From an uncultured archaeon (GTDB lineage Archaea > Aenigmatarchaeota > Aenigmatarchaeia > Aenigmatarchaeales > Aenigmatarchaeaceae): DNA of 64,000 nt. This document shows, one piece after another, positions 1-64,000 of the stretch; within the stretch, counting starts at the first letter, position 1, and each line of letters begins with the position of its first letter. The DNA lies in the NCBI GenBank assembly GCA_964348065.1, contig CAYGBE010000214.1, positions 2,572-66,571 of the forward strand. Reading direction: 5' to 3'. The notes beneath the pieces were generated by a model. The model made no database searches. It was not told where the DNA came from and worked only from the letters and a program-made list of their open reading frames with translations. The position numbers were made by a program, and so were the translations under genes.

Positions 1-418
1 ATGAACTTCTAAATTCAGATCTATATCTTACTTTGGTTAAAAATTCTGTATTTTCTGTTGTTAGCATAATATCCATATCAATAAGAGGAAGTGTTGCTTT
101 GTTATATATTTGAGAGAATTCGTATCTTGCATTATTATAATCTTCTTCTAAATGTTGTAAATTTTCTAAAATTGACAATTCCTTTCTAGTATAATTACCA
201 ACATTGAACACACCTCTTATTACATCTTGCCCATGCCTCTTATTCATTCTAAGTGCAGCATCTATAACAGAAAATTGTAAAGGTGTAGCTCTAAATAGTC
301 TTCGATAATATTGAATAGTCACTTGTCTCAACATATCCATTTGTGCACTTTTTGTAAATGGACGTTTAAGGACGCTTAAGCGTCCTTCATCTATGTGTTT
401 TCCATTAATTTTAGCCAT
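1..418 (-). CDS. hypothetical protein, N-terminal part (ORF runs off the left edge)
   Basis: Own minus-strand translation from the ATG at 416-418 (MAKINGKHIDEGRLSVLKRPFTKSAQMDMLRQVTIQYYRRLF...) stays open for 139 codons to the window edge. It is absent from the track because it has no stop here. No family recognised. Confidence 0.4.
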   Translation of the reverse strand, partial: MAKINGKHIDEGRLSVLKRPFTKSAQMDMLRQVTIQYYRRLFRATPLQFSVIDAALRMNKRHGQDVIRGVFNVGNYTRKELSILENLQHLEEDYNNARYEFSQIYNKATLPLIDMDIMLTTENTEFLTKVRYRSEFRSS

Positions 419-426
419 ACAACCAC

Positions 427-1296
427 TTATTTGGTTTTAAACTTTTTTAAGAAATCTTCAGCTGGCAAAGATTTTTCCCAAAGTAAGTGAAAATAGTTTC
501 TAAAAACTTTTGCTATTAATTTACCTGTTAGCATTATACCAGTATAATCAGCACTTGTTTCTGACCAAGAAACACCTTCTTTCATGTCTTTTAAACTTAA
601 ACCAGGTTTTAATGTTTTCTGTATTATATAAACTGTTTTTCCATCTGATATGATTCCTCTTAATTTACTTGATTCTTCATTATAACAACGCAATTCAGCT
701 CCAGTTTTAACAGCTTTTTTAACATTGGGTACTACTTCCTTCACGCCTCTAGACCAAAGAATCTTGTATTTTAATCCTTTTTTTGTAAGTTTCTTTATGT
801 ATTTTGCTCTTGAATGAATCCATGACAAGTCTCCAGCAAATACTAAAACCTCTTTTTTAGTTTCATCTTGAACCTGGTTCCAAATATCACCAATATTTAT
901 TCCTCTTTTTGTGACTGTTAACATCAGGTCATCTTTTTCAGTTTCCAATTTTTCCAATGGTAATGAAGAAACTGTTTTCAAAAATTGAGAAGAAACATTA
1001 TCAATATGTTTAATTTTATTTTCAATACTCTTTTTTTCATCAACTTTTAATATATCAAAAAATCTTTTTAGATTAACTATTCTAAATTTTTTGGGTCTTG
1101 TTCTAGATATTGATACAAGTCCTTTTTCTGATAAACTTGTCATTGTATCATAAACTCTTGGAAGTGGTATTTCTCCTGCAGCAGATATTTTTTCAGCGCT
1201 GCATTTCCCAAATCTAATTAAAGTTATACATGCCTTTGCTTCATATTCTGTTAAACCCAACTGCTTTAACATTTCTTTTAGTTTTTGAGTCACCAT
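427..1296 (-). CDS. TrmB-family transcriptional regulator
   Basis: 289 aa. The N-terminus LGLTEYEAKACITLIRFGKCSAEKISAAGEIPLPRVYDTMTSLSEKGLVS matches the TrmB-type winged-helix pattern, and the long C-terminal domain is compatible with a TrmB effector domain. Confidence 0.65.
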   Translation of the reverse strand: MVTQKLKEMLKQLGLTEYEAKACITLIRFGKCSAEKISAAGEIPLPRVYDTMTSLSEKGLVSISRTRPKKFRIVNLKRFFDILKVDEKKSIENKIKHIDNVSSQFLKTVSSLPLEKLETEKDDLMLTVTKRGINIGDIWNQVQDETKKEVLVFAGDLSWIHSRAKYIKKLTKKGLKYKILWSRGVKEVVPNVKKAVKTGAELRCYNEESSKLRGIISDGKTVYIIQKTLKPGLSLKDMKEGVSWSETSADYTGIMLTGKLIAKVFRNYFHLLWEKSLPAEDFLKKFKTK

Positions 1297-1545
1297 ATAA
1301 TCATCTAGTTTATTAACTCTTTTAACCGGATGATAATTAATAATAAAAACCTAAACTTTAAAAAACTTTCTGAAAGTACCAAAAGTGTTAAAATAATCAA
1401 AAAAAACAAGCCTATTCTTTAAAAAACTAACTTCTAACATCACTTAAAAGTTAAGATATTGGTCGATAAATGTCGAATCCCTGTATATATTTACTACTAT
1501 CAATGAGTAAGTTTATAAGTTAAAAAAACTATATTATATTACTAT

Positions 1546-2049
1546 ATGGAACGCAGCAAAAAAGTTATCTTTGTATCTCATTGTCTTTTAAATCAAAACG
1601 CAAGAGCCATTGGTAGAGAAAGATTTACTGGATCATTCAAAGATCTGTTAGAATTATTTGCAGAATCAAGCGTTGGGATAGTTCAATTGCCGTGCCCTCA
1701 ATTAGAATTCAACGGTGGATTAAATAGAAGGTTAGGTGCAAATTTTCATAAAACAAACGGTTATAGAAAACAATGTCGCAAATTATCTCTTAGTCTTATA
1801 AATCTGATAGAAAACTATCTCAGAAGCAATTATCATGTGGTTGGCATTTTAGGTGTAGAACTGTCTGCTACTTGTGCTGTTCATAGAATAAAGAACGGAA
1901 GAAAGAATGTTCCTGGAAAAGGGATTTTAATAGAAGAACTTGAAAGCGAGATGCAAAAAAGAAATTTTCAGGTTCCAATAATAGGAGTAAATCTTAACAA
2001 CATTTATAGTTCTATAGAAAAAGTTCAGTCTTTATTGGATTTCTCTTAA
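1546..2049 (+). CDS. DUF523/TudS-like protein (putative three-Cys Fe-S thionucleobase desulfidase family), paralog 1
   Basis: 167 aa. VIFVSHCLLNQNAR, LPCPQLE and SATCAV give three Cys at roughly the spacing I recall for DUF523/TudS. Paralogous to 14089-14562. Confidence 0.45.
   Translation: MERSKKVIFVSHCLLNQNARAIGRERFTGSFKDLLELFAESSVGIVQLPCPQLEFNGGLNRRLGANFHKTNGYRKQCRKLSLSLINLIENYLRSNYHVVGILGVELSATCAVHRIKNGRKNVPGKGILIEELESEMQKRNFQVPIIGVNLNNIYSSIEKVQSLLDFS
1902..1982. repeat. inverted repeat arm 1 (81 bp, 77/81 identical to the reverse complement of 14156-14236)
   Basis: Direct comparison: aaagaatgttcctggaaaagggattttaatagaagaacttgaaagcgagatgcaaaaaagaaattttcaggttccaataat versus the reverse complement of the partner differs at 4 positions. 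The flanking gene sequence is far more diverged. Confidence 0.8.
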
Positions 2050-3714
2050 TTACATTTTCTTTAAAATAGGCACGCCTAATACTTCTAAACCAGTTCCTAA
2101 AACAAATTTCACTGATTCTACAATTTTTAATCTAGCTTTTCTTGTGTTTTCTTCAGATTTTAAAACAGGTATAGATTGGTAAAATTTATTAAAAGTGTCT
2201 GCCAACCCATACAAATAATTGGCTATAAAATGCGGTCTTAATTCTTTCAAAGTTTTTTCTAAAACCTGTGGATATTTTGATAATAATTTTAAGATTTCTA
2301 TTTCTATTTCATCTTTTAGATATTTTACATTAAAATCTTCTATTTTTGCTTTTTCCAGTATAGAATTGGCTCTTGCATAAGTATATTGAAGGTAAGGACC
2401 TGTATTTCCATCAAATCTTAAGACTTCATCCCAACTGAACATAACATTCTTCTCAGGACTAACTTTTACTATACTGTATCTGACAGCTCCAACAGCAACT
2501 TTTTTCGCTCTCTTGAATTTTTCTGCTTGCAGATCTGGATGTCTTTTTTCAATTTCTTTTAAAGCCTTTTCATAAGCTTCATCAATAAAATCTTCTAATA
2601 GGACTAATTCTCCCTTTCTTGTGCTCATCTTTCCTGTTGGCAATAAAATAAAAGAATAATGAACAACTTGTGGTGGTTCATAATCTAAAATCTTTAAGGC
2701 TGCTGACAATTGTTTAAAGTAAAATTTATGATCTTCCCCCAAAACAACTATGTTAATATCTTTTGCTCTTTCAATTTTATCTATAGTATATGCTATATCT
2801 TTTAAATTGTACAAACTTGTGCCGTCTGATCTTAATAAAACAAAAGCAGGGGATTCCATTGGTATATCAAAACCTTTTAAATCAAGAACCTTTCTATTGT
2901 TTTCATCTGTAAATATCTTACCTGTTTTTTCAAGTTTTTTTAGAATCTTATTGGTTTTTTTATTAATTATATAATCACTTTCATAATCAAAAAAATCATA
3001 ATCTATTCCTAATTCAGATAGTATATCTTTCTGGCCTCTAACGCATAGGGAAACCACCCTCTTAAAGAAATCCATAGTTTTCTTATCTCCTTTCTCAAAT
3101 TTTGCAAGAATTTCATAAACTTTTTTCTCAGTTTCAGGATTTTCTTTTGCTTCTTTACTTGTTTCAATATATATTTGCAATAGGTCTTCAAATTTTAATT
3201 CTTCAATATCTTTACTCATAACACCATAAACTAAAACAGCTATCTGTTTTCCAACATCATTAACAAGATAATGAACTTCTGTCTCATAACCTAGGAATTT
3301 AATTAATCTAACTAAAGAGTCTCCAATAATAGCATTTCTTGCTCTGCCAACATGAGGAGAGGCGTTTGGATTTATGCTAGTATGCTCAATCAAAGCTTTT
3401 TTATCTTTTATTATGAAACCTCCATATTTTTCATTAATTGATTCTAATAATTTTTGACCAAAACTTTCCCAATTAATAAAGAAATTTACATAAGGCCCTA
3501 TGGCTTCTATTCTTTTAATGTAATCTATTTTCAACTCACTTGCTAATTTTTTAGCAATTTCCTTGGGATCTTTTTTCATTTTTTTAGCTAAAGAAAAACA
3601 AGCATATGCAAGATCTCCGTATTTATCCGGTTCTTCTATTTCATTGATACTAACATCTAATGATTTTGCTATTTCTTTTTTCAAAAATAACCAGGGATTT
3701 TGCATATAACTCAT
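2050..3714 (-). CDS. argS: arginyl-tRNA synthetase
   Basis: 554 aa. Class I motifs HTSINPNASPHVGRARNAIIGD (HIGH-type) and KMSTRKG (KMSKS-type), and typical ArgRS length and C-terminal anticodon-binding region. Confidence 0.9.
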   Translation of the reverse strand: MSYMQNPWLFLKKEIAKSLDVSINEIEEPDKYGDLAYACFSLAKKMKKDPKEIAKKLASELKIDYIKRIEAIGPYVNFFINWESFGQKLLESINEKYGGFIIKDKKALIEHTSINPNASPHVGRARNAIIGDSLVRLIKFLGYETEVHYLVNDVGKQIAVLVYGVMSKDIEELKFEDLLQIYIETSKEAKENPETEKKVYEILAKFEKGDKKTMDFFKRVVSLCVRGQKDILSELGIDYDFFDYESDYIINKKTNKILKKLEKTGKIFTDENNRKVLDLKGFDIPMESPAFVLLRSDGTSLYNLKDIAYTIDKIERAKDINIVVLGEDHKFYFKQLSAALKILDYEPPQVVHYSFILLPTGKMSTRKGELVLLEDFIDEAYEKALKEIEKRHPDLQAEKFKRAKKVAVGAVRYSIVKVSPEKNVMFSWDEVLRFDGNTGPYLQYTYARANSILEKAKIEDFNVKYLKDEIEIEILKLLSKYPQVLEKTLKELRPHFIANYLYGLADTFNKFYQSIPVLKSEENTRKARLKIVESVKFVLGTGLEVLGVPILKKM

Positions 3715-3776
3715 TATATATTATTTAAAATTAATAATAAGTAATCTTTTTCTTAAAGGTTTAACAATTCTTAGTT

Positions 3777-4184
3777 ATGAAAGGACAGGCTGCTTTTGAA
3801 TATTTACTGATTTTTTCAATGATTATAGTATTGGTATTAATTCTAGTAGCGTATTCTGGACAGCTTACAGAAAGAAACAAAGAAGAAATAAGAATATCAA
3901 ATGCTATATCTGCAGCAAGACATATCATAGATGCAGCAAACATAGTAAATACACAAGGAAAGCCTTCTCAAATAACATTAAACTCAGTTTATATTCCTGA
4001 GGGCGTTGAGTCAATAAATATCAGCGGAAAAACTCTTCTGATCAGAGTATGGATAGCTGGGGGCATAGGTGATATTCCTGTAATGTCAAAAGCAGATTTG
4101 CAGGGTTCTATATCAAGTACTCAAGGATTGAAGAGAATAAGAGTAAAGGCCGAGGATAATTATGTTAACATCACGGAAGTCTGA
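3777..4184 (+). CDS. type IV pilin-like protein (class III signal peptide)
   Basis: 135 aa. MKG|QAAFEYLLIFSMIIVLVLILV has a short basic leader, G at -1, Q at +1 and then about 20 hydrophobic residues, which is the archaeal prepilin pattern. Confidence 0.65.
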   Translation: MKGQAAFEYLLIFSMIIVLVLILVAYSGQLTERNKEEIRISNAISAARHIIDAANIVNTQGKPSQITLNSVYIPEGVESINISGKTLLIRVWIAGGIGDIPVMSKADLQGSISSTQGLKRIRVKAEDNYVNITEV

Positions 4185-4566
4185 AGTTACAATAGAATTT
4201 ATTAGTTTAGTTGGTTTTTTACTAATTATTTTTATTATTGTTCTAATTGTAATTGGTTTGAAAAATAATGACATATCAACTTCAACTATTTATTCAGATG
4301 CTCAAAGAACCTCTAACTTAATAGCAAATGAAATTAATTTTGCAGCCAGTATAAGAGGATATTACAGGGTATTTGAAATACCACCAAAGCTTGTAAACAA
4401 TATAGAATATTCTGTCTCTATTAATACGGATTTTAGACTTGTTGAAATTAAATGGGACACTAAAAGTGTTACGTCTAATATAATTACAAATAATGTTTCT
4501 GGAACAATAAATCCAGGAGTAAATAAAATTAAAAATGATGGTGGGGGGGTCTTAATTGAAAGCTGA
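4162..4566 (+). CDS. pilin-like protein (minor pilin candidate)
   Basis: 134 aa. SRKS|EVTIEFISLVGFLLIIFIIVLIVI forms an N-terminal hydrophobic helix after a basic leader. It overlaps the upstream gene by 23 nt. Confidence 0.45.
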   Translation: MLTSRKSEVTIEFISLVGFLLIIFIIVLIVIGLKNNDISTSTIYSDAQRTSNLIANEINFAASIRGYYRVFEIPPKLVNNIEYSVSINTDFRLVEIKWDTKSVTSNIITNNVSGTINPGVNKIKNDGGGVLIES

Positions 4567-5044
4567 GCTCTTCTCCTCAGATTTTGCTATGGCTTTATTT
4601 ATTTTTTTAATAGTAATGGCCATATCCGAATTATTTTTTAGCAACCTTAATGCAGAAATAAATGATTATAAAACACGCGAAGATATACAAGCTAAAGTTA
4701 ATAGTATAGCAGATGTTCTGCTGACAAGCACTGGTTATCCAGAATATTGGAACAATGATACTGTTGAGATTATAGGATTTTTTAATTCTGGTCTAATAAA
4801 CTTAACTAAATTTGATGAACTTAAAGAAATTGAATACTACACTGCAAAAAGAATAATGGGTGTTGGGAGATATGAAATTTATATTGAAATCAAAAATGAA
4901 ACTGGGTATCTTATAAATGATTATAAATATGGCAAAAAGGAAGATGAAAACTCTAATCAGGTTTTTTACGTGAAAAGATTGGGTTTAGTTAATTTTAGTG
5001 GAAATACAACCAAAGCTATTTTAGATGTTGGTGTTTGGTCATGA
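4556..5044 (+). CDS. pilin-like protein (minor pilin candidate)
   Basis: 162 aa. N-terminus MKA|ELFSSDFAMALFIFLIVMAI. Translationally coupled to both neighbours. Confidence 0.45.
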   Translation: MKAELFSSDFAMALFIFLIVMAISELFFSNLNAEINDYKTREDIQAKVNSIADVLLTSTGYPEYWNNDTVEIIGFFNSGLINLTKFDELKEIEYYTAKRIMGVGRYEIYIEIKNETGYLINDYKYGKKEDENSNQVFYVKRLGLVNFSGNTTKAILDVGVWS

Positions 5045-6933
5045 GAGGCATTATCTTTACTATTGATGCTTTAATAGCACTTGGCATAATAATAGCAGTA
5101 ATAGCTGGTTTAATTTTCTTTAGAACAAGAGTAACATCGCCTTACTTAGCCTCAGAACAACTACACTTCGTATCAGAGGATGTGTTAACAGTTCTTTCTA
5201 ATTCTAAGCTTGGAGATGTTTGTGATAATCAAAGTTTATTGAATCAATACATATCTACTGGGATCTTAAATCAAAGCGATTTGGAAGAAAGAACAATAGA
5301 CATTATAGGGGCCTTATGGTCTGCTGGATATGTGGAAGAAGCAGCAAATATAACAAAAGACATTCTTAATGGTTTTATTCCAAGTAACATGGGTTATGAG
5401 TTTTTAATAGATGGTGATCCTATTTACAATTCTTCAGACACTTCAAGAACAGATTATCAAAACTCAACAATAGAAATTTCTTCTGGAAGAGTTGTTTCTG
5501 GTTATGAAAAATACAAACCTACAGATGGTTATGTTGCAAGAGCTATAGCTAAAAGAATAAGCAAAAATAACACGCTTATTATAATGGGTGATGTAGTTTC
5601 TAGCAGTGTTTGCAAAAAAGAACAAGAAAATAAATGTGCAGGAAGTAATCAAAATCATGTCAATGTTACTTATGTTATAGATATACCTGAAGATGCTACT
5701 ATTCTTGATGCATATTGGTTTATAGAATCTGCTTCTGTTGATAACAACTTTAAGGCTTATTTGAATGGAGAATACGTACCTGGAAGTGCTGGTTCCGGTA
5801 ATCAACTGGTAGAAGATTTTGAAGACATGCTTAATTCTGGCCTTAATATAGGAATAGTTGATTTCTGGTATCAGGCAGGAAGTTTTAGCGGTGGAGACGA
5901 TGGTGCAACACATATAGTTGTAATTTATAATACTTCCACATTATCAACATTAGAACAGTTTGAAAAACAGTATTTCCAAACCGTTTTTTCAAATTGTTCA
6001 ATTGAATATAAAAAACCAGTATTTGTACCTGGAAATATTTCAAATTTGTCTGTTAGACTAAATATTACTAATGAAACGCAGGTTGATAATTTAACATTAA
6101 TGTTCATGTGGAAGGGTATTAAATATTTAATAAGCAACAAAACTCCTGTTGATGGTGTTGCAGAATGGAATGATACAGAAATAAGAAATGTTTTGGATAC
6201 AAACGGAATTTCTTATGATGACCTTAGATCAAGATACTTTTGGTTTATAGCACATATAGACAATTACACTCGTGTAGAAGATTTTGGATATGGAAGAATA
6301 TTAAATGGTAATGATTCTTATGTTAGTGTTAATTATTCAAGACTGGGAATAATATACAATTATATTGATTTAACTAGAGAGCTTAAAAATTACACATATG
6401 CAGATCTAGATACACAGTTTTCACTTTCAGATTTTTATAGATATGTTAGATGGGACTTTAATTTAACTTATAAAATTCCTTTATTTGCTAGATGGCAATT
6501 TGCTTGGGGTTATTGGAGTGGATGGGATCCGCAACAACTTGCAAGAGCAAATGACATAGTTTTGTATAATCATGATCCAGCAAATGCATCAAGTGATCCT
6601 TTGATTATAGCTTTTGCAAGATTTGGATATGAAAATAACCCGCTGGGAGTTTTAATTAACAGCAACAATAAATTTGAACTAAATTTCACTGATGGTTATT
6701 CTGTTAATCCAGTGGATTCTCTTGGACATACAACATTTTTAGTACCTGCATCAGTAGGTTATGGTGATGTATTTGAAAATGAAACTGACGCAGACAATGA
6801 CGCAATTCAAAGGTTAGAGGATGTATTAGGTGATGACATTTCGGCTATGGAAATGCTTGTAGATTCCATTAGGGTTTCTGGTGTTCCATACATGTGGGGA
6901 CCAGTAAGTGCAAGAGTTAGAACGTGGGTGTAA
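5041..6933 (+). CDS. large pilin-like surface protein (class III signal peptide, about 630 aa)
   Basis: MRG|IIFTIDALIALGIIIAVIAGLIFF. I chose the ATG at 5041, which makes an ATGA overlap with the upstream stop, over the TTG at 5035 used by the track. I counted 24 N-X-S/T sequons in the translation. Confidence 0.55.
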   Translation: MRGIIFTIDALIALGIIIAVIAGLIFFRTRVTSPYLASEQLHFVSEDVLTVLSNSKLGDVCDNQSLLNQYISTGILNQSDLEERTIDIIGALWSAGYVEEAANITKDILNGFIPSNMGYEFLIDGDPIYNSSDTSRTDYQNSTIEISSGRVVSGYEKYKPTDGYVARAIAKRISKNNTLIIMGDVVSSSVCKKEQENKCAGSNQNHVNVTYVIDIPEDATILDAYWFIESASVDNNFKAYLNGEYVPGSAGSGNQLVEDFEDMLNSGLNIGIVDFWYQAGSFSGGDDGATHIVVIYNTSTLSTLEQFEKQYFQTVFSNCSIEYKKPVFVPGNISNLSVRLNITNETQVDNLTLMFMWKGIKYLISNKTPVDGVAEWNDTEIRNVLDTNGISYDDLRSRYFWFIAHIDNYTRVEDFGYGRILNGNDSYVSVNYSRLGIIYNYIDLTRELKNYTYADLDTQFSLSDFYRYVRWDFNLTYKIPLFARWQFAWGYWSGWDPQQLARANDIVLYNHDPANASSDPLIIAFARFGYENNPLGVLINSNNKFELNFTDGYSVNPVDSLGHTTFLVPASVGYGDVFENETDADNDAIQRLEDVLGDDISAMEMLVDSIRVSGVPYMWGPVSARVRTWV

Positions 6934-6935
6934 GT

Positions 6936-8150
6936 ATGAAAGGTTTACTTTATACTATAATGGCGGCTCTGCTTATTATTCCGGTATTTGGAATAATATT
7001 TTTCTACTCACAAGTAGGTGAAACAAATATTGACATAAGTATCAGAGCAAATGAACTTAAGTATTTTGTGGATAGTATTGAATCTGACTTAAACAGGTTT
7101 ATAGAGATAAGCGGCAAAAGAGCTCTTATAGCTGCAGTTTCTAATATTACAGTATCTGGACCTTCAGCGGTTTTTGAAGATGCTGGATTAGGATTAGCAG
7201 AATTAATACAAAACGGAACAATAAAAGGCTTTGAAGCTCCTTTGGTAGATACTAGTAATATAAACAGATGGGAAGAAAATGTAAGTGATATAGCAAGCGG
7301 TTCTGGTTTTACTTTAAATTTCGAATCTATTGAAGTAAACGTAACACAAAATGATAGCTTTAATCTTTTGTTTAATATAAAAATTCTTTTGAATCTTTCA
7401 GATAAGCAAGTAAAAATGGGCGTTTTAAGGAACATAACTACATCACAATTAGTTTCTATAGAAAGAATAGAAGATCCAATTTTTCCATTAAATACTTTTG
7501 GAAGAGTGAGCAGAATAATAAGATATTACAACTTTACTAATTATGCAAAAGATTTAGTTGAAGGCTCTACAGCAGGTTTGGGAAGTGTTAGTGGAAATGC
7601 AACAACTTCTACAATAAGCCCAAACAGTGAAAAAATATTTATTACAGATAATATGACGCAACCTATTGCAACATTAAATTCTTTTGGTGGTATTGTTAGT
7701 GAAGATCCTTATGTTAATCCTGGTTTAACAGTACCTTATATAGCTGGTGCATCTGGAGCTACAGCAATAATTCAAGAAAATCAAAGAATATATCTAGACT
7801 TTAACACTAAGAAAGTTTGGGATTTGAAAAACTTGACAGACAATATTGTTTATGGTTATTACAGACCTTCTGACAAAGGAGCAAGTTTTCTAGATAGATT
7901 AGAAGGTAGATTAACTCTTTCAAGCAAGTATGAACCACATGGTTTAGAAACTGTTGTTAATTTAGAAGATATACTTGCAATGAATTTAGGAGTAGATTAT
8001 ACATTTAGTTGTATAGATTATAAATATTGGAGCAACATTACAGGAAGTGCTGTTAGAAATGGTGACTATGATCCTGTATTTAATTGGTTTAAAATAGATT
8101 CAGAAGATAACCACCCCAATATTTATGGTGTTAGTGGACTAATTAGTTAG
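6936..8150 (+). CDS. large pilin-like surface protein (about 404 aa)
   Basis: MKG|LLYTIMAALLIIPVFGIIFF. The ATG at 6936, 2 nt after the upstream stop, is preferred over the GTG at 6924. I counted 12 N-X-S/T sequons. Confidence 0.5.
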   Translation: MKGLLYTIMAALLIIPVFGIIFFYSQVGETNIDISIRANELKYFVDSIESDLNRFIEISGKRALIAAVSNITVSGPSAVFEDAGLGLAELIQNGTIKGFEAPLVDTSNINRWEENVSDIASGSGFTLNFESIEVNVTQNDSFNLLFNIKILLNLSDKQVKMGVLRNITTSQLVSIERIEDPIFPLNTFGRVSRIIRYYNFTNYAKDLVEGSTAGLGSVSGNATTSTISPNSEKIFITDNMTQPIATLNSFGGIVSEDPYVNPGLTVPYIAGASGATAIIQENQRIYLDFNTKKVWDLKNLTDNIVYGYYRPSDKGASFLDRLEGRLTLSSKYEPHGLETVVNLEDILAMNLGVDYTFSCIDYKYWSNITGSAVRNGDYDPVFNWFKIDSEDNHPNIYGVSGLIS

Positions 8151-8198
8151 ACGAAAAATTATATATGGTGTTAAAGAACTAATTTGAATAGGGATTAG

Positions 8199-9038
8199 AT
8201 GAAAGAAATAAATGGGTTAATAATAGAAACTCCAATTGACAAACTCATAAAAATAATTAAAGATAAAGAGAAAATAACTATGAGTGAAGCAGCCAAAGAA
8301 CTTGGGGTTACTCAAAATCAAATAGAACAGTGGATTAGAATTCTAGAAGAAAGAGATTTTATAGAAGTAAAATATCCAGCAATTGGAGAACCTATTATAA
8401 CTATTAAAAAAATTAAAGGGAAAAAAATAGCTAAAAGACTTGAGAGAGAAAAAAAGAAAATTGAGAAAAAGGCAGAAATTTTTGAAAAGAAAATAATAAA
8501 AACTGAAGGGAAAATAGAAATAACAAGTAAAGATGTATCTAAATTAGAAAAAGAACTGCATAAGAAATTAGAAGATGTTGAGAAAAATCTTAAACTCTTA
8601 GATTCTTTAGAATCTAAAAAACAAGAAGCAATCAAAGATACAAAAGAAATAGAAAATATAACAGAAAAGATGGTAAAAAGCTTTGATGAATTAAAATTAA
8701 ATATAGAAGCTGTTGACAAACAAATTAATGAAAAAATCAAATATATAGAATCACATGGAAATCAGATAAAAAATTTAGAAGAAATGAAAGAAGAGATAAG
8801 AAGGGATATAAAGAATCTAGAAGCAGAAATTAAATTGACTGGACTTGTTTTAAAAGGTAAAAAAATTCCTAGTGTAAATCCATTAAAAAGATTATTTGGA
8901 AGACACAAGAAAAAAACAGAAAATGTAAAAAATAAGCATAAAAAACTACATAAAAAATTTTTTAATATTAAAAAGAAGACAGAAAAAAAGAAAAATAAAG
9001 CTAAGAAAAAGTCAAATATCTATAGGGATTTTTGGTGA
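8199..9038 (+). CDS. winged-helix plus coiled-coil protein with lysine-rich tail, pilus-locus associated
   Basis: 279 aa. The N-terminus MSEAAKELGVTQNQIEQWIRILEERDFIEVKY is HTH-like. The middle about 150 aa are E/K heptad-rich. The C-terminus is KKKTENVKNKHKKLHKKFFNIKKKTEKKKNKAKKK. Confidence 0.4.
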   Translation: MKEINGLIIETPIDKLIKIIKDKEKITMSEAAKELGVTQNQIEQWIRILEERDFIEVKYPAIGEPIITIKKIKGKKIAKRLEREKKKIEKKAEIFEKKIIKTEGKIEITSKDVSKLEKELHKKLEDVEKNLKLLDSLESKKQEAIKDTKEIENITEKMVKSFDELKLNIEAVDKQINEKIKYIESHGNQIKNLEEMKEEIRRDIKNLEAEIKLTGLVLKGKKIPSVNPLKRLFGRHKKKTENVKNKHKKLHKKFFNIKKKTEKKKNKAKKKSNIYRDFW

Positions 9039-9042
9039 ATAA

Positions 9043-10593
9043 ATGGCAAGAGAAGCAATTGACACTTATAAAATAGAGGCTGATAAAGTACCCGGAAAAG
9101 TTAGTATAATAAAAAGACCAGAAGAATACACTCCGGTTTATGAGGTTAGATTCCCAGCAGTAGAACCTGCAACACGGGCTATTTTAGATTCTATAAAAGA
9201 AACATTAATAGAAATTGTAAAAATAGAAGTGAGTGAAATTTTAGATCCTAAAGCAATGGAAGGCATTAAGAAAAGATTCTTAGAAAGTGCACTTCAAACA
9301 ATTTCTAAAGAAATGCCTAAAGTTTCAGATGAGGAAAAAAACATATTAGCAGGATATCTTGTTCATGAGATGCTTGGTTTAGGAAGACTTGAAATTATAT
9401 TAAATGATGATAACTTAGAAGAACTTGTTATAAATAATTCTACTGAATGTGCTTGGGTATTCCACAAGAGACATGGTTGGTTAAAAACAAATATAATAAT
9501 TCCATCAGAAGAACAGATATACAACTATGCAAGTTTAATAGGAAGAAAAGTTGGAAGACAAATAACTAATTTAAGTCCATTAATGGATGCCCACTTAATA
9601 ACAGGAGACAGAGTTAATGCTACTTTGTTTCCAATATCAACAAAAGGAAATACAATAACAATAAGAAAATTCAGAAGAGAGCCCTGGACAATGGTACATT
9701 TTCTTGATCCTGCTAATAAAACGCTTTCAATGGAAATAGCTGCTTTGTTATGGTTGTGCATGCAATATGAATTAAACATATTAGTTGCTGGAGGAACAGC
9801 TTCAGGAAAAACTTCAGTACTAAATGCAATGATGCCTTTCATACCACCAACCCACAGAATAATATCAATTGAGGACACCAGAGAGCTTCGTTTACCAGAC
9901 TTCTTGCACTGGATCCCTTTAACAACAAGAGAACCAAATCCAGAAGGAAAAGGAGAAATAACAATGTTAGATTTATTAGTTAACTCTTTGAGAATGAGAC
10001 CTGATAGGGTTGTTGTAGGAGAGATAAGAAGACAGGGCGAAGCTGAAGTTCTATTCGAAGCAATGCACACTGGTCACAGTGTTTATGCAACATTGCACGC
10101 TGACACAGCTGAACAAGTCATAAGAAGATTAACTAATCCTCCAATTGACTTGCCAGAAACTTTGTTAGAATCTTTGCATTTAGTTGTAGTTCAATTTAGG
10201 CATAGAAGAAGAGGAATAAGAAGAACATTACAAGTAGCAGAATTACTTCCAGGAGGTGCAAGAGGTGAAGCAAAGGCAAGATTAGAAACATTATATAGAT
10301 GGAAACCTCAAACTGATAAAATAGTAAAGGTTAGGGACAGCATAAGGTTAATAGATGAGGTAAGAATGCACACTGGAATGACAGATGAAGAAATGGAAAA
10401 AGATTTGAGAGAAAAAGAAATTGTTTTACAATGGATGCTGAATAACCAAGTAAATACTGTAAATACTGTAGGAAAAGTTGTTGCTGATTATTATCATAAC
10501 AGAGAAAAGATTTTAAAAATAGTTAACCAAAATGGTAAACCCGATGAAATTCTTGGACCAAGTTTTATGAAAGAACTCAAAAAAGCTGTTTAA
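9043..10593 (+). CDS. type IV pilus/archaellum-type secretion ATPase (FlaI/PilB/GspE superfamily)
   Basis: 516 aa. Walker A VAGGTASGKTSVLNAMM, Asp box IISIEDTRELRL, Walker B RPDRVVVGEIR, His box EAMHTGHSVYATLHAD. Confidence 0.85.
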   Translation: MAREAIDTYKIEADKVPGKVSIIKRPEEYTPVYEVRFPAVEPATRAILDSIKETLIEIVKIEVSEILDPKAMEGIKKRFLESALQTISKEMPKVSDEEKNILAGYLVHEMLGLGRLEIILNDDNLEELVINNSTECAWVFHKRHGWLKTNIIIPSEEQIYNYASLIGRKVGRQITNLSPLMDAHLITGDRVNATLFPISTKGNTITIRKFRREPWTMVHFLDPANKTLSMEIAALLWLCMQYELNILVAGGTASGKTSVLNAMMPFIPPTHRIISIEDTRELRLPDFLHWIPLTTREPNPEGKGEITMLDLLVNSLRMRPDRVVVGEIRRQGEAEVLFEAMHTGHSVYATLHADTAEQVIRRLTNPPIDLPETLLESLHLVVVQFRHRRRGIRRTLQVAELLPGGARGEAKARLETLYRWKPQTDKIVKVRDSIRLIDEVRMHTGMTDEEMEKDLREKEIVLQWMLNNQVNTVNTVGKVVADYYHNREKILKIVNQNGKPDEILGPSFMKELKKAV

Positions 10594-10594
10594 A

Positions 10595-11470
10595 ATGATA
10601 GTTCCTTTTGTTCCTTTTCCAACTAAAAAAGCAGCGAAAGAAGCAGTAGCACATTTTTCAAAATTTGGAGATATAATTTGCAAATCCTTTCCAGGTTTAA
10701 AACTAACTCTTTATCAAGCCAAAATTGACTTAAGACCAAGAGAATATGCTTCTTTAATTGTTTTAACAGCTATTTTCTATTTTGTATTATTAACACCTTT
10801 AATATTCTGGATAGGATTAATTGCAGGTAAGATAGATTTTTTCCTTCCTTTTTTTGTTGGTGGTGTTTTTTCTCTTTTTATTTTCTTTTATTTAATGAAT
10901 TATCCAAAAGTTGTTGCTCATAGAAGAATGAAAGTTTTAGAATCAGACCTATTAAACTCTTTACAACACATGCTAGTTGAAATTAAGTCAGGCGTTCCAC
11001 TCTTTAATTCAATGGTAAGCATAAGCATAGGCTATGGAGAGATAAGTGAAGAGTTTAAAAAAGTAGTAAGGGAAATAAATGCTGGAAAATCTGAAATAGG
11101 GGCTTTGGAAGAAGCATCTAGAAGAAATCCCTCTTTGTATTTTAGAAGAACTTTGTGGCAATTAACAAACTCTATAAAAGCTGGAAGCGATATTGGTGAT
11201 GCTTTAGAAGGCATTGTCCATAATTTAACACAAGAACAAATAATAGCAATAAGAAAATATGGACGAGAATTAAGTCCTTATACATTAATCTATATGATGA
11301 TTGCAATAATCATGCCAACCTTAGGAATAACATTCTTAATTATATTGTCTTCCTTTGCTGGTATCGTAATACCAAAATTAATATTTCCTTTAATAATTGT
11401 TGCCTTAGCAGTTTTCCAATATTTTTATATGGGAATAATAAAAACCAAAAGGCCTTTAATGGTGAGATAG
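10595..11470 (+). CDS. PilC/TadB-like pilus platform membrane protein (one T2SS-F type domain)
   Basis: 291 aa. Cytoplasmic helical domain (LLNSLQHMLVEIKSGVPLFNSMVSIS...EISEEFKKVVREINAGKSEIGALEEAS) flanked by TM segments, directly after the ATPase. Confidence 0.7.
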   Translation: MIVPFVPFPTKKAAKEAVAHFSKFGDIICKSFPGLKLTLYQAKIDLRPREYASLIVLTAIFYFVLLTPLIFWIGLIAGKIDFFLPFFVGGVFSLFIFFYLMNYPKVVAHRRMKVLESDLLNSLQHMLVEIKSGVPLFNSMVSISIGYGEISEEFKKVVREINAGKSEIGALEEASRRNPSLYFRRTLWQLTNSIKAGSDIGDALEGIVHNLTQEQIIAIRKYGRELSPYTLIYMMIAIIMPTLGITFLIILSSFAGIVIPKLIFPLIIVALAVFQYFYMGIIKTKRPLMVR

Positions 11471-12463
11471 TTGAAAGACATTTATTATTTAACCCCAAAA
11501 AGATACAGAGATTTTTTTAAAAAACAAATAAGATATGCTGGAATAAAAGAAAATACAACTAACAAAATAGTGGGTTTTTCCTTTGTCTTATCAATAATTT
11601 TAGCTATTAACTTTTCTCTAATTTTCCTTTTGCTTGGTTTTGGGACTTTGGGAATTTTAATAGGTGTGGGAATTGGTGGAGGTGTTATAATTTTAACTTA
11701 TTTAATCTTCATGTTTATTGCAGACTCGAGAGCTAATCATATTGAAAAGGTTTTGCCAGATGCTTTACAGCTGATGTCAGCAAATATAAGAGCTGGTATG
11801 ACTGTTGATAGAGCAATATGGCTTTCTGCAAGACCCGAATTCGGAGTTCTTGAAGAAGAAATTAAAAAAGTTGGTGCAAGAACAATGGGAGGGAAATCAT
11901 TAAAAGTGGCACTTACTGAAATGACAAAAAATATTAAATCAAAGATACTGAATAGAACAGTAAAATTGCTATTAGAAGGTATAGAATCTGGAGGAGAACT
12001 TGCTCACCTATTAGAAGAAACTGCAAACAACATAAGAGTTACTCAAACTCTTAAAAAAGAGATAAAATCCTCAGTATTGACTTATTCAATATTTATATTA
12101 TTTGCTGCTGTACTTGCAGCACCATTCTTATTTTCAATAAGTATTTTCTTTGTTGATACAATGACTACTCTTTGGGGTTCAATAGGAACTGGAACAGAAA
12201 TAGCTGGACAGGGAATGGGAATAGGTGGATTTTTAAAAAAAGCTACAGGTCCCCAAATAACTGTGGATGACTTATTTTGGTTTTCTGTATCAGCATTATC
12301 AATAACAGCATTCTTTGGTTCACTATCAATAGGATTAATTCAAACAGGAAAAGAAAAGAATGGCTTAAGGCTTATTCCACTCTTACTCATAGGATCAATA
12401 ACAGTTTTAATAGTGTCTAGAATGGTTGTGGAGATGTTTTTTGGAAGCTTTTTTGCTTTATAG
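11471..12463 (+). CDS. PilC/TadC-like pilus platform membrane protein (second T2SS-F type domain)
   Basis: 330 aa. LPDALQLMSANIRAGMTVDRAIWLSA...EIKKVGARTMGGKSLKVALTEM plus TM segments. The TTG start lies immediately after the upstream TAG, with GGTGAG 5-10 nt upstream. There is no in-frame ATG for about 80 codons. Confidence 0.7.
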   Translation: MKDIYYLTPKRYRDFFKKQIRYAGIKENTTNKIVGFSFVLSIILAINFSLIFLLLGFGTLGILIGVGIGGGVIILTYLIFMFIADSRANHIEKVLPDALQLMSANIRAGMTVDRAIWLSARPEFGVLEEEIKKVGARTMGGKSLKVALTEMTKNIKSKILNRTVKLLLEGIESGGELAHLLEETANNIRVTQTLKKEIKSSVLTYSIFILFAAVLAAPFLFSISIFFVDTMTTLWGSIGTGTEIAGQGMGIGGFLKKATGPQITVDDLFWFSVSALSITAFFGSLSIGLIQTGKEKNGLRLIPLLLIGSITVLIVSRMVVEMFFGSFFAL

Positions 12464-12503
12464 AAATCTTTAAGTACCAAGTTGACAAAATAAAATATTA
12501 AAT

Positions 12504-12510
12504 AGGAGGT
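12504..12510 (+). promoter_or_regulatory. Shine-Dalgarno-type ribosome-binding site of the major pilin gene
   Basis: AGGAGGT lies 7 nt upstream of the ATG at 12518. An A/T-rich box (aaaataaaatattaaat) upstream is a possible own promoter. Confidence 0.5.
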
Positions 12511-12517
12511 ATTAAAA

Positions 12518-12979
12518 ATGAGAGGACAGACAGCAGTTGAATACTTAATGACTTATGGATGGGCAATTTTAATAATTTTGATAGTGGCTGGAGTTCTAGC
12601 ATATTATGGAATATTTGCACCATCAGGCTTTTTAGGAGAATCTGCAACAGGGTTTACAGATATAATGGTACTTTCACCCTGGAGTTTAGGTGCTGACGGT
12701 GTTTTTACGGGAAACTTAGAAAACAGAGTTGGTGAAACAGTAAATGTTACTGATGTATATATTTGGTCAACAACTGAGGCAAGTAAAGCTGGTACCGGAT
12801 CTCCCACAGGAGGCGATGTAACACTTGTAGCAGGTGAAAAGGCCATAATAAATTTCACAGCGATTAATGGTGTAACTGGTACTGCAGGTAACACTTATAC
12901 ATTTAGTGTTTCCATAACATACTTATACGGAGGAGTAAGTTTCAACAGTACAGGCAGAATAAGCGGAACATACAGCTAA
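12518..12979 (+). CDS. type IV pilin, major-pilin candidate
   Basis: 153 aa. MRG|QTAVEYLMTYGWAILIILIVAGVLAYYG is a class III signal with a Q+1/E+5-type motif. The rest is a small Gly/Thr-rich globular part. It has a strong RBS, its own intergenic spacer and locally higher GC. Confidence 0.7.
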   Translation: MRGQTAVEYLMTYGWAILIILIVAGVLAYYGIFAPSGFLGESATGFTDIMVLSPWSLGADGVFTGNLENRVGETVNVTDVYIWSTTEASKAGTGSPTGGDVTLVAGEKAIINFTAINGVTGTAGNTYTFSVSITYLYGGVSFNSTGRISGTYS

Positions 12980-12981
12980 TT

Positions 12982-13017
12982 GGTTTTTACTCTTTTAAGT
13001 TTTTTTTATTGTTTTTT
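12982..13017. terminator. T-rich bidirectional terminator region between convergent operons
   Basis: tggtttttactcttttaagttttttttattgttttttc lies between the pilin stop (12979) and the stop of the minus-strand small-gene operon (13018). Oligo-T runs are the usual archaeal termination signal. Confidence 0.3.
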
Positions 13018-13278
13018 CTATTTCTTTTTAGATTTGTTCTTTTTCCATTTTTTAAGATATTCTAAGTATTCTTCGAACATATAATACCACATTCCTTCTG
13101 GCCAATCGTCGTCTTTATATTCTTTTTCAATATCTTTGTCTAAATTGTAAGCATTCTTAGCTTTTCTTAGTTTTTTTCTGTTCTTATATCCATCAACATT
13201 AACATCAAATTCCTCTAATTTTACATTTCCTGTTCTCTTGTCTATAATCATTTTTTGACTGATTTTTGACTGGTACAT
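13018..13278 (-). CDS. small hypothetical protein E (86 aa, lysine-rich tail)
   Basis: MYQSKISQKMIIDKRTGNVKLEEFDVNV...KKWKKNKSKKK. The ATG at 13278 lies 1 nt after the upstream stop, with AGGAAG about 8 nt upstream. The track start at 13326 would overlap the preceding gene by 47 nt. Confidence 0.4.
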   Translation of the reverse strand: MYQSKISQKMIIDKRTGNVKLEEFDVNVDGYKNRKKLRKAKNAYNLDKDIEKEYKDDDWPEGMWYYMFEEYLEYLKKWKKNKSKKK

Positions 13279-13279
13279 A

Positions 13280-13468
13280 TTATCTTCCTTTTTGCAAATC
13301 GTAAGTATAGTAATTAGCATTATCAACTAAATCAGGCAAACGGTGAGATAAATCTCTGGCTATTCCCAGATCATTTGATTTAGAAGACCCTCTACCATGA
13401 ATAGCGGAAAAATATTTGTTATTAGTACATACAGAAGTAACACTTATTTTACCATAGTATTCTGTCAT
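13280..13468 (-). CDS. small hypothetical protein D (62 aa), paralog of C
   Basis: MTEYYGKISVTSVCTNNKYFSAIHGRGSSKSNDLGIARDLSHRLPDLVDNAN... The ATG at 13468 overlaps the upstream TAA (TAATG), and GGGTGGG lies 6-9 nt upstream. About 40 percent identical to C by hand alignment. Confidence 0.45.
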   Translation of the reverse strand: MTEYYGKISVTSVCTNNKYFSAIHGRGSSKSNDLGIARDLSHRLPDLVDNANYYTYDLQKGR

Positions 13469-13665
13469 TAATCCCACCCATTTGATCTTTTATGAGCTTC
13501 ATATGCAATCTGATTTGCTCTGTTAACACAATCGGCCAAACCATCAGAAATGCTTCTTGCTATGTCTCTGTCATTTGATCTGGAAGAACCTTCTCCTACT
13601 AGTTTAGTATAATCTTTTCTAGTTGTTATTGTGCTTTTATTATGAACTTTTCCATAATATGACAT
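13468..13665 (-). CDS. small hypothetical protein C (65 aa)
   Basis: MSYYGKVHNKSTITTRKDYTKLVGEGSSRSNDRDIARSISDGLADCVNRAN... The start overlaps the stop of B (TAATG), and GAGGTGAT lies upstream. Confidence 0.45.
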   Translation of the reverse strand: MSYYGKVHNKSTITTRKDYTKLVGEGSSRSNDRDIARSISDGLADCVNRANQIAYEAHKRSNGWD

Positions 13666-13826
13666 TACATCACCTCGTTTTGTACATAAGAGGCCGTGTA
13701 TTTTACATGGTCTTTGTCTTTACCAGTTACTTTTAAGCCTCTTTCAAAAGTTGTAGAATTCTCATTTCCATAGAATCTGTTTGAGAACTCGCTTTTTACA
13801 TAATAGGGAGATTTTTTGTCTACCAT
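13665..13826 (-). CDS. small hypothetical protein B (53 aa, below the track cut-off)
   Basis: Own translation: MVDKKSPYYVKSEFSNRFYGNENSTTFERGLKVTGKDKDHVKYTASYVQNEVM. It fills the gap between A and C exactly, starting 8 nt after the stop of A and ending in TAATG with C. Confidence 0.35.
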   Translation of the reverse strand: MVDKKSPYYVKSEFSNRFYGNENSTTFERGLKVTGKDKDHVKYTASYVQNEVM

Positions 13827-13834
13827 AAAATCAT

Positions 13835-14077
13835 CTAATATGGATTAAAATATCCTTGATCTCTTCCGTATTTTTTCTTGATTTTTTCATCAAAGTTCTT
13901 TTCAAGAGAATAAGAAACACCAGAACTTTTTGAACCCCTTACTTCACTTATTCCAAAAGCATTCATAGCACCTATTAATCCTCTGTCTCTATGAACTATA
14001 GAATGATCAAGTTGAGAACCACGATAATCTGTTTCAACTGTTGTTTTATCTCTTTTTGATTTTACTTTTATACTCAT
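13835..14077 (-). CDS. small hypothetical protein A (80 aa)
   Basis: MSIKVKSKRDKTTVETDYRGSQLDHSIVHRDRG...EVRGSKSSGVSYSLEKNF. It starts 11 nt after the DUF523 stop, with GGGGTG in the spacer. It shares the G-x-[GK]-S-S motif with C and D. Confidence 0.45.
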   Translation of the reverse strand: MSIKVKSKRDKTTVETDYRGSQLDHSIVHRDRGLIGAMNAFGISEVRGSKSSGVSYSLEKNFDEKIKKKYGRDQGYFNPY

Positions 14078-14088
14078 TTTAACACCCC

Positions 14089-14562
14089 CTAAGAATTTTT
14101 TAAAAGAAGATCTATTTTCTCTAAAGTTGAGAAAATATTATTTAAATTGGTTGAAATTATTGGAACCTGAAAATTCCTTTTTTGCATCTCATTTTCAAGT
14201 TCTTCTATTAAAATTCCTTTTCCAGGAACATTCTTTTTTCCATTGTTAATTCTATAAACGCCGCAGATTGGGGAAAACTCCACTCCAAGAATTCCTACAA
14301 CTTCAAAATTTGCATCCAAATATTTCTTGATTGTATTTATAATAAAAGCAGAAGTTTTTTCACAGTATTTTTTATAAATTTTAGAATTGTTCTCATTTTT
14401 TATGAACTTCCCATTACAATCTATTTTAGGACATGGCATTTGAACTATTCCTATACTTGATTCAGCAAGCAATTCTACCAATTCTTTTACTTTATAGAAT
14501 TTTTCATTTCTTATATTTTGATTTAATATACAGTGTGAAACAAAAATTATTTTTTCACTCAT
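14089..14562 (-). CDS. DUF523/TudS-like protein, paralog 2
   Basis: 157 aa. IIFVSHCILNQNIR, MPCPKID and SPICGV. The C-terminal NGKKNVPGKGILIEELENEMQKRNFQVPII is nearly identical to paralog 1. Confidence 0.45.
   Translation of the reverse strand: MSEKIIFVSHCILNQNIRNEKFYKVKELVELLAESSIGIVQMPCPKIDCNGKFIKNENNSKIYKKYCEKTSAFIINTIKKYLDANFEVVGILGVEFSPICGVYRINNGKKNVPGKGILIEELENEMQKRNFQVPIISTNLNNIFSTLEKIDLLLKNS
14156..14236. repeat. inverted repeat arm 2 (partner of 1902-1982)
   Basis: The reverse complement reads aaagaatgttcctggaaaaggaattttaatagaagaacttgaaaatgagatgcaaaaaaggaattttcaggttccaataat, identical to arm 1 at 77/81 positions. Confidence 0.8.
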
Positions 14563-14642
14563 AGATCTAATATGAACATAAATGTGGCATATAAAATTCT
14601 AACCACTGGGAGTTGTAAAAAATAATTAAAAAGAAAAGAAGA

Positions 14643-15284
14643 TTATATTCCAGTTGGAATTATGTCAACCGGAATCACATCAGCTGGAAGTATATCTGCA
14701 ATAGCTCCAAGAACGAACGCTGCTGCAATGGCTATTGCCACAATTACGATCACTGCTATGATTAAAACTGGTACTAACCATGTAAGAACTGCCTTTATTG
14801 TACTGTATTGATGAGCCTCTTTCAATGCCATTGTCAAAAGGTATAGACCATATAACAAAGCTATAAATGCTAAGAGTGGTCCTGCGAATGGAATCAGGGA
14901 TACTATTGTTGATATTACACTTAAAGGTGCACTGTAAATAGCGTACAAATAAGATTGTGTCTTATAATTTCCTTTTCCACCAAACATTAATGCTAATACA
15001 AAAAGTATTGCTGAAACTATTAGCCAACCTATAACACTTACTATAGGTGTTAATATTAAAGATGAAAAGAATGCTTCTACACCCGTGGGAGGTGAATACA
15101 TTGGAAATAATTCACTTGCTATTTCTACACCAACAATCAGCTGGTATAAACCCATTATGAAGCCTGATATAACTCCTGCAACAGCTATATGTTTAGCGCC
15201 TTCAGTAAGATTTGCTTTATGTTTTTCTTTTTTAAATGTCTTTACAGGTTTTGTTAAACTATCTCTCCATAAATTAAAATTCAA
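14643..15284 (-). CDS. Yip1-domain-like polytopic membrane protein
   Basis: 213 aa. A soluble N-terminal about 30 aa is followed by five hydrophobic segments, the general architecture of prokaryotic Yip1/DUF1282 proteins. Weak call. Confidence 0.4.
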   Translation of the reverse strand: MNFNLWRDSLTKPVKTFKKEKHKANLTEGAKHIAVAGVISGFIMGLYQLIVGVEIASELFPMYSPPTGVEAFFSSLILTPIVSVIGWLIVSAILFVLALMFGGKGNYKTQSYLYAIYSAPLSVISTIVSLIPFAGPLLAFIALLYGLYLLTMALKEAHQYSTIKAVLTWLVPVLIIAVIVIVAIAIAAAFVLGAIADILPADVIPVDIIPTGI

Positions 15285-15325
15285 ATAATCACCTATTCCT
15301 ATTAATAAATTAGTTATTTATAAAT

Positions 15326-16108
15326 TTACTTAACTTTCTTTCTTCTATCTACGTAAAATGCTGTATAAGAAAGAAGAACTAAAGGTGATGTTACAAAAAG
15401 AGTTAAGAGTGTGCCTAATAAACGCAAGACGCTATTTAATCCTGCATTAAAAAAGAAGAACATAAAAAACAAGAATAAGACGCTTAAGAAATATCTCTTA
15501 GAAATAACAAAACTTCTTTTAACTGCTTGAAATGCGCTAAGATTATCAATTACAACTGCTTGGTTAATAAATATAAACAATATGCCAAAAAGAACTAAAA
15601 TTATTGCACCCAAAATAATTGACAGAAAAATGAAAAATAAATATGAGGTTGGAGCTGTCTGAAGGGAAAAACCAGAAAAACTGATTAAAATAGTTGCTGG
15701 GCTAAAAACAGCAACAACTATCACAAATAATATTAACAAAACAATTAAATTAGCTCCAAGAATTGTCCAGAATTTTGATTGAACTGTTTTGAACATTACT
15801 TCAAACCTTGTTCTTCTGTTTAAAGATTCATAAAGCATTCTTACAAATCCTCCCTTTAATATTGTTGAAGCTAGAATCCCTACTATAAACATTACAACAG
15901 AAAATGAGAAAATGCCCAAATTATCTAACATGGCCTTTGTTAGATTTATGTCTCTTGAAAATGGAGTTAAAACAAAAACCCAAGGCATTAGACCTATTAT
16001 AACTGGAACAAGAAACACTAAGATCTGTAAAAGTATTGCTGCAAAAATTTGCCAAAAATTCTTTTTATATGCTATCCATGCTTTTTCAATATATTCGACT
16101 GTACTCAT
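15326..16108 (-). CDS. polytopic membrane protein (DUF975-like architecture)
   Basis: 260 aa. N-terminus YIEKAWIAYKKNFWQIFAAILLQIL followed by six hydrophobic segments. Family assignment is tentative. Confidence 0.35.
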   Translation of the reverse strand: MSTVEYIEKAWIAYKKNFWQIFAAILLQILVFLVPVIIGLMPWVFVLTPFSRDINLTKAMLDNLGIFSFSVVMFIVGILASTILKGGFVRMLYESLNRRTRFEVMFKTVQSKFWTILGANLIVLLILFVIVVAVFSPATILISFSGFSLQTAPTSYLFFIFLSIILGAIILVLFGILFIFINQAVVIDNLSAFQAVKRSFVISKRYFLSVLFLFFMFFFFNAGLNSVLRLLGTLLTLFVTSPLVLLSYTAFYVDRRKKVK

Positions 16109-16146
16109 TAGATAATAATTGTAAGAATCGACTTATAAAAATATAG

Positions 16147-16305
16147 TTAAAAGAAAGAAAAGAGTATTAGTTCTAAAATTATTACTGCAACACCAATAAA
16201 AACAACTATTTTGGGTTCCATTTTTATTTTGCTTTCTGCACCTTCTTCATATCTTACTAACCCTGCCATTCCTGTTGGTGTTCTTAATTTTTTCTTATCA
16301 GCCAT
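16147..16305 (-). CDS. secG: preprotein translocase subunit Sec61-beta (archaeal SecG)
   Basis: Own translation, 52 aa: MADKKKLRTPTGMAGLVRYEEGAESKIKMEPKIVVFIGVAVIILELILFSFF. The AGL-x-RY motif, the K-x-x-P region and a single C-terminal TM helix are the archaeal Sec61-beta pattern. Below the 60-aa track cut-off. Confidence 0.6.
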   Translation of the reverse strand: MADKKKLRTPTGMAGLVRYEEGAESKIKMEPKIVVFIGVAVIILELILFSFF

Positions 16306-16346
16306 ATTAATCAATATTCATTACTATACCTAAAAATTATTTAAGT

Positions 16347-16664
16347 TTATCTTTTTCTTCTTCTCAATTTTCTTTTAACTGGCTTTATTTTTACTGCTTT
16401 CTTTTTCACTGTTTTTATCTTTTCCTCTTCAACATTAACTAAAGCTAAGTATATTAGCATTGACCAAATAATTATGTCAACCAACAAATTAATCCAGATT
16501 ATTTCTAAAGGTGCCCCAGGATAATCTATTTGGCTCATCCATGGTAAAAGATAACCCCAATAAGTAATTCCAATAAGGAATATATTTGGAAAAAACCCTG
16601 TAATCAATGTAAGAATTATTCCAGTCAAAATAGAATAAATTGGTATTTTATATTGCTTGCACAT
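16347..16664 (-). CDS. small membrane protein with basic C-terminal tail
   Basis: 105 aa. Three hydrophobic segments followed by KKKAVKIKPVKRKLRRRKR. Confidence 0.35.
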   Translation of the reverse strand: MCKQYKIPIYSILTGIILTLITGFFPNIFLIGITYWGYLLPWMSQIDYPGAPLEIIWINLLVDIIIWSMLIYLALVNVEEEKIKTVKKKAVKIKPVKRKLRRRKR

Positions 16665-16695
16665 AATAATTCATGAGAACTTCTATTATATAAAT

Positions 16696-17331
16696 TTAAT
16701 TAATTTTATCTTCTTCCAAATGGTACTTGCCTTGTTTATAGATTTCTGGATTATGTTTTTTCCAATAGAGTTCGTTGTACCCTGTTGTTATTAGTTTTAA
16801 TTTTAAATTCTTGATTTTTTCCCTCATCCTATTTTTTATTTTTTCTATGTTTTTTTCATTTGAAACATGAGCCTCGATTTCAAGAAATTTTCCCATGTTT
16901 TTAACATCATCAAAACAAAAACCAAAATTCTCATCTTTGTATCTTTGTCTAATTTTGTCAATAACCATAGAATCTATAAAATTGTTTTTGGTTTTTAGTT
17001 CTTCTAAACTAGGGTTCATAATTCCAATCAAATCTAGAACTTTGCAGACTTTATTTATTTTTTCCAAAGAATTGGAAGTTAATGGTAAAGAAAAAGAATG
17101 TTCTTCACAATGTTCGTGTTTTTTTTCTAGATCTTCTAGATTAAATTTAAAATCCAAAGTTTTATTGTCTCTTATTCGTATGAAAAATCCTTTTTTGTAT
17201 AAATCTGCATCTTTTGTATCTAAATAAATATCAACTATTCTTTTTCTGCTAATGAAATCAAGATTTTTTAGAAATTCTTTAATTTGGGTTTCGTCTAAAA
17301 TTTGAAATTTTAATTCAATCTCAATACTCAT
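16696..17331 (-). CDS. CYTH-domain protein (triphosphate tunnel metalloenzyme / CyaB-like)
   Basis: 211 aa. The N-terminal IEIELKF carries the ExExK signature of CYTH domains, and the basic and acidic beta-strand pattern follows. Confidence 0.65.
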   Translation of the reverse strand: MSIEIELKFQILDETQIKEFLKNLDFISRKRIVDIYLDTKDADLYKKGFFIRIRDNKTLDFKFNLEDLEKKHEHCEEHSFSLPLTSNSLEKINKVCKVLDLIGIMNPSLEELKTKNNFIDSMVIDKIRQRYKDENFGFCFDDVKNMGKFLEIEAHVSNEKNIEKIKNRMREKIKNLKLKLITTGYNELYWKKHNPEIYKQGKYHLEEDKIN

Positions 17332-17350
17332 TTAATCACCAAAAGTAGAT

Positions 17351-17620
17351 GTGTGCTGGGCATAACCCATCTTCTGTGAACAAATCTTGTAAACACGTTC
17401 ATCTTTGTTTGACAGCATTCGTCTATGCGATCTACCCGCTCCTCTTTCATCACCAGAGCATGTTTGATCTTACACCTTGCCACGACTCTTTTGAACATCT
17501 TAAGCTCAATTGAATCCCAAACCTTTCAGCTTTGTTCTTACGAACGGCAAACCATTAAGGCTAAAGGTGGATGGAGTTTCCTCCGCACTGAAAGTACGGA
17601 CAGCTGTCTGCCCAGCCCAC
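17351..17620 (-). ncRNA. rnpB: RNase P RNA
   Basis: Minus strand. P1 pairs GUGGGCUGGGCA with UGCCCAGCACAC at 11 of 12 positions. P3 hairpin is CCGUAC-UUUCA-GUGCGG. The CR-I-like block is GGAGGAAACUCCAUCC and the CR-V-like block is CACAGAAGAUGGGUUAUG. The region is GC-enriched relative to its flanks. Ends are accurate to a few nt. Confidence 0.8.
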
Positions 17621-17691
17621 AAAAGAAATATTTTTTTAAACTTTAAAAAGATTTTTATACTTCACAGTAATTTCTAAAATAAAAGAATTTA

Positions 17692-20600
17692 CCAGCAGAA
17701 GCAATTAAAGGGGTCTAAGCAAAAGGTATTGGGAAGTGCAAGCTGAACACATCGCCGAAGCTTTGTGCGTACACTTCACTCCCATTAAGCGGATCGTCTA
17801 TCCGCACCAGTTACCTATTTTTCCCGGCAGTTTCCAGCTTAGATGCTTTCAGCTGTTAAGTGCTATGACGTGGCTGCCCGGCTTTACCAAAAGATAACCG
17901 GTCAACTAGAGGTCACGGATGAGCGTTCCTTTCGTACTCACCCATCCTTCGAGTCAGGTAACAACACCCTCAGTAGATATAAACCGTACTGTCTTTGTCG
18001 TCTGATGTAGGAATTTAAATTTGGTTCATAAGCTACTCCATCAGCGAATGTTTCGCATTGGGACGGTTCATTCATTACCAAATAACATACGGTAACATGA
18101 TTTCATAGCTAGCCATAGCTAAAGCTAATCATGCTATCTTTTCAGGGAAAAGAATTAGTTCCCGCACCAGATCACGACGTACTGAACCCAGCTAATGTCC
18201 CCTTTTAACCAGTGAACACCTGTACCCTTGGCCGCTACTGCACGGCCAGGAGAGGGGAAGCCGACAGCGATGAAGCAATGCGCGGGGCCAATAGGAGCTC
18301 TCGCCCGCCACGACTCCATTATCCCCGGGGTAGCTTTTCTGAAGTAACCGAGGTCCATCAATAACAGCCCGGCGTATCGTTAGCCCACGCTTTCACGATT
18401 GAATTCCTTACTGTGCAGAATTCAATAAACAATCCTTTTACGCTTACACTCTACTCTCCATTTCTGACGGAGATGAGGATTACTTTGGGCACTCTTGATC
18501 TCCTGTCAAGAGTGTACCGCCCCAGCCGAGCGGTCCACCAATCGGTGTCCCCTCGAAGTCGAAGGTTAGTCATACAATTGTAAAAGGGCAGTGTTACATT
18601 GTTGTCTATCTAAAGCCCTAAAGCTTTAGCATGACGACTCCTACCTACACTATGCAATCACAACCATATAACAACGACAGGCTACCGCAGAGCTCCACGG
18701 GGTCTACTCTTCCCCCTGAGGGTCTGTGGCCTATTCACCACAAAAGCAGGTTCGCCGGACTCCAGTCTGGGACAGCGAAGGAGTCGTTAAGCCCTTCATG
18801 CAGGTCGACATTTAATCGACAAGGGATTACGCTACCTTAAGACAGTCAGAGTTACCGCCGCCGTTAACGAGGGCTTGGATCGGTTGAAACCGACTTTCAC
18901 ACACTCGCACTGGGCAGGCCTCAGCGACTATACAAAGCATTTCTGCTTAGCAGTCACCTATGTTTTTGTTAAACAGTCGCCCCTTCCTGGTCACTGCGTC
19001 CTATGCACTTCTGCATAGGCCATCCTTATACCAAAGATACGGATCTAATTTGCCGACTTCCCTAGACTGGGATAATCCGACACGCCATTGCCTTCTCAGC
19101 AAGGATACCAGTATAGGTTCTCAGTACAATCACAAACAATCCTTTCTAATTATATTTTCAAGGACTCTAGGAATTTGCCTAACTCCGCTATACAGCAGAG
19201 CTATTTGCAGCTTCAACTGATTCTCTCCTTGACGGAACTCCTCAGTTTTAACTACTTAACTTACGTAGGCATATCTCTAAAGTGTATACAATTAGACTTG
19301 TGTTGCCACACGTATGTCTATGGTACCTGAATATTAACAGGTTTCCCTTCCCATACAGCAGTTAAGAGTATGGTTAGGTTTGACTAACTCACGACCGAAA
19401 AACGTTGTCGTGAAAACCTTGCCCTTCAGGCGGAGAGGATTCTAACCTCTCTTTGTTGCTACTACCAGCAGGATTTTCATTTCTGTACGGTCCACACTTT
19501 TTTACAAAGGTGCTTCTGTCCATACAGAACGCCTTCCTACACTATTGCTTTCGCAATCTGAGGTCTCGGTTCTTAACTTACTCCAGTCCATCTTCACCGC
19601 ACCAGCCCTAGAGAGGTCCGTTGTTACACGTTGATTATGCGATGGCAACTTCTAAGCCTACGCTCCTCCTGTTTTGGAACTGACACAAGCTTCGTGAATT
19701 AGTTAAGATTAGGGACCTTAACCTCAGGCTAGGTTGTTCCCTTTTCGGATACCAGGCTTACCCTAGCACCCTCACTCCCATCTTCTACGATGTTAACAGA
19801 TTATTAGTTTGACAGGAAAACTGGGAATTTCTTCCCTTGATTCCCCAATCAGTGCTTTACCCTGTTAACTATCTCAGACGAGGCTGTGCTAAGACACATT
19901 TCGGAAGGAACCAGCTATCACCACTTTCGATTGGCTTTTCACCCCTAACCCCAATTCATCCGAGTGGTTTCTCCAACACCGGTTCAGACTTCCACGCAGC
20001 TTTCGCTACGCTTCATCTTGATTAGGGTTAGATCAAGCGGCTTCGGGTCTTGTTCTTGTGACTTCAGGCCCTTTCAGACCTAGTATCATGCTTTCGCTAC
20101 ATACTTTTGCTTTCGCTGTGGATATCTTGCTTAACAATTTATCCTTGCCACAAAAACAAACTCCCTGCCCCGTGTTCCTAAACGAACTCCATAATCCTGT
20201 AATCTTTTGTTCGTACACACTGCTTGCGCAGCTTTCCTTCACAAAAGAACCTTTCAGACCATGGATGACTATCACCAATAGGTTTCAAGATCTTTTCAAC
20301 TCCGGTGAAGAATACTTTTCAACTTTCAGTCACCTTACTTATTCGCTATCAGACTTTCGAGATATTTAGAGTTAGTCGTTGATGACAACCACCTTTCCAC
20401 TCCCCATCCAAGGAATGGTACTCTTTTCCTGAATCAACTTTCTAGTCTTCCTTTACGCGACTATCACGCTCTATGGCATGTCGTTCCAGACAACTTCAAG
20501 TCAACTAGCGAAGTTGTACCAGGCTCCACATCTTAACTGTATTTCTACAGCAATTCGGTCTGCTCTTTTCCGCTTTTACTCGCCGTTACTAACGGAATAA

Positions 20601-20831
20601 CATTCGTTTTCTTTTCCTCCACTTACTAAGATGCTTCAATTCAGTGGGTTACCAATTCTTTCGAATCACTAGCCGAAGCTAGTATGAATTCATATTAGGG
20701 AATTCTTGGTTCAAAGGCTGCTTACGCCTACCCAAGACTTATCGCAGTTTGCTGCGCCCTTCTTCGTTCTCGAAAACTGAGCTATCCACCTATTGGCTTC
20801 CTGCTCAGACCCTTACTTCTACTTCTGCTGG
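17692..20831 (-). rRNA. 23S (LSU) rRNA gene including flanking processing stem and one intron
   Basis: The minus strand carries these universal LSU blocks:
- GGUGGAUAGCUC...CUGCGAUAAGUC near 20.8 kb
- GUAACGGCGAGUAAAAGC
- GAUAGCUGGUUCC
- GACUGUUUAACAAAAACAUAGG
- CUUAAGGUAGCGUAAUCCCUUGUCG
- GACCCCGUGGAGCU
- GCUGGGUUCAGUACGUCGUGA
- sarcin-ricin loop AGUACGAAAGGAAC
- GCUGAAAGCAUCUAAGC
The outer limits are set by a long helix pairing roughly 20790-20831 with 17692-17735. Confidence 0.95.
17994..18171 (-). other. rRNA intron (about 178 nt, no ORF), bulge-helix-bulge-like junctions
   Basis: The conserved run ...GGGUUCAGUACGUCGUGA stops at about 18172 and resumes as GACAGUACGGUUUAUAUCUACUGAGGGUG at about 17993. 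The intervening sequence is AT-rich and not rRNA-like. Exon GUCGU pairs with intron ACGAC, and the bulge GAU sits at the 5' junction. Boundaries are accurate to about 2 nt. Confidence 0.7.
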
Positions 20832-21229
20832 CATCATTGATCATAATGATCTAAAGACTCATTATACCATTTTCCTTTCATCTTAAATCAAAAGGTGTTC
20901 AATACGGTAACTCAATATCATTGTCTTCAACCCTTACACCACAAAATATTTTGCAATGCGCATCTTTTGATAAAACTTTTTTTAAAAGTTTCTTGCCATC
21001 ATTTTCCCCGTGGGTTTTTCATAGCTTTTAGCTCAATATATTTTGTTAACTCATTTGGCAATCACACTTGATAGTATGATTTTAATTTGACAATATTATG
21101 TTGTCAGAAGGAGCATCATATAGTCGCCTAATCAGCAAATTTCCAATGTTAATTTGAGGCGAACATAATATCACTTTTAGTAAAAAATTATATTACGCGA
21201 GACTATTTAAATGTTATTGTTCTTAGAAA

Positions 21230-21265
21230 AATGGTATGTTTAGAGTTCGAATCCCTGTGGGCCCA
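21230..21265 (+). other. orphan tRNA-3'-half-like element (T-arm plus 3' acceptor strand)
   Basis: AATGG-TATGTT-TAGAG-TTCGAAT-CCCTG-TGGGCCC-A. It has a canonical T-loop and a T-stem with one mismatch. No matching 5' acceptor strand, D-arm or anticodon arm was found upstream. Confidence 0.4.
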
Positions 21266-21307
21266 TATTTAAATTTCTAGTGGTAAATCTTAAGAGGTAA
21301 GATAAGA

Positions 21308-21811
21308 ATGGAAGAAATATCTACTTCAACAGCATTCAACAAATTTAAACCAGAAAATGTAGTTTTTGTTATTTCTGTTGACAAGAATGGAAAACCAAGT
21401 GGAATGGTTGCTGGATGGAGCATGAAATGTTCATTTGACCCACCTTTATTTGCTATATCAATACAAAAAGCAGGAAACACTCACAAATTGATAAGAGAAT
21501 CTAAGGAGTTTGTAATAGCTGTTCCTAATAAAGAATTAGAAAAAGAACTTTTATTCTTTGGAACAACACATGGAAATGAAGTTGATAAATTCAAAGAAAC
21601 TGGAATCAAAACAGAAAAAGCAAAACACATTAAATCTCCTTTGATAAAAGATGCAACAATAAATTTTGAATGTAAGTTAGAAGAGGAAGTTGATTCAGGA
21701 GACCATATTATTTTTATTGGAAGGATTCTTGCATCTTACTTGAATAAAGATAAAAAAGTACTATTGAACATGGGAAGTTTTGAAGGAAAAAGAATATTTA
21801 AGGATTTTTAA
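21308..21811 (+). CDS. flavin reductase-like (FMN-binding split-barrel) domain protein
   Basis: 167 aa. The pattern VVFVISVDKNGKPSGMVAGWSMKCSFDPPLFAISI...EFVIAVP...GDHIIFIGRI is typical of the flavin reductase-like domain. Confidence 0.6.
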   Translation: MEEISTSTAFNKFKPENVVFVISVDKNGKPSGMVAGWSMKCSFDPPLFAISIQKAGNTHKLIRESKEFVIAVPNKELEKELLFFGTTHGNEVDKFKETGIKTEKAKHIKSPLIKDATINFECKLEEEVDSGDHIIFIGRILASYLNKDKKVLLNMGSFEGKRIFKDF

Positions 21812-22725
21812 CACAAATATTTGCTTACATCTTCTATTTCATCAAATGTTAATGTTTCAAAAGGTGGAACAACTATATTCAATATTTCTATAGAAATATT
21901 TTTTTCAGCACAGAACCACATTGCTCTAGCATGTTTACGGGTGTATTCATTAAAACTAGCATTAAAAGTCCAATAATAGCCGTTCTTAAATGAGGTGCTT
22001 CTAAAATTATAATAGTTGTAGTGTTCAGAATCCCAACCCATAGAACTTTCTACATCTTTTCTATATGCTTCATAAGTTGTATTAACATCATAATATTGAT
22101 AGTATTTGTCCCATATTTTCTCATCTAATGTAATAATAAATTCTCCAGGTTCACCCCATGTTGTTTTTCCATAAGATACTAGAAAATTGTCTTTATTTAT
22201 TCCTATTCCAGAAAATGGATGATCTGCTTTATTGAAAAAATCATGAACTTGTTTATTAAATATAAAAGAAAAATCATCAGGCAAAGTAACTGTTATTTCA
22301 TCAACTTCACCATCAAATGTGCAATCATAATTTTCTAAGGCATCAAACAGTTCTTTTTTTTGTTCAAGTTCTTGCCACCAAACCTCAAAACTAATGTTTG
22401 GAACGCATTTCAAACTTATAAAAGGATAATTATCAGTTTCCATACTGTTTTCTGAAAATTCCTCATCAACATTACGAATTCTAATAAAACCTTTGTTAGA
22501 TCCTATTTCTAAATCATACAAGTAAGTACTCACATACTTTTCAGTTGAATTATCCAAATCGAATAAAGAAACTATTTCATTGGTTATTTTATAAGGTAAC
22601 TTTACAGTTAAAGATTTAATAGAAGTTATTCCTGTTTCTGGTTTGTATAAAAATAAAATCACAAGAATTATTAAAATTATAATTGCTGTAGCAAAAATTA
22701 ATGATTTTTTCTGTTTTTTATTCAT
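21808..22725 (-). CDS. hypothetical membrane-anchored or secreted protein
   Basis: 305 aa. An N-terminal KKQKKSLIFATAIIILIILVILFLY anchor is followed by an aromatic-rich soluble domain. No family recognised. Confidence 0.35.
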   Translation of the reverse strand: MNKKQKKSLIFATAIIILIILVILFLYKPETGITSIKSLTVKLPYKITNEIVSLFDLDNSTEKYVSTYLYDLEIGSNKGFIRIRNVDEEFSENSMETDNYPFISLKCVPNISFEVWWQELEQKKELFDALENYDCTFDGEVDEITVTLPDDFSFIFNKQVHDFFNKADHPFSGIGINKDNFLVSYGKTTWGEPGEFIITLDEKIWDKYYQYYDVNTTYEAYRKDVESSMGWDSEHYNYYNFRSTSFKNGYYWTFNASFNEYTRKHARAMWFCAEKNISIEILNIVVPPFETLTFDEIEDVSKYLC

Positions 22726-22748
22726 ACAATAAAAATTACTTTTTGTAT

Positions 22749-23963
22749 TTAAATAAACTTCAAAACTTCTTCCATAAAATCTTCAATGTTTATAACAGGA
22801 CCTTGTTTACAACTTTCCTCATCTAATTTTTCAACCTCATTTGCTTTTATTCCGTTTGTATAAAACAAGAAAGGCATGAAACCTGAAATGTGTTCTCCTG
22901 TTTTAGAAGATGTTGGATGATCAGAACAAACAACTAGTAATATCTTATCAAAGTTTCCATATTCCAAAATTCTTCTAAAAACTTCTCTATCAAGCTTTTC
23001 TAAAAACAAAGCTCCCAATCTCGGATTCCTATCATGAGAGCAAATATCAGTTCCAAGTATGTGTAAAATAACAAAATTATATTTGTTTAACAAATCCAAA
23101 GCTTTCAAGGTTTTTGATCTAAAATCTGTTTTAAGATCAGCAGTTGCACCAGGAATTTTTTCAACATGCATTTCCATTGCTCTTGCAATTCCTTTTATAA
23201 CTGGAGATGCAGCAACACAAGCTCCATTAAAACCAAATTTATCTTTAAAACTTTTTACATATCTATAACAACTTGCACCCCTTAACAAAATGTAATTTGC
23301 AGGAATATTTCTATATTTATTCGAAGGATGATCTTTTAGAATCCTATAAATCTCTTTTGAAAATTTGTTTAATGCTGCAGCAGTTTTAAAGGCTTTATCA
23401 TCGTCTCTTAAAGGTCTTATATCCAAAACTTCTTTACCTTCTGTTCCAGGATCAGAATCACTTACATCAGTAGAAACATCAACGCTATTTATAGCAACAA
23501 CTCCTCTGTGAGCTAAAGATTTATAAAAATCAATTCTAACACCATCTAAGAAAAATTCTTTAATTGATTTTGACATTTCAAATAAACCACTATTATCTCT
23601 CCCAGCTCTTCTGTCAGTAACAATTAATCTTGGTTTATAATCTCCTGTTCTAAATTTATCTTCGACTATTTCTTTTACAGTTGCAAAATTGGCTCTAATG
23701 TAAACACTTCCAGGAATTATTCTCAAATTCATTCCTAAAGCTTCTAAATAACCTCTTCCAGTATATTCTTCTTTTTGATATCCTAATAAAACAAAATTTG
23801 ATATTCCAGAATCAGGGTGAGCACCTTCTCTATTTTCTATTAAACCTGCAAAACCATTTTTTGTTAACATGTCTAGGTTTGGTTTATTGGCTAGCATCAA
23901 AGGTGTTTTCTTAATATCGTCTGCATAACCATCAAGAATAACGAATAGAACCTTTTTAGGCAT
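22749..23963 (-). CDS. apgM: cofactor-independent phosphoglycerate mutase, archaeal type
   Basis: 404 aa. The N-terminal KKVLFVILDGYAD and the C-terminal CSDHPT...GEH motifs are those of the alkaline-phosphatase-superfamily aPGAM. Confidence 0.75.
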   Translation of the reverse strand: MPKKVLFVILDGYADDIKKTPLMLANKPNLDMLTKNGFAGLIENREGAHPDSGISNFVLLGYQKEEYTGRGYLEALGMNLRIIPGSVYIRANFATVKEIVEDKFRTGDYKPRLIVTDRRAGRDNSGLFEMSKSIKEFFLDGVRIDFYKSLAHRGVVAINSVDVSTDVSDSDPGTEGKEVLDIRPLRDDDKAFKTAAALNKFSKEIYRILKDHPSNKYRNIPANYILLRGASCYRYVKSFKDKFGFNGACVAASPVIKGIARAMEMHVEKIPGATADLKTDFRSKTLKALDLLNKYNFVILHILGTDICSHDRNPRLGALFLEKLDREVFRRILEYGNFDKILLVVCSDHPTSSKTGEHISGFMPFLFYTNGIKANEVEKLDEESCKQGPVINIEDFMEEVLKFI

Positions 23964-23998
23964 AATAATAATTATTATAAACTATTATATATTCAATT

Positions 23999-25642
23999 AT
24001 GAAAGCTGTTTCAGCAATACTTGCTATTGTTCTCTTAATCATTATTGTTGTTGGTATTGTTGGGTTATCATATACCTTCTTTACAAGTTTATTCTCCACA
24101 ACTACAACAGCAGCTCAAAATACAACAATTCATCAGGTAGAGCAACTGAAAACACAGGTCAGAATAATATCAATGAATATAAATGATGTTGCTGTGAGAA
24201 ATACTGGTTTAAATGATCTGACTGAACTTGATGTTATGGTCAATGGAGAACTTGCTGACTATGCTTTAGAACCTCCTGTTATTGAGCCTAATGAAGTAGG
24301 AATTGTAAAAATATTGGATTTCATTGAAGAAGATGATAAAATCGAGATGACAACTGGTTTAGGTACAGTTAGTATTGAAGCACCTGATCCTTGTGAGGAA
24401 GCTGTTCTTTGTTTAAATTTTGATGATGGAATTGGAAAAACAGCAGAAGATTCTTCCACATACAATAATGATGGGACTTTCTATGGAGAAACTTTTAATG
24501 ATGGAACTATTAATGGAGCCACTAGAGTTGATGGTAAATATGGTAAAGGTTTAAAATTTGATGGCGATGATGATTATATTAACGTTAATGATGATAGCAG
24601 TCTAAATTTTGGGATAGGAGATTTCACTTTAGCAACATGGATTAAAACTACTATGGATGCAACTACAGGATATGAAACAATCGTAGGTAAAGTAGGTCCT
24701 TCCCCCTATGATTTTTATCTTCTATTACTTAATAGCAATGAAAGAATTCGTTTTGGAGTAAATGATGGGACAAATTTCACGTACATTTATGGGACAACTA
24801 ACGTATCAGATGGTAAATGGCATCATGTAGCTGCTGTAAGGAGAACTGCTACTGGAAAACTCGAAATATATGTTGATGGACAATTAGATGGAACTCCAGG
24901 TGCTGATACATTTGGTGATATAGATACAAGTGGTGGAAATCTTGAAATAGGAAGGGATAGAGGTATTGTTAATAGATATTTTGATGGCATTATAGATGAA
25001 GTTCGGATATACAGTCATTCTTTAACTCAAGAAGAAATTCAAACAGAAATGCAAAGTTCTATGCCAATAATAAGAACAGTAGCATCTTATAGTTTTGAAG
25101 AAACAGGACAATATGTTAATGACACTCATATTTGGGTTAAGGGAAAATCTGGTTCTGCTTTGAGTTTTGATGGAATTGATGATTATGTCAATATTTCTGA
25201 TTCTTCGAGTTTAGATATTAGTGGTGGGATCACAATTGAATTTTGGACTTATAAAATGGGGGGTCTAGGTAGCTATAATGGTACCATTTCTAAAGGTAAT
25301 TATCAAAATGCTTATTCTGTAATTTATAAATTTGATTGGATGCCAGAAGGTCCTCCTTATGCTACATATTTAAGATTTTACTTAGAAAACACAACAGGTG
25401 AAACAGTAAATTTGAAAGCGTATGAAGGCAATCTTAGTGGGTGGATGCATTATGTGTTTACATATGATGGACAAAAAATGAGAGTTTATGTAAATGGGAA
25501 TAAAACCAATGAAGTAGAACATACTGGACCTATAAGAACGAACAATCAACCTCTAGAAATTGGTAGAATTTACTTGAGTTTTTATCGTTATATTAAAAGT
25601 ACTATAGATGAAATTCGTATTTACAAAAAAGCAATTTATTAA
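23999..25642 (+). CDS. pilin-signal surface protein with two LamG/concanavalin-A-like lectin domains
   Basis: 547 aa. MKA|VSAILAIVLLIIIVVGIVG is an archaeal pilin N-terminal pattern. Two repeats follow, each with LxFDDG...NDG...GKxGxxLxFDG.DDYxxx...WHHV...YVDG...FDGxIDEVRIY, which are typical LamG laminin-G-like modules. Confidence 0.65.
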   Translation: MKAVSAILAIVLLIIIVVGIVGLSYTFFTSLFSTTTTAAQNTTIHQVEQLKTQVRIISMNINDVAVRNTGLNDLTELDVMVNGELADYALEPPVIEPNEVGIVKILDFIEEDDKIEMTTGLGTVSIEAPDPCEEAVLCLNFDDGIGKTAEDSSTYNNDGTFYGETFNDGTINGATRVDGKYGKGLKFDGDDDYINVNDDSSLNFGIGDFTLATWIKTTMDATTGYETIVGKVGPSPYDFYLLLLNSNERIRFGVNDGTNFTYIYGTTNVSDGKWHHVAAVRRTATGKLEIYVDGQLDGTPGADTFGDIDTSGGNLEIGRDRGIVNRYFDGIIDEVRIYSHSLTQEEIQTEMQSSMPIIRTVASYSFEETGQYVNDTHIWVKGKSGSALSFDGIDDYVNISDSSSLDISGGITIEFWTYKMGGLGSYNGTISKGNYQNAYSVIYKFDWMPEGPPYATYLRFYLENTTGETVNLKAYEGNLSGWMHYVFTYDGQKMRVYVNGNKTNEVEHTGPIRTNNQPLEIGRIYLSFYRYIKSTIDEIRIYKKAIY

Positions 25643-26040
25643 ATCATTTTACAAGAACCCTGAACACAAGCACATTTAGAGAAATCTTGCATTTCTATTT
25701 TCCAATCTGAATAACTCTCACAGTTTTCGCTATAACCCGACAATTGTGTTGTATTTACACAATCCTGCTCACTGCCTTCGCAATATGTTACAAAACATTC
25801 TGTATCTCTGTTACATCCTCCCTCTGAAATTAATTCTGTCTCAGTAGTTGTTGGTGTCTGTGTTTCTTGTGTTGTTTCAGGTCCTCCAACAACCTGAATA
25901 AAACCTGAATAGTAGACAATAAGAATTAAAATGATTATTAAAGCAAAGGTTCCTAAGAAAACTGTGTTTTTATTAGGTTTACTTTTTTCTAATTTTTTGA
26001 CTTCTTTTTTACTACTGATTTTTTTGTTTTTTCTAGCCAA
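25639..26040 (-). CDS. membrane-anchored Cys-rich protein with Thr-rich linker
   Basis: 133 aa. A basic N-terminus and one TM helix are followed by the linker TTQETQTPTTTETE and then 8 Cys in 55 aa. Confidence 0.4.
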   Translation of the reverse strand: MARKNKKISSKKEVKKLEKSKPNKNTVFLGTFALIIILILIVYYSGFIQVVGGPETTQETQTPTTTETELISEGGCNRDTECFVTYCEGSEQDCVNTTQLSGYSENCESYSDWKIEMQDFSKCACVQGSCKMI

Positions 26041-26180
26041 AACCTCACCTCTCTTATTTTATTATATAAGTTAGACTAAAATAATAAGTAACTAAAAATA
26101 AGACAACAATTCCTATAAAAATTAAAAACAAGTGCATGTTTTGTTCTTTATTGATTCTTTCAAATTTTTTTGCCACCAAA

Positions 26181-27725
26181 TCATCTCTCTAACATAAAAA
26201 CCTTTCTGCTTGGAATTTCAGCAAATATTTTTTCTAAAAGCATTTTTTCTTCAAATTTCTTGCCAACAACTATTGGTTTTAATTCTTCCGCAAGTTTAAC
26301 AGCATCACTTAATCTAATATAATTATTAGAATGGATGGTAAATAAAATATCACCCTTTTTGACATTATCTCCCATCTTTACTTTTAAATGAATTCCCGCG
26401 CCTTTATCTCTTGGTGCTCCTGCTTCCCTTGAAATAATAACTATAGCAGAATTCTTTATCCATAATACTCTTCCATCTATATCTGATTTTACTTTAAACA
26501 TCTTATCTCCAATTTTAATGTTTTCTGGTTTTATTTCAGGATCCCCGCCCTGAGCCTCAATAATTTTTCTCATCTTTTTTTCTGCTTTTCCAGATTTTAA
26601 AACTTGTAAAGCAGCTCCATGGTCTTTGGCACCCATTTCAACAAATAAAATATCAGCAAGCATTGTTGTTTTTTTTATTAGATCTTTTGGGCCCTTTCCT
26701 TGTAGTGTTAGTAATGCTTCTCTTGCTTCTAAAGCCGGACCAATAGAATAGCCCAAAGGTTGTTCACCAAATGTTATTCCACAAGCAACATGCATTCCTA
26801 ATCTTTTTCCTAGCTCAAGAAAATCATCAGCTAATTCGCGTGCCCTTTGCATACTTGTAATTTTTGTTTCTTTTCCACTTGGTATGTCTATTACAATATA
26901 TTTAGCACCAATTGATTTTTTCTTAGACATTATAGAAGGTAATAACATTGGATCAATTCCCAAAGGATATTCAATTTTAATAAATTCATCATCAGCGGGG
27001 GCTAAATCTAAAGCTCCGCCCCAAACTAAACATGCATCAGTTTTTTTAACAACTTCTTCAATTTCATCTAATGTTAAATCTACTGGAGCCAAAACCTCCA
27101 TTCTTTCTGCAGTTCCACAAGGAGAAGTTATTGCTTTAGAAGATGTTTTTGGAATTGTAAAACCTGATGCCGCAACTATTGGAACCAAAACTAAAGATGT
27201 TTTATCTCCAGGAATTCCACCAATAGAATGTTTGTCGCATATCACTTTTTTATTAAATTTAAATCTTTTTCCAGTCTCAACCATTGCTTTTGAAAAACTT
27301 GCTGCTTCATCTATTGAAATTCCCCTTGCATATAAAGCTGTTACAAATGCTGTTAATTCTATGTCAGATAGTTTTCTATCAACAACATCTCTAACGATTT
27401 TCTTAATTTTATTATATTCTAATCTTGCACCAGCAATTTTTTGTTTTACATAAATAATAGATTCAGGAACTTTTTCCTTAGAAACAACAATATGTTCTCC
27501 GCCCTTTAAATTAAAAAAAGTAGTAACATCATTATTAGTTATAATTTCACCTTTCATTGTAAATCTTGTTGTTATATCAACTATTGCTGTTAGTCTTTTG
27601 CCTTTGCATTTAAGATTCACTCTATCCAATGCATGCAAGCCTAAAAAGTCTGCGTCTTCTTTATTTAATATTACAATGTTTTTTCCCCCGACTTCTAAGT
27701 TAATTGTTCTTGCTACTAGCTTCAT
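26181..27725 (-). CDS. deoA: AMP phosphorylase (thymidine-phosphorylase family, archaeal long form)
   Basis: 514 aa. It has the extra N-terminal domain MKLVARTINLEVGGKNIVILNKEDA typical of archaeal AMP phosphorylases, followed by the glycosyltransferase family 3 core (DKHSIGGIPGDKTS). It sits in an operon with RuBisCO. Confidence 0.8.
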   Translation of the reverse strand: MKLVARTINLEVGGKNIVILNKEDADFLGLHALDRVNLKCKGKRLTAIVDITTRFTMKGEIITNNDVTTFFNLKGGEHIVVSKEKVPESIIYVKQKIAGARLEYNKIKKIVRDVVDRKLSDIELTAFVTALYARGISIDEAASFSKAMVETGKRFKFNKKVICDKHSIGGIPGDKTSLVLVPIVAASGFTIPKTSSKAITSPCGTAERMEVLAPVDLTLDEIEEVVKKTDACLVWGGALDLAPADDEFIKIEYPLGIDPMLLPSIMSKKKSIGAKYIVIDIPSGKETKITSMQRARELADDFLELGKRLGMHVACGITFGEQPLGYSIGPALEAREALLTLQGKGPKDLIKKTTMLADILFVEMGAKDHGAALQVLKSGKAEKKMRKIIEAQGGDPEIKPENIKIGDKMFKVKSDIDGRVLWIKNSAIVIISREAGAPRDKGAGIHLKVKMGDNVKKGDILFTIHSNNYIRLSDAVKLAEELKPIVVGKKFEEKMLLEKIFAEIPSRKVFMLER

Positions 27726-27789
27726 GTATTCACTTTAGTATATTATTTAATTTTAATTATTATAGTTTTAGAAAATAAAGTTAATTGTC

Positions 27790-28185
27790 TTAGATAGTCG
27801 GACAGGTTTGTTTTTCTGTTACTTCATTGCAAACAGATTTTAAGTTAGAGCAGTCTAAGCCTGTGTTATGGTATTTATTTTGCAAATTGCAAAGACCCCC
27901 AAGATACCATTCCATTTGAGATAAACTTATATCAGCATCACTGTCACAATCATAGTTTCCCCAGTAAACACAGTTTTCAATCATAACATCTTTTAAAGAA
28001 GCGCATTTATAATTTGGTCTACCAACTTCACACTCTCCTTTAGGTATGTACGCTGGAATACTGATAAGAACCAAAAATATTATTAGTGCTATTATTGATA
28101 TCATATCCCATTTTGTTAATTTCAATTTAAATGGGAATTTCCTTGGTTTAGGTTCAGGCTTCTCTTCTTTATGTTCTTCTTCCAT
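27790..28185 (-). CDS. membrane-anchored Cys-rich protein
   Basis: About 131 aa from the ATG at 28185. The track start at 28215 is a TTG inside rbcL. An acidic and basic N-terminus and one TM helix are followed by an ectodomain with 10 Cys. Confidence 0.4.
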   Translation of the reverse strand: MEEEHKEEKPEPKPRKFPFKLKLTKWDMISIIALIIFLVLISIPAYIPKGECEVGRPNYKCASLKDVMIENCVYWGNYDCDSDADISLSQMEWYLGGLCNLQNKYHNTGLDCSNLKSVCNEVTEKQTCPTI

Positions 28186-28192
28186 ATTAACA

Positions 28193-29449
28193 CTATAACC
28201 ATTGTTGTAATGCAACTTTTAATTCTTTATGCTTCTTTGAATATTCTTTAAGAGAAATATTATTTAAAGCTGCATCAACTGCTTGTCTCATAGCTTTTGC
28301 TCCGGCTTTTGTTCCCTTTCTATGACCATGAATCCCGCCACCAGCTTGAATTATTATATCATTTCCCAAGTTTTTTACTAGATAAGGAACCAAACCGGGA
28401 TGTAATCCACCTGAGCAAACAGCAAATATTGGTTTTATATGAAGCCAATCTTCTGCAAGAAAATGACCGTGCTCCCTTATAACTCTTTTTTCGATTTCTT
28501 CTTCTGTTGTAAGAATTTCATCTTTTACTCCTTCCATTTTACCAATAATTGTTCCTATATGTAATTGATCTAAACCTATTAATCTTGAAATATCTCCAAT
28601 AACAACCATTGATATGCCATGTTTTTTATTTCTTGTAAAAGTTGCATGGCCACTTCTATGAGCATGCAAAACTAGTTTCAAATAATCATTAACATCTCTT
28701 AATGTTTGTAAACCAGCCCATCCAACAGTGATTATATCAACCATTGAATACCTTCCATTTTGTTCTTTTACAAACTCAGCTCTTGAAAGCATTTCATTGG
28801 TTTCAGCAGTTACATTTGGCATGTAAACCTTTCTCTCACCTGTTTCTCTTTCAGCTTTATTTCTCATTTTCAACGTTTCTACAACTCTTTTTTCAAATTT
28901 GTTAAATCCCAAATTAGAAAGATTCTCATCGTCTTTAACAATATCAACTCCGCCAACCCAAGCCTCATATGCAACCTTAGCATGTTCCTTTTCTTTTAAT
29001 CCTAATTTTGGTTTAATGATTGTTCCACACAAAGGTCTTTTTGGAATTTTTAATATTTTTCTTATACCTTTGATTCCAAAAAGTGGTCCTTTAAATGATT
29101 TTATAATTTTATCAGGCCAATTAATGTCTTCTAGTCTTAAGTTAACAACAGACTTCATACCAAAAATATTTCCTGCAATGCTGCTTAGAATTTGTGGCAT
29201 ATTTGCCGGTTCAAACAAATCTGAAGGATAAGCAATTTTTACGTAATTTCCTTTTATCTCAAAAACCTTTGCTCCTAATTTTTTAATTCTTGGTTTCATT
29301 GTTTTAACGGTAGTCCAAGTCCCAACACTACTTTCTCCTGCCACAATTTCTGCTGCTTTTTTAATAGAAACTCCTTTTTTAGGTTCAACTCTAAACAAAC
29401 AAATTAAATCATTTTTATTTGGCCTATATTTTAAATCAATATAACTCAT
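28193..29449 (-). CDS. rbcL: RuBisCO large subunit, form III type
   Basis: 418 aa. GGVDIVKDDENL (carbamylated Lys motif), HAHRSGHATF and GGGIHGH. There is no small-subunit gene, and the AMP phosphorylase and R15P isomerase genes are neighbours. Confidence 0.9.
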   Translation of the reverse strand: MSYIDLKYRPNKNDLICLFRVEPKKGVSIKKAAEIVAGESSVGTWTTVKTMKPRIKKLGAKVFEIKGNYVKIAYPSDLFEPANMPQILSSIAGNIFGMKSVVNLRLEDINWPDKIIKSFKGPLFGIKGIRKILKIPKRPLCGTIIKPKLGLKEKEHAKVAYEAWVGGVDIVKDDENLSNLGFNKFEKRVVETLKMRNKAERETGERKVYMPNVTAETNEMLSRAEFVKEQNGRYSMVDIITVGWAGLQTLRDVNDYLKLVLHAHRSGHATFTRNKKHGISMVVIGDISRLIGLDQLHIGTIIGKMEGVKDEILTTEEEIEKRVIREHGHFLAEDWLHIKPIFAVCSGGLHPGLVPYLVKNLGNDIIIQAGGGIHGHRKGTKAGAKAMRQAVDAALNNISLKEYSKKHKELKVALQQWL

Positions 29450-29709
29450 TTTTTAACCTTTGCCACCCTATATGCATCAAGACTAATATAGATGCTTACT
29501 ATCAAAGACCAAACAATTATCCAATAAACTCCAGCAAAAACAAATAAGCCCGCCACATATGTGTACCAAAGTGCAAATATCCAAACCATAAAATAGGATG
29601 CAATCAAATAAAAGGCTTCTTCAGTTCTCTTTTCAAGATACAAATATCCTATTCCCCAAAAAAAGAAATTTGTAATTGCCGCGAATGCTGGACTTTTTCT
29701 GGCTTTCAT
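29446..29709 (-). CDS. small membrane protein (3 TM)
   Basis: 87 aa and hydrophobic. A 4-nt ATGA-type overlap with the rbcL start implies co-translation. Confidence 0.4.
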   Translation of the reverse strand: MKARKSPAFAAITNFFFWGIGYLYLEKRTEEAFYLIASYFMVWIFALWYTYVAGLFVFAGVYWIIVWSLIVSIYISLDAYRVAKVKK

Positions 29710-29713
29710 TTTA

Positions 29714-30460
29714 TCACCCCAAATTCTCCTCTTTTATAAATATTGTTTTTATACAAAAATTATTTTCTATTAATTTACCTAAATTTATCATTCCTAAAGA
29801 CTCTGTTGAATAATGAGTAGCAGATATGTAGTTCAAGTTGTTTTCTTTAGCAAAAATATTTCCGAACATACCATCTTCCCCAGTTATATAAGTATCACAG
29901 CCTTTATCTAAAACAGATTGGATAAAGTTTATTCTATAAGCACCCCCTGTTACTATTCCTATCTTTTTGAATTTTTTATTAAATCTAAAAACTTTAGGCT
30001 TAATTTTTAATGTTTTCTTTATTCTTCTAATCAATTCATTAAAACTAAAATTTGCAAAACCATAAACCCCAGTATAATCAACATCTCCCCTTTCTTTTAG
30101 AAATCTGCCTTTAATTTTTATTCCAAGTTCTTTTGCTAAAATAAAAGCCATTCCAATGTCTTTTGCTTGATCTAAAGACTCATGAACTACGTACAAATTA
30201 ATTTTATTTTTTCTTAAAAGAGAAAGTTTTTTCTTATAATAAGGCATCCACTTCCAAGCAGCATGATGAGTTATTAAAAAATCTATATTATTTTTTATTG
30301 CCTTTTCTATAGATTCTTTAGAAACATTTACAGCTATACCAATTTTTTTAATATTGTTTTTTCCTCTAATTATTAGACCATTAGATTCTTTCCATTTTCT
30401 TTTAAACTTTTTTATCTTCAAAGTCTTATCAAGATATTTTACCAATTCGTTTCTCTTCAT
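29714..30460 (-). CDS. NIF3-family dinuclear-metal protein
   Basis: 248 aa. FLITHHA and the C-terminal SATHYSTE motifs are typical of NIF3/YbgI. Confidence 0.6.
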   Translation of the reverse strand: MKRNELVKYLDKTLKIKKFKRKWKESNGLIIRGKNNIKKIGIAVNVSKESIEKAIKNNIDFLITHHAAWKWMPYYKKKLSLLRKNKINLYVVHESLDQAKDIGMAFILAKELGIKIKGRFLKERGDVDYTGVYGFANFSFNELIRRIKKTLKIKPKVFRFNKKFKKIGIVTGGAYRINFIQSVLDKGCDTYITGEDGMFGNIFAKENNLNYISATHYSTESLGMINLGKLIENNFCIKTIFIKEENLG

Positions 30461-31278
30461 TTTAACATCTTCTTAACATTCCCAGGAGTTAGTATTCCTT
30501 TTTCTGTCACAACTCTTTTAACATATTTCCATGGAGTTATATCAAAAGCAGGATTCTTAACTTCTAATGTTTTCAAATGTTCTACATAAATCTCATGAGG
30601 ATCTCTTTGCTCAATAATCAATTTTTTTCTTTTGTCTATTTTTAGAGTATTACCAACTACATAAAATGGTTTTTTATGTTCCTTGGCAACCACAGCCATT
30701 GTATATGTTCCGATCTTATTGACAATACCCTCTTTTCTAATTGCATCTGAACCAACTATAACAATATCTACATCTTTAATAAAGAATTCAGTGGCATCAT
30801 CAATTATTAAAATAACATGAATGCCTAACTTACTTAATTCTTTTGCTGTTTTTATTCCTTGTTCTTTGGGTCTGGTTTCAGTTGCATAAACAGTAATTTT
30901 CTTACCTTCTTTCCAAGCTTGTTTTATAATAGCACAAGCTTCTCCAGAATGGCAATGAGTCATTATTACATAATTATTCTTTATTAATCTACTTCCTCTT
31001 TTTGAAATTTCTTTAGTTGCTTGATTTAATTTTCTTAACAATTTGTTTATTGTTTTTATTTTTTTCTCTTTTTTAATAATCTCTAAACAATTATGCAAAA
31101 CAACTGCTGTTGGTCTTGCTTTTTCAATTTTTTTTGCAGCTTGATTAAACTCCTTCCCAAAACCTTTTTCTTTTGCAAGCTTTCTTAAGAACTTTAAGCT
31201 ATGAATCGCAATCTCTTTAGCTCCTTGAATTTCTAGACTCTTAAGCTTCTTTAAAAGGTCTTTTAGGCTTTCATGCAT
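30457..31278 (-). CDS. e2b2: ribose-1,5-bisphosphate isomerase (eIF-2B alpha/beta/delta-like family)
   Basis: 273 aa. eIF-2B-like fold motifs (IMTHCHSG, VYATETRP, VGSDAI, NKIGTY). First gene of the RuBisCO operon. Confidence 0.65.
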   Translation of the reverse strand: MHESLKDLLKKLKSLEIQGAKEIAIHSLKFLRKLAKEKGFGKEFNQAAKKIEKARPTAVVLHNCLEIIKKEKKIKTINKLLRKLNQATKEISKRGSRLIKNNYVIMTHCHSGEACAIIKQAWKEGKKITVYATETRPKEQGIKTAKELSKLGIHVILIIDDATEFFIKDVDIVIVGSDAIRKEGIVNKIGTYTMAVVAKEHKKPFYVVGNTLKIDKRKKLIIEQRDPHEIYVEHLKTLEVKNPAFDITPWKYVKRVVTEKGILTPGNVKKMLK

Positions 31279-31311
31279 AGATTGATTATATAAAAATTAC
31301 AAAATAAATAT

Positions 31312-31959
31312 ATGGATTTTGAAGCAGAAAATGAGAGATTAATAAAACACATAAAGAGTATAGGATATTTGAGATCAAAAGAGATTGAAGAGGCTTTAAG
31401 AAAAATTCCTAGACATTTGTTTGTTCCAGAAAAAATAAGATATATGGCTTATAGAGACACTCCGTTATCTATTGGTCATAATCAAACCGTTTCTCAACCA
31501 TCAACAGTTGTTGCAATGACAGAAGCTTTAGATGTGAAAAAAGGTCAGAAAATATTGGAAATAGGAACTGGTTCTGGTTGGCAATGTTCAATATTATCTT
31601 ATTTGGTTGGAGAAAAAGGTTTTATATACAGTATCGAGGTTATTAAAGAACTTGCAGAATATGCTAAGAAAAATATTAAAAAAATTGGAATAAAAAATGT
31701 TGAAGTTATTTTAAAAGATGGTTCCTTAGGATTAAAGGAAAAGGCACCCTTTGATAGAATAATTGTTACTGCTGCTGCCCCAGATATTCCAAGTCCTTAT
31801 TTAGATCAATTGAAAATTGATGGAATAATGGTAATTCCTGCTGGAAATTTATACTTACAAAAAATGTATGTAATTAAAAAATTGAAAAAAGGTATTGAAA
31901 AAGAATGTATTGGAAACTTCATGTTTGTTCCTTTAGTTGGAAAATATGGATTTAAGTAA
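31312..31959 (+). CDS. pcm: protein-L-isoaspartate O-methyltransferase
   Basis: 215 aa. TVSQPSTVVAMTEAL, the SAM motif ILEIGTGSGW and DRIIVTAAAP. Confidence 0.85.
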   Translation: MDFEAENERLIKHIKSIGYLRSKEIEEALRKIPRHLFVPEKIRYMAYRDTPLSIGHNQTVSQPSTVVAMTEALDVKKGQKILEIGTGSGWQCSILSYLVGEKGFIYSIEVIKELAEYAKKNIKKIGIKNVEVILKDGSLGLKEKAPFDRIIVTAAAPDIPSPYLDQLKIDGIMVIPAGNLYLQKMYVIKKLKKGIEKECIGNFMFVPLVGKYGFK

Positions 31960-33085
31960 ATTTCTCTAATAAAATTACACTCTCTCTAATTTTTCCAACT
32001 TTTATTGTTCTAGCCCTAGTACACCAAGAATTTCTTGCAATCAAAATATTTTTTACTTTAAATCCTATTATTTCAGCAAGTTCAGCAATTATTCTATCGG
32101 CCTCAACAACTCTATCATGATAGCAACCCCCACCAATAACTATTGCTAATTTAGCATTATCTTTACAAACTCTATAAATTTCATTTAAAGCTAAATTTAT
32201 ATCCTTAAAATATGCTTTTGCAGATAAAGGAAGATTCTCATCTAAACCCAAATCACTCACATCAATATCTTCAACTCTAGAACCAATGTAAGATCTTAAT
32301 TCGGTTTCTGGAAAGTCAAAAAACAAAGAAGTTTCTATATTATAAATTTTAGTATATTCTATCTTGTTCAAATAGGGTGGAGATGTTATAACAGCATCTA
32401 TTGAATTGTCTTCTAAATTCAATTTCCTTGAATCACCAACTTCAACAGAAACAGAAGCTTTCATATCAGAATTTTTCAAATCCTTAAACATTTTTTTAAT
32501 TTTATATTTAAAAAATTTTTTCAAAGGCGGTTTTCCTTTTTTATCTATTCTTATCATTGCGCCATCTTTAATAGTCCAACTGGCTTTTATAGCAGAATCT
32601 ATTAAAGCTAATAAAAGAAAATCCCTTGCTTTTTTATCTTTTATTTCTAGAATCTTATTTTTATAAAAAATAACATCTTCTAATGTATATTTAGAAAAAA
32701 CTTTTCTTATGAATTTTTCTTTTGGTAATTTTTTAGGTCTATCAAATTTCCATTTAATTGCTTCAGAAATTGATTCTTTCAGCTTATCTAAATCATAATT
32801 TCTTGTCTTAACCTTTGAAACAAAAACAAAAAATGGGGAAACATCAAACCCAATTGATTTAATCTCTTTTTGTTTACAAGCTAGCAAAGTAGTTCCTACA
32901 CCACAGAAAGGATCTAACACCACAGAATTTTTATCTAATTTAAATTGATCAATAAAAATATCAACTAATTGTTTAGAAAATCCTTCTTTAAAATAATACC
33001 AATTATGAATTGGTTCTTTTTTGTTTGGAATAAATGTTACTAATTTTTTAAATTCTAATGCTTTAGAAAATTTCACTTTAACCAA
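31952..33085 (-). CDS. DNA methyltransferase (N6-adenine or N4-cytosine class), no partner endonuclease seen
   Basis: 377 aa. SAM motif VLDPFCGVGTTLLA near residue 57 and catalytic motif VITSPPY near residue 235. An RNA methyltransferase cannot be excluded. Confidence 0.55.
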   Translation of the reverse strand: MVKVKFSKALEFKKLVTFIPNKKEPIHNWYYFKEGFSKQLVDIFIDQFKLDKNSVVLDPFCGVGTTLLACKQKEIKSIGFDVSPFFVFVSKVKTRNYDLDKLKESISEAIKWKFDRPKKLPKEKFIRKVFSKYTLEDVIFYKNKILEIKDKKARDFLLLALIDSAIKASWTIKDGAMIRIDKKGKPPLKKFFKYKIKKMFKDLKNSDMKASVSVEVGDSRKLNLEDNSIDAVITSPPYLNKIEYTKIYNIETSLFFDFPETELRSYIGSRVEDIDVSDLGLDENLPLSAKAYFKDINLALNEIYRVCKDNAKLAIVIGGGCYHDRVVEADRIIAELAEIIGFKVKNILIARNSWCTRARTIKVGKIRESVILLEKFT

Positions 33086-34083
33086 CTTCCAAGAGAAGTT
33101 TGTTTAGCTTCTGTTAAGTTTTTAATAGCTTTTTCAATTCTATCCTGAGAAAATTCATGCTCTTCCACTAACATTTTAAAAATTTTATCAGGTTCTACTT
33201 GTTTGAACTCGATGTCAACATCTTCAACAGGAGGATTTAAGAAAAATTCGAAAATACTCTCAGCAGGAACATTATGATTCCATTCAATTTTTTTCAAAAC
33301 GTTTTTTAATGTTTTTTGTTTTTTAACTAAATCCAAAGCCCTTTTAGGTCCATATCCTTTTATTCCTGGATTATAATCTGTGCCAACTAAAATACCAATC
33401 ATGATTAATTGTTTTCTATTTATTCCCAATTCTTTTAAAACATTTTTCAATTCTATTAATTCGGGTTTAACTTCAATATAAACATCTTGTCTAGGTAATT
33501 TTCTTCTACCAGTTATTGATAAATTTCTAATTAATCTTGGTGAATTAAAAAGTAGGCTATCGCCATCCTGGCTTGCAACAGAATAGACTTGGTTTTTTTC
33601 GCACAAGTAAGAACATTGGGCCTCTCCTTCAGAAGGAGCTTGAACCACTGCTATTCCCATGTATTCTAACAATTTTTTAGATTGTTCTATCATATCTTCT
33701 GTTAAAAAAGAGGTTGCTTGGGCTGCTTTTCTAGCTTCTCTTAAATCTCCTTTTGCTAGGGCTTCTTTCCATTTTTTATATGCTTCTTCTTTCAGATTTC
33801 TTCTTTCTTCTGTTGTATACTCTTTAAATCCTGGTGGCTTGCCATCAAAAACCCAAACTAATTTTATATTTTTTTCAAGCAATTTTGCTGATCTATAGAA
33901 GATACCAGACAAATGACTTGTAATTCTTCCTTTAGAATCTTTTAATGGTGTTCCATCTGGTTGACGAATAATAGATAAAAATTGGTGTAACCATAGAAAT
34001 GCATCTACACCTATTATTTTTCCTGACAGGTCTATTATTTCTATTTCCTTTTTTGGAAGTATTTTAGAAATCTGAACTCCCAT
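33073..34083 (-). CDS. fen: flap endonuclease 1
   Basis: 336 aa. MGVQISKILP...GVDAFLWLHQFL, the XPG-N and XPG-I acidic clusters (SEGEAQCSYL, SQDGDSLLF) and a C-terminal PIP-like SLGSWL. Confidence 0.9.
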   Translation of the reverse strand: MGVQISKILPKKEIEIIDLSGKIIGVDAFLWLHQFLSIIRQPDGTPLKDSKGRITSHLSGIFYRSAKLLEKNIKLVWVFDGKPPGFKEYTTEERRNLKEEAYKKWKEALAKGDLREARKAAQATSFLTEDMIEQSKKLLEYMGIAVVQAPSEGEAQCSYLCEKNQVYSVASQDGDSLLFNSPRLIRNLSITGRRKLPRQDVYIEVKPELIELKNVLKELGINRKQLIMIGILVGTDYNPGIKGYGPKRALDLVKKQKTLKNVLKKIEWNHNVPAESIFEFFLNPPVEDVDIEFKQVEPDKIFKMLVEEHEFSQDRIEKAIKNLTEAKQTSLGSWLK

Positions 34084-34111
34084 AAATATCTAATATAAGT
34101 TATAAAATAAA

Positions 34112-35575
34112 TCATTTAGCAATTATCTTTAACCACTCTTTTTTGTTGAATATACAACCAGGATCACTTTGAGTAATATCATTATAATATCCAAGAGCCC
34201 TTGCTCTACATCCACCACAAATATTTCTGTACTTACAAGTGCCACATAAACCTTTAAAACCTTCTCTATCTCTTATTTGATGAAATACTGTTGAATTATG
34301 CCAAACGTCTAACAAATCGTCTTTTTTTATGTTTCCAACTTTTATTGGGATAAAAACACAAGGAGTTATATCACCATTATAATCTAAGGCGCAATAAAGT
34401 CTTCCAGTACCACAACCACCAACAAATTCTCCTAAAAATTTAACTGAATCTTTAAATTCTCTCATCTGACTTACTGTATCAAAATGGGTTAAGGATAAAG
34501 CAGAAAAATGAGAACAGACCCTTCCATATTGTGGGGCTGTACTTAAAAGCGATATCTTTCTCTTTCCAATTTGTTTTGCCATCATATTAAGAAGTTTTTC
34601 TCTTTGATCAGGAGTTATATCAAATTTAGCTATTTCTGTTCCTCTTCCCACTGGTATAAAATTATAATGCATAAAGATTTCTGCTCCTAATTTTTCTGAT
34701 AGGTCAATAATTTTAGGTATCTCTTCATAGTTAAATTTAGTTACAGTAGTTGATATTCCAACACAAAGCCCAGCATCCACAGCATTTCTTATACCATTTA
34801 TTGTTTTTTTGAAAACCTTTACTCCCCTGAATTTGTTATGAGTTGAGGCTTTGGCACCATCTAAAGAAACTTGAACAAATGAACAATCTAAGTTCTTTAA
34901 TCTTTTGGCTGTTTTCTTATTTAACAAAGTTGCATTAGTTGCTATTGAAAGTGCCATTTCATTTTTTCTAATTCTTTCAGCAATATCCCAAATATCTTTT
35001 CTCATTAAAGGTTCTCCACCAGACAATGCAATATAAGCTAATCCAGCTTTAGCCATTTTATCAACTGCCCTTAAGGCTTCTCTTCTATTTAATTCGTCTG
35101 AAGGTGGAAAACCAGCACTTTCATAACAATGTTTGCAATGTAAATTACAGACCTTTGTAACATTCCAAACTATTAAAAACGGCGAATTGGAAGTAAATGG
35201 TTTTTTTGGACCAAATTTTGCTATACCTTCTAAAACTGATGACAAACCTTTTCTCCACATCGGGTTTCTCAAATTGGTTTCAATATCATCTCTAGGAAGA
35301 TCTATACTATTTATTACATGATCCAAAACAGTTTTTATTATAAAATAAGAAATCTTACATTTAGAACACATCCTAACCCTATAACCAACATATTTTTTCA
35401 AACAAAGATCAATTCTTCTTCCACAGCTATCGCATCTATTTGTGCAAAAGTTTAGAATTCTTCTGATTAGTGGATTTCCTAAAACAATTTCTACAAATTG
35501 AGCCATATTTTCTGCTAAGTCTTTTGGTTTTGTTTGGCTTTTATGATTGAGAGCTAAATCAACCATAAAAAACAC
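34112..35575 (-). CDS. radical SAM enzyme with C-terminal SPASM domain and Cys-rich N-terminal extension
   Basis: 487 aa. CNLHCKHCY is the CxxxCxxC cluster. The C-terminal CGTGRLYCALDYNGDITPC...CGTCKYRNICGGCRARA is SPASM/twitch-like. The N-terminal about 120 aa carry CDSC...CSKC. Confidence 0.7.
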   Translation of the reverse strand: MFFMVDLALNHKSQTKPKDLAENMAQFVEIVLGNPLIRRILNFCTNRCDSCGRRIDLCLKKYVGYRVRMCSKCKISYFIIKTVLDHVINSIDLPRDDIETNLRNPMWRKGLSSVLEGIAKFGPKKPFTSNSPFLIVWNVTKVCNLHCKHCYESAGFPPSDELNRREALRAVDKMAKAGLAYIALSGGEPLMRKDIWDIAERIRKNEMALSIATNATLLNKKTAKRLKNLDCSFVQVSLDGAKASTHNKFRGVKVFKKTINGIRNAVDAGLCVGISTTVTKFNYEEIPKIIDLSEKLGAEIFMHYNFIPVGRGTEIAKFDITPDQREKLLNMMAKQIGKRKISLLSTAPQYGRVCSHFSALSLTHFDTVSQMREFKDSVKFLGEFVGGCGTGRLYCALDYNGDITPCVFIPIKVGNIKKDDLLDVWHNSTVFHQIRDREGFKGLCGTCKYRNICGGCRARALGYYNDITQSDPGCIFNKKEWLKIIAK

Positions 35576-35605
35576 TACTTTTTAGAATTTTAAATATCTT
35601 TTCGT

Positions 35606-37132
35606 TCACTTATTTATTCTTTTATAAAGATCATTTTCCAATTTTCTGCCAGTTTTTTTCTCCCATTCTGGAATTGATAAAGAAAAGTTTTCTTGTATTT
35701 TATCCCTATACCATTGAGGAATAACATTAAAAGCACAAAACGGTACTATTCTTCCATCAGGTTGTGCATAATGAATGCAACATTTTTTAACTCTTTCTAT
35801 ATCATAATTGTACAAATCTTGAAAATGCATCATTCCAACAAATAGGGACTTGTGATGTAATCTTCCTAATGACTTATAATCTCCTGTTCTCAAAATATTG
35901 AAGAGTATTCTTTCTAATTTTAAATCTTTAGGTTGCTTTTCTTTATCTATAAAACTTCTTAATCTTGACAATATTTTTAGACTTGTATATACTTTACCTG
36001 TAAAACCTTTGACTTGTGCTGATAACTCTTCTAAGAATTTTAAAAATCCTTCAACATCAAAAAATCTTGGTAAAGGTATTATTTTATCTTCGTCTAAAAA
36101 CACATACGTAGCCATACCACAAGCCGGATGTGCTGTCAGTTCATATCTTGGCCTTTCTGATAAAGCTTCAAAAAAATGTGTTATTGGAGAAACTGTAGGA
36201 ACCGGATACCAATCTTCTCTTCCAAGGGCTCCATTTGTTTGCTCTTCTATTTTCTTAATAACATCTGGAATTGTTATTCTGAATTTTTCTCTATCTGCTT
36301 TTGTTATTCTTCCTACAAGAGAAACTGGTTGATAATTAACTCCACGAACAACATCAGCGTTTTTTATTCCAAATCTCAAAATATTTCCAACATCATGATC
36401 ATTAATAGTATTAATAACAGTTGGTACGAGAACAATTCCTATATGGGCTCTTCTACAGTTTTCTAATATTTTTGGTACTTCCCAATGATTCTTAGGATTT
36501 GTTTGGGGAGTAGTTCCATCATAGCTAAGATAAATTGTATTAATTCCTGCTGCTTTTGCCGCTCTTGTGAATTCTAAACTTTGTGATAGCCTGATCCCAT
36601 TAGTATTTAATTGAACATGATCATATCCTTCTTCTTTTGCAATTTTAATTATCTCAATAATATCATCTCTTATACAAGGCTCGCCTCCTGTCAATTGAAC
36701 CGTATTTGCCTTAACAGGTTTTTCTTCTTTCATTATTTTTAACATCATTCTTATTTGTTCTAAGGATGGCTCATAAACATAACCCATTGCCTTTGCATAA
36801 AAGAAACAGTAAAAACACTGTAAATCACAACGATTTGTAACAACAATATTACCTAAGGCTGTATGGGATTTATGCATTTTACACAAACCACAAGCGGTTG
36901 GGCATATGGGATTTTCTATACTCACATTAGGATTATCAATACCTTTTCCATTGTGAGCAAATTTCATAGCTTTTAAATACATCTGATAATCTCCCCAGTA
37001 TAAATCTTCAAAATCTCCATGCTGAGGGCAATTCTTTTTTATCCAAACCTTACTATCTCTTTCAAAAATTTCTGCTGGAATAATTTTTAAACATTCAGGA
37101 CAAAGAGACTTTGTATCTTTTATTTTATTCAT
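35606..37132 (-). CDS. radical SAM enzyme, tetraether lipid synthase (Tes/GDGT-MAS)-like, tentative
   Basis: 508 aa. An N-terminal zinc-ribbon-like CPEC...CPQHG, the radical SAM cluster NRCDLQCFYCF and a long C-terminal domain. Architecture and length match my recollection of the COG1964/MJ0619-type family. This was not verified by search. Confidence 0.45.
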   Translation of the reverse strand: MNKIKDTKSLCPECLKIIPAEIFERDSKVWIKKNCPQHGDFEDLYWGDYQMYLKAMKFAHNGKGIDNPNVSIENPICPTACGLCKMHKSHTALGNIVVTNRCDLQCFYCFFYAKAMGYVYEPSLEQIRMMLKIMKEEKPVKANTVQLTGGEPCIRDDIIEIIKIAKEEGYDHVQLNTNGIRLSQSLEFTRAAKAAGINTIYLSYDGTTPQTNPKNHWEVPKILENCRRAHIGIVLVPTVINTINDHDVGNILRFGIKNADVVRGVNYQPVSLVGRITKADREKFRITIPDVIKKIEEQTNGALGREDWYPVPTVSPITHFFEALSERPRYELTAHPACGMATYVFLDEDKIIPLPRFFDVEGFLKFLEELSAQVKGFTGKVYTSLKILSRLRSFIDKEKQPKDLKLERILFNILRTGDYKSLGRLHHKSLFVGMMHFQDLYNYDIERVKKCCIHYAQPDGRIVPFCAFNVIPQWYRDKIQENFSLSIPEWEKKTGRKLENDLYKRINK

Positions 37133-37170
37133 GCTATCTAACTTTTGGAACTTTTTAAAAGTTATAAAAG

Positions 37171-37180
37171 TTTATATATT
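37171..37180 (+). promoter_or_regulatory. TATA-box candidate for a leaderless transcript starting at 37202
   Basis: TTTATATATT is centred about 27 nt upstream of the ATG at 37202, the usual archaeal TATA-to-start distance. Confidence 0.3.
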
Positions 37181-37201
37181 TTGAAAAATATAAAGTTAAC
37201 T

Positions 37202-37771
37202 ATGAAATACAGGTCTTATAACTTTTTGTCTTACATCTCGTCGGCACCCATGGTAGCATTATATGTTACCATTATATTTTCTTTTTTTTCTCCAATCGGT
37301 CTAGGATATGTAGATGCTTTTTCAAGTATAATGATTGGAACAATATTTTTAGCTGTAATTCCAATGAGTTCAATATATTTTTTTAGCAAAAAAGATCCTG
37401 AGGTTTATAAAAAAGAGGAAAGAACAAAATTATACCTCATTTCACTTGTTAGCTACTTAACCTGCTCTGCAATTTTTTGGATTTTAAATTCCCATGTCAT
37501 GTTTGTAATATCCATGGCTTATGTTTTTGTATCATCGGCAGTTTCTATAATAAATATTTTTTGGAAAATATCAGCACATTCAGCAGGAGTTGCAGGACCA
37601 ACAACTGCATTAATCTATGTTTTTGGAACAAATTTGATACCTCTTTATGTATTAACTCTTTTTGTTTTTTGGATAAGGTTAAAAATTAAGGCTCATAATA
37701 TTTTACAACTAATAATTGGATCAATAGTAGCCATTTTTATAACTTTAATGGTTTATACAATATTGTGGTAG
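37202..37771 (+). CDS. polytopic membrane protein (possible PAP2-like phosphatase remnant motif)
   Basis: About 189 aa from the ATG at 37202. The track uses the TTG at 37145. Six hydrophobic segments. WKISAHSAG is faintly reminiscent of the PAP2 PSGH motif. Weak call. Confidence 0.4.
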   Translation: MKYRSYNFLSYISSAPMVALYVTIIFSFFSPIGLGYVDAFSSIMIGTIFLAVIPMSSIYFFSKKDPEVYKKEERTKLYLISLVSYLTCSAIFWILNSHVMFVISMAYVFVSSAVSIINIFWKISAHSAGVAGPTTALIYVFGTNLIPLYVLTLFVFWIRLKIKAHNILQLIIGSIVAIFITLMVYTILW

Positions 37772-37773
37772 AT

Positions 37774-38250
37774 ATGAAAGAATTGAATGAAATTAAAAAG
37801 GATATTTATGCAACATTTGCAGATATAGCATCTTCAATAGGTTATTCGGAGATCCATGGAAGAATAATTGCTGCTCTATTAGTGTCTGATGGTAAACTTT
37901 CATTACAAGAGCTAGCAAAAGAAACTGGATATTCAATTTCAACAATATCCCTAAGTTTAGATTTACTAGAATTTTTAGGAATGATTAAAAAAATAAAGAA
38001 AGTTGGAGATAGAAAATTATATGTTGAACTTCAAGGTGATTTATTAGAAGGTCTAAAAAGGGCCTTTATAATAAAAGTCCAAAAAAACATAACTCATAGT
38101 TTAAACAGTTTTAAAGAATATAAAGAAATTTTAAAAATATCAAAAGATAATAATAAGAAAAAAATTATGAGTTTATTAAACACATTAGAGGAAGAAGTTA
38201 AAAAATTAGAAAGTTATATAAATCTTTTATCAGAATTAAAGTTACCGTGA
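37774..38250 (+). CDS. winged-helix transcriptional regulator (GbsR/MarR-like) with C-terminal coiled coil
   Basis: About 158 aa. IHGRIIAALLVSDGKLSLQELAKETGYSISTISLSLDLLEFLGMIKKIKKVGDRKLY. The ATG at 37774 is preferred over the GTG at 37765. Confidence 0.55.
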   Translation: MKELNEIKKDIYATFADIASSIGYSEIHGRIIAALLVSDGKLSLQELAKETGYSISTISLSLDLLEFLGMIKKIKKVGDRKLYVELQGDLLEGLKRAFIIKVQKNITHSLNSFKEYKEILKISKDNNKKKIMSLLNTLEEEVKKLESYINLLSELKLP

Positions 38251-38254
38251 TTAA

Positions 38255-38386
38255 ATGAAAATTGGTATATGTCAGTGCTGTGGTGGTGTGGCTACACAAA
38301 CTTGCAAATTCTGTGGTGCTTTAGTTTGTATAAAATGCACTACACCAAACGGTTGCAAAGTTTGTGAAGGAAGAAAGAAAATTTAG
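38255..38386 (+). CDS. small Cys-rich zinc-ribbon protein (43 aa)
   Basis: Own translation: MKIGICQCCGGVATQTCKFCGALVCIKCTTPNGCKVCEGRKKI. It has 10 Cys in CxxC-type pairs and starts 4 nt after the upstream stop. Below the track cut-off. Confidence 0.35.
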   Translation: MKIGICQCCGGVATQTCKFCGALVCIKCTTPNGCKVCEGRKKI

Positions 38387-38423
38387 TCTCATCTCGTTTC
38401 CGATTGACTTAAAATATCTTATC

Positions 38424-38651
38424 TTATATAGCTTGTAAAGCTTCTATCAAATTATCTTTAATTTCACTCTCCGCAGGAAATCCTAATGCGTTCTTAAATC
38501 TTTTTTGACCTGCTGGGTTAATGAATCCTTTTGAAATTGATATGAATTCATTATCGCCTTCAGGTGTCTTGGCTACTTTCCTAGCGACTTCTAAGAACTT
38601 GTTGTTTCCAAACTTGATTTCCTTTGAGTTAAGAGTCTCAAATTCTACCAT
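38424..38651 (-). CDS. small protein, possibly PC4/YdbC-like ssDNA-binding fold
   Basis: 75 aa. The pattern EIKFGNNKFLEVARKV...FISISKGFINPAGQKRFKNALGFPAE loosely resembles PC4-like proteins. Tentative. Confidence 0.3.
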   Translation of the reverse strand: MVEFETLNSKEIKFGNNKFLEVARKVAKTPEGDNEFISISKGFINPAGQKRFKNALGFPAESEIKDNLIEALQAI

Positions 38652-38707
38652 TTCTATACCTCCCTATTTTCTAAATCTTAATAGCTGTTAGCTATATTTA
38701 AATAGGT

Positions 38708-39061
38708 ATGGTAAAGTATTTAAATAGTCACCATAAAGTAATAAATATGGCATTTATACTTTTGAAGTTAAAACAAAATGCTGAAGAACCGTATGCAATC
38801 CATGATTTAGAAAAATTTGGTATATGGCCATTTAAGAAAAGACGCTTAATAGTTGGAAGTGTTCTTAGCGATGAAAGTGATATAACTTTGATTAAAACAC
38901 ATAAGGTAAAAAGAAAGAAAATTGGGGAAATAATGAAAACCAGGGATGGATGGAACTATAATCTCATAAACAAAAGGAAAAGGAAAGTAACTGGAACATT
39001 TAAAGATGGATTACAAATTCCAATTTTTGGTAATATCATAGAATTTAAAGAAGAACTATAG
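38708..39061 (+). CDS. hypothetical basic protein
   Basis: 117 aa. No motif recognised. The start is uncertain, and the alternative Met at codon 14 is possible. Confidence 0.3.
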   Translation: MVKYLNSHHKVINMAFILLKLKQNAEEPYAIHDLEKFGIWPFKKRRLIVGSVLSDESDITLIKTHKVKRKKIGEIMKTRDGWNYNLINKRKRKVTGTFKDGLQIPIFGNIIEFKEEL

Positions 39062-39304
39062 CAATGTTGAGGATTCAACTTCTATATCAGAGACTCCACT
39101 CACAGACTTTATCTCATTTATTAGACTTTCTGATTCTTTGTCAGGAATTATAATTAATATTTTAAGGGCATTTAAACCAAAAGCTAAAGGCTCTGTTTTT
39201 GAATCTTTAATTTCTATTTTTTTAGATATTTCTTCTTTGATTTTTTCTAAATCTGTTTCAGGCGATTCAGGCATTATTTTTAATGAAACAGCAACATCTC
39301 CCAT
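39056..39304 (-). CDS. ef1b: translation elongation factor aEF-1 beta
   Basis: 82 aa. MGDVAVSLKIMPESPETDLEKIKEEI...EPLAFGLNALKILIIIPD...VSDIEVESSTLL matches the archaeal EF-1-beta pattern and size. Confidence 0.8.
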   Translation of the reverse strand: MGDVAVSLKIMPESPETDLEKIKEEISKKIEIKDSKTEPLAFGLNALKILIIIPDKESESLINEIKSVSGVSDIEVESSTLL

Positions 39305-39468
39305 TATGGACCCTCGAAATTACAAACATCACATTTATAAGGTCTTGAAAGTTTTTTACATGTTCTACAACGTATAATAGTACCTTCTCCACAGTTTGGA
39401 CATTTAAATGTAACAAATTCTTCTTGTCCTACAACATTTATCCCACAACTCGAACATATCAGCTTCAT
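39304..39468 (-). CDS. zinc-ribbon protein commonly found upstream of aEF-1 beta
   Basis: Own translation, 54 aa: MKLICSSCGINVVGQEEFVTFKCPNCGEGTIIRCRTCKKLSRPYKCDVCNFEGP. It has four CxxC pairs, and its TAA overlaps the ef1b ATG (TAATG). Below the track cut-off. Confidence 0.55.
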   Translation of the reverse strand: MKLICSSCGINVVGQEEFVTFKCPNCGEGTIIRCRTCKKLSRPYKCDVCNFEGP

Positions 39469-39522
39469 TTAATTCACTACCAATTATATATATTTAAAAC
39501 TTTCGATATTATTATTGATTTG

Positions 39523-40674
39523 ATGAACTATAAAAATCTTAATATAAATCTTGTTAAAATTCCTAAAATTAAGGTTGCTACAGGTCTTTATTCTCATTGG
39601 GATTCTGTAGTAAAGATTAATGAAAAAATTTTAAAATGGATAAAAGAAATTTTCAAAGAAAAACCAGAGAAAAATGTACTTATTTCATTGGAGGAAGCAG
39701 CATACACTATAAATGAAGCTCTTAAGAAAGGCGGTAGAGAGTTCTTAATATCTGAAAGTCTTTATAAAAAATTAGATTTGTTATTATCTGAAAGAGAATT
39801 TAGAATTGGTGGCAATGGATATAACATGGGAAACATGTTATTTCTTTCAGGTTTGGTTCCTGTTGTGTCTTACCCTACAAGATCTAAAAAACTAATGGAA
39901 AGTTCTCCTGATTTTAGAGTTGTTTCAAATAATAAATTGAAAAAACCTAAAGAAGTAGTAAGATTAATGGATTATGACTATGATCATATAATTATTGAGC
40001 TTGAAAATTCAAGACATATCTTAGCATGGGATCCAATGACAACTCAAGGAATTTTTGATTATGATTTTCTAAAATTTATATCAGACCCAAATAACATAGA
40101 TGTGTTGGTTCTTGCATATGCTCATTTGTTATTGCCTGAACATAAAAATAAAACAGATGAAATTTTAGATTTGTTAAAGGAAAAAAGACCTAAAACCCAT
40201 TTAGAATTTGGTTTAGGTTGTAAAGAATCTATGAAATATGCTATGGAAAAATTCTCAGAAATTGAATGTTCAGAATCTTGGGGATTAAATGAAAAGGAAT
40301 GCACAACTTATTTGAATGCAGCATCTGAAGAAAAAGATGATTTAATGGAAGCTGCTCTGAATGCCATTAAAGAATATAATATAGACAGGGTTTGTGTTCA
40401 TACTCCCGAGTTTGTTTTCTCTATTTCCAAATATGAATTAATAAAAGAGTATAGGGCTTTAATAACTGCTTGTCTTTTTGCTGCAGCAAGAACCTTTGGT
40501 AATTTGAAATTAAAAGTTGCTAAGACATTACCAACAACATATGAACCTGTTAAAAGTAAAATAGAAGAATATAATTTTTGTTTGGTACCTTGCTTAATAA
40601 ATAAATTTCCCAAAGTTTTAACAGGAATTGGAGATGGTTTTGCTGCTATCCAAGCAATTAAGATTTTAGGCTGA
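39523..40674 (+). CDS. ADP-dependent sugar kinase (ADP-glucokinase/phosphofructokinase family)
   Basis: About 383 aa from the ATG at 39523. The track start at 39424 would overlap the zinc-ribbon gene. Motifs RIGGNGYNMGNML and the C-terminal TGIGDGFAA match the ADP-PFK/GK family. Confidence 0.65.
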   Translation: MNYKNLNINLVKIPKIKVATGLYSHWDSVVKINEKILKWIKEIFKEKPEKNVLISLEEAAYTINEALKKGGREFLISESLYKKLDLLLSEREFRIGGNGYNMGNMLFLSGLVPVVSYPTRSKKLMESSPDFRVVSNNKLKKPKEVVRLMDYDYDHIIIELENSRHILAWDPMTTQGIFDYDFLKFISDPNNIDVLVLAYAHLLLPEHKNKTDEILDLLKEKRPKTHLEFGLGCKESMKYAMEKFSEIECSESWGLNEKECTTYLNAASEEKDDLMEAALNAIKEYNIDRVCVHTPEFVFSISKYELIKEYRALITACLFAAARTFGNLKLKVAKTLPTTYEPVKSKIEEYNFCLVPCLINKFPKVLTGIGDGFAAIQAIKILG

Positions 40675-40962
40675 CTTATCAATCTTCTTGGCCAACCTGT
40701 TTACAGAAGCTCTTAAAACATCTCCTTTTATGCCCTTCTTTTTTATTCTTTTCATGCTAGCGGCAAACTTGGGTTTTTCCATTACTTCTTTTAACCAAAT
40801 CTCAAAATCATTTTTATCGTCTCTTAAGTGAAATTCTAAGCTCTCTGTGGGCACTGTTTTTAGGCATTCTGAAAACTCAGAAAGATTGTGAGCAACCTTT
40901 CCTGTAAAACCCATACCAGTACAAAACCAAAAAGCCTTTTCATTTGATACATTTTTTGACAT
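40666..40962 (-). CDS. hypothetical protein diverging from the glycogen gene cluster
   Basis: 98 aa and soluble. No motif that I can name with confidence. Confidence 0.35.
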   Translation of the reverse strand: MSKNVSNEKAFWFCTGMGFTGKVAHNLSEFSECLKTVPTESLEFHLRDDKNDFEIWLKEVMEKPKFAASMKRIKKKGIKGDVLRASVNRLAKKIDKSA

Positions 40963-41079
40963 TTTTACACCATTTTAATAAAAACGTTAAATTTAAGGTA
41001 TGTTAATATTAATATTAAGTATACTATATACACTACGTATAAAACTATAAAATATCTTAATATTTAAAGATGATGTAAA

Positions 41080-42225
41080 ATGAAGGTTCTGATGATCGGG
41101 TGGGAGTTCCCGCCGTCCAAAACCGGAGGACTTGGTACCCATTGTTATGAACTTGTTAAAAATCTAAGTAAAAAAGGTATTAAGGTTCTTCTATTAATTC
41201 CAAAAAGAACGGGTAATGTAAAACATAACATACCTAATGTAGAAATAATAGAAGTGGGTTCTGTTGCTCTAAATCCTTATAATACAACAAAACCAGGTGA
41301 TAAATTTGAAAAAGGTTATGGTTGGAACTTCTTTGAAGAAGTTAGAGCCTTTAATAAAAGATGTGTTGAAATAGCCAAAAATAAGAAATTTGATGTTATT
41401 CATTGTCATGATTGGATGACAATAGATGCTGGAATCGAACTTAAAAAAATAACAGGAAAGCCTTTAGTCTTTACTGTTCACTCAACAGAATATGATAGAA
41501 CAGCTAAAATCTATCCTATGAGATTTATAGTTGATGTTGAAAAAAGAGGGATTCAAAAAGCTGATATTGTTATAACTGTTAGTAGGGGAATGAAAAAACA
41601 ATTAATAGAAAGATATGGTGCTGAAGATGAAAAAATCATAGTAATATACAATGGTATAGATCCATCAAAATATTTTGGATTAATTAAAAAGAATAATAAA
41701 GGTATTGTTCTTTTCTTAGGAAGATTAACTAATCAAAAAGGGCCTTATTTCTTTTTACACACAGCCAAAAAGGTTTTAGAAAAGAGGAAAGATGTTATGT
41801 TTATAATTGGTGGTCAGGGAGAACAAATGCCAGAACTAATTAGAATTGCTATTGGACTGGGAATTATGGATAATGTTATTTTTACTGGATTTTTACCCGA
41901 GGAAGAACTTTTACAAGCTTATGCCATGGCCGATGTTTATGTAATGCCTTCAGTGGCAGAACCATTTGGAATTACAGCATTAGAAGCAATTGCATCTGGA
42001 ACTCCTGTTATTGTTTCTAAAAATGCTGGTGTTGCAGAAAAAATTTTGCATTGTTTTAAAGTAGATTTTTGGGATACGTATGAAATGGCCAATAAAATAA
42101 TATGTTTATTAAAATATCCTGTCTTAGGAGAATGTATGAGAAAAAACTCTTACAAAGAAATAAGAAGTTTTGGATGGGACAGGGTAGCTGAAAATACAAT
42201 ATCAGTTTATAGGAGAGCTGTATGA
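41080..42225 (+). CDS. GT-B glycosyltransferase, group 1 (small glycogen-synthase-like)
   Basis: 381 aa. N-terminus MKVLMIGWEFPPSKTGGLGTHCYEL. The C-terminal E-x7-E region is PSVAEPFGITALEAIASGTPVI. Confidence 0.7.
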   Translation: MKVLMIGWEFPPSKTGGLGTHCYELVKNLSKKGIKVLLLIPKRTGNVKHNIPNVEIIEVGSVALNPYNTTKPGDKFEKGYGWNFFEEVRAFNKRCVEIAKNKKFDVIHCHDWMTIDAGIELKKITGKPLVFTVHSTEYDRTAKIYPMRFIVDVEKRGIQKADIVITVSRGMKKQLIERYGAEDEKIIVIYNGIDPSKYFGLIKKNNKGIVLFLGRLTNQKGPYFFLHTAKKVLEKRKDVMFIIGGQGEQMPELIRIAIGLGIMDNVIFTGFLPEEELLQAYAMADVYVMPSVAEPFGITALEAIASGTPVIVSKNAGVAEKILHCFKVDFWDTYEMANKIICLLKYPVLGECMRKNSYKEIRSFGWDRVAENTISVYRRAV

Positions 42226-43388
42226 CATCTCTTTGTTTTTATTTTCAAGTTCATCAACCAGTTAGGTTAAATAGATTTTCAGTGTTTACTGAAAATTCTC
42301 CTTATTTTGACGAAGGAAAAAATAAAGCATATCTTGAAAGAGTTGCAAGAAAATGTTATTTGCCAACTAACAAACTTCTTTTAGATTTAATAAATGAATA
42401 TGATGGAAAATTCAAAATTGCATTTAGTTTAACTGGAGTTTTTGTGGAGCAGTGTAAAAAATACGCACCAGAAGTCATAGAATCATTTAAGGAATTAGCC
42501 AAAACAGGAAATGTTGAATTTTTAAGTGAAACTTATTATCACTCTTTGGCAGTTTTATTTTCTATAAAAGAGTTCAAGGAACAGATAGAACTTCACAAAA
42601 AAATGATATTGGAATTATTTAATCAAAAACCAAAGGTTTTTAGAAATACAGAAGCAATGTATTCAAACAACATTGCTAAATTGATTGAGAAAATAGGCTA
42701 TAAAGGAATAATAACAGAAGGCCATGAAAGCATTCTTGGATGGAGATCTCCCAACTACTTATATCATCCTAATGGTTGTAAAAAAATTGTGGCTTTATTA
42801 AGAAATTACAAATTGAGTGATGATATTGGTTTTAGATTTTCTGCCAGGTGGTGGGAAGAATACCCATTAACTGCTGACAAATATGCAATATGGTTATCAA
42901 AATGTGAAGGTAAATGTGTTAACGTATTTATTGATTATGAAACATTTGGTGAACATCAGTGGGAAGATACAGGAATATTCAATTTCTTAAAATACTTACC
43001 ATCTGAAGTTTTCAAATATCCAACTCTTGATTTTAAAACACCCTCTGAAATTATTCAGTCTTACAAAACTGTTGGAATAGTAGATGTTCCACATACTATT
43101 TCTTGGGCAGACGTTCAAAGGGACCTTTCAGCTTGGCTTGAAAACGAAATGCAAAAACTCGCTTTTGAACAAATGGCAAAACTTGAAAAATATGTTAAGA
43201 AAAATCCAGAATTATTACATCAATGGAGATTGCTTCAAACATCTGACCATTTTTACTATATGTGTACTAAATGGTTTGCTGATGGTGATGTTCACAAATA
43301 TTTTAATCCTTATAGCTCTCCTTATGATGCATTTGTTAATTACATGAATATTCTACAAGATCTAAAAAAGAAAACTGGGTTTAAATGA
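42222..43388 (+). CDS. glycoside hydrolase family 57 enzyme (alpha-amylase/glucanotransferase type)
   Basis: 388 aa. N-terminus LCFYFQVHQPVRLNRF, then TEAMYSN and DYETFGEHQWE, which are typical GH57 blocks. Confidence 0.7.
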   Translation: MTSLCFYFQVHQPVRLNRFSVFTENSPYFDEGKNKAYLERVARKCYLPTNKLLLDLINEYDGKFKIAFSLTGVFVEQCKKYAPEVIESFKELAKTGNVEFLSETYYHSLAVLFSIKEFKEQIELHKKMILELFNQKPKVFRNTEAMYSNNIAKLIEKIGYKGIITEGHESILGWRSPNYLYHPNGCKKIVALLRNYKLSDDIGFRFSARWWEEYPLTADKYAIWLSKCEGKCVNVFIDYETFGEHQWEDTGIFNFLKYLPSEVFKYPTLDFKTPSEIIQSYKTVGIVDVPHTISWADVQRDLSAWLENEMQKLAFEQMAKLEKYVKKNPELLHQWRLLQTSDHFYYMCTKWFADGDVHKYFNPYSSPYDAFVNYMNILQDLKKKTGFK

Positions 43389-45331
43389 AAATAGATGATT
43401 TAAAATGGGAATATCAACCCATAGAAAATCCTGATTGGGGTTATGCTAGAAATCTTTTTACTGTTCTAAAAAGACCTCAAGCAACTTGGTCACAATCTAT
43501 TTTTTCTGTAAGACATGGAAATTTAATCGCACCTAACAGGGATTATAGATTCCAAGGTTTGTGCACTTTTGTTAATGAAAAATATTGGAAATTCTTGGAT
43601 GCCATATTTTTTGGAATAAAAGGAGTTCATCTAGAACCTAAAAACGTAATAGTTTTTCCTTGGAAATGTATTTATCAATATTCGGGAAATGGAATTGATG
43701 TTGATGTTTCTTATCACTTGTCTAAAGATATGAGAGAAGGTATAACAGCAAAAATCATATTTGATATTAGAAATCCATTTTTAAAAGAACTGATAATCAA
43801 ACCTTTAGTTGATATTAGAAGTATTTTTTCAGACTCGACACCAGAACAAATAAAAACTAAAGCTGAAAAGCATTATTTAATTGCATCAGTTGGAAAAAAC
43901 AAGATCTCTTTTTTTGTTAATAAAAGCAGTGTTTTAGCTGGAAAGGAAATCTTAAACTGGAAATATAAGCTAGGTAGTGGTTTTAGACAAAGTACTGATA
44001 ATGGTGTAAGATTTATTTCAGAGCAGGCTAGACCCGTATTTGTTGGGGAGATACATAAAATAATTTCTGGGAATGAAAAAGTTTCTTTGTTAATAAACTG
44101 TAACAGAAAAAATATGGACTTTGATGAAAACGAAGAAAAATTATATGTCAAACAAATATCTGATAAATTTAACTGCAACAAAGAATTACTAGCAAGAATA
44201 ATTTCATTAAACAGTTTTGGTATTTTAGAAAATAACATAGTAGTCCCTGAAGCTGGGGATTTCTGGTTTAGACAAATTTGGCTAAGAGATTTGTTAGAAA
44301 CTTTAGTCAACAATTTCCAAACTTTTGTTAAATTAGATAATAAAAAAATAAATGAAATAATAATGTGGATAATGAAACAACAAGATAGAAAAACTGGGAG
44401 GTTCCCAAATTTCAAGAATGATTATAATTCAGTTGATACAAGCCTACTATTCTTTATTTTGGCTGAAAAATATCTAAAACATTTTAAAAATAAAACAATT
44501 GAAAAAAGAATGTTAGATAGCTTTAATCTGCTTTTTAAGAGATTTTCTGAAAATAAAATAGAAATTGATGGTCCTCCTGTAATTCAAAATTACATGTTAT
44601 ACTCTATGCCATGGCACTCTTGGACTGATTCTAGAGTTCCTTTTATGGGAAAAATGATATCTACCAGAATTCCAAAAGAATGGATTAAAAAAGAAAATCT
44701 AGAGGAAATATGTAAACCGGCCTTATTGCCTGAAATAAATGCAATGTTTATCAGAGCTTTGAAAGTAGGAGAAATATTGGGAAAGAATATCGGAAATTTT
44801 TATAAGAAAGCTGTGGAAAAATACAAGAAAGTTTTCCAGAACAATAGTTTCCTGTATTCCATAGTAATTAACGATAAAAAAGACCCCACTGAAACTTCAA
44901 TGGCACTGGTTTCTGTTGTTTTATTACACAAACATATTTTTAATAAAAATGATTTGGAAAAAATGTGGTCTTATGTTCAGAAATTGTTGGTTAAAAATAA
45001 TGGAAAAATATTTGGTATTTTGTGCAGAAACATAAAAGATAGAATATATTACAATGACCAACAATATCATGGAGCAGTTGTTTGGCCTAGAGACACACCA
45101 TATCTTATTAAGTATTTGAAAATAATAGGCAAAGTAGATTTAATAAAAGAAATTCTAGAAAGCAATTTAGAACACCAAATGAACGAGAGTGCAATATTTT
45201 ACTGCAATGAATTGTTTTCCCTACCTGAAGGCAAAAATCCTTATCCGTTTAAAAATACTAATAATCTTGTTCCTGTTAAAAATCCTATACAATTATGGTC
45301 ACATTTTTGTGATGATTATTTAAGAAATTGA
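43385..45331 (+). CDS. glycogen debranching enzyme-like (amylo-alpha-1,6-glucosidase, (alpha/alpha)6 barrel)
   Basis: 648 aa. The central FWFRQIWLRDLLETL and the C-terminal YHGAVVWPRDTPYLIKYL resemble the archaeal GDE C-terminal domain. Context is the glycogen cluster. Confidence 0.55.
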   Translation: MKIDDLKWEYQPIENPDWGYARNLFTVLKRPQATWSQSIFSVRHGNLIAPNRDYRFQGLCTFVNEKYWKFLDAIFFGIKGVHLEPKNVIVFPWKCIYQYSGNGIDVDVSYHLSKDMREGITAKIIFDIRNPFLKELIIKPLVDIRSIFSDSTPEQIKTKAEKHYLIASVGKNKISFFVNKSSVLAGKEILNWKYKLGSGFRQSTDNGVRFISEQARPVFVGEIHKIISGNEKVSLLINCNRKNMDFDENEEKLYVKQISDKFNCNKELLARIISLNSFGILENNIVVPEAGDFWFRQIWLRDLLETLVNNFQTFVKLDNKKINEIIMWIMKQQDRKTGRFPNFKNDYNSVDTSLLFFILAEKYLKHFKNKTIEKRMLDSFNLLFKRFSENKIEIDGPPVIQNYMLYSMPWHSWTDSRVPFMGKMISTRIPKEWIKKENLEEICKPALLPEINAMFIRALKVGEILGKNIGNFYKKAVEKYKKVFQNNSFLYSIVINDKKDPTETSMALVSVVLLHKHIFNKNDLEKMWSYVQKLLVKNNGKIFGILCRNIKDRIYYNDQQYHGAVVWPRDTPYLIKYLKIIGKVDLIKEILESNLEHQMNESAIFYCNELFSLPEGKNPYPFKNTNNLVPVKNPIQLWSHFCDDYLRN

Positions 45332-45356
45332 ATAAATAATGGTATGAGGTTGTAAT

Positions 45357-47147
45357 ATGAAAGCACAAGCAGATGTTTTGTTTGAAGTAGCTTTTGAAGT
45401 ATGTAATAAAGTCGGTGGAATATATGCTGTTCTTGAGTCAAAGGCTGCAAGAATGGTTGAAACTTATAAAAAGAATTACTTTGCTATAGGTCCTTACTAT
45501 CCTGAAAGAGCTATTTTAGAAACAATAAAACAAAAACCCCCAAAATTTTGTGAAAAAGTTTTTTCTGGTTTAAATAAAAAAGGAATTAAATGCCATTACA
45601 GACAGTGGCTCGTTGAAGGAAAACCAAATGTAATACTAGTTGAATTTGATGATTTATTAGAAAAAGTTAATGATATAAAAAAAGAGCTATGGAAAAATTA
45701 TAAGATTGATTCTTGGGAAACTAAGTTTGATTTTGATGAGCCTGTTGCTTGGGCAACCACAGTTGGAATGCTTATAGAAAAAATGATTCCTTGTTTTGAA
45801 AATAAAAAAATTGTTGCTCATTTTCATGAATGGTTGTCTGGAGCTGCTTTATTATACTTAAAAAATAATATTCCCACTGTTTTTACAACACATGCAACAA
45901 TGTTGGGAAGAACAATAGCTGGTTGGGGAGATGATTTGTACAAAGAAGTTGATGAAGCGCTTAATAAAAACATTTCAATAAACCCAAAAAGATCTTATAA
46001 ATATGGTGTTCAGGCAAAACATCAAATGGAAAAAGTTTGTGCTGAAAACTGTAATGTTTTTTCAACAACATCTGAAATAACAGCTAGAGAAGCAAATTAC
46101 ATACTAGGAAAAAGACCTGATATAATATTGCCAAATGGTTTGGATATTGATAAATTCCCAACAATGGAAGATTTTGTTTTATTGCATAGAAAATATAGAG
46201 CAAAAATTAAAAACTTCCTAAGTGCTTATTTCAATCCTTATTATAAAACAGATCTTTGGGATGCAATGTTTTTCTTTACATCAGGAAGATACGAATTCAG
46301 AAATAAAGGTTATGATATATTCATAGAATCTTTAGGAAAACTTAATGAAAAAATGAAAAAAGAAAAAGTTAAGAAAAATGTTTTTGTTTTTTTCTTTGTT
46401 CCCAGGTCAGACGCAAGGGAAAATATAGAACTGATGGAAAGTACTCAATTATTTGATGATATGAGGGAAACTGTAATTGATGAATTGCCATTTATAGAAG
46501 AAAAAATTTTAGATTTACTTACAAAAGGCAGAATGCCAAAAATGAAAGTTATATTTAGAAAAGAATTTTTAGAAGAGTGTAAAAGAAAAATATCTGCTTT
46601 TAAGAGAAAAGGAAATCCTCCGCTTTCTGCTTATATTGTTGATAAAGATGATTTAATTGTAAATGCTTTTAAGAAAAATAATCTTTTGAATAAAATTGAT
46701 GATAAAGTTAGGGTTATTTTCTATCCTTCTTATTTATCTACAACAGATAGACTATTAAGTTTGAATTATGAACAAGCTGTTCAAGGATGTCATTTAGGTG
46801 TCTTTCCATCATATTATGAACCCTGGGGATACACTCCTTTAGAATGTGCTGCAAATGGAGTTTTATCAATAACATCTGATTTTGCTGGTTTTGGAATATT
46901 TATTAGAGAAAATTCCGATCAAAGCAAAAAACCCGGAATAATGGTCTTGGGGAGGGATGGAAAAATTCGTGAAGAAGTTGTTGAAAAATTGTATGAAATG
47001 TTATGGAATGTTGTTACAATGAACAGAAAAGAAAGAATACCTAAGAAAGCTATAGCAAAAGACTTGGCCGCTTTAGCTGACTGGAAAAATTTAGTTAATA
47101 GCTATATTCAATCTCATAACATGGCTTTAGAAAGATTTAAAAAATAG
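45357..47147 (+). CDS. glycogen synthase, GT3 (eukaryote-like) family
   Basis: 596 aa. The N-terminal FEVAFEVCNKVGGIYAVLESKA mirrors the GT3 signature E-x-[AS]-W-E-V-x-N-K-V-GGIYTV. The C-terminal GVFPSYYEPWGYTPLECAANGV is also family-typical. Confidence 0.75.
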   Translation: MKAQADVLFEVAFEVCNKVGGIYAVLESKAARMVETYKKNYFAIGPYYPERAILETIKQKPPKFCEKVFSGLNKKGIKCHYRQWLVEGKPNVILVEFDDLLEKVNDIKKELWKNYKIDSWETKFDFDEPVAWATTVGMLIEKMIPCFENKKIVAHFHEWLSGAALLYLKNNIPTVFTTHATMLGRTIAGWGDDLYKEVDEALNKNISINPKRSYKYGVQAKHQMEKVCAENCNVFSTTSEITAREANYILGKRPDIILPNGLDIDKFPTMEDFVLLHRKYRAKIKNFLSAYFNPYYKTDLWDAMFFFTSGRYEFRNKGYDIFIESLGKLNEKMKKEKVKKNVFVFFFVPRSDARENIELMESTQLFDDMRETVIDELPFIEEKILDLLTKGRMPKMKVIFRKEFLEECKRKISAFKRKGNPPLSAYIVDKDDLIVNAFKKNNLLNKIDDKVRVIFYPSYLSTTDRLLSLNYEQAVQGCHLGVFPSYYEPWGYTPLECAANGVLSITSDFAGFGIFIRENSDQSKKPGIMVLGRDGKIREEVVEKLYEMLWNVVTMNRKERIPKKAIAKDLAALADWKNLVNSYIQSHNMALERFKK

Positions 47148-47154
47148 AAGATTA

Positions 47155-47529
47155 TTACCTTATAACCAGAGGCTCACATAATTGAACAGTTAGAGATTCG
47201 TTGGATTTTCTATTTATTGCTCTTCTATTTTGGTTTTTAATGTCTATTATTTTTTTCAATCTTCCAGCAGTTTTAACAGGAACAGAATAATATACTCTTC
47301 TAGGTCTGTCATTATCAGGATATTCTCTTCTTGAACTAACATAACCTTTTTCTTCTAACTCATGTAATAATGGATAAACTTCAGAAGGACCAAAAGGAAT
47401 CCCATAATCTTGTTTAAGCTCAATAATAAGCTTGTAACCATGTACAGGTCCTCTTAATATGTTTCTTAAAAATATTTCTTCCATGTTAGCTTTTAAATCC
47501 TTTCTAATTATTTGTCTTTCTGTTCGCAT
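47155..47529 (-). CDS. PadR-family transcriptional regulator
   Basis: 124 aa. ILRGPVHGYKLIIELKQDYGIPFGPSEVYPLLHELEEKGYVSS. Confidence 0.7.
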   Translation of the reverse strand: MRTERQIIRKDLKANMEEIFLRNILRGPVHGYKLIIELKQDYGIPFGPSEVYPLLHELEEKGYVSSRREYPDNDRPRRVYYSVPVKTAGRLKKIIDIKNQNRRAINRKSNESLTVQLCEPLVIR

Positions 47530-47616
47530 AATTTATCACCAGTTAATAGTCATAATAATAATATGGAATAAATTGTAGAAAAAGAAAATTTACCCCCACG
47601 GCAGTAAAAAACACTA

Positions 47617-48051
47617 TTAATATTTTTTCAGATGTCCATGACTATATTTTTCAAATATTGTAAGAAATGCTAACTTACCTCTTCCAGTATTAACAACTCT
47701 ATGATACTTGTTAATAGGAACAGTAACTATGTCTCCTTTTTTAATATTAATTCTCTTCTTATCAACAATTATATGTCCTCTACCTTTCAAAAAAATATAA
47801 AGTTCTTCAGCATTATGCTTATGACCTCTGGTCATTTTAAACTCAGAATTAACCTTTCCAGGATATAGAAAATTCATGCAAAGAATAATTTTCTTTAAAC
47901 CAGTTTTTTTAACAGGCAAGTCAATTAGAACCTCATTAATATCGTTTTCATGACCTTTAATATTCTTGTAGATATTCTTATCACCTATGACTGCATCTTT
48001 AACTTTCATTTTTAAGATCTTACCCTTGAATTTGTTTATATTAAATTTCAT
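47617..48051 (-). CDS. cupin-domain protein, possible cupin-type sugar-phosphate isomerase
   Basis: 144 aa. Cupin motifs TRGHKHNAEELYIFLKGRG and GDIVTVPINKYHRVVNTG. A 4-nt overlap with tpiA in the fbp operon suggests a glycolytic role, but it is shorter than known cupin-type PGIs. Confidence 0.45.
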   Translation of the reverse strand: MKFNINKFKGKILKMKVKDAVIGDKNIYKNIKGHENDINEVLIDLPVKKTGLKKIILCMNFLYPGKVNSEFKMTRGHKHNAEELYIFLKGRGHIIVDKKRINIKKGDIVTVPINKYHRVVNTGRGKLAFLTIFEKYSHGHLKKY

Positions 48052-48716
48052 AACATACCCATTATTAATTCTTCCATAGCTTTCTCAACGTTTCCTGCTT
48101 TAACAACTCCTGATGCTAAAATAACTCCTTTTGCTCCAAGCTCAAGTGCTTTTTTAACATCTTCTCTTGTTTTGATTCCAGCTCCACAAAGAACATAAGT
48201 TCTTGGAGAAATTTTCTTAACAGAATTAACAGAATTTTTAATTATTTCTGGTTTGGCAGTTGAAACAGAAATGTCTCCTCCTATTAATTCTGGCGGTTCA
48301 ACTGCAATAAAATCTGGTTTGAATTCTGCTAATTTCTTTGCTTCTTCAATATCTTTTGCGCAAACAATTGATACTAAATCATACTCTTTACATAAATCAA
48401 CACATTTCTTAATGTCTTCATGAGGAATTCTTTTTTCAGAATGATTAATTAAAGAACCAATTGCTCCTAATTTTTTTACTTCTTTGGCAAGTAAAGCTCC
48501 TGTGTGAGCTCCAGGTTCATAAGGATCTATATGTTGAGAAACTGTTAGAGTTATTTCAGCAACTTCATTTAATAAAGGAGCGGGAGGAGCAATTAAAATA
48601 TTTACTTTGTGTTTATCTGTTAATTTTTTAGCAATTTGTGCAAACTTCATAGGGTTTTCTCCAAGAACTTGCTCATATCCTTTCAAATTAATTATTAAAA
48701 TAGGGGGCTTTAACAT
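48048..48716 (-). CDS. tpiA: triosephosphate isomerase, archaeal type
   Basis: 222 aa. N-terminus PILIINLKGY, then INHSEKR and VEPPELIGG. Confidence 0.85.
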   Translation of the reverse strand: MLKPPILIINLKGYEQVLGENPMKFAQIAKKLTDKHKVNILIAPPAPLLNEVAEITLTVSQHIDPYEPGAHTGALLAKEVKKLGAIGSLINHSEKRIPHEDIKKCVDLCKEYDLVSIVCAKDIEEAKKLAEFKPDFIAVEPPELIGGDISVSTAKPEIIKNSVNSVKKISPRTYVLCGAGIKTREDVKKALELGAKGVILASGVVKAGNVEKAMEELIMGML

Positions 48717-49810
48717 TATATATCCTTGAATCTATTTTTTAGTTTTTCTTTTACTGCGGGTAATGTTGTGTATTCCATTTCATCTGCTCCTAGTCTGTGT
48801 GGTTCGAATGGTCCTTGTCTTCTTAGAATATCTGCAATTTTTAATGCTTCCCATCTAGCTTTGTCAAATGATTTGTCTTTGAGCATATCTCTTGGTGTAC
48901 CTAACATTCCATTAGCTAATTGAAAACCTAATGCCATAACTCTAGGTGGTCCATCAAATCTTGATGGTGTGGCATCTTCAACAGCCACAGGCATGAATGG
49001 ACCATGATGACTTCCTCTCATCCAACCAGCAACAATCCATGGGTGTGCAAATGCTTCTAAAACTTCTCCTACTGCTGGTAAGCCATGTTGTGCTCTTACA
49101 AACATAACTGGATCATCTTTTCCAACATATTTTCCTGCAATTAAACTCAATCTACTTGTAGATGTGGAAACTGCATATAATTTATCCGAAGTTCTGCAAA
49201 CATGTTTTATAACATATCTTCCAGGTTGTCCGATCAATGCTAATAAATCATAAATCTCTTCAGGACATTTTAATTCAACTTTCTTATTTTTTATAACATC
49301 ATGAACTTCAAAAGTAAATCCTCCGTGCATATTGGAATCAATAACTAGACCTGCTGTTGAGAATGGATCTGCAAACATTTTGTATAAAGGAATGTTCCAT
49401 GCTCCTGGTTCTGTTTTGTCTGCCATAAAAATAATAACTGGTTCTGATTTTCTTTCTTCGAATTCCAACTCCGCAACACCTGGTCCCATTCCTTTTAGAT
49501 TTCCTGAGAAAGTGTCTTTTAACAAATCTTGACCAGCTCCATAAAGTTTTAGTTCTTTTGCTTTTTCTGTGCATTTTTTGAAAACATTCCAAGCCATAGC
49601 ATGTACATCTTTATTATCAACACCATGCTGATGAGTCATTATTAGTTGTAAATCATCTCCGCAAGCTGTCACATAAAAATCAATAATAAAACCTTTGTTT
49701 TTCTCATCTTGAAGAATGTTTCTTGCCATTTCAAGAATTTCTGGATGACTTGAAGAATGTCCAACATATCCTCCTATATCAGCTTTAATAACGCTTAGCG
49801 TAATTTTCAT
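48716..49810 (-). CDS. fbp: fructose-1,6-bisphosphate aldolase/phosphatase (class V FBPase)
   Basis: 364 aa. MKITLSVIKADIGGYVGHSSSHPE and the C-terminal GSHHGPFMPV blocks are characteristic. Confidence 0.9.
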   Translation of the reverse strand: MKITLSVIKADIGGYVGHSSSHPEILEMARNILQDEKNKGFIIDFYVTACGDDLQLIMTHQHGVDNKDVHAMAWNVFKKCTEKAKELKLYGAGQDLLKDTFSGNLKGMGPGVAELEFEERKSEPVIIFMADKTEPGAWNIPLYKMFADPFSTAGLVIDSNMHGGFTFEVHDVIKNKKVELKCPEEIYDLLALIGQPGRYVIKHVCRTSDKLYAVSTSTSRLSLIAGKYVGKDDPVMFVRAQHGLPAVGEVLEAFAHPWIVAGWMRGSHHGPFMPVAVEDATPSRFDGPPRVMALGFQLANGMLGTPRDMLKDKSFDKARWEALKIADILRRQGPFEPHRLGADEMEYTTLPAVKEKLKNRFKDI

Positions 49811-49933
49811 ACATTACAAATTGTAAAGGTTTAATATAAAGATTTCTTAAGGAGGTGCGGAGCCTGCTACAGACTCGAGATTAAGAGCAGTAACATTAAA
49901 ATGATTGTAAAGATTATAAAAATAGAATTTAAA

Positions 49934-51040
49934 TTATGGTAAAATTATTTCTCCTGTTTTGTTTAACCTATTACTATATGGCATCCCAGGAGTTCTGACT
50001 GGTGTAAGCGTGAGAGACATGTTAATATAAGGTTGTAGTGCAGATCCCTGGGGTATCTCAAAAACAACATGACCATTAGAGCCTGGTTGGATAAAAGGCG
50101 CAGAACAGTTCGTGACTGTTGCATGAATATATTGCCCTTTAAGCATTTGCACCAAAGCATCGCTCCAGTCGACTGGTTGAAAGAGAGGTGTTGGAACAGC
50201 ACGTGTGAGCTCTCCAACATATTTGTTTCCGATGTGTATTTTTTCAATGCTCTTTGCTAGAGTAAAATATTTTATATGTCCTCCAAATGTTGGAACGGAT
50301 CTATCACACAAATTTATCTCTAAAAAATTATTCTTGGAATATAAAATTCCATTCTTATCTTCCGAATCGTTGAAATATTTCACCACTGGATCTATTGTGA
50401 GACCTAGTCTTGCTTCTTCTATTTTCATAATTCTATGGAGTTTTTTTTCGGTAATTCCTGGAGCCGTCACGAGAAGCATGTCTGGCTTTATTTGATCATG
50501 CTCATCAAAGTATCCAAAATCATCTCTGCTTAAGCGATTAAATTCTTCAGCTGTTAAAGGTATAGTGTCAGGTTCTTTAAAAACAAGCTGTGTTATGCTT
50601 TCTCCTTTTTTTACAACATTTGAAATGAAAGGAACTATGACTTCTGTAGGTGTTTTATCTTCAATCGATTCAGCTAATTGAAATATACCTCTTCTTGCTG
50701 CTGAACTTCTTTTCACTAGTCTAGACTCGAAAGGTTCAGACTGAATCTTTTCATGGTGTTTTACCATATACCACCGATATTTTCTTAGCAAGTATCCGTC
50801 ATCCAAAGCATCTGGACGCTTGGTTTTCCAACAAACAAGATCAGCAAGATCCTTGAGTGTATAACATCCAAGATTATACAAGTCTTCGAATACTTCTTTA
50901 GGATATTTCATCTCTAGCTCTAAGATTTCATCTACAGTTAAATCTACAGATATTGGTCCTATATTTGTAGGTCTCGGCTCTATGATAATTCTGCCTGAAT
51001 CTATTTCTTCTTCTATGTCGACATTTGAAAGGATAGCCAT
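49934..51040 (-). CDS. long-form dCTP deaminase-like protein (two dUTPase-fold halves)
   Basis: 368 aa. The N-terminal ILSNVDIEEEIDSGRIIIEPRPTNIGPISVDLTV and KRSSAARRGI...ITQLVF match dCTP deaminase. The second half again has a PFIQPGSNGHVVFEI-type block. The size is about double a normal Dcd. Confidence 0.55.
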   Translation of the reverse strand: MAILSNVDIEEEIDSGRIIIEPRPTNIGPISVDLTVDEILELEMKYPKEVFEDLYNLGCYTLKDLADLVCWKTKRPDALDDGYLLRKYRWYMVKHHEKIQSEPFESRLVKRSSAARRGIFQLAESIEDKTPTEVIVPFISNVVKKGESITQLVFKEPDTIPLTAEEFNRLSRDDFGYFDEHDQIKPDMLLVTAPGITEKKLHRIMKIEEARLGLTIDPVVKYFNDSEDKNGILYSKNNFLEINLCDRSVPTFGGHIKYFTLAKSIEKIHIGNKYVGELTRAVPTPLFQPVDWSDALVQMLKGQYIHATVTNCSAPFIQPGSNGHVVFEIPQGSALQPYINMSLTLTPVRTPGMPYSNRLNKTGEIILP

Positions 51041-51088
51041 GAAATCACAAAATTAAAATATAACAGATAAGATTTAAATTCTTATTAG

Positions 51089-51122
51089 TGCGGAGGGCAG
51101 GATTTGAACCTGCGAATCCATT
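51089..51122 (-). other. orphan tRNA 3' half (perfect T-arm plus 3' acceptor strand and discriminator)
   Basis: The minus strand reads AATGG-ATTC-GCAGG-TTCAAAT-CCTGC-CCTCCGC-A. The 5-bp T-stem is perfect and the T-loop is canonical. No GCGGAGG 5' acceptor strand, D-arm or anticodon arm lies upstream. Confidence 0.45.
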
Positions 51123-51173
51123 ACTAGAGCAATACAAATATATTAAAGTATAGAGTATTCTTATTAGAGAAAA

Positions 51174-52643
51174 ATGTTTGATTCAATAAGATTTGTTAAG
51201 GAAAATAAAACTGTTTACAAAATTCTAATTAATGGAAAATGGAAAGAATCTTCTAATAAAAAAACCTTTGAAATTAAAAATCCTGCTGACGGTTCTTTAA
51301 TAGCAGAGGTTCAGAAAGCTAGTAAAAAAGATGCTGAAAAGGCCGTTAAAGCTGCTTTTAAAGCAAAATCAAAAATAGCAAACATGAATGCCTCTGAAAG
51401 GGGAGATATTTTAGATAAAATGGGAAATTTATTAGAACAACACAAAGAAGAATTCATAGACATAATTATGAAAGAATCTGGAAAAACAAGAAAACTAGCT
51501 GAAGGAGAACTTCATGCTTCAATAGGAAGACTACATTACGCGTCTGATGAGGCAAAGGAAATAAGAGGAGAACTAATAAAAGGTGATATTGCGGGTAAAA
51601 AAGATTCAATGGGAATGGTTATTAGACAGCCTTTAGGTGTTTTATTAGCAATAACACCATTTAATTATCCTTTGTTTACAGGGATTGCAAAAATATCTCC
51701 TGGAATAGCAGCTGGAAATTCAATTGTAGTTAAACCTGCAAGTGCTGATCCTATATGTTTGTTAATGTTTGGAAAAATTATGCAAGAAGCTGGTTTACCA
51801 AATGGTGTAGTAAATATAGTCACAGGATCAAGCTCAGAAATAGGGGATTACTTGTGTTCTCACCCTAAGATTGATATGATTTCATTCACAGGAAGTAGTG
51901 CAGTTGGAAAACACATAGCATCTATTGCTGGAATGAAAAAACTACATTTAGAATTAGGAGGAAAAGCACCAGCAATTGTTTTAGAAGATTGTAATTTTGA
52001 TATAGCTGTTAAAGAAGTTGCAATTGGTTCTTTAAAGTTCTCAGGCCAAAGATGTGATTCAATAAGCAGGGTTTTAGTTGTAGAATCAATAGCTGATAAA
52101 TTTGTTAATGCCATGTTAGAAGAAGTTAAAAAATGGAAACTTGGAAATCCCGGAGACCCAGAAACTGTTGTTGGACCTTTGATAAATGAAGTTGCTGCCA
52201 AAAAAGTTGAAGAATTAGTTAATGATGCTGTTAAAAAAGGTGCAAAACTTTTACATGGTGGGAAAAAATATGATCATGGATATTTTGAACCAACAGTTCT
52301 AGATTTTATTAACAGAGATATGAGAATTGCTTGGGAAGAAACATTTGGACCTGTTGTTACAATTATAAGGGTTAAAGATTATGAAGAGGCAATCGAACTA
52401 GCAAATGAATCTGAATATGGTTTGGATGCTTGTATATTTACACAAGACATTGATAAAGCACTTGATGCAGGTCAAAGAATTGAAGCTGGTTCTGTTCATA
52501 TAAATGCTCATCCAACTCATGGTTTAGGTGTATTTCCATTTGGTGGGGACGAAAGCTCTGGAGTAGGTAGAGAGGGAATTAAATACAGCATAGAAGATAT
52601 GTCAAAGGTTCATGTTATGGTTTTACATTCTCATAAAGAATGA
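51174..52643 (+). CDS. aldehyde dehydrogenase, GAPN-like (non-phosphorylating glyceraldehyde-3-phosphate dehydrogenase candidate)
   Basis: 489 aa. ALDH blocks LELGGKAP, the catalytic FSGQRCDS and EETFGPV. Substrate is inferred only from the glycolytic neighbourhood. Confidence 0.65.
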   Translation: MFDSIRFVKENKTVYKILINGKWKESSNKKTFEIKNPADGSLIAEVQKASKKDAEKAVKAAFKAKSKIANMNASERGDILDKMGNLLEQHKEEFIDIIMKESGKTRKLAEGELHASIGRLHYASDEAKEIRGELIKGDIAGKKDSMGMVIRQPLGVLLAITPFNYPLFTGIAKISPGIAAGNSIVVKPASADPICLLMFGKIMQEAGLPNGVVNIVTGSSSEIGDYLCSHPKIDMISFTGSSAVGKHIASIAGMKKLHLELGGKAPAIVLEDCNFDIAVKEVAIGSLKFSGQRCDSISRVLVVESIADKFVNAMLEEVKKWKLGNPGDPETVVGPLINEVAAKKVEELVNDAVKKGAKLLHGGKKYDHGYFEPTVLDFINRDMRIAWEETFGPVVTIIRVKDYEEAIELANESEYGLDACIFTQDIDKALDAGQRIEAGSVHINAHPTHGLGVFPFGGDESSGVGREGIKYSIEDMSKVHVMVLHSHKE

Positions 52644-53657
52644 TTATTTCATTTTTAAAACAAAAATTTCTTCTGGAGTTAGGGCTTTATTATAAATTCT
52701 TACTGAATCTATTACCCCGTTGAAATAATGATCCCATATTCCACCAACAGTAACAGGCCCAAAGTCTTGCATAAGATCGTAATCAAATGCTCCGTTGCCA
52801 AAAAGATTATCATTTATGTAAAAATAAAATGTTGGTCTTTTGAAACTAAAACAGGCATAATACCATTTGTTAAGCTCTAAATTAGTATCCCATTTCGTGT
52901 TATTATAAATGACATCATTATAGTAAACATAAGTGTACATGTCACCTGGTCTTTCACAAAACCTCATTAAATGTGGTCTGTTTCGAGATACAATTGAAGC
53001 ATAGTTGATATAAGAATTCAGTTTAAACAATGCGCATGAAGTAAACTCTGTGTAATGTAGACTTTCTGAATCAAGAATTTCAACATATTCATTAGTTCCG
53101 TCAAACTCTAAAGCTTTCCCAAATTTACCATTAACCCAATCTTCAGGTTCCATATTTATTAAAGTTCCATCATTCCTATATCCAGATTTGTCATAAGCCA
53201 TTGTTCCTGAACCTTCATCAAAATCTAAAACTAAAACAGCAGAATCTGGTAAAATGGCTTCCACCTTCTGGATAATTTGTAAGCTTGGATTAGATATTTT
53301 TATATCATGGTCTCCTCTACCTAGTCCTAATATGTCAGCTGTTATAGTTCCTATTTCACCTTTTCTTACAGTTTCAGGAGTCATATTAAATTCAAGGGGC
53401 TCATCATCTAAATAAACATTTAAACTATCATTAACTATTATTCCTTCACCACAATTTTTTATAAAGATTTTGTTTTCATAAACAGACTCTACTATCATGC
53501 AACTAGAAAGAATCTCTCTTGTTCTTTCGGTTCTTTCAGTTCCAGATGTTGTTAATTCCTCAATTGTTCCTGAAGCAAAAAACCAAAAAAGAGTGGCTAT
53601 TGATGTTAAAATCATTATAATTATCAAAAATTGGAAAGCTGCTGTTATGCCACGCAT
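52644..53657 (-). CDS. pilin-signal surface protein with one LamG/ConA-like lectin domain
   Basis: 337 aa. MRG|ITAAFQFLIIIMILTSIATLFWFF, followed by LVLDFDEGSG...NDGTL...GKFGKALEFDGTNEYVEI...FNGVIDSVRIYNKALTPEEI. Confidence 0.6.
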   Translation of the reverse strand: MRGITAAFQFLIIIMILTSIATLFWFFASGTIEELTTSGTERTERTREILSSCMIVESVYENKIFIKNCGEGIIVNDSLNVYLDDEPLEFNMTPETVRKGEIGTITADILGLGRGDHDIKISNPSLQIIQKVEAILPDSAVLVLDFDEGSGTMAYDKSGYRNDGTLINMEPEDWVNGKFGKALEFDGTNEYVEILDSESLHYTEFTSCALFKLNSYINYASIVSRNRPHLMRFCERPGDMYTYVYYNDVIYNNTKWDTNLELNKWYYACFSFKRPTFYFYINDNLFGNGAFDYDLMQDFGPVTVGGIWDHYFNGVIDSVRIYNKALTPEEIFVLKMK

Positions 53658-53687
53658 AATTATAATTAAGATAAGTTAATTATATTT

Positions 53688-55007
53688 ATGAGTATTTTTA
53701 GGGCTTATGACATACGTGGAATTTATGGAAAAGATCTTACTGATGAAGTGGCATTAAAAATAGGTAAAGCTCTAGGAACTTTATTAAAGGGAAAAGAAAA
53801 AGTTTGTATTGGTTATGATACAAGACCCTCTTCTCCCATTATATTAAAAAATTTTGTTTCTGGTTTAGTTTCTACTGGTTGTAATGTAATCTCTTTGGGA
53901 ATGGCCCCAAATCCCATTGCCTATTTTTTTGCTTGGAAAAATAAAATATTTGGTTGTCATATAACTGCAAGTCATAATCCTGTGGAATGGAATGGATTTA
54001 AAATATTTAAACCAAATGGTGTTAGTTTTACTAAAGAAATGAAAACTCTTGAAAATGTTTTTAATTCAGAAAAATTCATTGTTAGAAATAATGGAAAGGT
54101 TACAGAAGAGAAGAACATAATAAAAGAATATAGTAATTTTTTAAAAAATAAAATTGGGAATGTTAATGGAAAAATTGTTGTTGATTTTTTAGGTGGTGCT
54201 GGTGTAAAAGCCATTGAAATTTTTAAAGAAATGGGATTGGATATAATACCATTACATGATAAACCAGATGCAAGTCTATATGGATTTCATAGACTAGAGC
54301 CTTGGGGAGAACTCTTAAACACTGCAAAAGAAACTGTTAAAAAAGAAAAAGCTGATTTTGGTGTTGCTTTTGATTGTGATGCGGATAGATCTGTTTTCAT
54401 TAGTTCTGCTGGTAAATATGTTGACTCGAGTATCATAAATGGAATTTTTATTAAAAATATATTAAAAATAAAAAAAGGGAAGATTGTTGCAACATTCAAT
54501 TGTGCTAGTGAATTAGAAAACTTTTCTAAAAATCTTGGTGGAAAACTTATTTGGTTTAGGATTGGCCATAGTTTCATAGAAGAAAAAATTGTAGAAGAAA
54601 ATGCTCTATTTGCCGGAGAAGAAAGCTCTCATTTTTATTTTAATGAAATTTACCCCTTTTCAGATGGTATTCTCTCAACTTTATATCTCTCTAAAATCCT
54701 TAAAGAAACAAACAGGAAATTTGATGAATTAATTAAAGAAATAAAATTTCATCCTATCGAAAGTTTGTACATAAATGCTAAAACAGATGAAAACAAAATA
54801 AAAGTTGTGGAAAAATTAAGGGAAAAATATCCAAATTCTATAGACATAATGGATGGTTTCAAAATAAAATTAAACGATATAGAATGGGTTCTCATAAGAA
54901 CAAGTAACACACTACCTGAAGTAAATTTATGTGTAGAAGCAAAGAATAAAAAAAGATTAAAAGAATTGATATCAAAATATTCTGAAATTATTAAAAAACA
55001 AATTTAA
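53688..55007 (+). CDS. phosphoglucomutase/phosphomannomutase family protein
   Basis: 439 aa. FRAYDIRG, the phosphoserine loop ITASHNP and the metal loop FDCDADR. Confidence 0.8.
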   Translation: MSIFRAYDIRGIYGKDLTDEVALKIGKALGTLLKGKEKVCIGYDTRPSSPIILKNFVSGLVSTGCNVISLGMAPNPIAYFFAWKNKIFGCHITASHNPVEWNGFKIFKPNGVSFTKEMKTLENVFNSEKFIVRNNGKVTEEKNIIKEYSNFLKNKIGNVNGKIVVDFLGGAGVKAIEIFKEMGLDIIPLHDKPDASLYGFHRLEPWGELLNTAKETVKKEKADFGVAFDCDADRSVFISSAGKYVDSSIINGIFIKNILKIKKGKIVATFNCASELENFSKNLGGKLIWFRIGHSFIEEKIVEENALFAGEESSHFYFNEIYPFSDGILSTLYLSKILKETNRKFDELIKEIKFHPIESLYINAKTDENKIKVVEKLREKYPNSIDIMDGFKIKLNDIEWVLIRTSNTLPEVNLCVEAKNKKRLKELISKYSEIIKKQI

Positions 55008-56011
55008 TATTTTTTTGCAATACTAGCAAGTCTTTCAGGAATTATATGTGGTACTGTTTCTTCTGAAAATTCTAAGTAACCTTCCCAAGCTTTTATTCCT
55101 TGACTTAAGGGAGCTCTTGAAAATATTCTAAACTGATTGCAGAAATCATCTCTAGGAGCTGCACTAAGATTAATAATATTAAATTGGTCAGAAACTTTAT
55201 CAATTGTAATTCTTACTGCCTTGTCTATAAATCTTGCAACAGCATTTATTTCTTTAGTATTCATTTTTTGAAAACTAGAAGTTTCTAAAGTCATAACAAC
55301 AAACTCTGTTTTTCCAAAAACAGGTGACCACTCAACAAAAAACACAACTTTACTTTCTGGGTCAAAATCTATAACCAATTCTCTTTCAAGCAAAGCTTTG
55401 ACCCAAGCTTTCCAATATTTTTTAGTTCCTAATTTCAAAGATAACTCGGTTTTGGCTAAAATTGTGTCCTCACAATGAAACTGGCCATGAAAATGTTCTA
55501 AAGAAGATGCTGCTTTGGAACCACAATTAACATTCAAAGAAACATATTTTTTCTTAGAAACTTTTCCTATTTTTTGTACAAGTTTAATACTGTCTACCCA
55601 ATTATTCAACATAAGATCTCTTGGATCTATTACATGTTTTTTATAGTTATGAACTACCACACCATGTATTTTCGAAAATGGAAACAAATTTGAAAAAGCA
55701 AGAGATTCATTTAAGATGTATTGTTTTTTTAATCCTGTTTCTTTTGAAAACTTAGCACATTCAGTAGGATTACAAAAGAAGCATTTTAATGATGGAGTTT
55801 TAAAACCAAGAGAAGTTGTTTCTATTTTTCTAGACTCTCTTTCAGGAGCTATTCTAGATCTAGAATAAAAGGCAGGGTTTTTCCTTATCTTAATTTCACA
55901 GCCTTTAGACTGTCCTGAAGGTTCTATAACAAAACATTTAACTGGTTTTTCTAGTTTTTTTAGGTCTGTTTTTCTAATGCTTTTTAGATATTTTTCTAAG
56001 GCTTCAAGCAT
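55004..56011 (-). CDS. GalT-like hexose-1-phosphate nucleotidyltransferase (HIT superfamily)
   Basis: 335 aa. The zinc-type CFFCNP and the histidine motif SLEHFHGQFH correspond to the HxHxQ active site of GalT-type enzymes. Confidence 0.55.
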   Translation of the reverse strand: MLEALEKYLKSIRKTDLKKLEKPVKCFVIEPSGQSKGCEIKIRKNPAFYSRSRIAPERESRKIETTSLGFKTPSLKCFFCNPTECAKFSKETGLKKQYILNESLAFSNLFPFSKIHGVVVHNYKKHVIDPRDLMLNNWVDSIKLVQKIGKVSKKKYVSLNVNCGSKAASSLEHFHGQFHCEDTILAKTELSLKLGTKKYWKAWVKALLERELVIDFDPESKVVFFVEWSPVFGKTEFVVMTLETSSFQKMNTKEINAVARFIDKAVRITIDKVSDQFNIINLSAAPRDDFCNQFRIFSRAPLSQGIKAWEGYLEFSEETVPHIIPERLASIAKKY

Positions 56012-56063
56012 AAAAATATTTTATATAACTTTTATTAATAGTTTTAAAAATCAACTATTATTT

Positions 56064-56137
56064 GCCCCTATAGTTCAATTTGGATAGAACAACTCCCTGC
56101 GGAGGAGTTAATCCGCGTTCAAATCGCGGTGGGGGCA
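56064..56137 (+). tRNA. tRNA-Arg (anticodon GCG)
   Basis: Cloverleaf folded by hand:
- acceptor: GCCCCTA/TGGGGGC
- D-arm: GTTC-AATTTGGATA-GAAC
- anticodon arm: ACTCC-CTGCGGA-GGAGT
- variable loop: 4 nt
- T-arm: CCGCG-TTCAAAT-CGCGG
- discriminator: A
Total length is 74 nt, with no encoded CCA and no intron. Confidence 0.9.
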
Positions 56138-56167
56138 TTTATTTTAATAGAAAAGTAATATTTTGAT

Positions 56168-56476
56168 ATGGTAGAATCTCCAATTGTTATTTTGATTGAA
56201 TTATTGGGAGCCTTAATTGAAAACTTTATTGGTAGTTTTCAAATCGTTTACATAAAAATGATTGATCTTTTTATCTCATTATCAATCATATCTGGACTTA
56301 ATCCAGCTGGTTTTGTTATTGCTATATTAATTGGCTCTATAGTTCTGTTTTTTATAATAAAATTTGTTTTTGGTTCATCAAAGATCCTATTAGTAATATT
56401 CCTTTTTTATTTTGTACTTATAGTAATGCTTTCAATATCTTTATTAGCAGTATCTTCAGTTCCACCTACTTCTTAG
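56168..56476 (+). CDS. small membrane protein
   Basis: 102 aa, three hydrophobic segments. No family recognised. Confidence 0.35.
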   Translation: MVESPIVILIELLGALIENFIGSFQIVYIKMIDLFISLSIISGLNPAGFVIAILIGSIVLFFIIKFVFGSSKILLVIFLFYFVLIVMLSISLLAVSSVPPTS

Positions 56477-56478
56477 AA

Positions 56479-57177
56479 CTAAAGTTTTTGAATTAATTTA
56501 GCAGTATTAATCAGAACTTTTTCTAATCTTTCAAGCTCAACCTTTTCCATTAATATAAACTCAACAGAAGTCACAAAACCGTCTTTAATTAGAAAATTGG
56601 GAGTAACATGCACATATAACATGCCTTTTTTTATTAAGTTAATTAAAAATCTGTTCTTATTCAAGAACTTGTAAACTTTTTCTGCTTTTTCATTATGTAG
56701 ACAAAATAGTCTGTACAAACCTAAAGCTAGACTGTAAAGTCCCATAAAAAAGAACATAAACAAAACAATTGCTCTAAATGGTATTAGCATTGGAACTTGA
56801 AATAGTGTAAACCAAATCAAATAAGATGTGTATAACAAAAACATTCCTATTAGAGTTACTAAAACAACTCTTACAGGCAGGTTTTTCCAATTTGCAGGCC
56901 TAAACTTTTTCTTTCCCTCATCATAAACTACCCATAAATTGTGTGGTTTTGCGTATGCTCTTAAAACATAAGTAAATGGATATTGGACTAATTCTACTCT
57001 AATCTTTCCTATTTTTTTGATTTTAAGACCTGAAAGAAATATGTAAAGGCTTACTGCAATAATCAAAGCTTCGAGTAAAAGAAGCATTGAAAAGGCTTTA
57101 TATGATATTAGAGAAACTGGAAAGGATAGAATAAGTAACACAAAAAAGGTAATTGTCAAAATCTTGAGTTTGCTCAT
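56479..57177 (-). CDS. membrane protein with C-terminal soluble domain
   Basis: 232 aa. Four TM segments followed by about 70 soluble residues. No family recognised. Confidence 0.35.
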   Translation of the reverse strand: MSKLKILTITFFVLLILSFPVSLISYKAFSMLLLLEALIIAVSLYIFLSGLKIKKIGKIRVELVQYPFTYVLRAYAKPHNLWVVYDEGKKKFRPANWKNLPVRVVLVTLIGMFLLYTSYLIWFTLFQVPMLIPFRAIVLFMFFFMGLYSLALGLYRLFCLHNEKAEKVYKFLNKNRFLINLIKKGMLYVHVTPNFLIKDGFVTSVEFILMEKVELERLEKVLINTAKLIQKL

Positions 57178-57209
57178 ATATATAGATAGATTTTTATTTT
57201 ATAAAGGTA

Positions 57210-57545
57210 ATGTTTATTTTCATGGCAACAATAGAGGATTTCAAGAAAATGGATATTAGAGTAGGCAAGGTAATTGAAGTCAAGGACGCAGAAACTAGAA
57301 AACCAATGTATGTTCTTAAAGTCGATTTCGGAGATTTGGGAATTAAGCAAGCCATAGCAGGTATAAAACCGAATTACGAAAAAGAAGAGCTTTTAAATAA
57401 GAAATTTATATTCGTAATTAATCTAGAGCCTAAAAGAATAGCAAATATTTTGTCAGAATGCATGATTTTAGCAGCAGAAAAAGATGATAAGGTAGTTATT
57501 TTACAACCTGAAAAAGATATAGAAATTGGTTCAAAGATTTCATAG
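57210..57545 (+). CDS. tRNA-binding domain protein (CsaA/Trbp111/EMAP-like OB fold)
   Basis: 111 aa. DFKKMDIRVGKVIEV...YVLKVDFGDLG..QAIAGIK...LNKKFIFVINLEPKRI is the classic tRNA_bind domain. The alternative ATG at 57222 is possible. Confidence 0.7.
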   Translation: MFIFMATIEDFKKMDIRVGKVIEVKDAETRKPMYVLKVDFGDLGIKQAIAGIKPNYEKEELLNKKFIFVINLEPKRIANILSECMILAAEKDDKVVILQPEKDIEIGSKIS

Positions 57546-57552
57546 TGGTAGA

Positions 57553-58092
57553 ATGGTTGATTTGTGGTTACAGTTCGTAAACTCTTTGTTAATACTTTTT
57601 CCAGCATATGCTGCCAATGGTTTTCCTCCATTGGCTAATGGTAGAAGACCTATAGATCTTAAAAGAAAATGGCACAAAAAAAGAATATTCGGAGATGGAA
57701 AAACAATTGAAGGATTCATATTGGGTTTAGCTGCAGGATTTTTAATTGGAGCTTTAGAGGCTTATCTTTATCCAAACTTAAATGCTTATGCAATGCAATT
57801 TGGAGTTCAATTAACTAATATTAATTTTTTTATTGCTTTTATGATATCTTTTGGGGCATTATGTGGTGATTTGGGCGGGAGTTTTATAAAAAGAAGATTT
57901 GGGTTAAAAAGAGGTTCAGATGTTCCATTGTTAGATCAATGGAATTTTATTATAGGGGCATCGTTGTTTACTTTTTGGCTAACTGAAATAACAATTTGGA
58001 TGTTTTTAATAATGCTTTTAATAACACCAATAGTTCATAGGGTAACTAACATAATAGCTCATAAAATAAAAATAAAAAAAGAGCCATGGTAA
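57553..58092 (+). CDS. carS: CDP-archaeol synthase
   Basis: About 179 aa from the ATG at 57553. PAYAANGFPPL...GDGKTIEG...GDLGGSFIKRRFGLKRG...PLLDQ are the CarS (DUF46) blocks. Confidence 0.7.
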   Translation: MVDLWLQFVNSLLILFPAYAANGFPPLANGRRPIDLKRKWHKKRIFGDGKTIEGFILGLAAGFLIGALEAYLYPNLNAYAMQFGVQLTNINFFIAFMISFGALCGDLGGSFIKRRFGLKRGSDVPLLDQWNFIIGASLFTFWLTEITIWMFLIMLLITPIVHRVTNIIAHKIKIKKEPW

Positions 58093-58093
58093 C

Positions 58094-58777
58094 ATGAAAA
58101 TGGATTGCCATTGTCATACAATTTATAGTAAACATTGGTTTTGGGGTTTTGATGCAATAGACACACCATTAAGAATGATAAAGGTTGCTATAAAAAGAGG
58201 TTTAGACGGTTTAGCAGTAACTGATCATAACACAATTAAAGGCGGTTTAGTTGCAAAAAAAGTTGCAAAGAAATTTAAAAATTTTATTATAATTGTTGGT
58301 TCTGAAATAAGAACAAAGGAAGGAGAAATAATTGGTTTAGATATAAAAAAAGATATTCCAATGGGTCTTAGCATTAAAGAAACTATAGGAAAAATTCATG
58401 ATGCAGGTGGTATAGCAGTGGCTCCGCATCCTTTTGGAAGTTATTTTTTTAGACAATGTGCTGGTGAAAATGCTGCAAAAGCTGATGCTATAGAAGTTTA
58501 TAATTCAACTTTAGCAAAAAAACAAAACAACAGAGCACTGAAACTAGCTAAGAAATTCAAGAAACCGTTTACAGCTGGAAGTGATGCCCACTCTGCAAGA
58601 GAAGTTGGAAATGCAGGAATAATATTTAATGGAGAACCCATAAACGCAATTTTAAAAAAGAAAATAAAAATCTTCGGAAAACATACCTCTCTTATAGAAA
58701 CAGCCAGAACAGTTTCTAAGAAATATATTAGATCTCTTGAATGGAGAATATCAGGAAGGAAAAGAAAATATACTTAA
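58094..58777 (+). CDS. PHP-domain metal-dependent phosphoesterase
   Basis: 227 aa. MDCHCHTIYS, VTDHNT and the C-terminal GSDAHS motifs. Confidence 0.7.
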   Translation: MKMDCHCHTIYSKHWFWGFDAIDTPLRMIKVAIKRGLDGLAVTDHNTIKGGLVAKKVAKKFKNFIIIVGSEIRTKEGEIIGLDIKKDIPMGLSIKETIGKIHDAGGIAVAPHPFGSYFFRQCAGENAAKADAIEVYNSTLAKKQNNRALKLAKKFKKPFTAGSDAHSAREVGNAGIIFNGEPINAILKKKIKIFGKHTSLIETARTVSKKYIRSLEWRISGRKRKYT

Positions 58778-59323
58778 AATCCAATTTAATCCATAAAATC
58801 CTGCATAAGCTAAAGCTAAATTCAATATTATTTTACCAATTAAAGATGCGATAAAAAATTTTTTCAAAGGATATCTTAGAGTTCCTCCTAGTAGACCAAC
58901 AATATCATCTGGAAGAGGTGTTGCAGCAAATAAAACTATTACCAGAAATCCTCCATATCTTTGAAATAATTTTTCTACTTTTTCTATATCTTTTTTATAT
59001 TTTTTCTCTATGACTTTTCTTCCTCCTAAACCTAAACCATAGCCCGTAAACTCTCCAACTGCAGCTCCTAATCCTGCAATCAAACCAACTAAAAGTGGAT
59101 TTAAACTAAAAAGTGTTGGAGATGTGAATATAATTATAGCAAAACCAAATGGAAATATTATTGTTGAAGATTCTACCAAGCTAATTAAAAAAATTCCAAA
59201 ATATCCGTATCTTTCCATTAGGGAAAAAAGGAAATCCTGATTACTCCAAAATAACCAACCAAAAATAGAAACTGTTATAATTATTGTTATTATAACTAAA
59301 ATCCATTTTTTTGGAATTATCAT
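58751..59323 (-). CDS. DedA/VTT-domain membrane protein
   Basis: 190 aa. GYFGIFLISLVESSTIIFP and PLPDDIVGLLGGTLRYPLKKF are typical of the DedA/SNARE-associated family. Confidence 0.6.
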   Translation of the reverse strand: MIIPKKWILVIITIIITVSIFGWLFWSNQDFLFSLMERYGYFGIFLISLVESSTIIFPFGFAIIIFTSPTLFSLNPLLVGLIAGLGAAVGEFTGYGLGLGGRKVIEKKYKKDIEKVEKLFQRYGGFLVIVLFAATPLPDDIVGLLGGTLRYPLKKFFIASLIGKIILNLALAYAGFYGLNWILSIFSFPS

Positions 59324-59628
59324 TAGATCATCTTAACATAGTTTTTCATTATTTTTTTGGCTTCTTTTAATTCTTTTTTGCCCTTTTCTGTGATTTCATA
59401 AAAAACAATCTTACCTTCCTTTTTTGATTTAACAAAACCTCCTACCTCTAGTAAATAAAGGACTTTATAAGAAGTCATTAAGCCTGTTAAAAACCCGTAC
59501 TTCTGTTTTATAAGTCTTCTAAGTTCTTTTCCATATCTTCTTTTTTTAGATAAAGCAGATAAAATAAAGAGCCAGAGATTTTCCTTCTCTACCTTTCTTT
59601 TTAACCTCTCTATGGGCCTTTGAACCAT
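59323..59628 (-). CDS. PadR-like winged-helix regulator
   Basis: 101 aa. RRYGKELRRLIKQKYGFLTGLMTSYKVLYLLEVGGFVKSK...YEITEKGKKEL. A 1-nt overlap with the DedA gene start. Confidence 0.55.
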   Translation of the reverse strand: MVQRPIERLKRKVEKENLWLFILSALSKKRRYGKELRRLIKQKYGFLTGLMTSYKVLYLLEVGGFVKSKKEGKIVFYEITEKGKKELKEAKKIMKNYVKMI

Positions 59629-59682
59629 AAATATGTTTTATGACTGTAAAACTTAAATATATGTTTTACAATATCATAAAAT

Positions 59683-60774
59683 ATGATTAAAATAGCTATA
59701 GCAGGCATCGGAAACTGTGCTAGCGCACTTATTCAAGGCATTCATTTTTACAAAAGTGAAAACGAAGTAATTGGATTAATGCATTATAAAATAGGAAATT
59801 ACATGCCCAGTGATATTAAAGTAGTAGCTGCTTTTGATACAGACAAAAGAAAGGTTGGTAAAGATGTTTCTGAAGCAATTTTTGCTAAGCCAAATTGTAC
59901 AACTATTTTTTGCAAACACATACCAAAAACTAGGGTAAATGTTTGTATGGGAAAAATTCTTGACAGTTTTTCTGAACATATGAAAAATTATGATGATGAC
60001 AAAGCGTTTGTTTTATCAGATGAAGAAGAACCAACAAAAGAAGATGTAATTAAAACATTAAAAAATTCTGGAGCAGAAATATTCCTGAATTATTTGCCAG
60101 TGGGGTCGGACGAAGCAGTAAAATTTTATGCAGATTGTTGTTTAAAAGCCGGAGTAGCTTTTATTAATTGTATGCCTGTTTTTATGGCAAGTAGTAAAGA
60201 GTGGAGTAAAAAATTTGAAAAAAAGAATATCCCAATTATCGGAGATGATGTTAAAAGCCAATTGGGTGCTACAATAACACACCGAGTTTTAACAAATTTG
60301 TTCAAAAACAGAGGAGTTAAATTAGAGAGAACGTATCAACTAAATACTGGAGGTAATACAGATTTTTTGAATATGTTAAATAGAGAAAGATTAAACTCTA
60401 AAAAAATATCAAAAACAAAAGCTGTTCAATCTGTTCTAAATGAACCATTATCAAACGATAATATTCATATAGGACCAAGTGATTATGTACCTTGGCAAGA
60501 AGATAATAAATTAGCATTCATAAGAATGGAGGGAAAATTATTTGGTGGGGTTCCTATGAATTTAGAATTAAGATTATCTGTTGAAGATTCACCAAATTCA
60601 GCTGGTGTAGTTATTGATGCTGTAAGGTGCTGTAAGTTAGCTCTTGATAGAAATATTGGTGGTATTCTTTACTCTTCTTCTGCTTATTTTATGAAACATC
60701 CCCCAATCCAAATTAATGATGAGGAAGCTAGAAAAAGAGTAGAAATGTTTATAGATGGAAAAAGAGAAAGATAA
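59683..60774 (+). CDS. myo-inositol-1-phosphate synthase, archaeal type
   Basis: 363 aa. N-terminal Rossmann IKIAIAGIGNCASALIQGI, then IGDDVKSQLGATITHR and LNTGGNTDF. Confidence 0.8.
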   Translation: MIKIAIAGIGNCASALIQGIHFYKSENEVIGLMHYKIGNYMPSDIKVVAAFDTDKRKVGKDVSEAIFAKPNCTTIFCKHIPKTRVNVCMGKILDSFSEHMKNYDDDKAFVLSDEEEPTKEDVIKTLKNSGAEIFLNYLPVGSDEAVKFYADCCLKAGVAFINCMPVFMASSKEWSKKFEKKNIPIIGDDVKSQLGATITHRVLTNLFKNRGVKLERTYQLNTGGNTDFLNMLNRERLNSKKISKTKAVQSVLNEPLSNDNIHIGPSDYVPWQEDNKLAFIRMEGKLFGGVPMNLELRLSVEDSPNSAGVVIDAVRCCKLALDRNIGGILYSSSAYFMKHPPIQINDEEARKRVEMFIDGKRER

Positions 60775-60776
60775 TT

Positions 60777-61364
60777 ATGTTGTGGAAGAAAAGTAATTAT
60801 TTTAATAAAATGGGAAGAAAAATTGGTATTATATTTTCTAAGTTTTCTTTATCTCCTAACCAGTGGACGGGGTTGGGTTTATTATCTGTTTTAATTACCT
60901 TTTATTTCATAATTAATCAAGAATTTCTAATTGCAACGATCCTTTTTGCATTAACTGCTTTTATTGACATGATAGATGGTGCAGTTGCAAGAGTAACAAA
61001 AAAAGTAACAAAATTAGGAGGATATCTTGATAGAGTTATAGATAGAGCAGTAGAGTTTATATTAATCTTTGGACTTTTTCTAAATAATTATCCTGATTTT
61101 ATCATCTCAATGAAAGCATGGCTATTGCTTTTATGTTTTGGATCTTTTATGTCAACTTATACAAGAACAGCAGCTTTTGAAAAGGGAACATTAAAAGATG
61201 TTAAGGGAGGTATTTTAGAACATACTGACAGAATGATTTTTTTCTTTTTAATTATTCTAATTTCCAATTTCTCTTTTCAATATGCTTCATATTTGATTGT
61301 AATAACTACAATATTAGCTAATGTGTCAGCTTTGCAAAGATTTCTAATAGCAATAAAAAGATAA
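60777..61364 (+). CDS. CDP-alcohol phosphatidyltransferase (archaetidylinositol-phosphate synthase candidate)
   Basis: 195 aa. The signature DMIDGAVARVTKKVTKLGGYLDRVIDR corresponds to D-x2-DG-x2-AR-x8-G-x3-D-x3-D. It lies directly after the inositol-phosphate synthase gene. Confidence 0.7.
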   Translation: MLWKKSNYFNKMGRKIGIIFSKFSLSPNQWTGLGLLSVLITFYFIINQEFLIATILFALTAFIDMIDGAVARVTKKVTKLGGYLDRVIDRAVEFILIFGLFLNNYPDFIISMKAWLLLLCFGSFMSTYTRTAAFEKGTLKDVKGGILEHTDRMIFFFLIILISNFSFQYASYLIVITTILANVSALQRFLIAIKR

Positions 61365-61389
61365 ATATAAGTAAAACAGATTTGGTTTT

Positions 61390-61728
61390 ATGAAACAAGC
61401 TATTCTAGTAAGAACTGATTTGAAAATGGGAAAGGGTAAAATAGCTGCTCAAAGTGCTCATGCTAGTTTTGCAGCTTTTCTAAAATGTAATAAAAGGGGA
61501 AGAGAAAAATGGATGAAAGAAGGTATGAAAAAAGTTGTTTTAAAAGTTGTTGATGAAAAAGAATTAAAAAAATTCTATAGAAAAGCGAAAAAGGAAAAGT
61601 TGCCTTGTGGTTTTATAAGAGATGCTGGCCTAACTCAAACTAAACCTGGAACCATAACAGCTTTAGGAATAGGGCCTGCAAACGATAAAAAAATAGATAA
61701 AATAACAGGAAAATTGAAACTATTGTGA
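61390..61728 (+). CDS. pth: peptidyl-tRNA hydrolase, archaeal type (Pth2)
   Basis: 112 aa. RTDLKMGKGKIAAQSAHAS...DAGLTQ...GTITALGIGP. Confidence 0.85.
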   Translation: MKQAILVRTDLKMGKGKIAAQSAHASFAAFLKCNKRGREKWMKEGMKKVVLKVVDEKELKKFYRKAKKEKLPCGFIRDAGLTQTKPGTITALGIGPANDKKIDKITGKLKLL

Positions 61729-61732
61729 TATT

Positions 61733-61996
61733 GTGAAGAAAAAATATAAGATAAAAATATATTGGAAACAGATACTTTTGGTTGAAATTATACTTGCAAT
61801 AAGTTTTTTAATCCCATACAACGTAATAGGTGAACTTGAAAATTATGGGTTCCCATTCTCTGTTATAACTATAAACAGGATTTATAATTTTTTAGATATA
61901 CGATGGGACGGCTTGTTGTATAATGTTTTTTTCTATTCGGCCATAGTACTTTTATTAAATGTAATGTGGATAAAAATTAAAAAGAAACGATTATGA
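61733..61996 (+). CDS. small membrane protein
   Basis: 87 aa. GTG start 4 nt after the pth stop. Two hydrophobic segments. Confidence 0.3.
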   Translation: MKKKYKIKIYWKQILLVEIILAISFLIPYNVIGELENYGFPFSVITINRIYNFLDIRWDGLLYNVFFYSAIVLLLNVMWIKIKKKRL

Positions 61997-62796
61997 TGTT
62001 AGAAGAATTCATAAACAAAAATTTCTTAATACCTTTATGTAGATATTATACTCCCATTGGAACAATAGCTTATGGCTTAATTCTGGTTCTAGCTGTTATA
62101 GGAACTTACAAACTTATGAAATTTCTTAAAATAAAAATAGATAAAAAATTCTTTATTGGGCTTTTGCCTTTTATAATATACGGTGGTTGGGCAAGAGCCT
62201 TAAGAGATCATAGATTAGGTATTTATCAAAGCAATCTTTTTTGTTCACCACCAATCTACTTTTTTGTATTTGTAATAGCTCTAGCTTCTCTTTTAATAGG
62301 AATATCAATAGAAAGAGTAACTAAAAAGAAGAAGATGTCCTATGAAAAACCTATGTTTATTATAGGTATTTGCTTTCTGTTGTATAATGCAACTCTAACT
62401 AATATAACACAGTTTTTTGCATTCTCGTTTATTTTGTTTTTAGTTGGAGTTTGGTTCTTAATCTTCTTTTCCATACACAAAATAAAGCCAAAATTGTTAT
62501 CATTAGAAAACGTGGGTATTTTAACTTCACATTTATTTGATGCCAGCGCAACATTCACTGCGATAACGTTTTTTGGATATTATGAACAGCATGTTTTGCC
62601 AAGTTTTTTAATAGATATATTTGGACCTTGGATAATGTTTCCATTGAAAATAGCAGTGGTTTGGCCTGTTTTGTTTTTAGTAGACAGATCTAAGGAAGAC
62701 ACTTTCTTTAAAAGATTTTTAAAAATCATAATTTTGATATTAGGACTATCATTAGGTATAAGAGACTTCTTAACTGTCTCTATGCGAAGCTATTAA
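61993..62796 (+). CDS. polytopic membrane protein (DUF63-like)
   Basis: 267 aa. The N-terminus FLIPLCRYYTPIGTIAYGLILVLAV is followed by seven hydrophobic segments. The family name is from memory and tentative. Confidence 0.4.
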   Translation: MMLEEFINKNFLIPLCRYYTPIGTIAYGLILVLAVIGTYKLMKFLKIKIDKKFFIGLLPFIIYGGWARALRDHRLGIYQSNLFCSPPIYFFVFVIALASLLIGISIERVTKKKKMSYEKPMFIIGICFLLYNATLTNITQFFAFSFILFLVGVWFLIFFSIHKIKPKLLSLENVGILTSHLFDASATFTAITFFGYYEQHVLPSFLIDIFGPWIMFPLKIAVVWPVLFLVDRSKEDTFFKRFLKIIILILGLSLGIRDFLTVSMRSY

Positions 62797-62828
62797 AAGT
62801 TAACAAAAAAATATTAATTAGTGCTTAA

Positions 62829-64000
62829 ATGGACCTACTAATAGATACTATAAACAGCATATTCATAATCGTGGGAATATATTTCACGGTCCTATTTCTT
62901 TTACTCTTTATTACCTACAAGAAAAAAATGTTTAAACAACCCAAATCAAAGAAATTTCCCAGTGTTAGTATTGTAATTCCTGCTTTTAATGAAGAAAAGT
63001 CTATAGAAAGAACTGTTAGAAATGTTAAAAAATTGGTTTATCCTGGAAAAAAGGAAATAATTGTAGTTGATGATGGTTCCGCAGATAGAACTTTTGAAAT
63101 AGCTAAAAGAATTAGAGGAATTAAAGTCTTTAGAAAAAAGAATGGGGGAAGAGCCAATGCATTAAATTTTGGATTAAAACGTGCTAAAGGAGAGATATTT
63201 GTTCGTGTTGATGCTGATTCTTATCCTGAAAAAAATGCTCTAATGAAAACAATTCCTTTTTTTGATAAAAATGTTGCTGCGGTTACAACTTCTGTTTTCA
63301 TAAAAAATCCGAAAAGTCTTTTAGAAAAACTACAAGAGTTAGAATATATGATGATAGCATGGTCAAGAAAAATTTTAGAATATTTGGATGCAATCTATGT
63401 AACTCCAGGCCCAATGAGTCTTTATAAAAGAAAGGTTTTGCTAAAATTAGGAGGTTTTGATGAAAAGAATCTTACAGAAGATATAGAAATAACCTGGAGA
63501 TTAATGAAATATAAATATCAAGTAAAAATGGCTTTAGGCACTAAAGTTTATACTAATGTTCCAAACACATTAAATAAATGGTGGGATCAAAGAATAAGAT
63601 GGAATATAGGAAGTTTGCAAACAACATTAAAGTATTTTCATCTTTTTCTAAACAAAGAATTTAAGAACATAGGTATGTTTTTATTACCAATGTCTTCCGT
63701 TTCTTATATTTTAACATTTATAGGTCTTATATTCATTTTTTATATTTCATATAGATGGATACATTACTTTATAGGCTCCTATATTTTTGGTTTTAATCCC
63801 TTTGTTTTTTCATTTACAATAATACCTGATATGTTTCTTTTCTTGGTTTTATTTACAGCTCTACTAACAGTAGTGTATATAAAAATAAATTTTGGGACCA
63901 TGAAAAAGGTTGAAGAATTTCCAAAAAAAGCTACACATTTAATGGTTTACGCTTTTATTTATGTTCTTATATTTCCTATCAATCTTTTGCATAGTATTTT
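62829..64000 (+). CDS. family 2 glycosyltransferase with C-terminal TM region (processive synthase type), 3' end outside the window
   Basis: Own translation from the ATG at 62829: MDLLIDTINS...SVSIVIPAFNEE...VVDDGSADRT...VDADS...TEDIEITWRL...QRIRWNIG, with DxD and QxxRW motifs. It stays open to the right edge and is absent from the track because it has no stop. Confidence 0.75.
   Translation, partial: MDLLIDTINSIFIIVGIYFTVLFLLLFITYKKKMFKQPKSKKFPSVSIVIPAFNEEKSIERTVRNVKKLVYPGKKEIIVVDDGSADRTFEIAKRIRGIKVFRKKNGGRANALNFGLKRAKGEIFVRVDADSYPEKNALMKTIPFFDKNVAAVTTSVFIKNPKSLLEKLQELEYMMIAWSRKILEYLDAIYVTPGPMSLYKRKVLLKLGGFDEKNLTEDIEITWRLMKYKYQVKMALGTKVYTNVPNTLNKWWDQRIRWNIGSLQTTLKYFHLFLNKEFKNIGMFLLPMSSVSYILTFIGLIFIFYISYRWIHYFIGSYIFGFNPFVFSFTIIPDMFLFLVLFTALLTVVYIKINFGTMKKVEEFPKKATHLMVYAFIYVLIFPINLLHSI

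Follow-up and report, generated by a model that had tools for sequence, protein, structure and literature searches.

The genomes of DPANN archaea are very small, and unannotated small genes hide a large share of what these cells do. Several described small proteins provide points of comparison for such genes. Dodecin has the element order strand-helix-strand-strand. In prefoldin and in the N-terminal domain of Lsr2, the hairpins of several chains merge into one sheet or barrel. The WXG100 proteins EsxA and EsxB, a tandem pair of small paralogs, form heterodimers; they are helical hairpins of ~100 aa that carry a WXG motif and are linked to the type VII secretion ATPase.

Two further systems bear on the locus described here. 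The [4Fe-4S] cluster of TudS_A is held by Cys10, Cys43, and Cys104 (PMC10611767), and RudS is a TudS-family enzyme extended by an extra domain (PMC11417400). Operators of the TrmB family read TACT-N3-AGTA or, in the case of the TGM, TATCAC-N5-GTGATA, and an operator placed upstream of the TATA box is the arrangement described for TrmB-type archaeal activation (PMC4158304).

We analyzed a 64,000-nucleotide stretch of DNA from an uncultured archaeon of the Aenigmatarchaeota (the window), in which five small genes, A to E, lie end to end. They are a real, strongly conserved operon, found in one Aenigmatarchaeota clade only.

Layout of the operon

A first-pass annotation of the window had described six minus-strand genes of 157, 80, 53, 65, 62, and 86 aa, and our coordinates and lengths agree with it (Table 1). 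The junctions are also as it had given them, with 11 nt containing GGGGTG between T2 and A, 8 nt between A and B, TAATG overlaps at B/C and C/D, and 1 nt between D and E; GAGGTGAT, GGGTGGG, and AGGAAG precede C, D, and E, respectively. From this spacing alone, the genes would be co-transcribed. The GC content is 0.27 to 0.34 throughout, which is the native base composition, and no further copies of A, B, C/D, or E were found within the 64-kb window.

Table 1. Features of the operon and its surroundings (window coordinates)
Feature	Position	Strand	Description
T1	1546-2049	+	Older TudS-related paralog, between TrmB (427-1296) and ArgRS (2050-3714)
Type-IV-pilus-like operon	T2SSE 9043-10593; T2SSF 10595-11470, 11471-12463		Pfam matches
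Pilin-like gene	12518..12979	+	Convergent with E; last gene of the type-IV-pilus-like operon
E	13018-13278	-	86 aa; predicted N-terminal hairpin, conserved WPxGxWY motif
E C-terminal part			Aromatic amphipathic helix, then Lys-rich tail (predicted)
D	13280-13468	-	62 aa; paralog of C; most constrained of the operon's genes
C	13468-13665	-	65 aa; beta-hairpin and one long helix (AF2 prediction); paralog of D
B	13665-13826	-	53 aa; hydrophilic; may be a shortened and highly diverged relative of C
A	13835-14077	-	80 aa; hydrophilic, new family; conserved VETD[YH], HS, LxGAM, FD[ER]xxK, GYF
T2	14089-14562	-	157 aa; TudS-related (CD3072-like, DUF523) putative [4Fe-4S] desulfidase; optional first operon gene
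TATA-like box AATTTTATAT (AATTCTATAT in relatives)	14589..14598	-	The T2 ATG follows after about 30 nt
15-bp palindrome ACAACTcccAGTGGT	14602..14616	-	Putative transcription factor site, adjoining the TATA box on its upstream side

The five proteins are very hydrophilic (GRAVY of -0.7 to -1.5). Neither a signal peptide nor a transmembrane segment was found in any of them, the maximum Kyte-Doolittle 19-residue mean being ≤0.41, which bears out the earlier statement that they lack transmembrane segments. Their pI values range from 5.4 to 10 among orthologs and therefore point to no consistent electrostatic role.

The five small genes are under purifying selection

All five open reading frames (ORFs) gave dN/dS values between 0.03 and 0.49 in nine pairwise comparisons, which included lineage L016, where T2 is missing (A, 0.32 to 0.49; B, 0.11 to 0.23; C, 0.11 to 0.30; D, 0.03 to 0.16; E, 0.09 to 0.36). 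A to E proved in these comparisons to be real genes under purifying selection, far beyond chance. The gene set, its order, and its junctions are unchanged in the window and in L001, L003, L005, L008, L009, and L012/L020 and likewise in L014, L015, L016, L019, L022, L023, and L025 (A lies inside a run of Ns in L014, and E is cut by Ns in L015, the single locus returned by a metagenome scan). Orthologs of B and E occur in all lineages, and orthologs of A occur in every lineage read, barring an assembly gap or contig end over the region. The D-E gap was +1 at all nine loci measured for that junction. In the lineages read, the five genes were never seen apart or reordered, their stop/start coupling was kept, and the stops and starts themselves were conserved.

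The first-pass annotation had proposed that the mini-proteins make up an undescribed module with translational coupling and had named a lack of homologs and conserved synteny in related genomes as evidence against it. Both were found in related lineages, and the proposal stands, with the synteny kept and matches to known families absent.

Conservation was strongest in D, which is 74 to 89% identical across lineages, compared with 54 to 82% for T2 and 77 to 90% for the T2SSE ATPase; by this measure the 62-residue D is about as conserved as the neighboring pilus ATPase. Among 16 D-type sequences that are 71 to 85% identical to D of the window, 28 of the 62 positions are invariant.

The small sizes of these ORFs, together with the absence of any annotation or name in all of the sources searched, could suggest that they are nonfunctional (chance ORFs or the debris of a larger gene) or that they are RiPP precursors, a toxin-antitoxin set, or a defense module. 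Purifying selection on all five, with conserved stops and starts, speaks against this reading, as do a stable chromosomal position and native composition; the concatenated sequence has no Pfam match, and PADLOC, PHROGs, and viral contigs yielded none either. Conservation is moreover spread along the full length of the proteins and shows no leader/core pattern. That the ORFs are not genes is already refuted, and we see hardly any chance for this family of explanations as a whole.

The TudS-like first gene is a later addition

T2 matched NF045597 ("CD3072 family TudS-related") over its full length (E value, 1.7e-29; 102.4 bits; cutoff, 130) and PF04463 more weakly (5e-5; 23.7 bits; cutoff, 34.7), and precomputed PF04463 matches exist on the T2 orthologs of L005, L009, and L023. 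The E values are significant but the scores fall under both curated cutoffs, and T2 is therefore a divergent relative, not an equivalog. C11, C44, and C100 do not vary among eight T orthologs; they lie within the motifs SHC, PCP, and SPxCG, and by motif inspection they would correspond to the TudS ligands Cys10, Cys43, and Cys104. The catalytic residues of TudS are Glu45, Ser101, and Ser103. In the T family, S97 is invariant, I or T precedes the third Cys, and the Glu45 position, which follows PCP, is occupied by Q in T1, by K in T2 of the window and its orthologs from L003 and L012, and by E elsewhere. A conserved acidic residue lies two positions past this K/Q/E site. Searches with phmmer and with a T-family profile (E ≤ 1) found no solved TudS structure.

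T2 is 59% identical to T1, which lacks a tail of small genes, as had been noted in the first pass; the ArgRS gene, on the minus strand, comes directly after it. The single TudS-like gene of the L025 locus is 56% identical to T1 and 48% identical to T2 and, like T1, sits in the TrmB/ArgRS neighborhood. T2 is a lineage-specific duplicate of T1 that was inserted behind the A-E promoter.

In two lineages, T2 survives only as remnants (about 130 nt in L016 and about 45 nt in L022), with the promoter and the ribosome-binding site of A intact. In L025/L026, T2 is absent; the Yip1 gene is followed by a 94-nt gap with the palindrome and TATA box and then by A. A to E are thus found without T2 in L016-18, L022, and L025/26, and T2 is probably missing in L015 as well. 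The T2-less lineages keep A to E intact; among them, dN/dS was measured for L016 alone, where it shows purifying selection. What is conserved as a unit is therefore A-E and not TudS plus A-E, and T2 is an optional later addition.

These findings bear directly on the earlier suggestion that the small proteins are a partner set for the Fe-S enzyme, which is not supported, given the decay of T2 in L016 and L022 and its absence in L025, where A to E are intact. In its more specific form, this explanation makes A to E accessory subunits of a TudS-like [4Fe-4S] desulfidase that, for example, bind its substrate (tRNA or a thionucleotide). T2 does come first in the unit, 9 to 11 nt from A, in most lineages, and its retention and tight coupling there make some functional link conceivable. 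RudS offers a precedent, in that DUF1722 is proposed as the substrate binder in the fused enzymes (PMC11417400). A to E share no relationship with DUF1722 or with any segment of TudS. T2 has been lost twice with A to E intact in both lineages, it is absent from the L025/L026 operon and probably from that of L015, it is a young duplicate of a gene that has no tail, and it evolves faster than D. The T-less lineages largely refute the accessory role, and we consider it improbable. The obvious reading of the locus, an Fe-S enzyme with its partners, is thereby corrected, and the locus becomes a case of a duplicated enzyme gene captured by, and later lost from, a preexisting operon.

A conserved palindrome upstream of the TATA box

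The TATA-like box was recognized from the window sequence and the aligned upstream regions of 12 loci and probably acts as the promoter of the operon. It is close enough to the T2 start codon that the first gene would be near-leaderless. The palindrome, with the consensus ACYACY-N3-RGTRGT in relatives, occupies the same position in all lineages, the T-less L022 and the divergent L025 among them; each fetched locus has a single copy, at this promoter in every case. Elsewhere in the window, six further matches were found, all of them inside ORFs and none in a promoter. We considered the possibility that the palindrome is the terminator hairpin of the upstream gene; it is kept in L005, L008, and L009, where the upstream gene is divergent, and it is therefore not that gene's terminator.

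The palindrome is a putative regulator site. It can also be read as TACCAC-N5-GTGGTA, in which form its half-sites and spacing are similar to those of TrmB-family operators, but the half-sites differ from these operators by one base. A TrmB-family gene lies in the window, at 427-1296.

An operator-like conserved palindrome suggests conditional expression, and the operon could conceivably encode five independently acting proteins, for example, small hydrophilic ones with a stress-protective or regulatory role, that share no more than their control by a single inducible promoter. Their low GRAVY values would fit such a role, as would the fact that a thionucleotide- or s4U-related enzyme gene joined the operon. 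Separate action does not explain why the genes are never apart or reordered and why their stop/start coupling is kept, and the extreme constraint along all of D, with 28 of 62 positions invariant, better fits multiple protein contacts than bulk protection. We regard separate action as unlikely.

Relationships and predicted structures of the small proteins

The first-pass annotation had taken four of the small proteins to be divergent paralogs. For C and D this was confirmed: its hand alignment had put them at about 40% identity, BLASTP gave 44% (25/57; E value, 2e-14), hhalign gave a probability of 99.5%, and both proteins match the pattern YYGK...GxGSx[KR]SND...IAR, as claimed. Sequence comparison establishes C and D as paralogs. 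B is a weak candidate relative of this pair, with hhalign P values of 0.004 against C and 0.02 to 0.03 against the C/D family and a column-shuffle control in which 4 of 200 shuffled trials scored at least as high as the real alignment. A did not share in the proposed paralogy. Neither BLASTP nor hhalign detected similarity of A to C/D (P of 0.04 to 0.2 over ≤17 columns) or to B (P of 0.13), and the related motif reported in A (EVRGSKSSGVSYS) falls in the least conserved, gapped portion of the A family. By these comparisons, A and E are unrelated to the other small proteins.

The AF2 model of C (pLDDT of 85.9) has strands at residues 5 to 15 and 20 to 30 and a helix at residues 33 to 62. The G-x-G-x-S-x-S residues lie within strand 2, which is consistent with these small residues packing against the helix. 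The model of A, built with six close homologs, is unreliable (pLDDT of 43); A may fold only in a complex, or the alignment may simply be too shallow. The C-terminal segment of E has a helical hydrophobic moment of 0.5 to 0.66 in most lineages.

In agreement with the earlier statement that no family could be recognized, searches of A to E against Pfam-A, NCBIfam, PHROGs, and PADLOC gave no significant profile match; the best E values were 0.01 to 0.2, and no family recurred among family members in these weak matches. PDB sequence searches for A to E likewise returned no match of significance. With the C model as the query, the best Foldseek E values were 0.48 (PDB) and 0.11 (BFVD), against a threshold of E ≤ 0.001. 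The novelty of A to E consists in this absence of any match and is not a demonstrated new mechanism.

Several candidate identities were weighed and rejected. The C/D motif GxGSS[KR]SND...IAR could be read as that of a double-stranded RNA-binding domain (dsRBD) or an S5-N-like domain, but the model lacks an N-terminal helix and contains two strands only, and neither Pfam nor Foldseek supports the assignment. The only PDB sequence match for the motif, 8x39 (E value of 0.005 summed over three repeats), aligns GxGxxxSND with D-x-D-G-N-G loops. An EF-hand or dockerin calcium loop, in which positions 1, 3, 5, and 12 should carry acidic or amide ligands, was dismissed because the first three of these are variable in the family (K/S/A, E/H/N, and E/R/D). 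A P-loop or Rossmann-like phosphate-binding loop where the strand joins the helix, considered on the motif alone, was set aside because the basic residue is not conserved and, in the model, the glycines lie inside strand 2. Nor are A to E recognizable as fragments of one larger known protein: concatenated A-E sequences from two lineages had no Pfam match, and an exhaustive search returned stand-alone proteins of 55 to 71 aa only, the single 524-aa match being an unrelated repeat protein. A viral or mobile origin was rejected on the absence of relatives in IMG/VR and of a PHROGs match and on the native base composition.

A likeness to dodecin, raised in the first pass, did not hold up. Dodecin, like C and D, is a small (about 65 to 70 aa) mixed alpha/beta protein, and it oligomerizes, but its element order differs from the strand-strand-helix predicted for C. 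No Pfam match to the dodecin family was found in 39 family members, and dodecin is absent among the Foldseek PDB matches listed. Prefoldin and the N-terminal domain of Lsr2 serve as analogies only; in them, as in C and D, a short hairpin and a long helix are too small for a full core of their own, and prefoldin also has paralogous subunits. In prefoldin, however, helices flank the hairpin on both sides, unlike in C, and Foldseek found no PDB structure below an E value of 0.48. EsxA and EsxB resemble C and D in being two small paralogs without signal peptides that are encoded by adjacent, coupled genes, but the helical hairpin, the WXG motif, and the link to a type VII ATPase all have no counterpart in the C/D operon.

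A proposed assembly of A to E

We propose that A to E are a clade-specific five-gene unit with its own promoter and coupled translation that likely yields a soluble hetero-oligomer and that T2 is a later passenger, a reading to which we give about an even chance of being right. A to E would be transcribed from their own promoter, with the palindrome as its upstream site. Their translation would be tightly coupled through stop/start overlaps or gaps of 1 to 9 nt, each preceding gene supplying a Shine-Dalgarno-like sequence from within, and the five proteins would therefore be made in fixed proportions. They would most likely assemble as one stoichiometric soluble complex. C and D, each a hairpin packed on a long helix, could make up a pseudosymmetric core pair, possibly joined by B, and E, with its aromatic amphipathic helix and Lys-rich tail, may tether the complex to a membrane or another partner. 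We infer both the complex and the role of E as its attachment subunit. T2, as a passenger duplicate of T1, would have landed between the promoter and A in one subclade and be co-expressed there, with A to E not needing it.

A bolder version of this proposal is tentative. In it, A to E are an Aenigmatarchaeota-specific hetero-oligomeric machine of minimal beta-hairpin/helix subunits, with a 62-aa core subunit under as much constraint as a secretion ATPase, perhaps held at the cytoplasmic face of the membrane by the amphipathic, basic tail of E, near Yip1/DUF7847 (genes at 14643-15284 and 15326-16108, respectively) or the pilus machinery, and switched on by a TrmB-type regulator. If true, it would be new DPANN cell biology without a counterpart elsewhere. 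A five-gene unit that strong purifying selection keeps together in each lineage of the clade, with its own regulatory site, is one that a cell with a small genome would keep only if it were important, and the A-E set is small enough for co-expression and structure solution in one experiment.

Genomic neighborhood

Another explanation assigns A to E to the adjacent type-IV-pilus-like machine, as accessory or regulatory factors in the cytoplasm. The pilus locus adjoins A-E in every close lineage, as well as in L015, which is moderately divergent, with E and the pilin gene convergent and 38 nt apart in each, and the upstream neighbors are more variable than the pilus side. The two operons nevertheless lie on opposite strands with separate promoters, and the adjacency may mirror genome relatedness alone. 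A to E have no signal peptide, transmembrane segment, or similarity to known pilus accessory proteins. In L025/L026, no pilus locus lies beside A-E, its place being taken by a DUF7523-like gene, a peptidase gene, and the ArgRS gene. We consider a role in the pilus machine distinctly unlikely.

A conserved five-gene core

The window is archaeal, with archaeal 23S rRNA and RNase P RNA genes, and AT-rich (GC ~0.3). The junctions that the first-pass annotation reported between T2 and the five small genes A to E are exact in the window sequence (gaps of 11 nt, containing GGGGTG, and 8 nt, then TAATG overlaps at the next two junctions and a single nucleotide between the last two genes), and Shine-Dalgarno-like motifs (GAGGTGAT, GGGTGGG and AGGAAG) are embedded in the preceding genes.

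Features of the operon and of related loci (L numbers, loci fetched from metagenomes and MAGs)
Feature	Location	Description
T2, A, B, C, D, E	window, between 14562 and 13018 (-)	six ORFs of 157, 80, 53, 65, 62 and 86 aa
T2 residues 43-48, PCPKID	window 14427-14435	
E C-terminal segment	residues ~59-86, window 13018-13100	aromatic-rich amphipathic helix (WPxGxWY...W), then Lys-rich tail
15-bp palindrome ACYACY-N3-RGTRGT	window 14602-14616	slightly degenerate
TATA-like AATTCTATAT	window 14589-14598	directly after palindrome
Palindrome in relatives	L025 6361-6375; L022 1698-1712	
TrmB-family gene	window 427-1296	
Region of the T2 remnant	L016 2700-2898	
Region of the T2 remnant	L022 1650-1795	

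With C/D, A and E as queries, all close relatives found came from metagenomes and MAGs carrying the label Candidatus Aenigmarchaeota/Aenigmatarchaeota, and none of them bore a functional name. We fetched 26 loci for comparison and found the order A-B-C-D-E to be identical in every locus long enough and free of N breaks, so that the proposed module does have homologs and conserved synteny. Wherever measured, the junctions were nearly constant: +1 in 9 of 9 loci for D-E, -1 or -4 for B-C (except +9 in L012), -8 to +1 for C-D and +4 to +9 for A-B. Pairwise dN/dS was 0.32-0.49 for A, 0.11-0.23 for B, 0.11-0.30 for C, 0.03-0.16 for D and 0.09-0.36 for E. D was 74-89% identical across lineages in which T2 fell to 54-82%, a conservation comparable to that of the neighbouring T2SSE ATPase. 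The five small ORFs are real genes, and it is scarcely credible that they are non-genes, RiPP precursors, a TA set or a defence module.

T2 lies outside the core

By its profile matches (NCBIfam NF045597, 1.7e-29; Pfam PF04463, 5e-5; both below curated cutoffs), T2 is a divergent TudS-related protein, a member of a known enzyme superfamily. TudS has a catalytic Glu two residues past the second cluster cysteine, whereas the T2 family has K (window, L003 and L012), Q (the paralog T1) or E (others) at this position, with an acidic residue conserved two positions beyond it; the family may depart from canonical TudS in its active site.

T2 is not part of the conserved core of the operon. In the close relatives L016, L017 and L018 (C 78% identical to that of the window), T2 is reduced to ~130 nt, flanked by an intact promoter and the ribosome-binding site of A, and in L022 it is reduced to ~45 nt. 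The divergent loci L025/L026 (D 50% identical) have the order Sec61beta, DUF7847, Yip1, a 94-nt gap and A-E, and T2 is apparently absent from L015, whose contig contains Ns. A-E are intact in all of these lineages, and dN/dS measured for the L016 lineage indicates that purifying selection on them persists. T2 heads the operon in the window, and A-E had been suggested to be a partner set for this Fe-S enzyme; the decay or absence of T2 from L016-L018, L022 and L025/L026 contradicts that suggestion, which we now regard as very unlikely.

T2 is 59% identical to T1 (1546-2049, plus strand), ~12 kb away. The sole TudS-like gene of the L025 locus matches T1 at 56% and T2 at 48% and, like T1, sits in a TrmB/ArgRS neighbourhood. 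T2 is the younger of the two paralogs, and, given the lineages without intact T2 and the T1-like single copy in L025, the simplest history is that a local duplicate of T1 was inserted between the promoter and A of an ancestral A-E operon in one sub-clade and was later lost in some of its members.

Promoter and neighbouring genes

A conserved region precedes the first gene in all lineages, both those that start with T2 and those that start with A. Its palindrome/TATA unit lies ~30 nt before the ATG where T2 is first and ~50 nt before A in L025, and each fetched locus has a single copy of the palindrome, which is always at the operon promoter. It is not a terminator of the upstream gene, because it is kept where that gene points away. 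The palindrome resembles the TrmB-family sites TACT-N3-AGTA and TATCAC-N5-GTGATA, which activate transcription when located upstream of TATA (PMC4158304), and the TrmB-family protein encoded in the window might, hypothetically, regulate the operon.

In all close lineages and L015, E is convergent with a pilin gene closing a type-IV-pilus-like operon, an arrangement absent from L025/L026. The upstream block Sec61beta-DUF7847-Yip1 is found in the window, L003, L016, L020, L022 and L025 and is rearranged in other lineages. Neither linkage is universal, and common descent rather than a functional tie may account for both; that A-E are accessory factors of the adjacent pilus system is quite unlikely. 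An intein bearing a LAGLIDADG endonuclease interrupts the T2SSE pilus ATPase of L005 (9597-12189, product of 1053 aa); the window ortholog (9043-10593, 516 aa) lacks it.

Paralogy and structure of the small proteins

The four divergent paralogs described earlier reduce to one well-supported pair: C and D (44% identity, E 2e-14; hhalign probability 99.5%) are, as judged by alignment, clear paralogs. B aligns without gaps with the first 40 residues of C, but with weak significance (P 0.004 for C and 0.02-0.03 for the C/D family as a whole; the real score was attained in 4 of 200 column shuffles), so B is only a candidate truncated paralog of C. A and E had no significant similarity to C/D, B or each other, and the "GSKSS" stretch of A, once taken as a related motif, falls where the A family is gapped and varies most.

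The AlphaFold2 model of C, made from a 27-sequence alignment, is a beta-hairpin (residues 5-15 and 20-30) with a single helix after it (33-62) (pLDDT 85.9); that of A is unreliable (pLDDT 43). Along strand 2 of the C model, the conserved residues of G-x-G-x-[SAV]-x-S alternate, and S-N-D comes just before the helix. The small residues would pack against the helix and SND would cap it, which would explain the motif noticed at first without a ligand. The supposed faint dodecin-like fold of C/D fails on topology. A Foldseek search with the C model gave no significant match, the best E value being 0.48 in PDB and 0.11 in BFVD.

Searches of Pfam, NCBIfam, PHROGs, PADLOC and PDB sequence profiles were null for A-E, and concatenated A-E likewise gave no match in family and profile searches. 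All five proteins are hydrophilic and free of TM segments; the first-pass annotation, too, saw no TM helix and recognised no family. When 1.84 billion representative proteins were searched exhaustively with HMMER, 27 matches were returned: 26 stand-alone proteins, each 55-71 aa long and bearing the same signature, and one unrelated repeat protein. The C/D family consists only of tiny stand-alone proteins from what appears to be one archaeal clade. For A, B, C/D and E there is no match among described families or folds, and no known counterpart can be assigned to the module as a whole.

A possible hetero-oligomer

We give an even chance to A-E forming a stoichiometric hetero-oligomer with C and D at its centre, because the gene set and order are fixed with stop/start coupling, the 62-aa D is constrained over its whole length and the fold is too small to bury a core alone. 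For the way such subunits can assemble, analogies are offered by prefoldin, the Lsr2 N-terminal domain and EsxAB, none of which is a relative. The C-terminus of E, with a helical hydrophobic moment of 0.5-0.66, looks like a peripheral membrane-binding or partner-binding segment, and its helix and Lys-rich tail could anchor the complex to a membrane or partner. The same operon might instead encode independent small proteins that are merely co-regulated, which we consider unlikely. Orphan small genes are common in DPANN genomes; strong constraint, a clean five-gene architecture and an enzyme gene captured and then lost make A-E a good, tractable target.

Other observations

On the minus strand (17351-20813), the RNase P RNA gene comes immediately after the 23S rRNA gene, and the absence of 16S and 5S rRNA genes from the whole 64-kb window suggests that the rRNA genes are unlinked. 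Between the window and the otherwise near-identical strain L011, ~98 substitutions cluster within 1.3 kb of the 23S rRNA gene (17750-19100), and the rRNA match covers 3104 nt for a model of 2987 positions; possible explanations are a variable insertion, an assembly chimera or a second rRNA allele. Outside the rRNA, there are only ~12 differences in roughly 7 kb, 8 of them clustered in 28 nt of gene C (13593-13620), where they change four residues (R16E, D18N, V23E and E25K) at the hairpin tip and in strand 2. The T2, A, B, D and E proteins are identical in the two strains, and the cluster in C could be due to local recombination or diversifying selection.

Follow-up and report, generated by a model that had tools for sequence, protein, structure and literature searches.

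A probable ORF-less bulge-helix-bulge intron with a kink-turn-like core in helix 93 of DPANN 23S rRNA genes

The 23S rRNA gene in the stretch of archaeal DNA analysed here (64,000 nucleotides, called the window) is interrupted by a 178-nt insert in helix 93, and its junctions and relatives support the assignment of this insert as an ORF-less intron of the archaeal splicing-endonuclease type. The explanation as a whole, i.e. an ORF-less bulge-helix-bulge intron between E. coli positions G2597 and A2598 that belongs to a family found in DPANN archaea and carries a core probably of the C/D kink-turn type, is in our judgement very likely to be right. A further and more tentative proposal, that the intron carries a methylation guide for its own host rRNA, is discussed below.

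The insert and its splice junctions

The Rfam archaeal LSU model spans the 23S gene end to end (Table 1), and the covariance-model alignment leaves a stretch of 179 bases unaligned (the 178 bases of the insert and one position of the model) in the helix 93 loop, helix 93 being the interrupted hairpin GUACGUC-GUG...GAC-A-GUAC. The conserved 23S sequence breaks off and resumes where a first-pass annotation of this DNA had placed its ends, with GGGUUCAGUACGUCGUGA up to 18172 and GACAGUACGGUUUAUAUCUACUGAGGGUG onward from 17993, and joining the two ends restores domain V as had been proposed. In E. coli numbering, taken from rrlH (GUCGUGAGACAG = 2592-2603), the site lies between G2597 (18173) and A2598 (17994), in the GUGA (GNRA) loop of helix 93; the earlier placement near A2602 stands, whereas the junction itself is one base 5' of the A2598|G2599 position given at that time. 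The one-base ambiguity of the boundary is resolved by related loci, since the intron of L169 begins with U and the exon of L141, L163 and L167 reads ...GUCGUA; these loci fit a cut after 2597 only, and GNRA loops result.

The insert is AT-rich, as described earlier (38% G+C versus 46% in the exons), and its fold beats those of 200/200 shuffled sequences (z = -4.4). Both hairpins noticed in the first pass, CAUGAUU/AAUCAUG and GCGAA-ACA-UUCGC, are present, and no Rfam family matched within the insert. The absence of a homing-endonuclease gene was confirmed, with no ORF of more than 55 amino acids inside or overlapping the insert; a 68-aa ORF of the program-made list (18155-18361) falls almost entirely within exon 1. 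Compared with E. coli 23S rRNA, the gene has no other insertion longer than 58 nt, in agreement with the view that this is its only one. Contigs with the neighbouring flavin-reductase gene end at the rRNA gene.

Table 1 Features of the 23S rRNA gene and its insert (window positions)
Feature	Position	Strand	Basis and remarks
Archaeal 23S (LSU) rRNA gene, intron host	17710..20813	minus	Rfam RF02540, 2357 bits, model positions 1-2987
Putative intron, 178 nt	17995..18172	minus	Covariance-model alignment; E. coli numbering; boundary set by L169 and L141/L163/L167
Exon strand GUCG of central 4-bp helix H	18175..18178	minus	Minimum-energy fold; paired in 37/37 distinct termini
Intron strand CGAC of central helix H	17997..18000	minus	Minimum-energy fold; variants CGAU and CGGC still pair via G-U
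5' bulge U-G|A, predicted 5' splice site between 18173 and 18172	18172..18174	minus	Fold, bulge-helix-bulge cut rule, L169
Intron stem h'/P1, 5' strand UCUGGUG	18165..18171	minus	Minimum-energy fold; prolonged by GGGAA 18159-18163
Intron stem h'/P1, 3' strand CAUCAGA	18001..18007	minus	Minimum-energy fold; prolonged by UUCCU 18009-18013
Relaxed 3' bulge/loop AA|AGACA, predicted 3' splice site between 17995 and 17994	17990..17996	minus	Sequence logic
Variable hairpin Pa, UCUUUUC-CCU-GAAAAGA	18137..18153	minus	Fold; extra sequence of longer relatives lies around here
Conserved hairpin Pb, CAUGAUU...UUAGC-loop-GCUAG...AAUCAUG	18096..18133	minus	RNAalifold consensus, some compensatory pairs
Kink-turn / C/D-box-like module	18020..18082	minus	Model R1 match 18017-18085, 86.5 bits
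Putative guide 1, AACCGUCCCAAU	18057..18068	minus	ACCGUCCCA = 9-bp complement of P-loop UGGGGCGGU
Putative guide 2, AUGGAGUAGCUU	18030..18041	minus	Directly upstream of D-like box AUGA (18026-18029)

The junctions had been described as a relaxed bulge-helix-bulge, and this description holds in kind but is one base off in register. The minimum-energy fold does not give the proposed 5-bp helix and GAU bulge, but a central helix of exactly 4 bp (GUCG/CGAC) between the splice-site bulges and a 3-nt 5' bulge U-G|A that has helices on both sides, namely H and the 7-bp intron stem h' (UCUGGUG/CAUCAGA), within which lies the CUGG/UCAG pairing reported earlier. With the 5-bp helix and the GAU bulge, symmetric cutting would leave one A too many, and that register also conflicts with L169. 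Cuts two bases into each bulge give the canonical product GUCGUG+AGACAG with a GNRA loop; in the variants the joined-exon loops are GUGA or GUAA, and L169 rules out the other register. At the 3' side, the A-rich bulge of the first description turns out to be a 7-nt loop, AA|AGACA, and not a canonical 3-nt bulge. This loop is closable solely by a 4-bp GUAC/GUAC helix (18179-18182 with 17986-17989), and the strict hBHBh' form is not attained, since past AA|A just one pair is possible (G17993-C18179). Because the 3' site sits in a 7-nt loop, the motif is of the relaxed HBh' form. This form is accepted in archaeal introns but requires a broad-specificity endonuclease; DPANN splicing endonucleases bear an insert that is tied to a broad substrate range (PMC5829648). 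A 9-bp pairing of the intron with the adjacent exon (AUGAACCGU with ACGGUUUAU) was considered as well and rejected, since it shows no compensation in hosts having ACGGUCUCU.

In the precursor, exon GUCG would pair with intron CGAC in place of its mature partners, giving a 4-bp helix with the 3-nt bulge UG|A and the long intron stem, and with the 3' site two bases past CGAC in the 7-nt loop. As in established archaeal splicing, the tRNA/rRNA splicing endonuclease EndA would cut both sites and the ligase RtcB would join the exons, restoring the GUGA loop beside A2602; RtcB probably circularises the intron too. No genes for EndA, RtcB, L7Ae, fibrillarin or Nop5 were found within the 64-kb window. 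A motif scan for fibrillarin, Nop5, L7Ae and RtcB in about 0.5 Mb of retrieved loci, which is a small sample, was negative; the two HSGSR (RtcB) motif matches that appeared, in L129 and L138, are both in chance-match loci and not credible.

An intron family at one site

Comparison with related genomes yielded 45 distinct introns of 175-480 nt at the identical 23S site in DPANN archaea, in host 23S sequences as divergent as about 75% identity to that of the window, and one locus (L177) in which helix 93 is uninterrupted. Between the window and L003 the intron is 86% identical and the downstream exon 98.6%. All 45 introns end with CGRY-NN before AGACAG, and in none of them (0/45) was an endonuclease-sized ORF or a group I hallmark found. 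When the 37 distinct termini of these introns are compared, central helix H is paired in 100%, and six of the seven pairs of stem h' show compensatory changes on both sides. Paired cells amount to 95.7% overall, versus 15-43% when the partners are slid, and 0/500 shuffles match the observed value. The window intron is a member of a widespread family at one site across DPANN archaea and, with the conserved core described below, is not inert filler.

The metagenome matches were fetched by a pattern requiring ACCGYCCC and AGTAGCTNATGARCC, so that the conservation of these two segments in the metagenome set is partly by construction; unbiased for the core are only six GTDB genome loci (about five lineages, L102 and L111 being near-identical), L003 and L004 as close relatives of the window, and the window. 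Nine of the 56 metagenome loci were set aside, eight as chance matches (L127, L129, L135, L138, L145, L151, L161 and L164) and one (L157) as a free-standing copy. Viral contigs that were scanned for the junction gave chance matches only.

The structured core and its predicted guides

The interior of the intron contains a variable hairpin, a conserved hairpin Pb, of which the outer stem also changes in distant relatives, and a core of about 63 nt that is common to the family. In this core the order of elements is a UUUGGU stem, an AAU bulge, a C-like box AUGAAUG, guide 1, hairpin Pd, guide 2, a D-like box AUGA and an ACCAAA stem, with a spacing of 7-12-15-12-4 nt and with 2 nt separating Pd from guide 2 in the window. 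The resulting layout of box, 12 nt, hairpin, 12 nt and box is as in archaeal C/D guide RNAs. The closing-stem pair of GGY/RCC is U-A in 26/46 and C-G in 20/46 sequences and is never unpaired (0/46), the bulge reads R-A-U, and G13, A14, G45 and A46 are invariant in the 46 sequences. At the level of sequence, this provides the Watson-Crick C stem, the 3-nt bulge and the tandem sheared G-A/A-G pairs of a kink-turn. The pairing of GGU with ACC of GAACCG that RNAalifold gives was discarded, since it is broken in 20/46 sequences and the alternative covaries perfectly. A resemblance to the hammerhead (CUGAUGA in some copies) was likewise dropped, the position equivalent to its invariant G varying between U, G and A, and a second kink-turn in hairpin Pb was rejected for lack of consistent G-A pairs in any register.

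The agreement with C/D RNAs extends to the spacers, with 12 nt from the C-like box to the hairpin and again 12 nt in the guide that abuts the D-like box, but not to the boxes themselves, which are AUGAAUG and AUGA in the window instead of the canonical RUGAUGA and CUGA. The canonical G6-C1 pair is replaced in the core by U-A, a compensatory change that is also found in both motifs of L157. An internal C'/D' kink-loop is not present in the intron copies, which have a covarying Watson-Crick hairpin at that place. GA-containing internal boxes occur only in the free-standing copy of L157, which lies 13 nt upstream of tRNA-Leu and has a D'-like AUGA, a C'-like GUGAUUU, spacers of 12 and 12 nt, and G2251 at N+5. 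L177 carries the same core at the tip of another 23S helix, and no bulge-helix-bulge was found at this second-site insertion. A search for further module copies in 430 kb of archaeal loci revealed none beyond one per locus. The conserved core is probably of the C/D-box guide type, with a kink-turn; L7Ae would bind at the covarying closing stem, the 3-nt bulge and the invariant G-A/G-A pairs, and the two invariant 12-nt single strands are placed where C/D guides sit.

Both strands are complementary to the host 23S rRNA, with the predicted target at the fifth base upstream of D/D' (U2438 and G2251). The P-loop segment UGGGGCGGU, which is complementary to guide 1, corresponds to E. coli 2249-2257 (window 18516-18524), and the duplex puts G2251 at the methylation position. 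Guided methylation of G2251 has been predicted in three archaea (PMC4644070). For guide 2 the complement is AGCUACCCC (E. coli 2435-2443, window 18327-18335), apart from one mismatch to the host's own 23S, an A-C at position 2441; the perfect target AGCUACUCC was absent among the rRNA sequences examined, in which a one-mismatch site is all that occurs. The 3' guide core, GGAGUAGCU, is the same in sequence and register as the guides of NeqsR14 from Nanoarchaeum equitans (AAGGAGUAGCUG-CAGA) and MmasR106 from Methanococcus maripaludis (ACGGAGUAGCUU-CUGA), both published in the supplements of PMC4644070, and in all three it ends one base before the D/D' box. The shared register implies the same predicted target nucleotide, E. 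coli U2438 (the U of AGCUAC); U2712, the predicted target of NeqsR14 in the alignment numbering of the paper (PMC4644070), maps to this position. For MmasR106, which has the same mismatch as guide 2 of the window, Dennis et al. gave no target prediction (PMC4644070).

The two published guides differ from the window's in that they have genes of their own, use CUGA or CAGA as D box and are combined with a different second guide, and the 23S rRNA of N. equitans matches the guide perfectly whereas that of the window has one mismatch. N. equitans uses AUGAAGA and CAGA as boxes, and the A at position 5 of its AUGAAGA-like C boxes is also found in the C-like box of the window (PMC4644070). A guide G-to-A change occurs in L102/L111 together with the target change C2437U, and in these loci the guide is altered at just one more position, the mismatched one; this covariation of guide and target is a single evolutionary event. 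Complementarity to 23S rRNA was discarded as evidence by itself, since intron-23S matches of this kind are common by chance, with about ten duplexes of at least 9 bp in the window.

If the core functions in this way, the nucleotide selected by the 3' guide for 2'-O-methylation would be U2438 in helix 74, and the 5' guide would pair with the P-loop and place G2251 for methylation. Both predicted targets adjoin the intron in the peptidyl-transferase centre. One possibility, which we put forward with reserve, is that the intron has been domesticated and carries a methylation guide of the C/D-box type for its own host rRNA. It has to be weighed against the view that this is an ordinary remnant intron, of which the core is a folding scaffold or a protein site that presents the splice sites, and that the rRNA matches are coincidental. 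ORF-less remnant introns are known (PMC4496867), nine-bp matches to 23S rRNA are frequent by chance, the boxes are non-canonical and the intron copies are without a C'/D' motif. This view would leave unexplained why two published C/D guides agree with guide 2 in sequence and register, why one copy stands free next to a tRNA gene, why guide and target show a compensatory change, and why the same core recurs at a second rRNA site, and we regard it as unlikely.

Other readings, known systems and implications

A quite improbable alternative to removal by splicing is that the 178 nt are an expansion segment that lengthens helix 93 in the mature 23S rRNA, with a kink-turn that binds extra L7Ae. In its favour, rRNA often contains kink-turns and L7Ae belongs to the ribosomal proteins, the length is variable (175-480 nt) like that of expansion segments, and the core of L177 is located at the tip of a different 23S helix where no bulge-helix-bulge was found. 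The pairing at the junction speaks against retention, since intron CGAC always complements exon GUCG and changes only to wobble-compatible bases; this pairing would disrupt the parent helix, and would be pointless if the native GUC/GAC stem persisted. Moreover, the cut rule gives an exact GNRA loop in every variant, helix 93 of L177 is uninterrupted, and a copy of the core stands free outside rRNA. The site itself is in the peptidyl-transferase core beside A2602, where we know of no expansion segments.

Still less probable is excision without religation, by which the 23S rRNA would be split into pieces of about 2.64 kb and 0.28 kb. Several lineages do have fragmented 23S rRNAs, and a cleavage motif is silent on ligation. 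However, the ends produced by bulge-helix-bulge cleavage are a substrate of RtcB, the ligase that acts after the splicing endonuclease in archaeal intron removal (PMC4496867), and a perfect GNRA hairpin loop is restored on joining, suggesting that selection acts on the ligated form.

The IA3 group I introns of DPANN 23S genes lie four bases upstream at LSU/2593, some of them ORF-less and of 306-323 nt, and bulge-helix-bulge introns have been proposed to derive from group I introns (PMC6125680). That the insert is a relative of these, as a degenerate or miniature group I intron, can be dismissed, since the last exon base is G in 42/45 and A in 3/45 introns and never U, the last intron base is A in 25/45, U in 15/45 and G in 5/45 with no fixed terminal G, the P7 pair GAGACU/AGUCC is found in 0/45, Rfam Intron_gpI (RF00028) has no match to the insert at E <= 5 (it matches a different insert in L102), and the site is not 2593 (the I-CreI site) because the 3' exon cannot start with CGUGAGACAG.

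The family at site 2597 shares with these IA3 introns (Nawrocki, Jones and Eddy 2018) the host group, the helix and, in part, the small size and absence of an ORF; the splicing chemistry differs, and the defining IA3 features are all absent from the window intron.

Bulge-helix-bulge introns in rRNA genes are known from Crenarchaeota, with Desulfurococcus, Staphylothermus, Pyrobaculum, Aeropyrum and Thermoproteales as hosts. These 23S and 16S introns interrupt central conserved rRNA segments, are excised by EndA and ligated by RtcB, and include short ORF-less forms (PMC4496867). The window family resembles them in its position in a conserved functional rRNA segment and in an exon-intron pairing that competes with the mature helix. 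It differs in that the hosts are mesophile-like DPANN archaea of about 30% G+C, that the 3' bulge is relaxed, and that the interior is a conserved structured RNA and not a decaying endonuclease gene. Site 2597 was not found as an rRNA intron position in the literature searched.

The nearest parallel for a guide inside an intron is the pre-tRNA-Trp intron of Euryarchaeota (Pyrococcus sR50, Haloferax), a C/D box sRNA aimed at its host transcript (PMC7994747). Like the window intron, it is a bulge-helix-bulge intron of which the body is a kink-turn guide, putative in our case, aimed at the transcript that carries it. In pre-tRNA-Trp the host is a tRNA, the boxes are canonical and both guides have been shown to work, whereas the window intron is hosted by 23S rRNA and has AUGAAUG and AUGA as boxes, a hairpin in place of C'/D', and guides that are predicted only. 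In eukaryotes, snoRNAs are freed from introns and their production is tied to transcription of the host gene. Such intron-encoded snoRNAs act as methylation guides (PMC7994747), and the window intron would be comparable in that a putative methylation guide is carried in an intron of the host transcript.

For practical purposes, the insert must be removed from DPANN 23S gene models, phylogenies and probes; few parts of the 23S gene are as conserved as the one that it interrupts. If the core is a guide, its box sequences suggest that C/D boxes vary more in DPANN archaea than the consensus of sRNA finders allows for, and DPANN guides may be under-detected. No published account of an archaeal guide RNA encoded within an rRNA intron was found. 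The family retains a structured core while losing, or never having had, an endonuclease gene. Should the core work as a guide, an rRNA modification guide would arise within the rRNA precursor itself in these small-genome archaea, which would tie guide supply to ribosome synthesis, provide a selective reason for retention of the intron and explain how an ORF-less element persists at one site across DPANN archaea. It would then be an archaeal counterpart of the intronic snoRNAs of eukaryotes.

The 23S rRNA gene and its predicted splice motif

A full-length match (2357 bits) of Rfam's archaeal LSU rRNA model defines the 23S gene at window positions 17710-20813 (minus strand). In the 3' part of the alignment the posterior probability is high in every column except for one unaligned stretch of 179 bases (178 inserted bases plus one model position). 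This stretch falls in a hairpin loop of domain V, that of helix 93 (GUACGUC-GUG...GAC-A-GUAC). This confirms the interruption of domain V proposed in the first-pass annotation, of which the flanking exon sequences match the window exactly. Its claim that this is the sole insertion holds for insertions larger than 58 nt, as judged from a five-way alignment of the window, E. coli and three relatives. The insert has a G+C content of 38%, versus 46% for the exons, and its fold beats 200 out of 200 shuffles (z = -4.4). No ORF longer than 55 aa was found within or overlapping the insert, and a 68-aa ORF (18155-18361) lies almost entirely inside exon 1.

The minimum-energy fold contains the elements of a bulge-helix-bulge, which are collected in the table together with other features of the window.

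Features of the intron and its surroundings
Feature	Position	Strand	Remark
Central helix, exon GUCG / intron CGAC	18178-18175 / 18000-17997	-	minimum-energy fold
3-nt bulge U-G-A	18174-18172	-	left unpaired in minimum-energy fold
Intron stem, UCUGGUG / CAUCAGA	18171-18165 / 18007-18001	-	minimum-energy fold
Hairpin Pb	18133-18096	-	block common to all family members
63-nt module	18082-18020	-	second common block; covariance model finds one per locus
RNase P RNA gene, archaeal (RF00373, 96.8 bits)	17351-17620	-	90 nt downstream of 23S, same strand
AMP-phosphorylase-like gene	26181-27725	-	
Form III-like RuBisCO	28193-29449	-	
IF-2B-family isomerase	30457-31278	-	

In archaeal bulge-helix-bulge motifs, as in pre-tRNA splicing, each cut is made two bases past a strand of the 4-bp helix. 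Applied to the window intron, this rule places the cuts between G18173 and A18172 and between A17995 and A17994, giving the canonical exon product GUCGUG+AGACAG. Beyond the 3' site (AA|A) a single base pair is possible, and with GUAC/GUAC as the next helix the loop is 7 nt long; the 3' splice site of the window intron is not within a 3-nt bulge, and the splice motif therefore has the relaxed HBh' form. A relaxed motif with an exon/intron helix and bulge had been suggested before, and both reappear in the fold, but in another register: with the 5-bp helix and GAU bulge of the earlier proposal, the same cut rule would leave one extra A. The earlier position of about 2598-2599 is one base off: the cut lies after 2597 (numbering of E. 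coli K-12 rrlH, in which GUCGUGAGACAG is 2592-2603), as fixed by four related loci. The first intron base is U instead of A in L169, the exon ends with ...GUCGUA in L141, L163 and L167, and GNRA loops (GUGA, GUAA) are obtained in all four only with a cut after 2597.

The intron family at site 2597

The same intron is present in L003 and L004, contigs that share the neighbouring CYTH gene, with many substitutions as compared to the window, while about 90 nt of exon on each side is identical; identity to L003 is 86% for the intron and 98.6% for the downstream exon. Scanning GTDB genomes with an exon 20-mer yielded mostly Elusimicrobia without any insert, whereas all six archaeal matches (labelled Aenigmatarchaeota, Nanoarchaeota or uncultured archaeon) carry an insert of 236-396 nt at the same place. 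A metagenome scan with a shared-core pattern gave 56 loci, of which eight were chance matches and one (L157) was a free-standing core that is not part of a 23S gene. When the loci found before are included, there are 45 distinct introns of 175-480 nt, every one at site 2597; the 23S genes of their hosts are between 95% and about 75% identical to that of the window. The absence of a homing endonuclease, already claimed for the window, extends to the family, with no endonuclease-sized ORF in any of the 45 introns. The presence/absence comparison proposed in the first-pass annotation also has a negative side, since helix 93 is uninterrupted in the related 23S fragment L177; thus the insert is optional.

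The 4-bp helix is paired in all of 37 distinct termini, with intron-side changes to G-U only, and the intron stem has double-sided changes at six of its seven pairs. Paired cells make up 95.7%, versus 15-43% with slid partners, and the observed covariation was reached by none of 500 shuffles. It is unlikely that the insert is an expansion segment, kept in mature 23S rRNA as part of helix 93, because CGAC can always pair with exon GUCG, a pairing that competes with the native helix top and would have no role if the helix persists. Group I introns of type IA3 occur in DPANN archaea at LSU/2593, four bases upstream (PMC6125680), but such an identity is rejected by the last exon base (G or A, never U), the variable terminal intron base (A, U or G) and the P7 pair GAGACU/AGUCC, found in 0 of 45 introns; no Rfam family matched the insert even at E <= 5.

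The probable kink-turn module and its putative guides

The inner pair of the module closing stem is never unpaired, with U-A in 26 sequences and C-G in the other 20. More than one switch has occurred at this pair, as it differs between close relatives such as L067 and L148. The pairing preferred by RNAalifold was rejected, being broken in 20 of 46 sequences. After the closing stem follow a 3-nt bulge (R-A-U) and an invariant G-A opposite G-A, which at the sequence level is the signature of a kink-turn. Next come a C-like AUGAAUG, a 12-nt stretch, a covarying hairpin with 2 more nt, another 12-nt stretch, a D-like AUGA and the closing stem, an order that matches the layout of an archaeal C/D box sRNA. 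The boxes depart from the consensus, with U-A instead of the canonical G-C where position 6 of box C pairs with position 1 of box D, and the intron copies lack the C'/D' motif of C/D sRNAs; the A at position 5 is shared with N. equitans C boxes such as AUGAAGA.

The 3' strand (guide 2), AUGGAGUAGCUU-AUGA, has a 9-nt core that stops one base short of the box, and the same core with the same ending is found in N. equitans NeqsR14 (AAGGAGUAGCUG-CAGA) and M. maripaludis MmasR106 (ACGGAGUAGCUU-CUGA) (PMC4644070, Additional file 1). The predicted target of sR14 is 23S U2712 in the alignment numbering of PMC4644070, where N14 is marked at that block, and no target was predicted for MmasR106 by Dennis et al. 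(PMC4644070). We map U2712 to the U of AGCUAC, E. coli U2438, and the fifth-base rule applied to guide 2 of the window also leads to U2438. The duplex contains an A-C mismatch in most hosts. In the related loci L102 and L111 (guide GGUGUAACU, own 23S AGUUACCCC) the target change C2437U is matched by a G-to-A change in the guide, of which the only other change is at the already mismatched position; this covariation is one event.

The 5' strand (guide 1), ACCGYCCCA, is complementary over 9 bp to the P-loop UGGGGCGGU, 2249-2257; about ten such 9-bp matches are found by chance in the window between a 178-nt RNA and 2.9 kb of rRNA. In L157 the module stands alone (3899-3966, plus strand), 13 nt upstream of tRNA-Leu(CAG) (3980-4068). 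A D'-like AUGA and a C'-like GUGAUUU take the place of its hairpin, the spacers are 12 nt long, and G2251 pairs with the fifth base upstream of D'. This copy looks like a complete C/D-type sRNA that may be co-transcribed with the tRNA; guided methylation of G2251 has been predicted in three other archaea. As the metagenome retrieval pattern included parts of both guides, their invariance in that set is partly by construction. Only the six GTDB genome loci (two near-identical), L003, L004 and the window are free of this bias; ACCGYCCC occurs in all of these and GAGUAGCU in all but one lineage. No genes for fibrillarin, Nop5, L7Ae, EndA or RtcB are present in the window, and a motif scan of the collected loci detected no fibrillarin, Nop5, L7Ae or credible RtcB.

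Gene surroundings, other inserts and proposed processing

The order 23S-RNase P is also found in the relatives L067 and L101. As the 64-kb window has neither a 16S nor a 5S gene, the rRNA genes are unlinked. At 18317-18318 (minus strand) the peptidyl-transferase loop reads GGGGAUAAUGG versus the usual GGGGAUAACAG or AACUG, so that E. coli positions 2452 and 2453 are U and G. This variant is shared with L067, L101, L102 and several metagenome relatives; in L003 and L004 the sequence is AACAG. In haloarchaea C2452U is a drug-resistance change. The AMP-phosphorylase-like, RuBisCO and isomerase genes of the table belong to the archaeal AMP salvage route and lie within about 5 kb of one another (26181-31278, minus strand), and elsewhere in the window glycogen synthase, GH57 enzyme, ADP-dependent kinase and type IV pilus genes occur, a set that is typical of DPANN archaea.

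DPANN 23S genes are heavily interrupted. In L067 and L101 they extend over 4.4 and 5.3 kb, each with several large inserts, and a 696-nt insert elsewhere in the 23S gene of L102 has a sub-threshold group I match (RF00028, 39.7 bits, 5418-5571, plus strand). A second insertion site, between GCUGGG and UUCAG at about E. coli 2583-2585, is occupied in L132, L133, L165, L167 (an insert of only 43 nt), L173, L175 and L179, with introns ending in ...CCAGCAA; since it lies 12 nt upstream of 2597, the peptidyl-transferase loop can hold two introns with 12 nt between them. Fragment L177 (minus strand, locus 1-242 and 310-933) has several smaller inserts and carries the core of Pb and module in a helix tip near the 3' end (ACCGGUUAUC...GGUAAUGCCGG), where no bulge-helix-bulge was found. 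In L026, a bacterial MAG (Candidatus Aphodoplasma), a 23S gene with the same exon 20-mer has, after position 1241, an unrelated insertion directly after GUCGUG (CGCUUUUUUAUGAAAAAGACC...), and the exon is not resumed within 3 kb.

Endonuclease-type rRNA introns are well known, also without an ORF, and a tRNA-Trp intron that contains a C/D sRNA is known too. Searches of the open-access literature gave no report of an intron at 23S position 2597, of a DPANN intron family at this site or of a guide RNA carried by an rRNA intron. Structure and covariation show that in the precursor intron CGAC captures exon GUCG. From the known pathway (PMC4496867), EndA would cut both sites and RtcB would join the exons and probably circularise the intron; DPANN endonucleases have an insert that is associated with relaxed substrates (PMC5829648). 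After joining, helix 93 would refold with a GUGA loop. The module would be bound by L7Ae, and probably by Nop5 and fibrillarin, and would act either on the precursor that contains it or on other ones, methylating U2438 and perhaps G2251, or merely chaperoning these strands. In L177 an intron about 12 nt upstream of site 2597, between GGGUU and UCAG (about E. coli 2585), contains a LAGLIDADG_3 gene, and site 2593 also hosts endonuclease genes (PMC6125680). Co-conversion of introns has been described for Pyrobaculum (PMC4496867), and it might be speculated that the spread of the family between lineages makes use of co-conversion by such nearby endonuclease-bearing introns.

Follow-up and report, generated by a model that had tools for sequence, protein, structure and literature searches.

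An orphan tRNA-Leu 3' end as a probable att-site relic at the edge of a variable gene islet in an Aenigmarchaeota genome

Cis-mobilisable elements (CIMEs), a term from the literature on ICESt1 and ICESt3 of Streptococcus, are att-flanked, integrase-less derivatives of integrative elements. Solitary tRNA pieces also occur as parts of split tRNA genes, which are found in Nanoarchaeum equitans and Caldivirga maquilingensis. Partial tRNA genes left by the integration of elements are pervasive in archaea (PMC9897764). The integrase of pTN3 targets tRNA-Leu, and it also rearranges chromosomes between att-like sites (PMC5495485). In Prochlorococcus, genomic islands contain scattered partial tRNAs that stem from successive integrations (10.1101/2020.12.28.424599).

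Here we describe a stand-alone tRNA-Leu 3' end in an archaeon of the Aenigmarchaeota (DPANN), a host with a reduced genome from a group with genomes of ~0.8 Mb. The piece lies in the window, the whole stretch of 64,000 nucleotides that was analysed, which is part of contig C214. It is a 3' fragment of a tRNA-Leu gene, hereafter fragA, on the minus strand at 51089..51118, and it comprises the end of the variable region (GGATTC), the T-arm (GCAGG-TTCAAAT-CCTGC), the 3' acceptor strand (CCTCCGC) and the discriminator base A. The earlier note on this DNA had read the minus strand at 51122-51089 as AATGG-ATTC-GCAGG-TTCAAAT-CCTGC-CCTCCGC-A; bases and coordinates are exact, and its description of a flawless T-arm, 3' acceptor strand and discriminator is borne out at 51118-51089. 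It was also right that the piece is not part of a complete tRNA, as ARAGORN and the Rfam tRNA model report none there. The sole tRNA call in the window by these programs (ARAGORN run with introns) is a tRNA-Arg(GCG) at 56063-56138, and the orphan copies of relatives yielded no tRNA call by ARAGORN or by the Rfam tRNA model (Rfam E<=1). FragA marks one edge of a variable gene islet, on the side of an aldehyde dehydrogenase (ALDH) gene. It is very probably a dead 3' tRNA-Leu end, an att-site relic that serves or served as a site of DNA recombination.

The locus adds to the well-documented att relics a new and small example that lacks an integrase and lies in a DPANN genome. As in the archaeal relics PYG1 of Pyrococcus yayanosii and the TKV/pTN3-type elements of Thermococcales, direct repeats of a tRNA 3' portion bracket acquired DNA (PMC9897764, PMC5495485). 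Further similarities with the archaeal relics are that the repeat is identical to a full tRNA gene, that tRNA-Leu is a documented target, and that the fragments are non-functional as tRNA (PMC9897764; PMC5495485). Compared to PYG1 and the TKV/pTN3-type elements, however, the bracketed DNA is a single gene of ~1.2 kb without an integrase, a complete tRNA gene is absent from both ends, the host has a reduced DPANN genome, and the core, which starts at the T-loop or T-stem and runs to the 3' end, measures ~21-25 nt instead of 41-44 bp. With the tycheposon islands of Prochlorococcus (10.1101/2020.12.28.424599), the locus shares a fixed hotspot that differs between close relatives, partial tRNAs that mark old integrations, and accessory cargo. 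In contrast, those islands adjoin an intact tRNA gene and involve active tyrosine-recombinase elements that have been shown to excise.

Like a CIME, the islet is a segment between two att cores that lacks a recombination module of its own and is mobilisable in principle by an incoming related element, but no cognate autonomous element was identified for its core. By this comparison, the closest analogue of the islet is a CIME-like, att-flanked remnant. What the locus has in common with the split tRNA genes of Nanoarchaeum equitans and Caldivirga maquilingensis is an isolated tRNA 3' part whose T-arm and acceptor strand are perfect, in a DPANN archaeon.

The host genome set consists of 33 contigs (790 kb, ~31% GC) in a mixed bin, and the remainder of this bin (G000) amounts to about 1.25 Mb on 228 contigs of 37-70% GC. 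The G000 assembly is ~79% complete, with a listed contamination of 3.4%. Most of the 14 tyrosine-recombinase matches in the bin sit on the contigs of 37-70% GC.

The last 25 nt of fragA (GCAGGTTCAAATCCTGCCCTCCGCA) are identical, at 25/25 positions, to the ends of two complete genes of its own genome, tRNA-Leu(GAG) on C81 and tRNA-Leu(CAA) on C97. A full tRNA with the same 3' end elsewhere, which the earlier note had named as favouring an att remnant, is thus present twice. Judged by this identity, fragA is the 3' end of a tRNA-Leu gene, covering approximately positions 47-73. The two other tRNA-Leu genes of the host are tRNA-Leu(UAA) on contig C241 (~18660-18848, minus strand), which carries one intron in the D-loop and others around the anticodon loop, and tRNA-Leu(UAG) on contig C155 (~16983-17095, plus strand), with a D-loop intron. 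These D-loop introns are roughly 24-26 nt each and non-canonical, and ARAGORN misses both genes because of such introns; tRNA-Leu(UAG) surfaced during the searches for a 5' half by acceptor motif and BLAST. The complete GAG, UAG, UAA and CAA genes together cover all six Leu codons, and therefore no isoacceptor is missing. The Leu set is complete without fragA, one of the observations that the earlier note had listed as speaking against a split gene. A separate observation concerns contig C177 (c12061-12171), where a 'tRNA-Stop(tta)' reported by ARAGORN, with an intron of 37 nt, is probably a tRNA whose intron was parsed wrongly.

The 5' half starting with GCGGAGG, which a split gene would call for, was searched in two ways. 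In the 33 low-GC contigs, every site with GCGGAGG or GCGGGGG plus a D-arm is part of a complete tRNA-Leu gene. When five Leu 5' halves served as BLAST queries, only the four complete genes were matched in this ~79% complete assembly. Both searches thus returned complete tRNA-Leu genes only.

An alignment of the ALDH-upstream regions of seven genomes (A1), which sets the left limit of fragA, confines the tRNA-derived stretch to ~30 nt at 51089-51118. The earlier note had taken 51089-51156 as one unit of 68 nt. This is not a unit, since ~51119-51156 is a conserved upstream and promoter block of the ALDH gene that is also present in relatives without the tRNA piece. On the plus strand, this block (51119..51156 in alignment A1) reads CATTAC-N4-GCAATAC-AAATATATTAAAG... 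and is not tRNA-derived. The block ...CTTTAATATATTTGTAWTGNTNNNGTAATG is kept in 7/7 of the aligned regions, also in G004 and L031, where the fragment is absent, and in G017, whose site is empty. A TATA-like box, TATATTAAA, lies at 51139-51147 on the plus strand and ends 26 nt before the ALDH ATG, a spacing that would fit a leaderless or short-leader ALDH mRNA.

Several candidate features around fragA were tried and rejected. The sequence CTCTAGTAATGG does not qualify as the variable arm of the fragment, as it aligns with the ALDH upstream block in genomes without the fragment. The TATA-like TTTAATATA was dismissed as a promoter of the fragment, as it is conserved with ALDH and precedes the ALDH ATG by 26 nt on the opposite strand; read on the minus strand, its transcription start would fall approximately at the T-stem. 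An antisense ORF ending in the T-loop, similar to the integrase overlap of SSV type, was discarded as well, as the frames disagree among the copies. The plus strand also resembles a tRNA-Leu 5' flank followed by GCGGAGG, with a 10/11 match to the flank of the C81 gene. Reading this likeness as an intragenic inversion was left as an unsupported curiosity.

The islet is flanked by two conserved, divergently oriented genes, which were assigned by Pfam and synteny. The ALDH gene is at 51174..52643 on the plus strand (PF00171, E 1.3e-160), and a class V fructose-1,6-bisphosphatase (FBPase) gene is at 48716..49810 on the minus strand (PF01950, E 1.7e-183). Between them, a cargo gene at 49934..51040 on the minus strand encodes a protein of 368 aa with an N-terminal dCTP-deaminase-like domain (residues 3-155; PF22769, E 2.5e-13) and an uncharacterised C-terminal half of roughly 210 aa. 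The cargo gene is strain-specific, being present in 1/21 family genomes. A relative of 356 aa that is 26% identical lies ~3 kb from a tRNA-Leu(GAG) gene on G001:C13. In scans of the cargo proteins, PADLOC gave no match for the 368-aa protein, and PADLOC and PHROGs together returned the dCTP-deaminase match and nothing else. The protein may have an accessory role in the nucleotide pool or against viruses. No integrase was found in or beside the islet, as C214 has no PF00589 match and the islet ORF is DCD-like only.

On the far side of the cargo gene lies a degraded second copy of the tRNA-Leu end, fragB, at 49856..49867 on the minus strand. It reads GCAGG-CTCCGCA (GCAGGCTCCGCA) and carries a 13-nt internal deletion. 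FragB lies 10 nt before a conserved FBPase promoter block, and in G002 an intact 25-mer is located at the same distance from the same block.

The same spacer differs strongly among relatives. In G017 the spacer between ALDH and FBPase is empty and 115 bp long. In G002, of the same genus, fragA is followed by a 150-aa ORF, the intact second 25-mer and then FBPase. In G009, of another genus, the order is fragA (with acceptor CCTCCAC), a 100-aa ORF, a degraded second copy and then FBPase. In G001, where FBPase is not adjacent, the DNA next to ALDH contains a Leu(UAG)-type core, a nucleotidyltransferase-like gene plus a 279-aa ORF, and a second core. G004, of the same genus as the host, has a predicted secreted protein of 480 aa and no cores. 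A second direct copy beyond the cargo is hence found in three genomes, intact in G002 and degraded in G000 and G009. The fragA of G009 differs by one change (24/25), and this variant equals the GTGGAGG/CCTCCAC acceptor of its own tRNA-Leu(CAA). No 5' tRNA half accompanies fragA in G000, G002 or G009, three genomes from two genera. The content of the spacer differs between genomes and is bracketed by repeats of the tRNA-Leu end; the spacer is therefore a replacement hotspot.

Similar tRNA-Leu ends are widespread in the family. A search with the core pattern gave 83 matches in 16/21 family genomes (among them 5 in G000, 8 in G002 and 17 in G001), while the reversed control gave 0. Retrieval and classification of 78 distinct copies of the tRNA-Leu end yielded 46 complete genes and 32 orphans. 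All 46 complete tRNA-Leu genes have 5/5 pairs in the T-stem, whereas the T-stem is broken in 26/32 orphans and intact in 6/32. In most orphans, tRNA identity begins at G-TTCAAATCC, and the 5' strand of the T-stem is replaced by GCTAG, GCTGG, GTCAG and similar sequences. The broken T-stems of the orphans, against none broken in the complete genes, indicate that the orphans are DNA-level recombination scars. The orphan pattern is the one expected for att cores with a crossover in or near the T-loop, unlike that of structurally selected RNAs.

The arrangement on G004:C42 is of the textbook kind, with a complete tRNA-Leu(GAG), then ~550 bp with a 125-aa ORF, and then an orphan core. G019:C19 has an array of three cores, one end of which is a complete tRNA gene, as at G004:C42. 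In G001, ~12 orphan cores were confirmed among the 17 pattern matches, a number well above the four or five complete Leu genes that are expected. On contig C2 of G001, exosome, proteasome and MetRS genes lie between a core at 27.2 kb and another at 41.5 kb. This stretch was considered as a 14-kb element and rejected, since these are core housekeeping genes; a pair of cores therefore does not always bound an element.

The DNA around the cores is conserved as well. In many copies from several genera, the core is followed on its 3' side by TTCTTCA...TGAGGGCRGC and then by a promoter-like box, TTTAAAGATTAGT. This after-core end can be written as CA(G/T)CT(C/G)ATGTTCTTCAC...TGAGGGC(A/G)GC, in which the GAGGGCAG part is an imperfect inverted repeat of the core CTGCCCTC. 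It was recorded in L002 (1440-1500), L014, L020, L010, L048, L059, L075, L089, L090 and L092. On the 5' side, many copies from several genera have GGGAAAGATGGTTAAGGAAGAAAACCGTAGGTTGTC... or ...GAAAAGATGCGCTAG, and this before-core end was recorded in L002 (925-990), L009, L049, L090 and L098. The conserved sequences flanking the cores point to a related set of elements.

Some further observations concern these ends and the recombinases of the lineage. The before-core GGGAAAGATGGTTAAGGAAGAAAACCGTAGGTTGTC contains a hairpin that co-varies between G002 and G019. On G009:C12 (L042) and G002:C30 (L036), the ORF upstream of the element right end ...GAAAAGATGCGCTAG takes its final codons and its stop (…EKMR*) from that end; in G009:C12 this ORF looks like a seryl-tRNA synthetase gene. 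Integration may have replaced the native 3' end of the gene upstream of GAAAAGATGCGCTAG. Tyrosine recombinase genes are present in the lineage, namely on the low-GC contig C183 beside tRNA-Asn, in G001 (one of them on C2 at 20.0-21.2 kb) and in G019. tRNA-Asn(GUU) occurs twice in G000, on C183 (2.7 kb) and on C92, with near-identical upstream DNA. On C183, the tRNA-Asn(GUU) is followed by the tyrosine recombinase gene, with an open frame of 407 aa. C183 probably carries an element that has integrated at a tRNA-Asn gene in the genome of this archaeon.

The earlier note had further proposed a small inserted element with a target-site duplication, based on the 11-bp direct repeat ATTCTTATTAG at 51078-51088, where it abuts the discriminator, and at 51157-51167. 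Both copies are confirmed. A miniature element of 68 nt (51089-51156) that duplicated its 11-bp target on insertion would account for the exact 11-mer on either side, of which one copy directly adjoins the end of the tRNA. This arrangement is nominally unusual, as a repeat of at least 11 nt arises in 0.76% of shuffles of the 133-nt spacer. The argument that chance is an unlikely source stands to that extent but is not compelling: the AT-rich window has 15 exact direct repeats of at least 11 nt within 100 nt, against 6.0 in dinucleotide shuffles of the whole window and 8.5 in shuffles of 500-nt blocks. Moreover, TTCTTA/TAAGAA-type motifs are common in promoter-proximal DNA here, including the stretch between the TATA box and +1 of tRNA genes of G000, and in G014 a tRNA-Leu gene is followed by a near-identical TAATAAGAATTTAA. 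The tRNA piece is missing from G004, G017 and L031, yet these relatives keep 51119-51156, the ALDH promoter. G002 and G009 have the piece without a second repeat copy, and the search that the earlier note suggested for further copies of the 68-nt stretch found none in the genome. About half of this stretch is conserved ALDH promoter; it is therefore not an insertion and the repeat is not a target-site duplication, and we regard an insertion of this kind as refuted by the relatives and practically devoid of probability. Of the two repeat copies, copy 2 (51157..51167), between the ALDH TATA box and start codon, is kept with minor differences in G001, G002, G009 and the fragment-free G004, and only loosely recognisable in G017 and L031; according to this alignment, it is ancestral ALDH promoter-proximal DNA. 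Copy 1 (51078..51088) is specific to G000, and overlaps a BRE-like, A-rich stretch directly before the ATTTAAAT box of the cargo gene. At its position, G002 has the left end of an element and G009 a different element end, without ATTCTTATTAG. We propose that copy 1 belongs to the left end or the promoter of the cargo segment. The repeat can be read as a recurring promoter-type, AT-rich sequence, or at most as microhomology.

A second alternative, also raised in the earlier note, is that fragA is a genuine 3' half of a split tRNA-Leu gene of the Nanoarchaeum type, whose separate transcript would be linked in trans to that of a 5' half located elsewhere. The flawless T-arm, acceptor strand and discriminator would agree with this, as would the retention of the piece beside ALDH in two genera with one change that matches the acceptor variant of tRNA-Leu(CAA) in G009, a DPANN host with several non-canonical tRNA introns, and an assembly that is just about 79% complete. 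Yet the host has complete genes for GAG, CAA, UAA and UAG, two of which share the 3' end of fragA, and no orphan 5' half was found by acceptor motif plus D-arm or by BLAST with five Leu 5' halves. Unlike in the described split genes, the piece has no complementary leader and no promoter of its own: directly upstream lies the ALDH promoter block, conserved also where the piece is absent, and there is therefore neither a leader nor a dedicated promoter at a workable distance. The piece is also absent from G004 of the same genus, and most of its sister copies in the family (26/32 orphans) have a broken T-stem. Furthermore, it would begin at ~position 47, and among the Nanoarchaeum and Caldivirga cases no tRNA is known to be split at about this position. 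A split gene is accordingly very improbable. Somewhat less improbable, though still a poor candidate, is the simple decay of a resident tRNA-Leu copy between ALDH and FBPase, unrelated to mobile DNA, in which the 5' part was deleted and all else is coincidence. Such a history would be in line with the TGGATTC upstream of the T-stem, which matches the variable-arm end of tRNA-Leu(GAG) genes, and with an islet that lacks an integrase. However, it leaves unexplained that in three genomes another copy in direct orientation lies beyond the cargo, the different cargo per genome and the empty site, and the family-wide orphan cores with conserved element ends.

The interpretation of fragA as an att-site relic, the other possibility named in the earlier note, is supported by the identical 3' ends of full tRNA-Leu genes, by the degraded second copy that bounds the cargo, and by the empty site or other cargo in relatives. 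According to this interpretation, small integrative elements of this Aenigmarchaeota family would use the stretch from the T-loop to the 3' end of tRNA-Leu as their att core (the attP copy). Site-specific recombination would leave one copy of the core at each end of the inserted DNA, presumably through a tyrosine recombinase acting in trans with a crossover in or near the T-loop. The ALDH-FBPase spacer would serve as a hotspot of integration and replacement, where repeated integration, replacement and decay could have produced the present state, a single cargo gene between an intact core and a damaged one. A core at a locus without a complete tRNA might have arisen by deletion of the 5' two-thirds of a resident tRNA-Leu, or from an element with a core at both ends. 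The TGGATTC before the T-stem of fragA matches real tRNA-Leu(GAG) genes at the end of the variable arm. As it encodes no integrase, we infer that the islet has become a fossil or can be mobilised only passively.

Some of our results do not favour an att-site relic. No integrase gene was found within the islet or beside it. Unlike a textbook attL, the upstream copy does not belong to a complete tRNA gene, and this applies to three genomes of two genera. In addition, the ALDH-side core of G001 is of the Leu(UAG) type, not the GAG/CAA type, and some orphan cores adjoin housekeeping genes; the history at non-tRNA loci is therefore only partly explained. Between genera, fragA kept 24/25 positions against about 75% in its flanks. 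This conservation above the flanks could reflect selection, but re-copying during recombination also explains it.

More speculatively, the tRNA-Leu ends might be parts of non-autonomous single-gene cassettes that form an undescribed family in Aenigmarchaeota, an idea that we consider doubtful but worth stating. Each cassette would consist of a right end, the core, a left end, its own promoter and the cargo. The left end would be approximately TTCTTCA...TGAGGGCRGC, the imperfect inverted repeat of the core, and the right end approximately GGGAAAGATGGTTAAGGAAGAAAACCGTAGGTTGTC. A recombinase acting in trans would shuffle the cassettes between tRNA-Leu genes and secondary chromosomal sites. If this is true, the cassettes would be the main vehicle of gene exchange in these reduced genomes, and fragA would be one live or recently live docking site.

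For fragA as an att-site relic, the implications are more modest. A tempting candidate for a split tRNA in a DPANN archaeon would be an ordinary integration scar, not to be counted as a tRNA gene or as a pseudogene of functional interest. Even Aenigmarchaeota genomes of ~0.8 Mb would then retain small hotspots that swap single accessory genes at cores derived from tRNA-Leu. The orphan cores found across the family, together with the conserved motifs around them, could serve as markers for tracing recent gene flow in these uncultivated symbionts.
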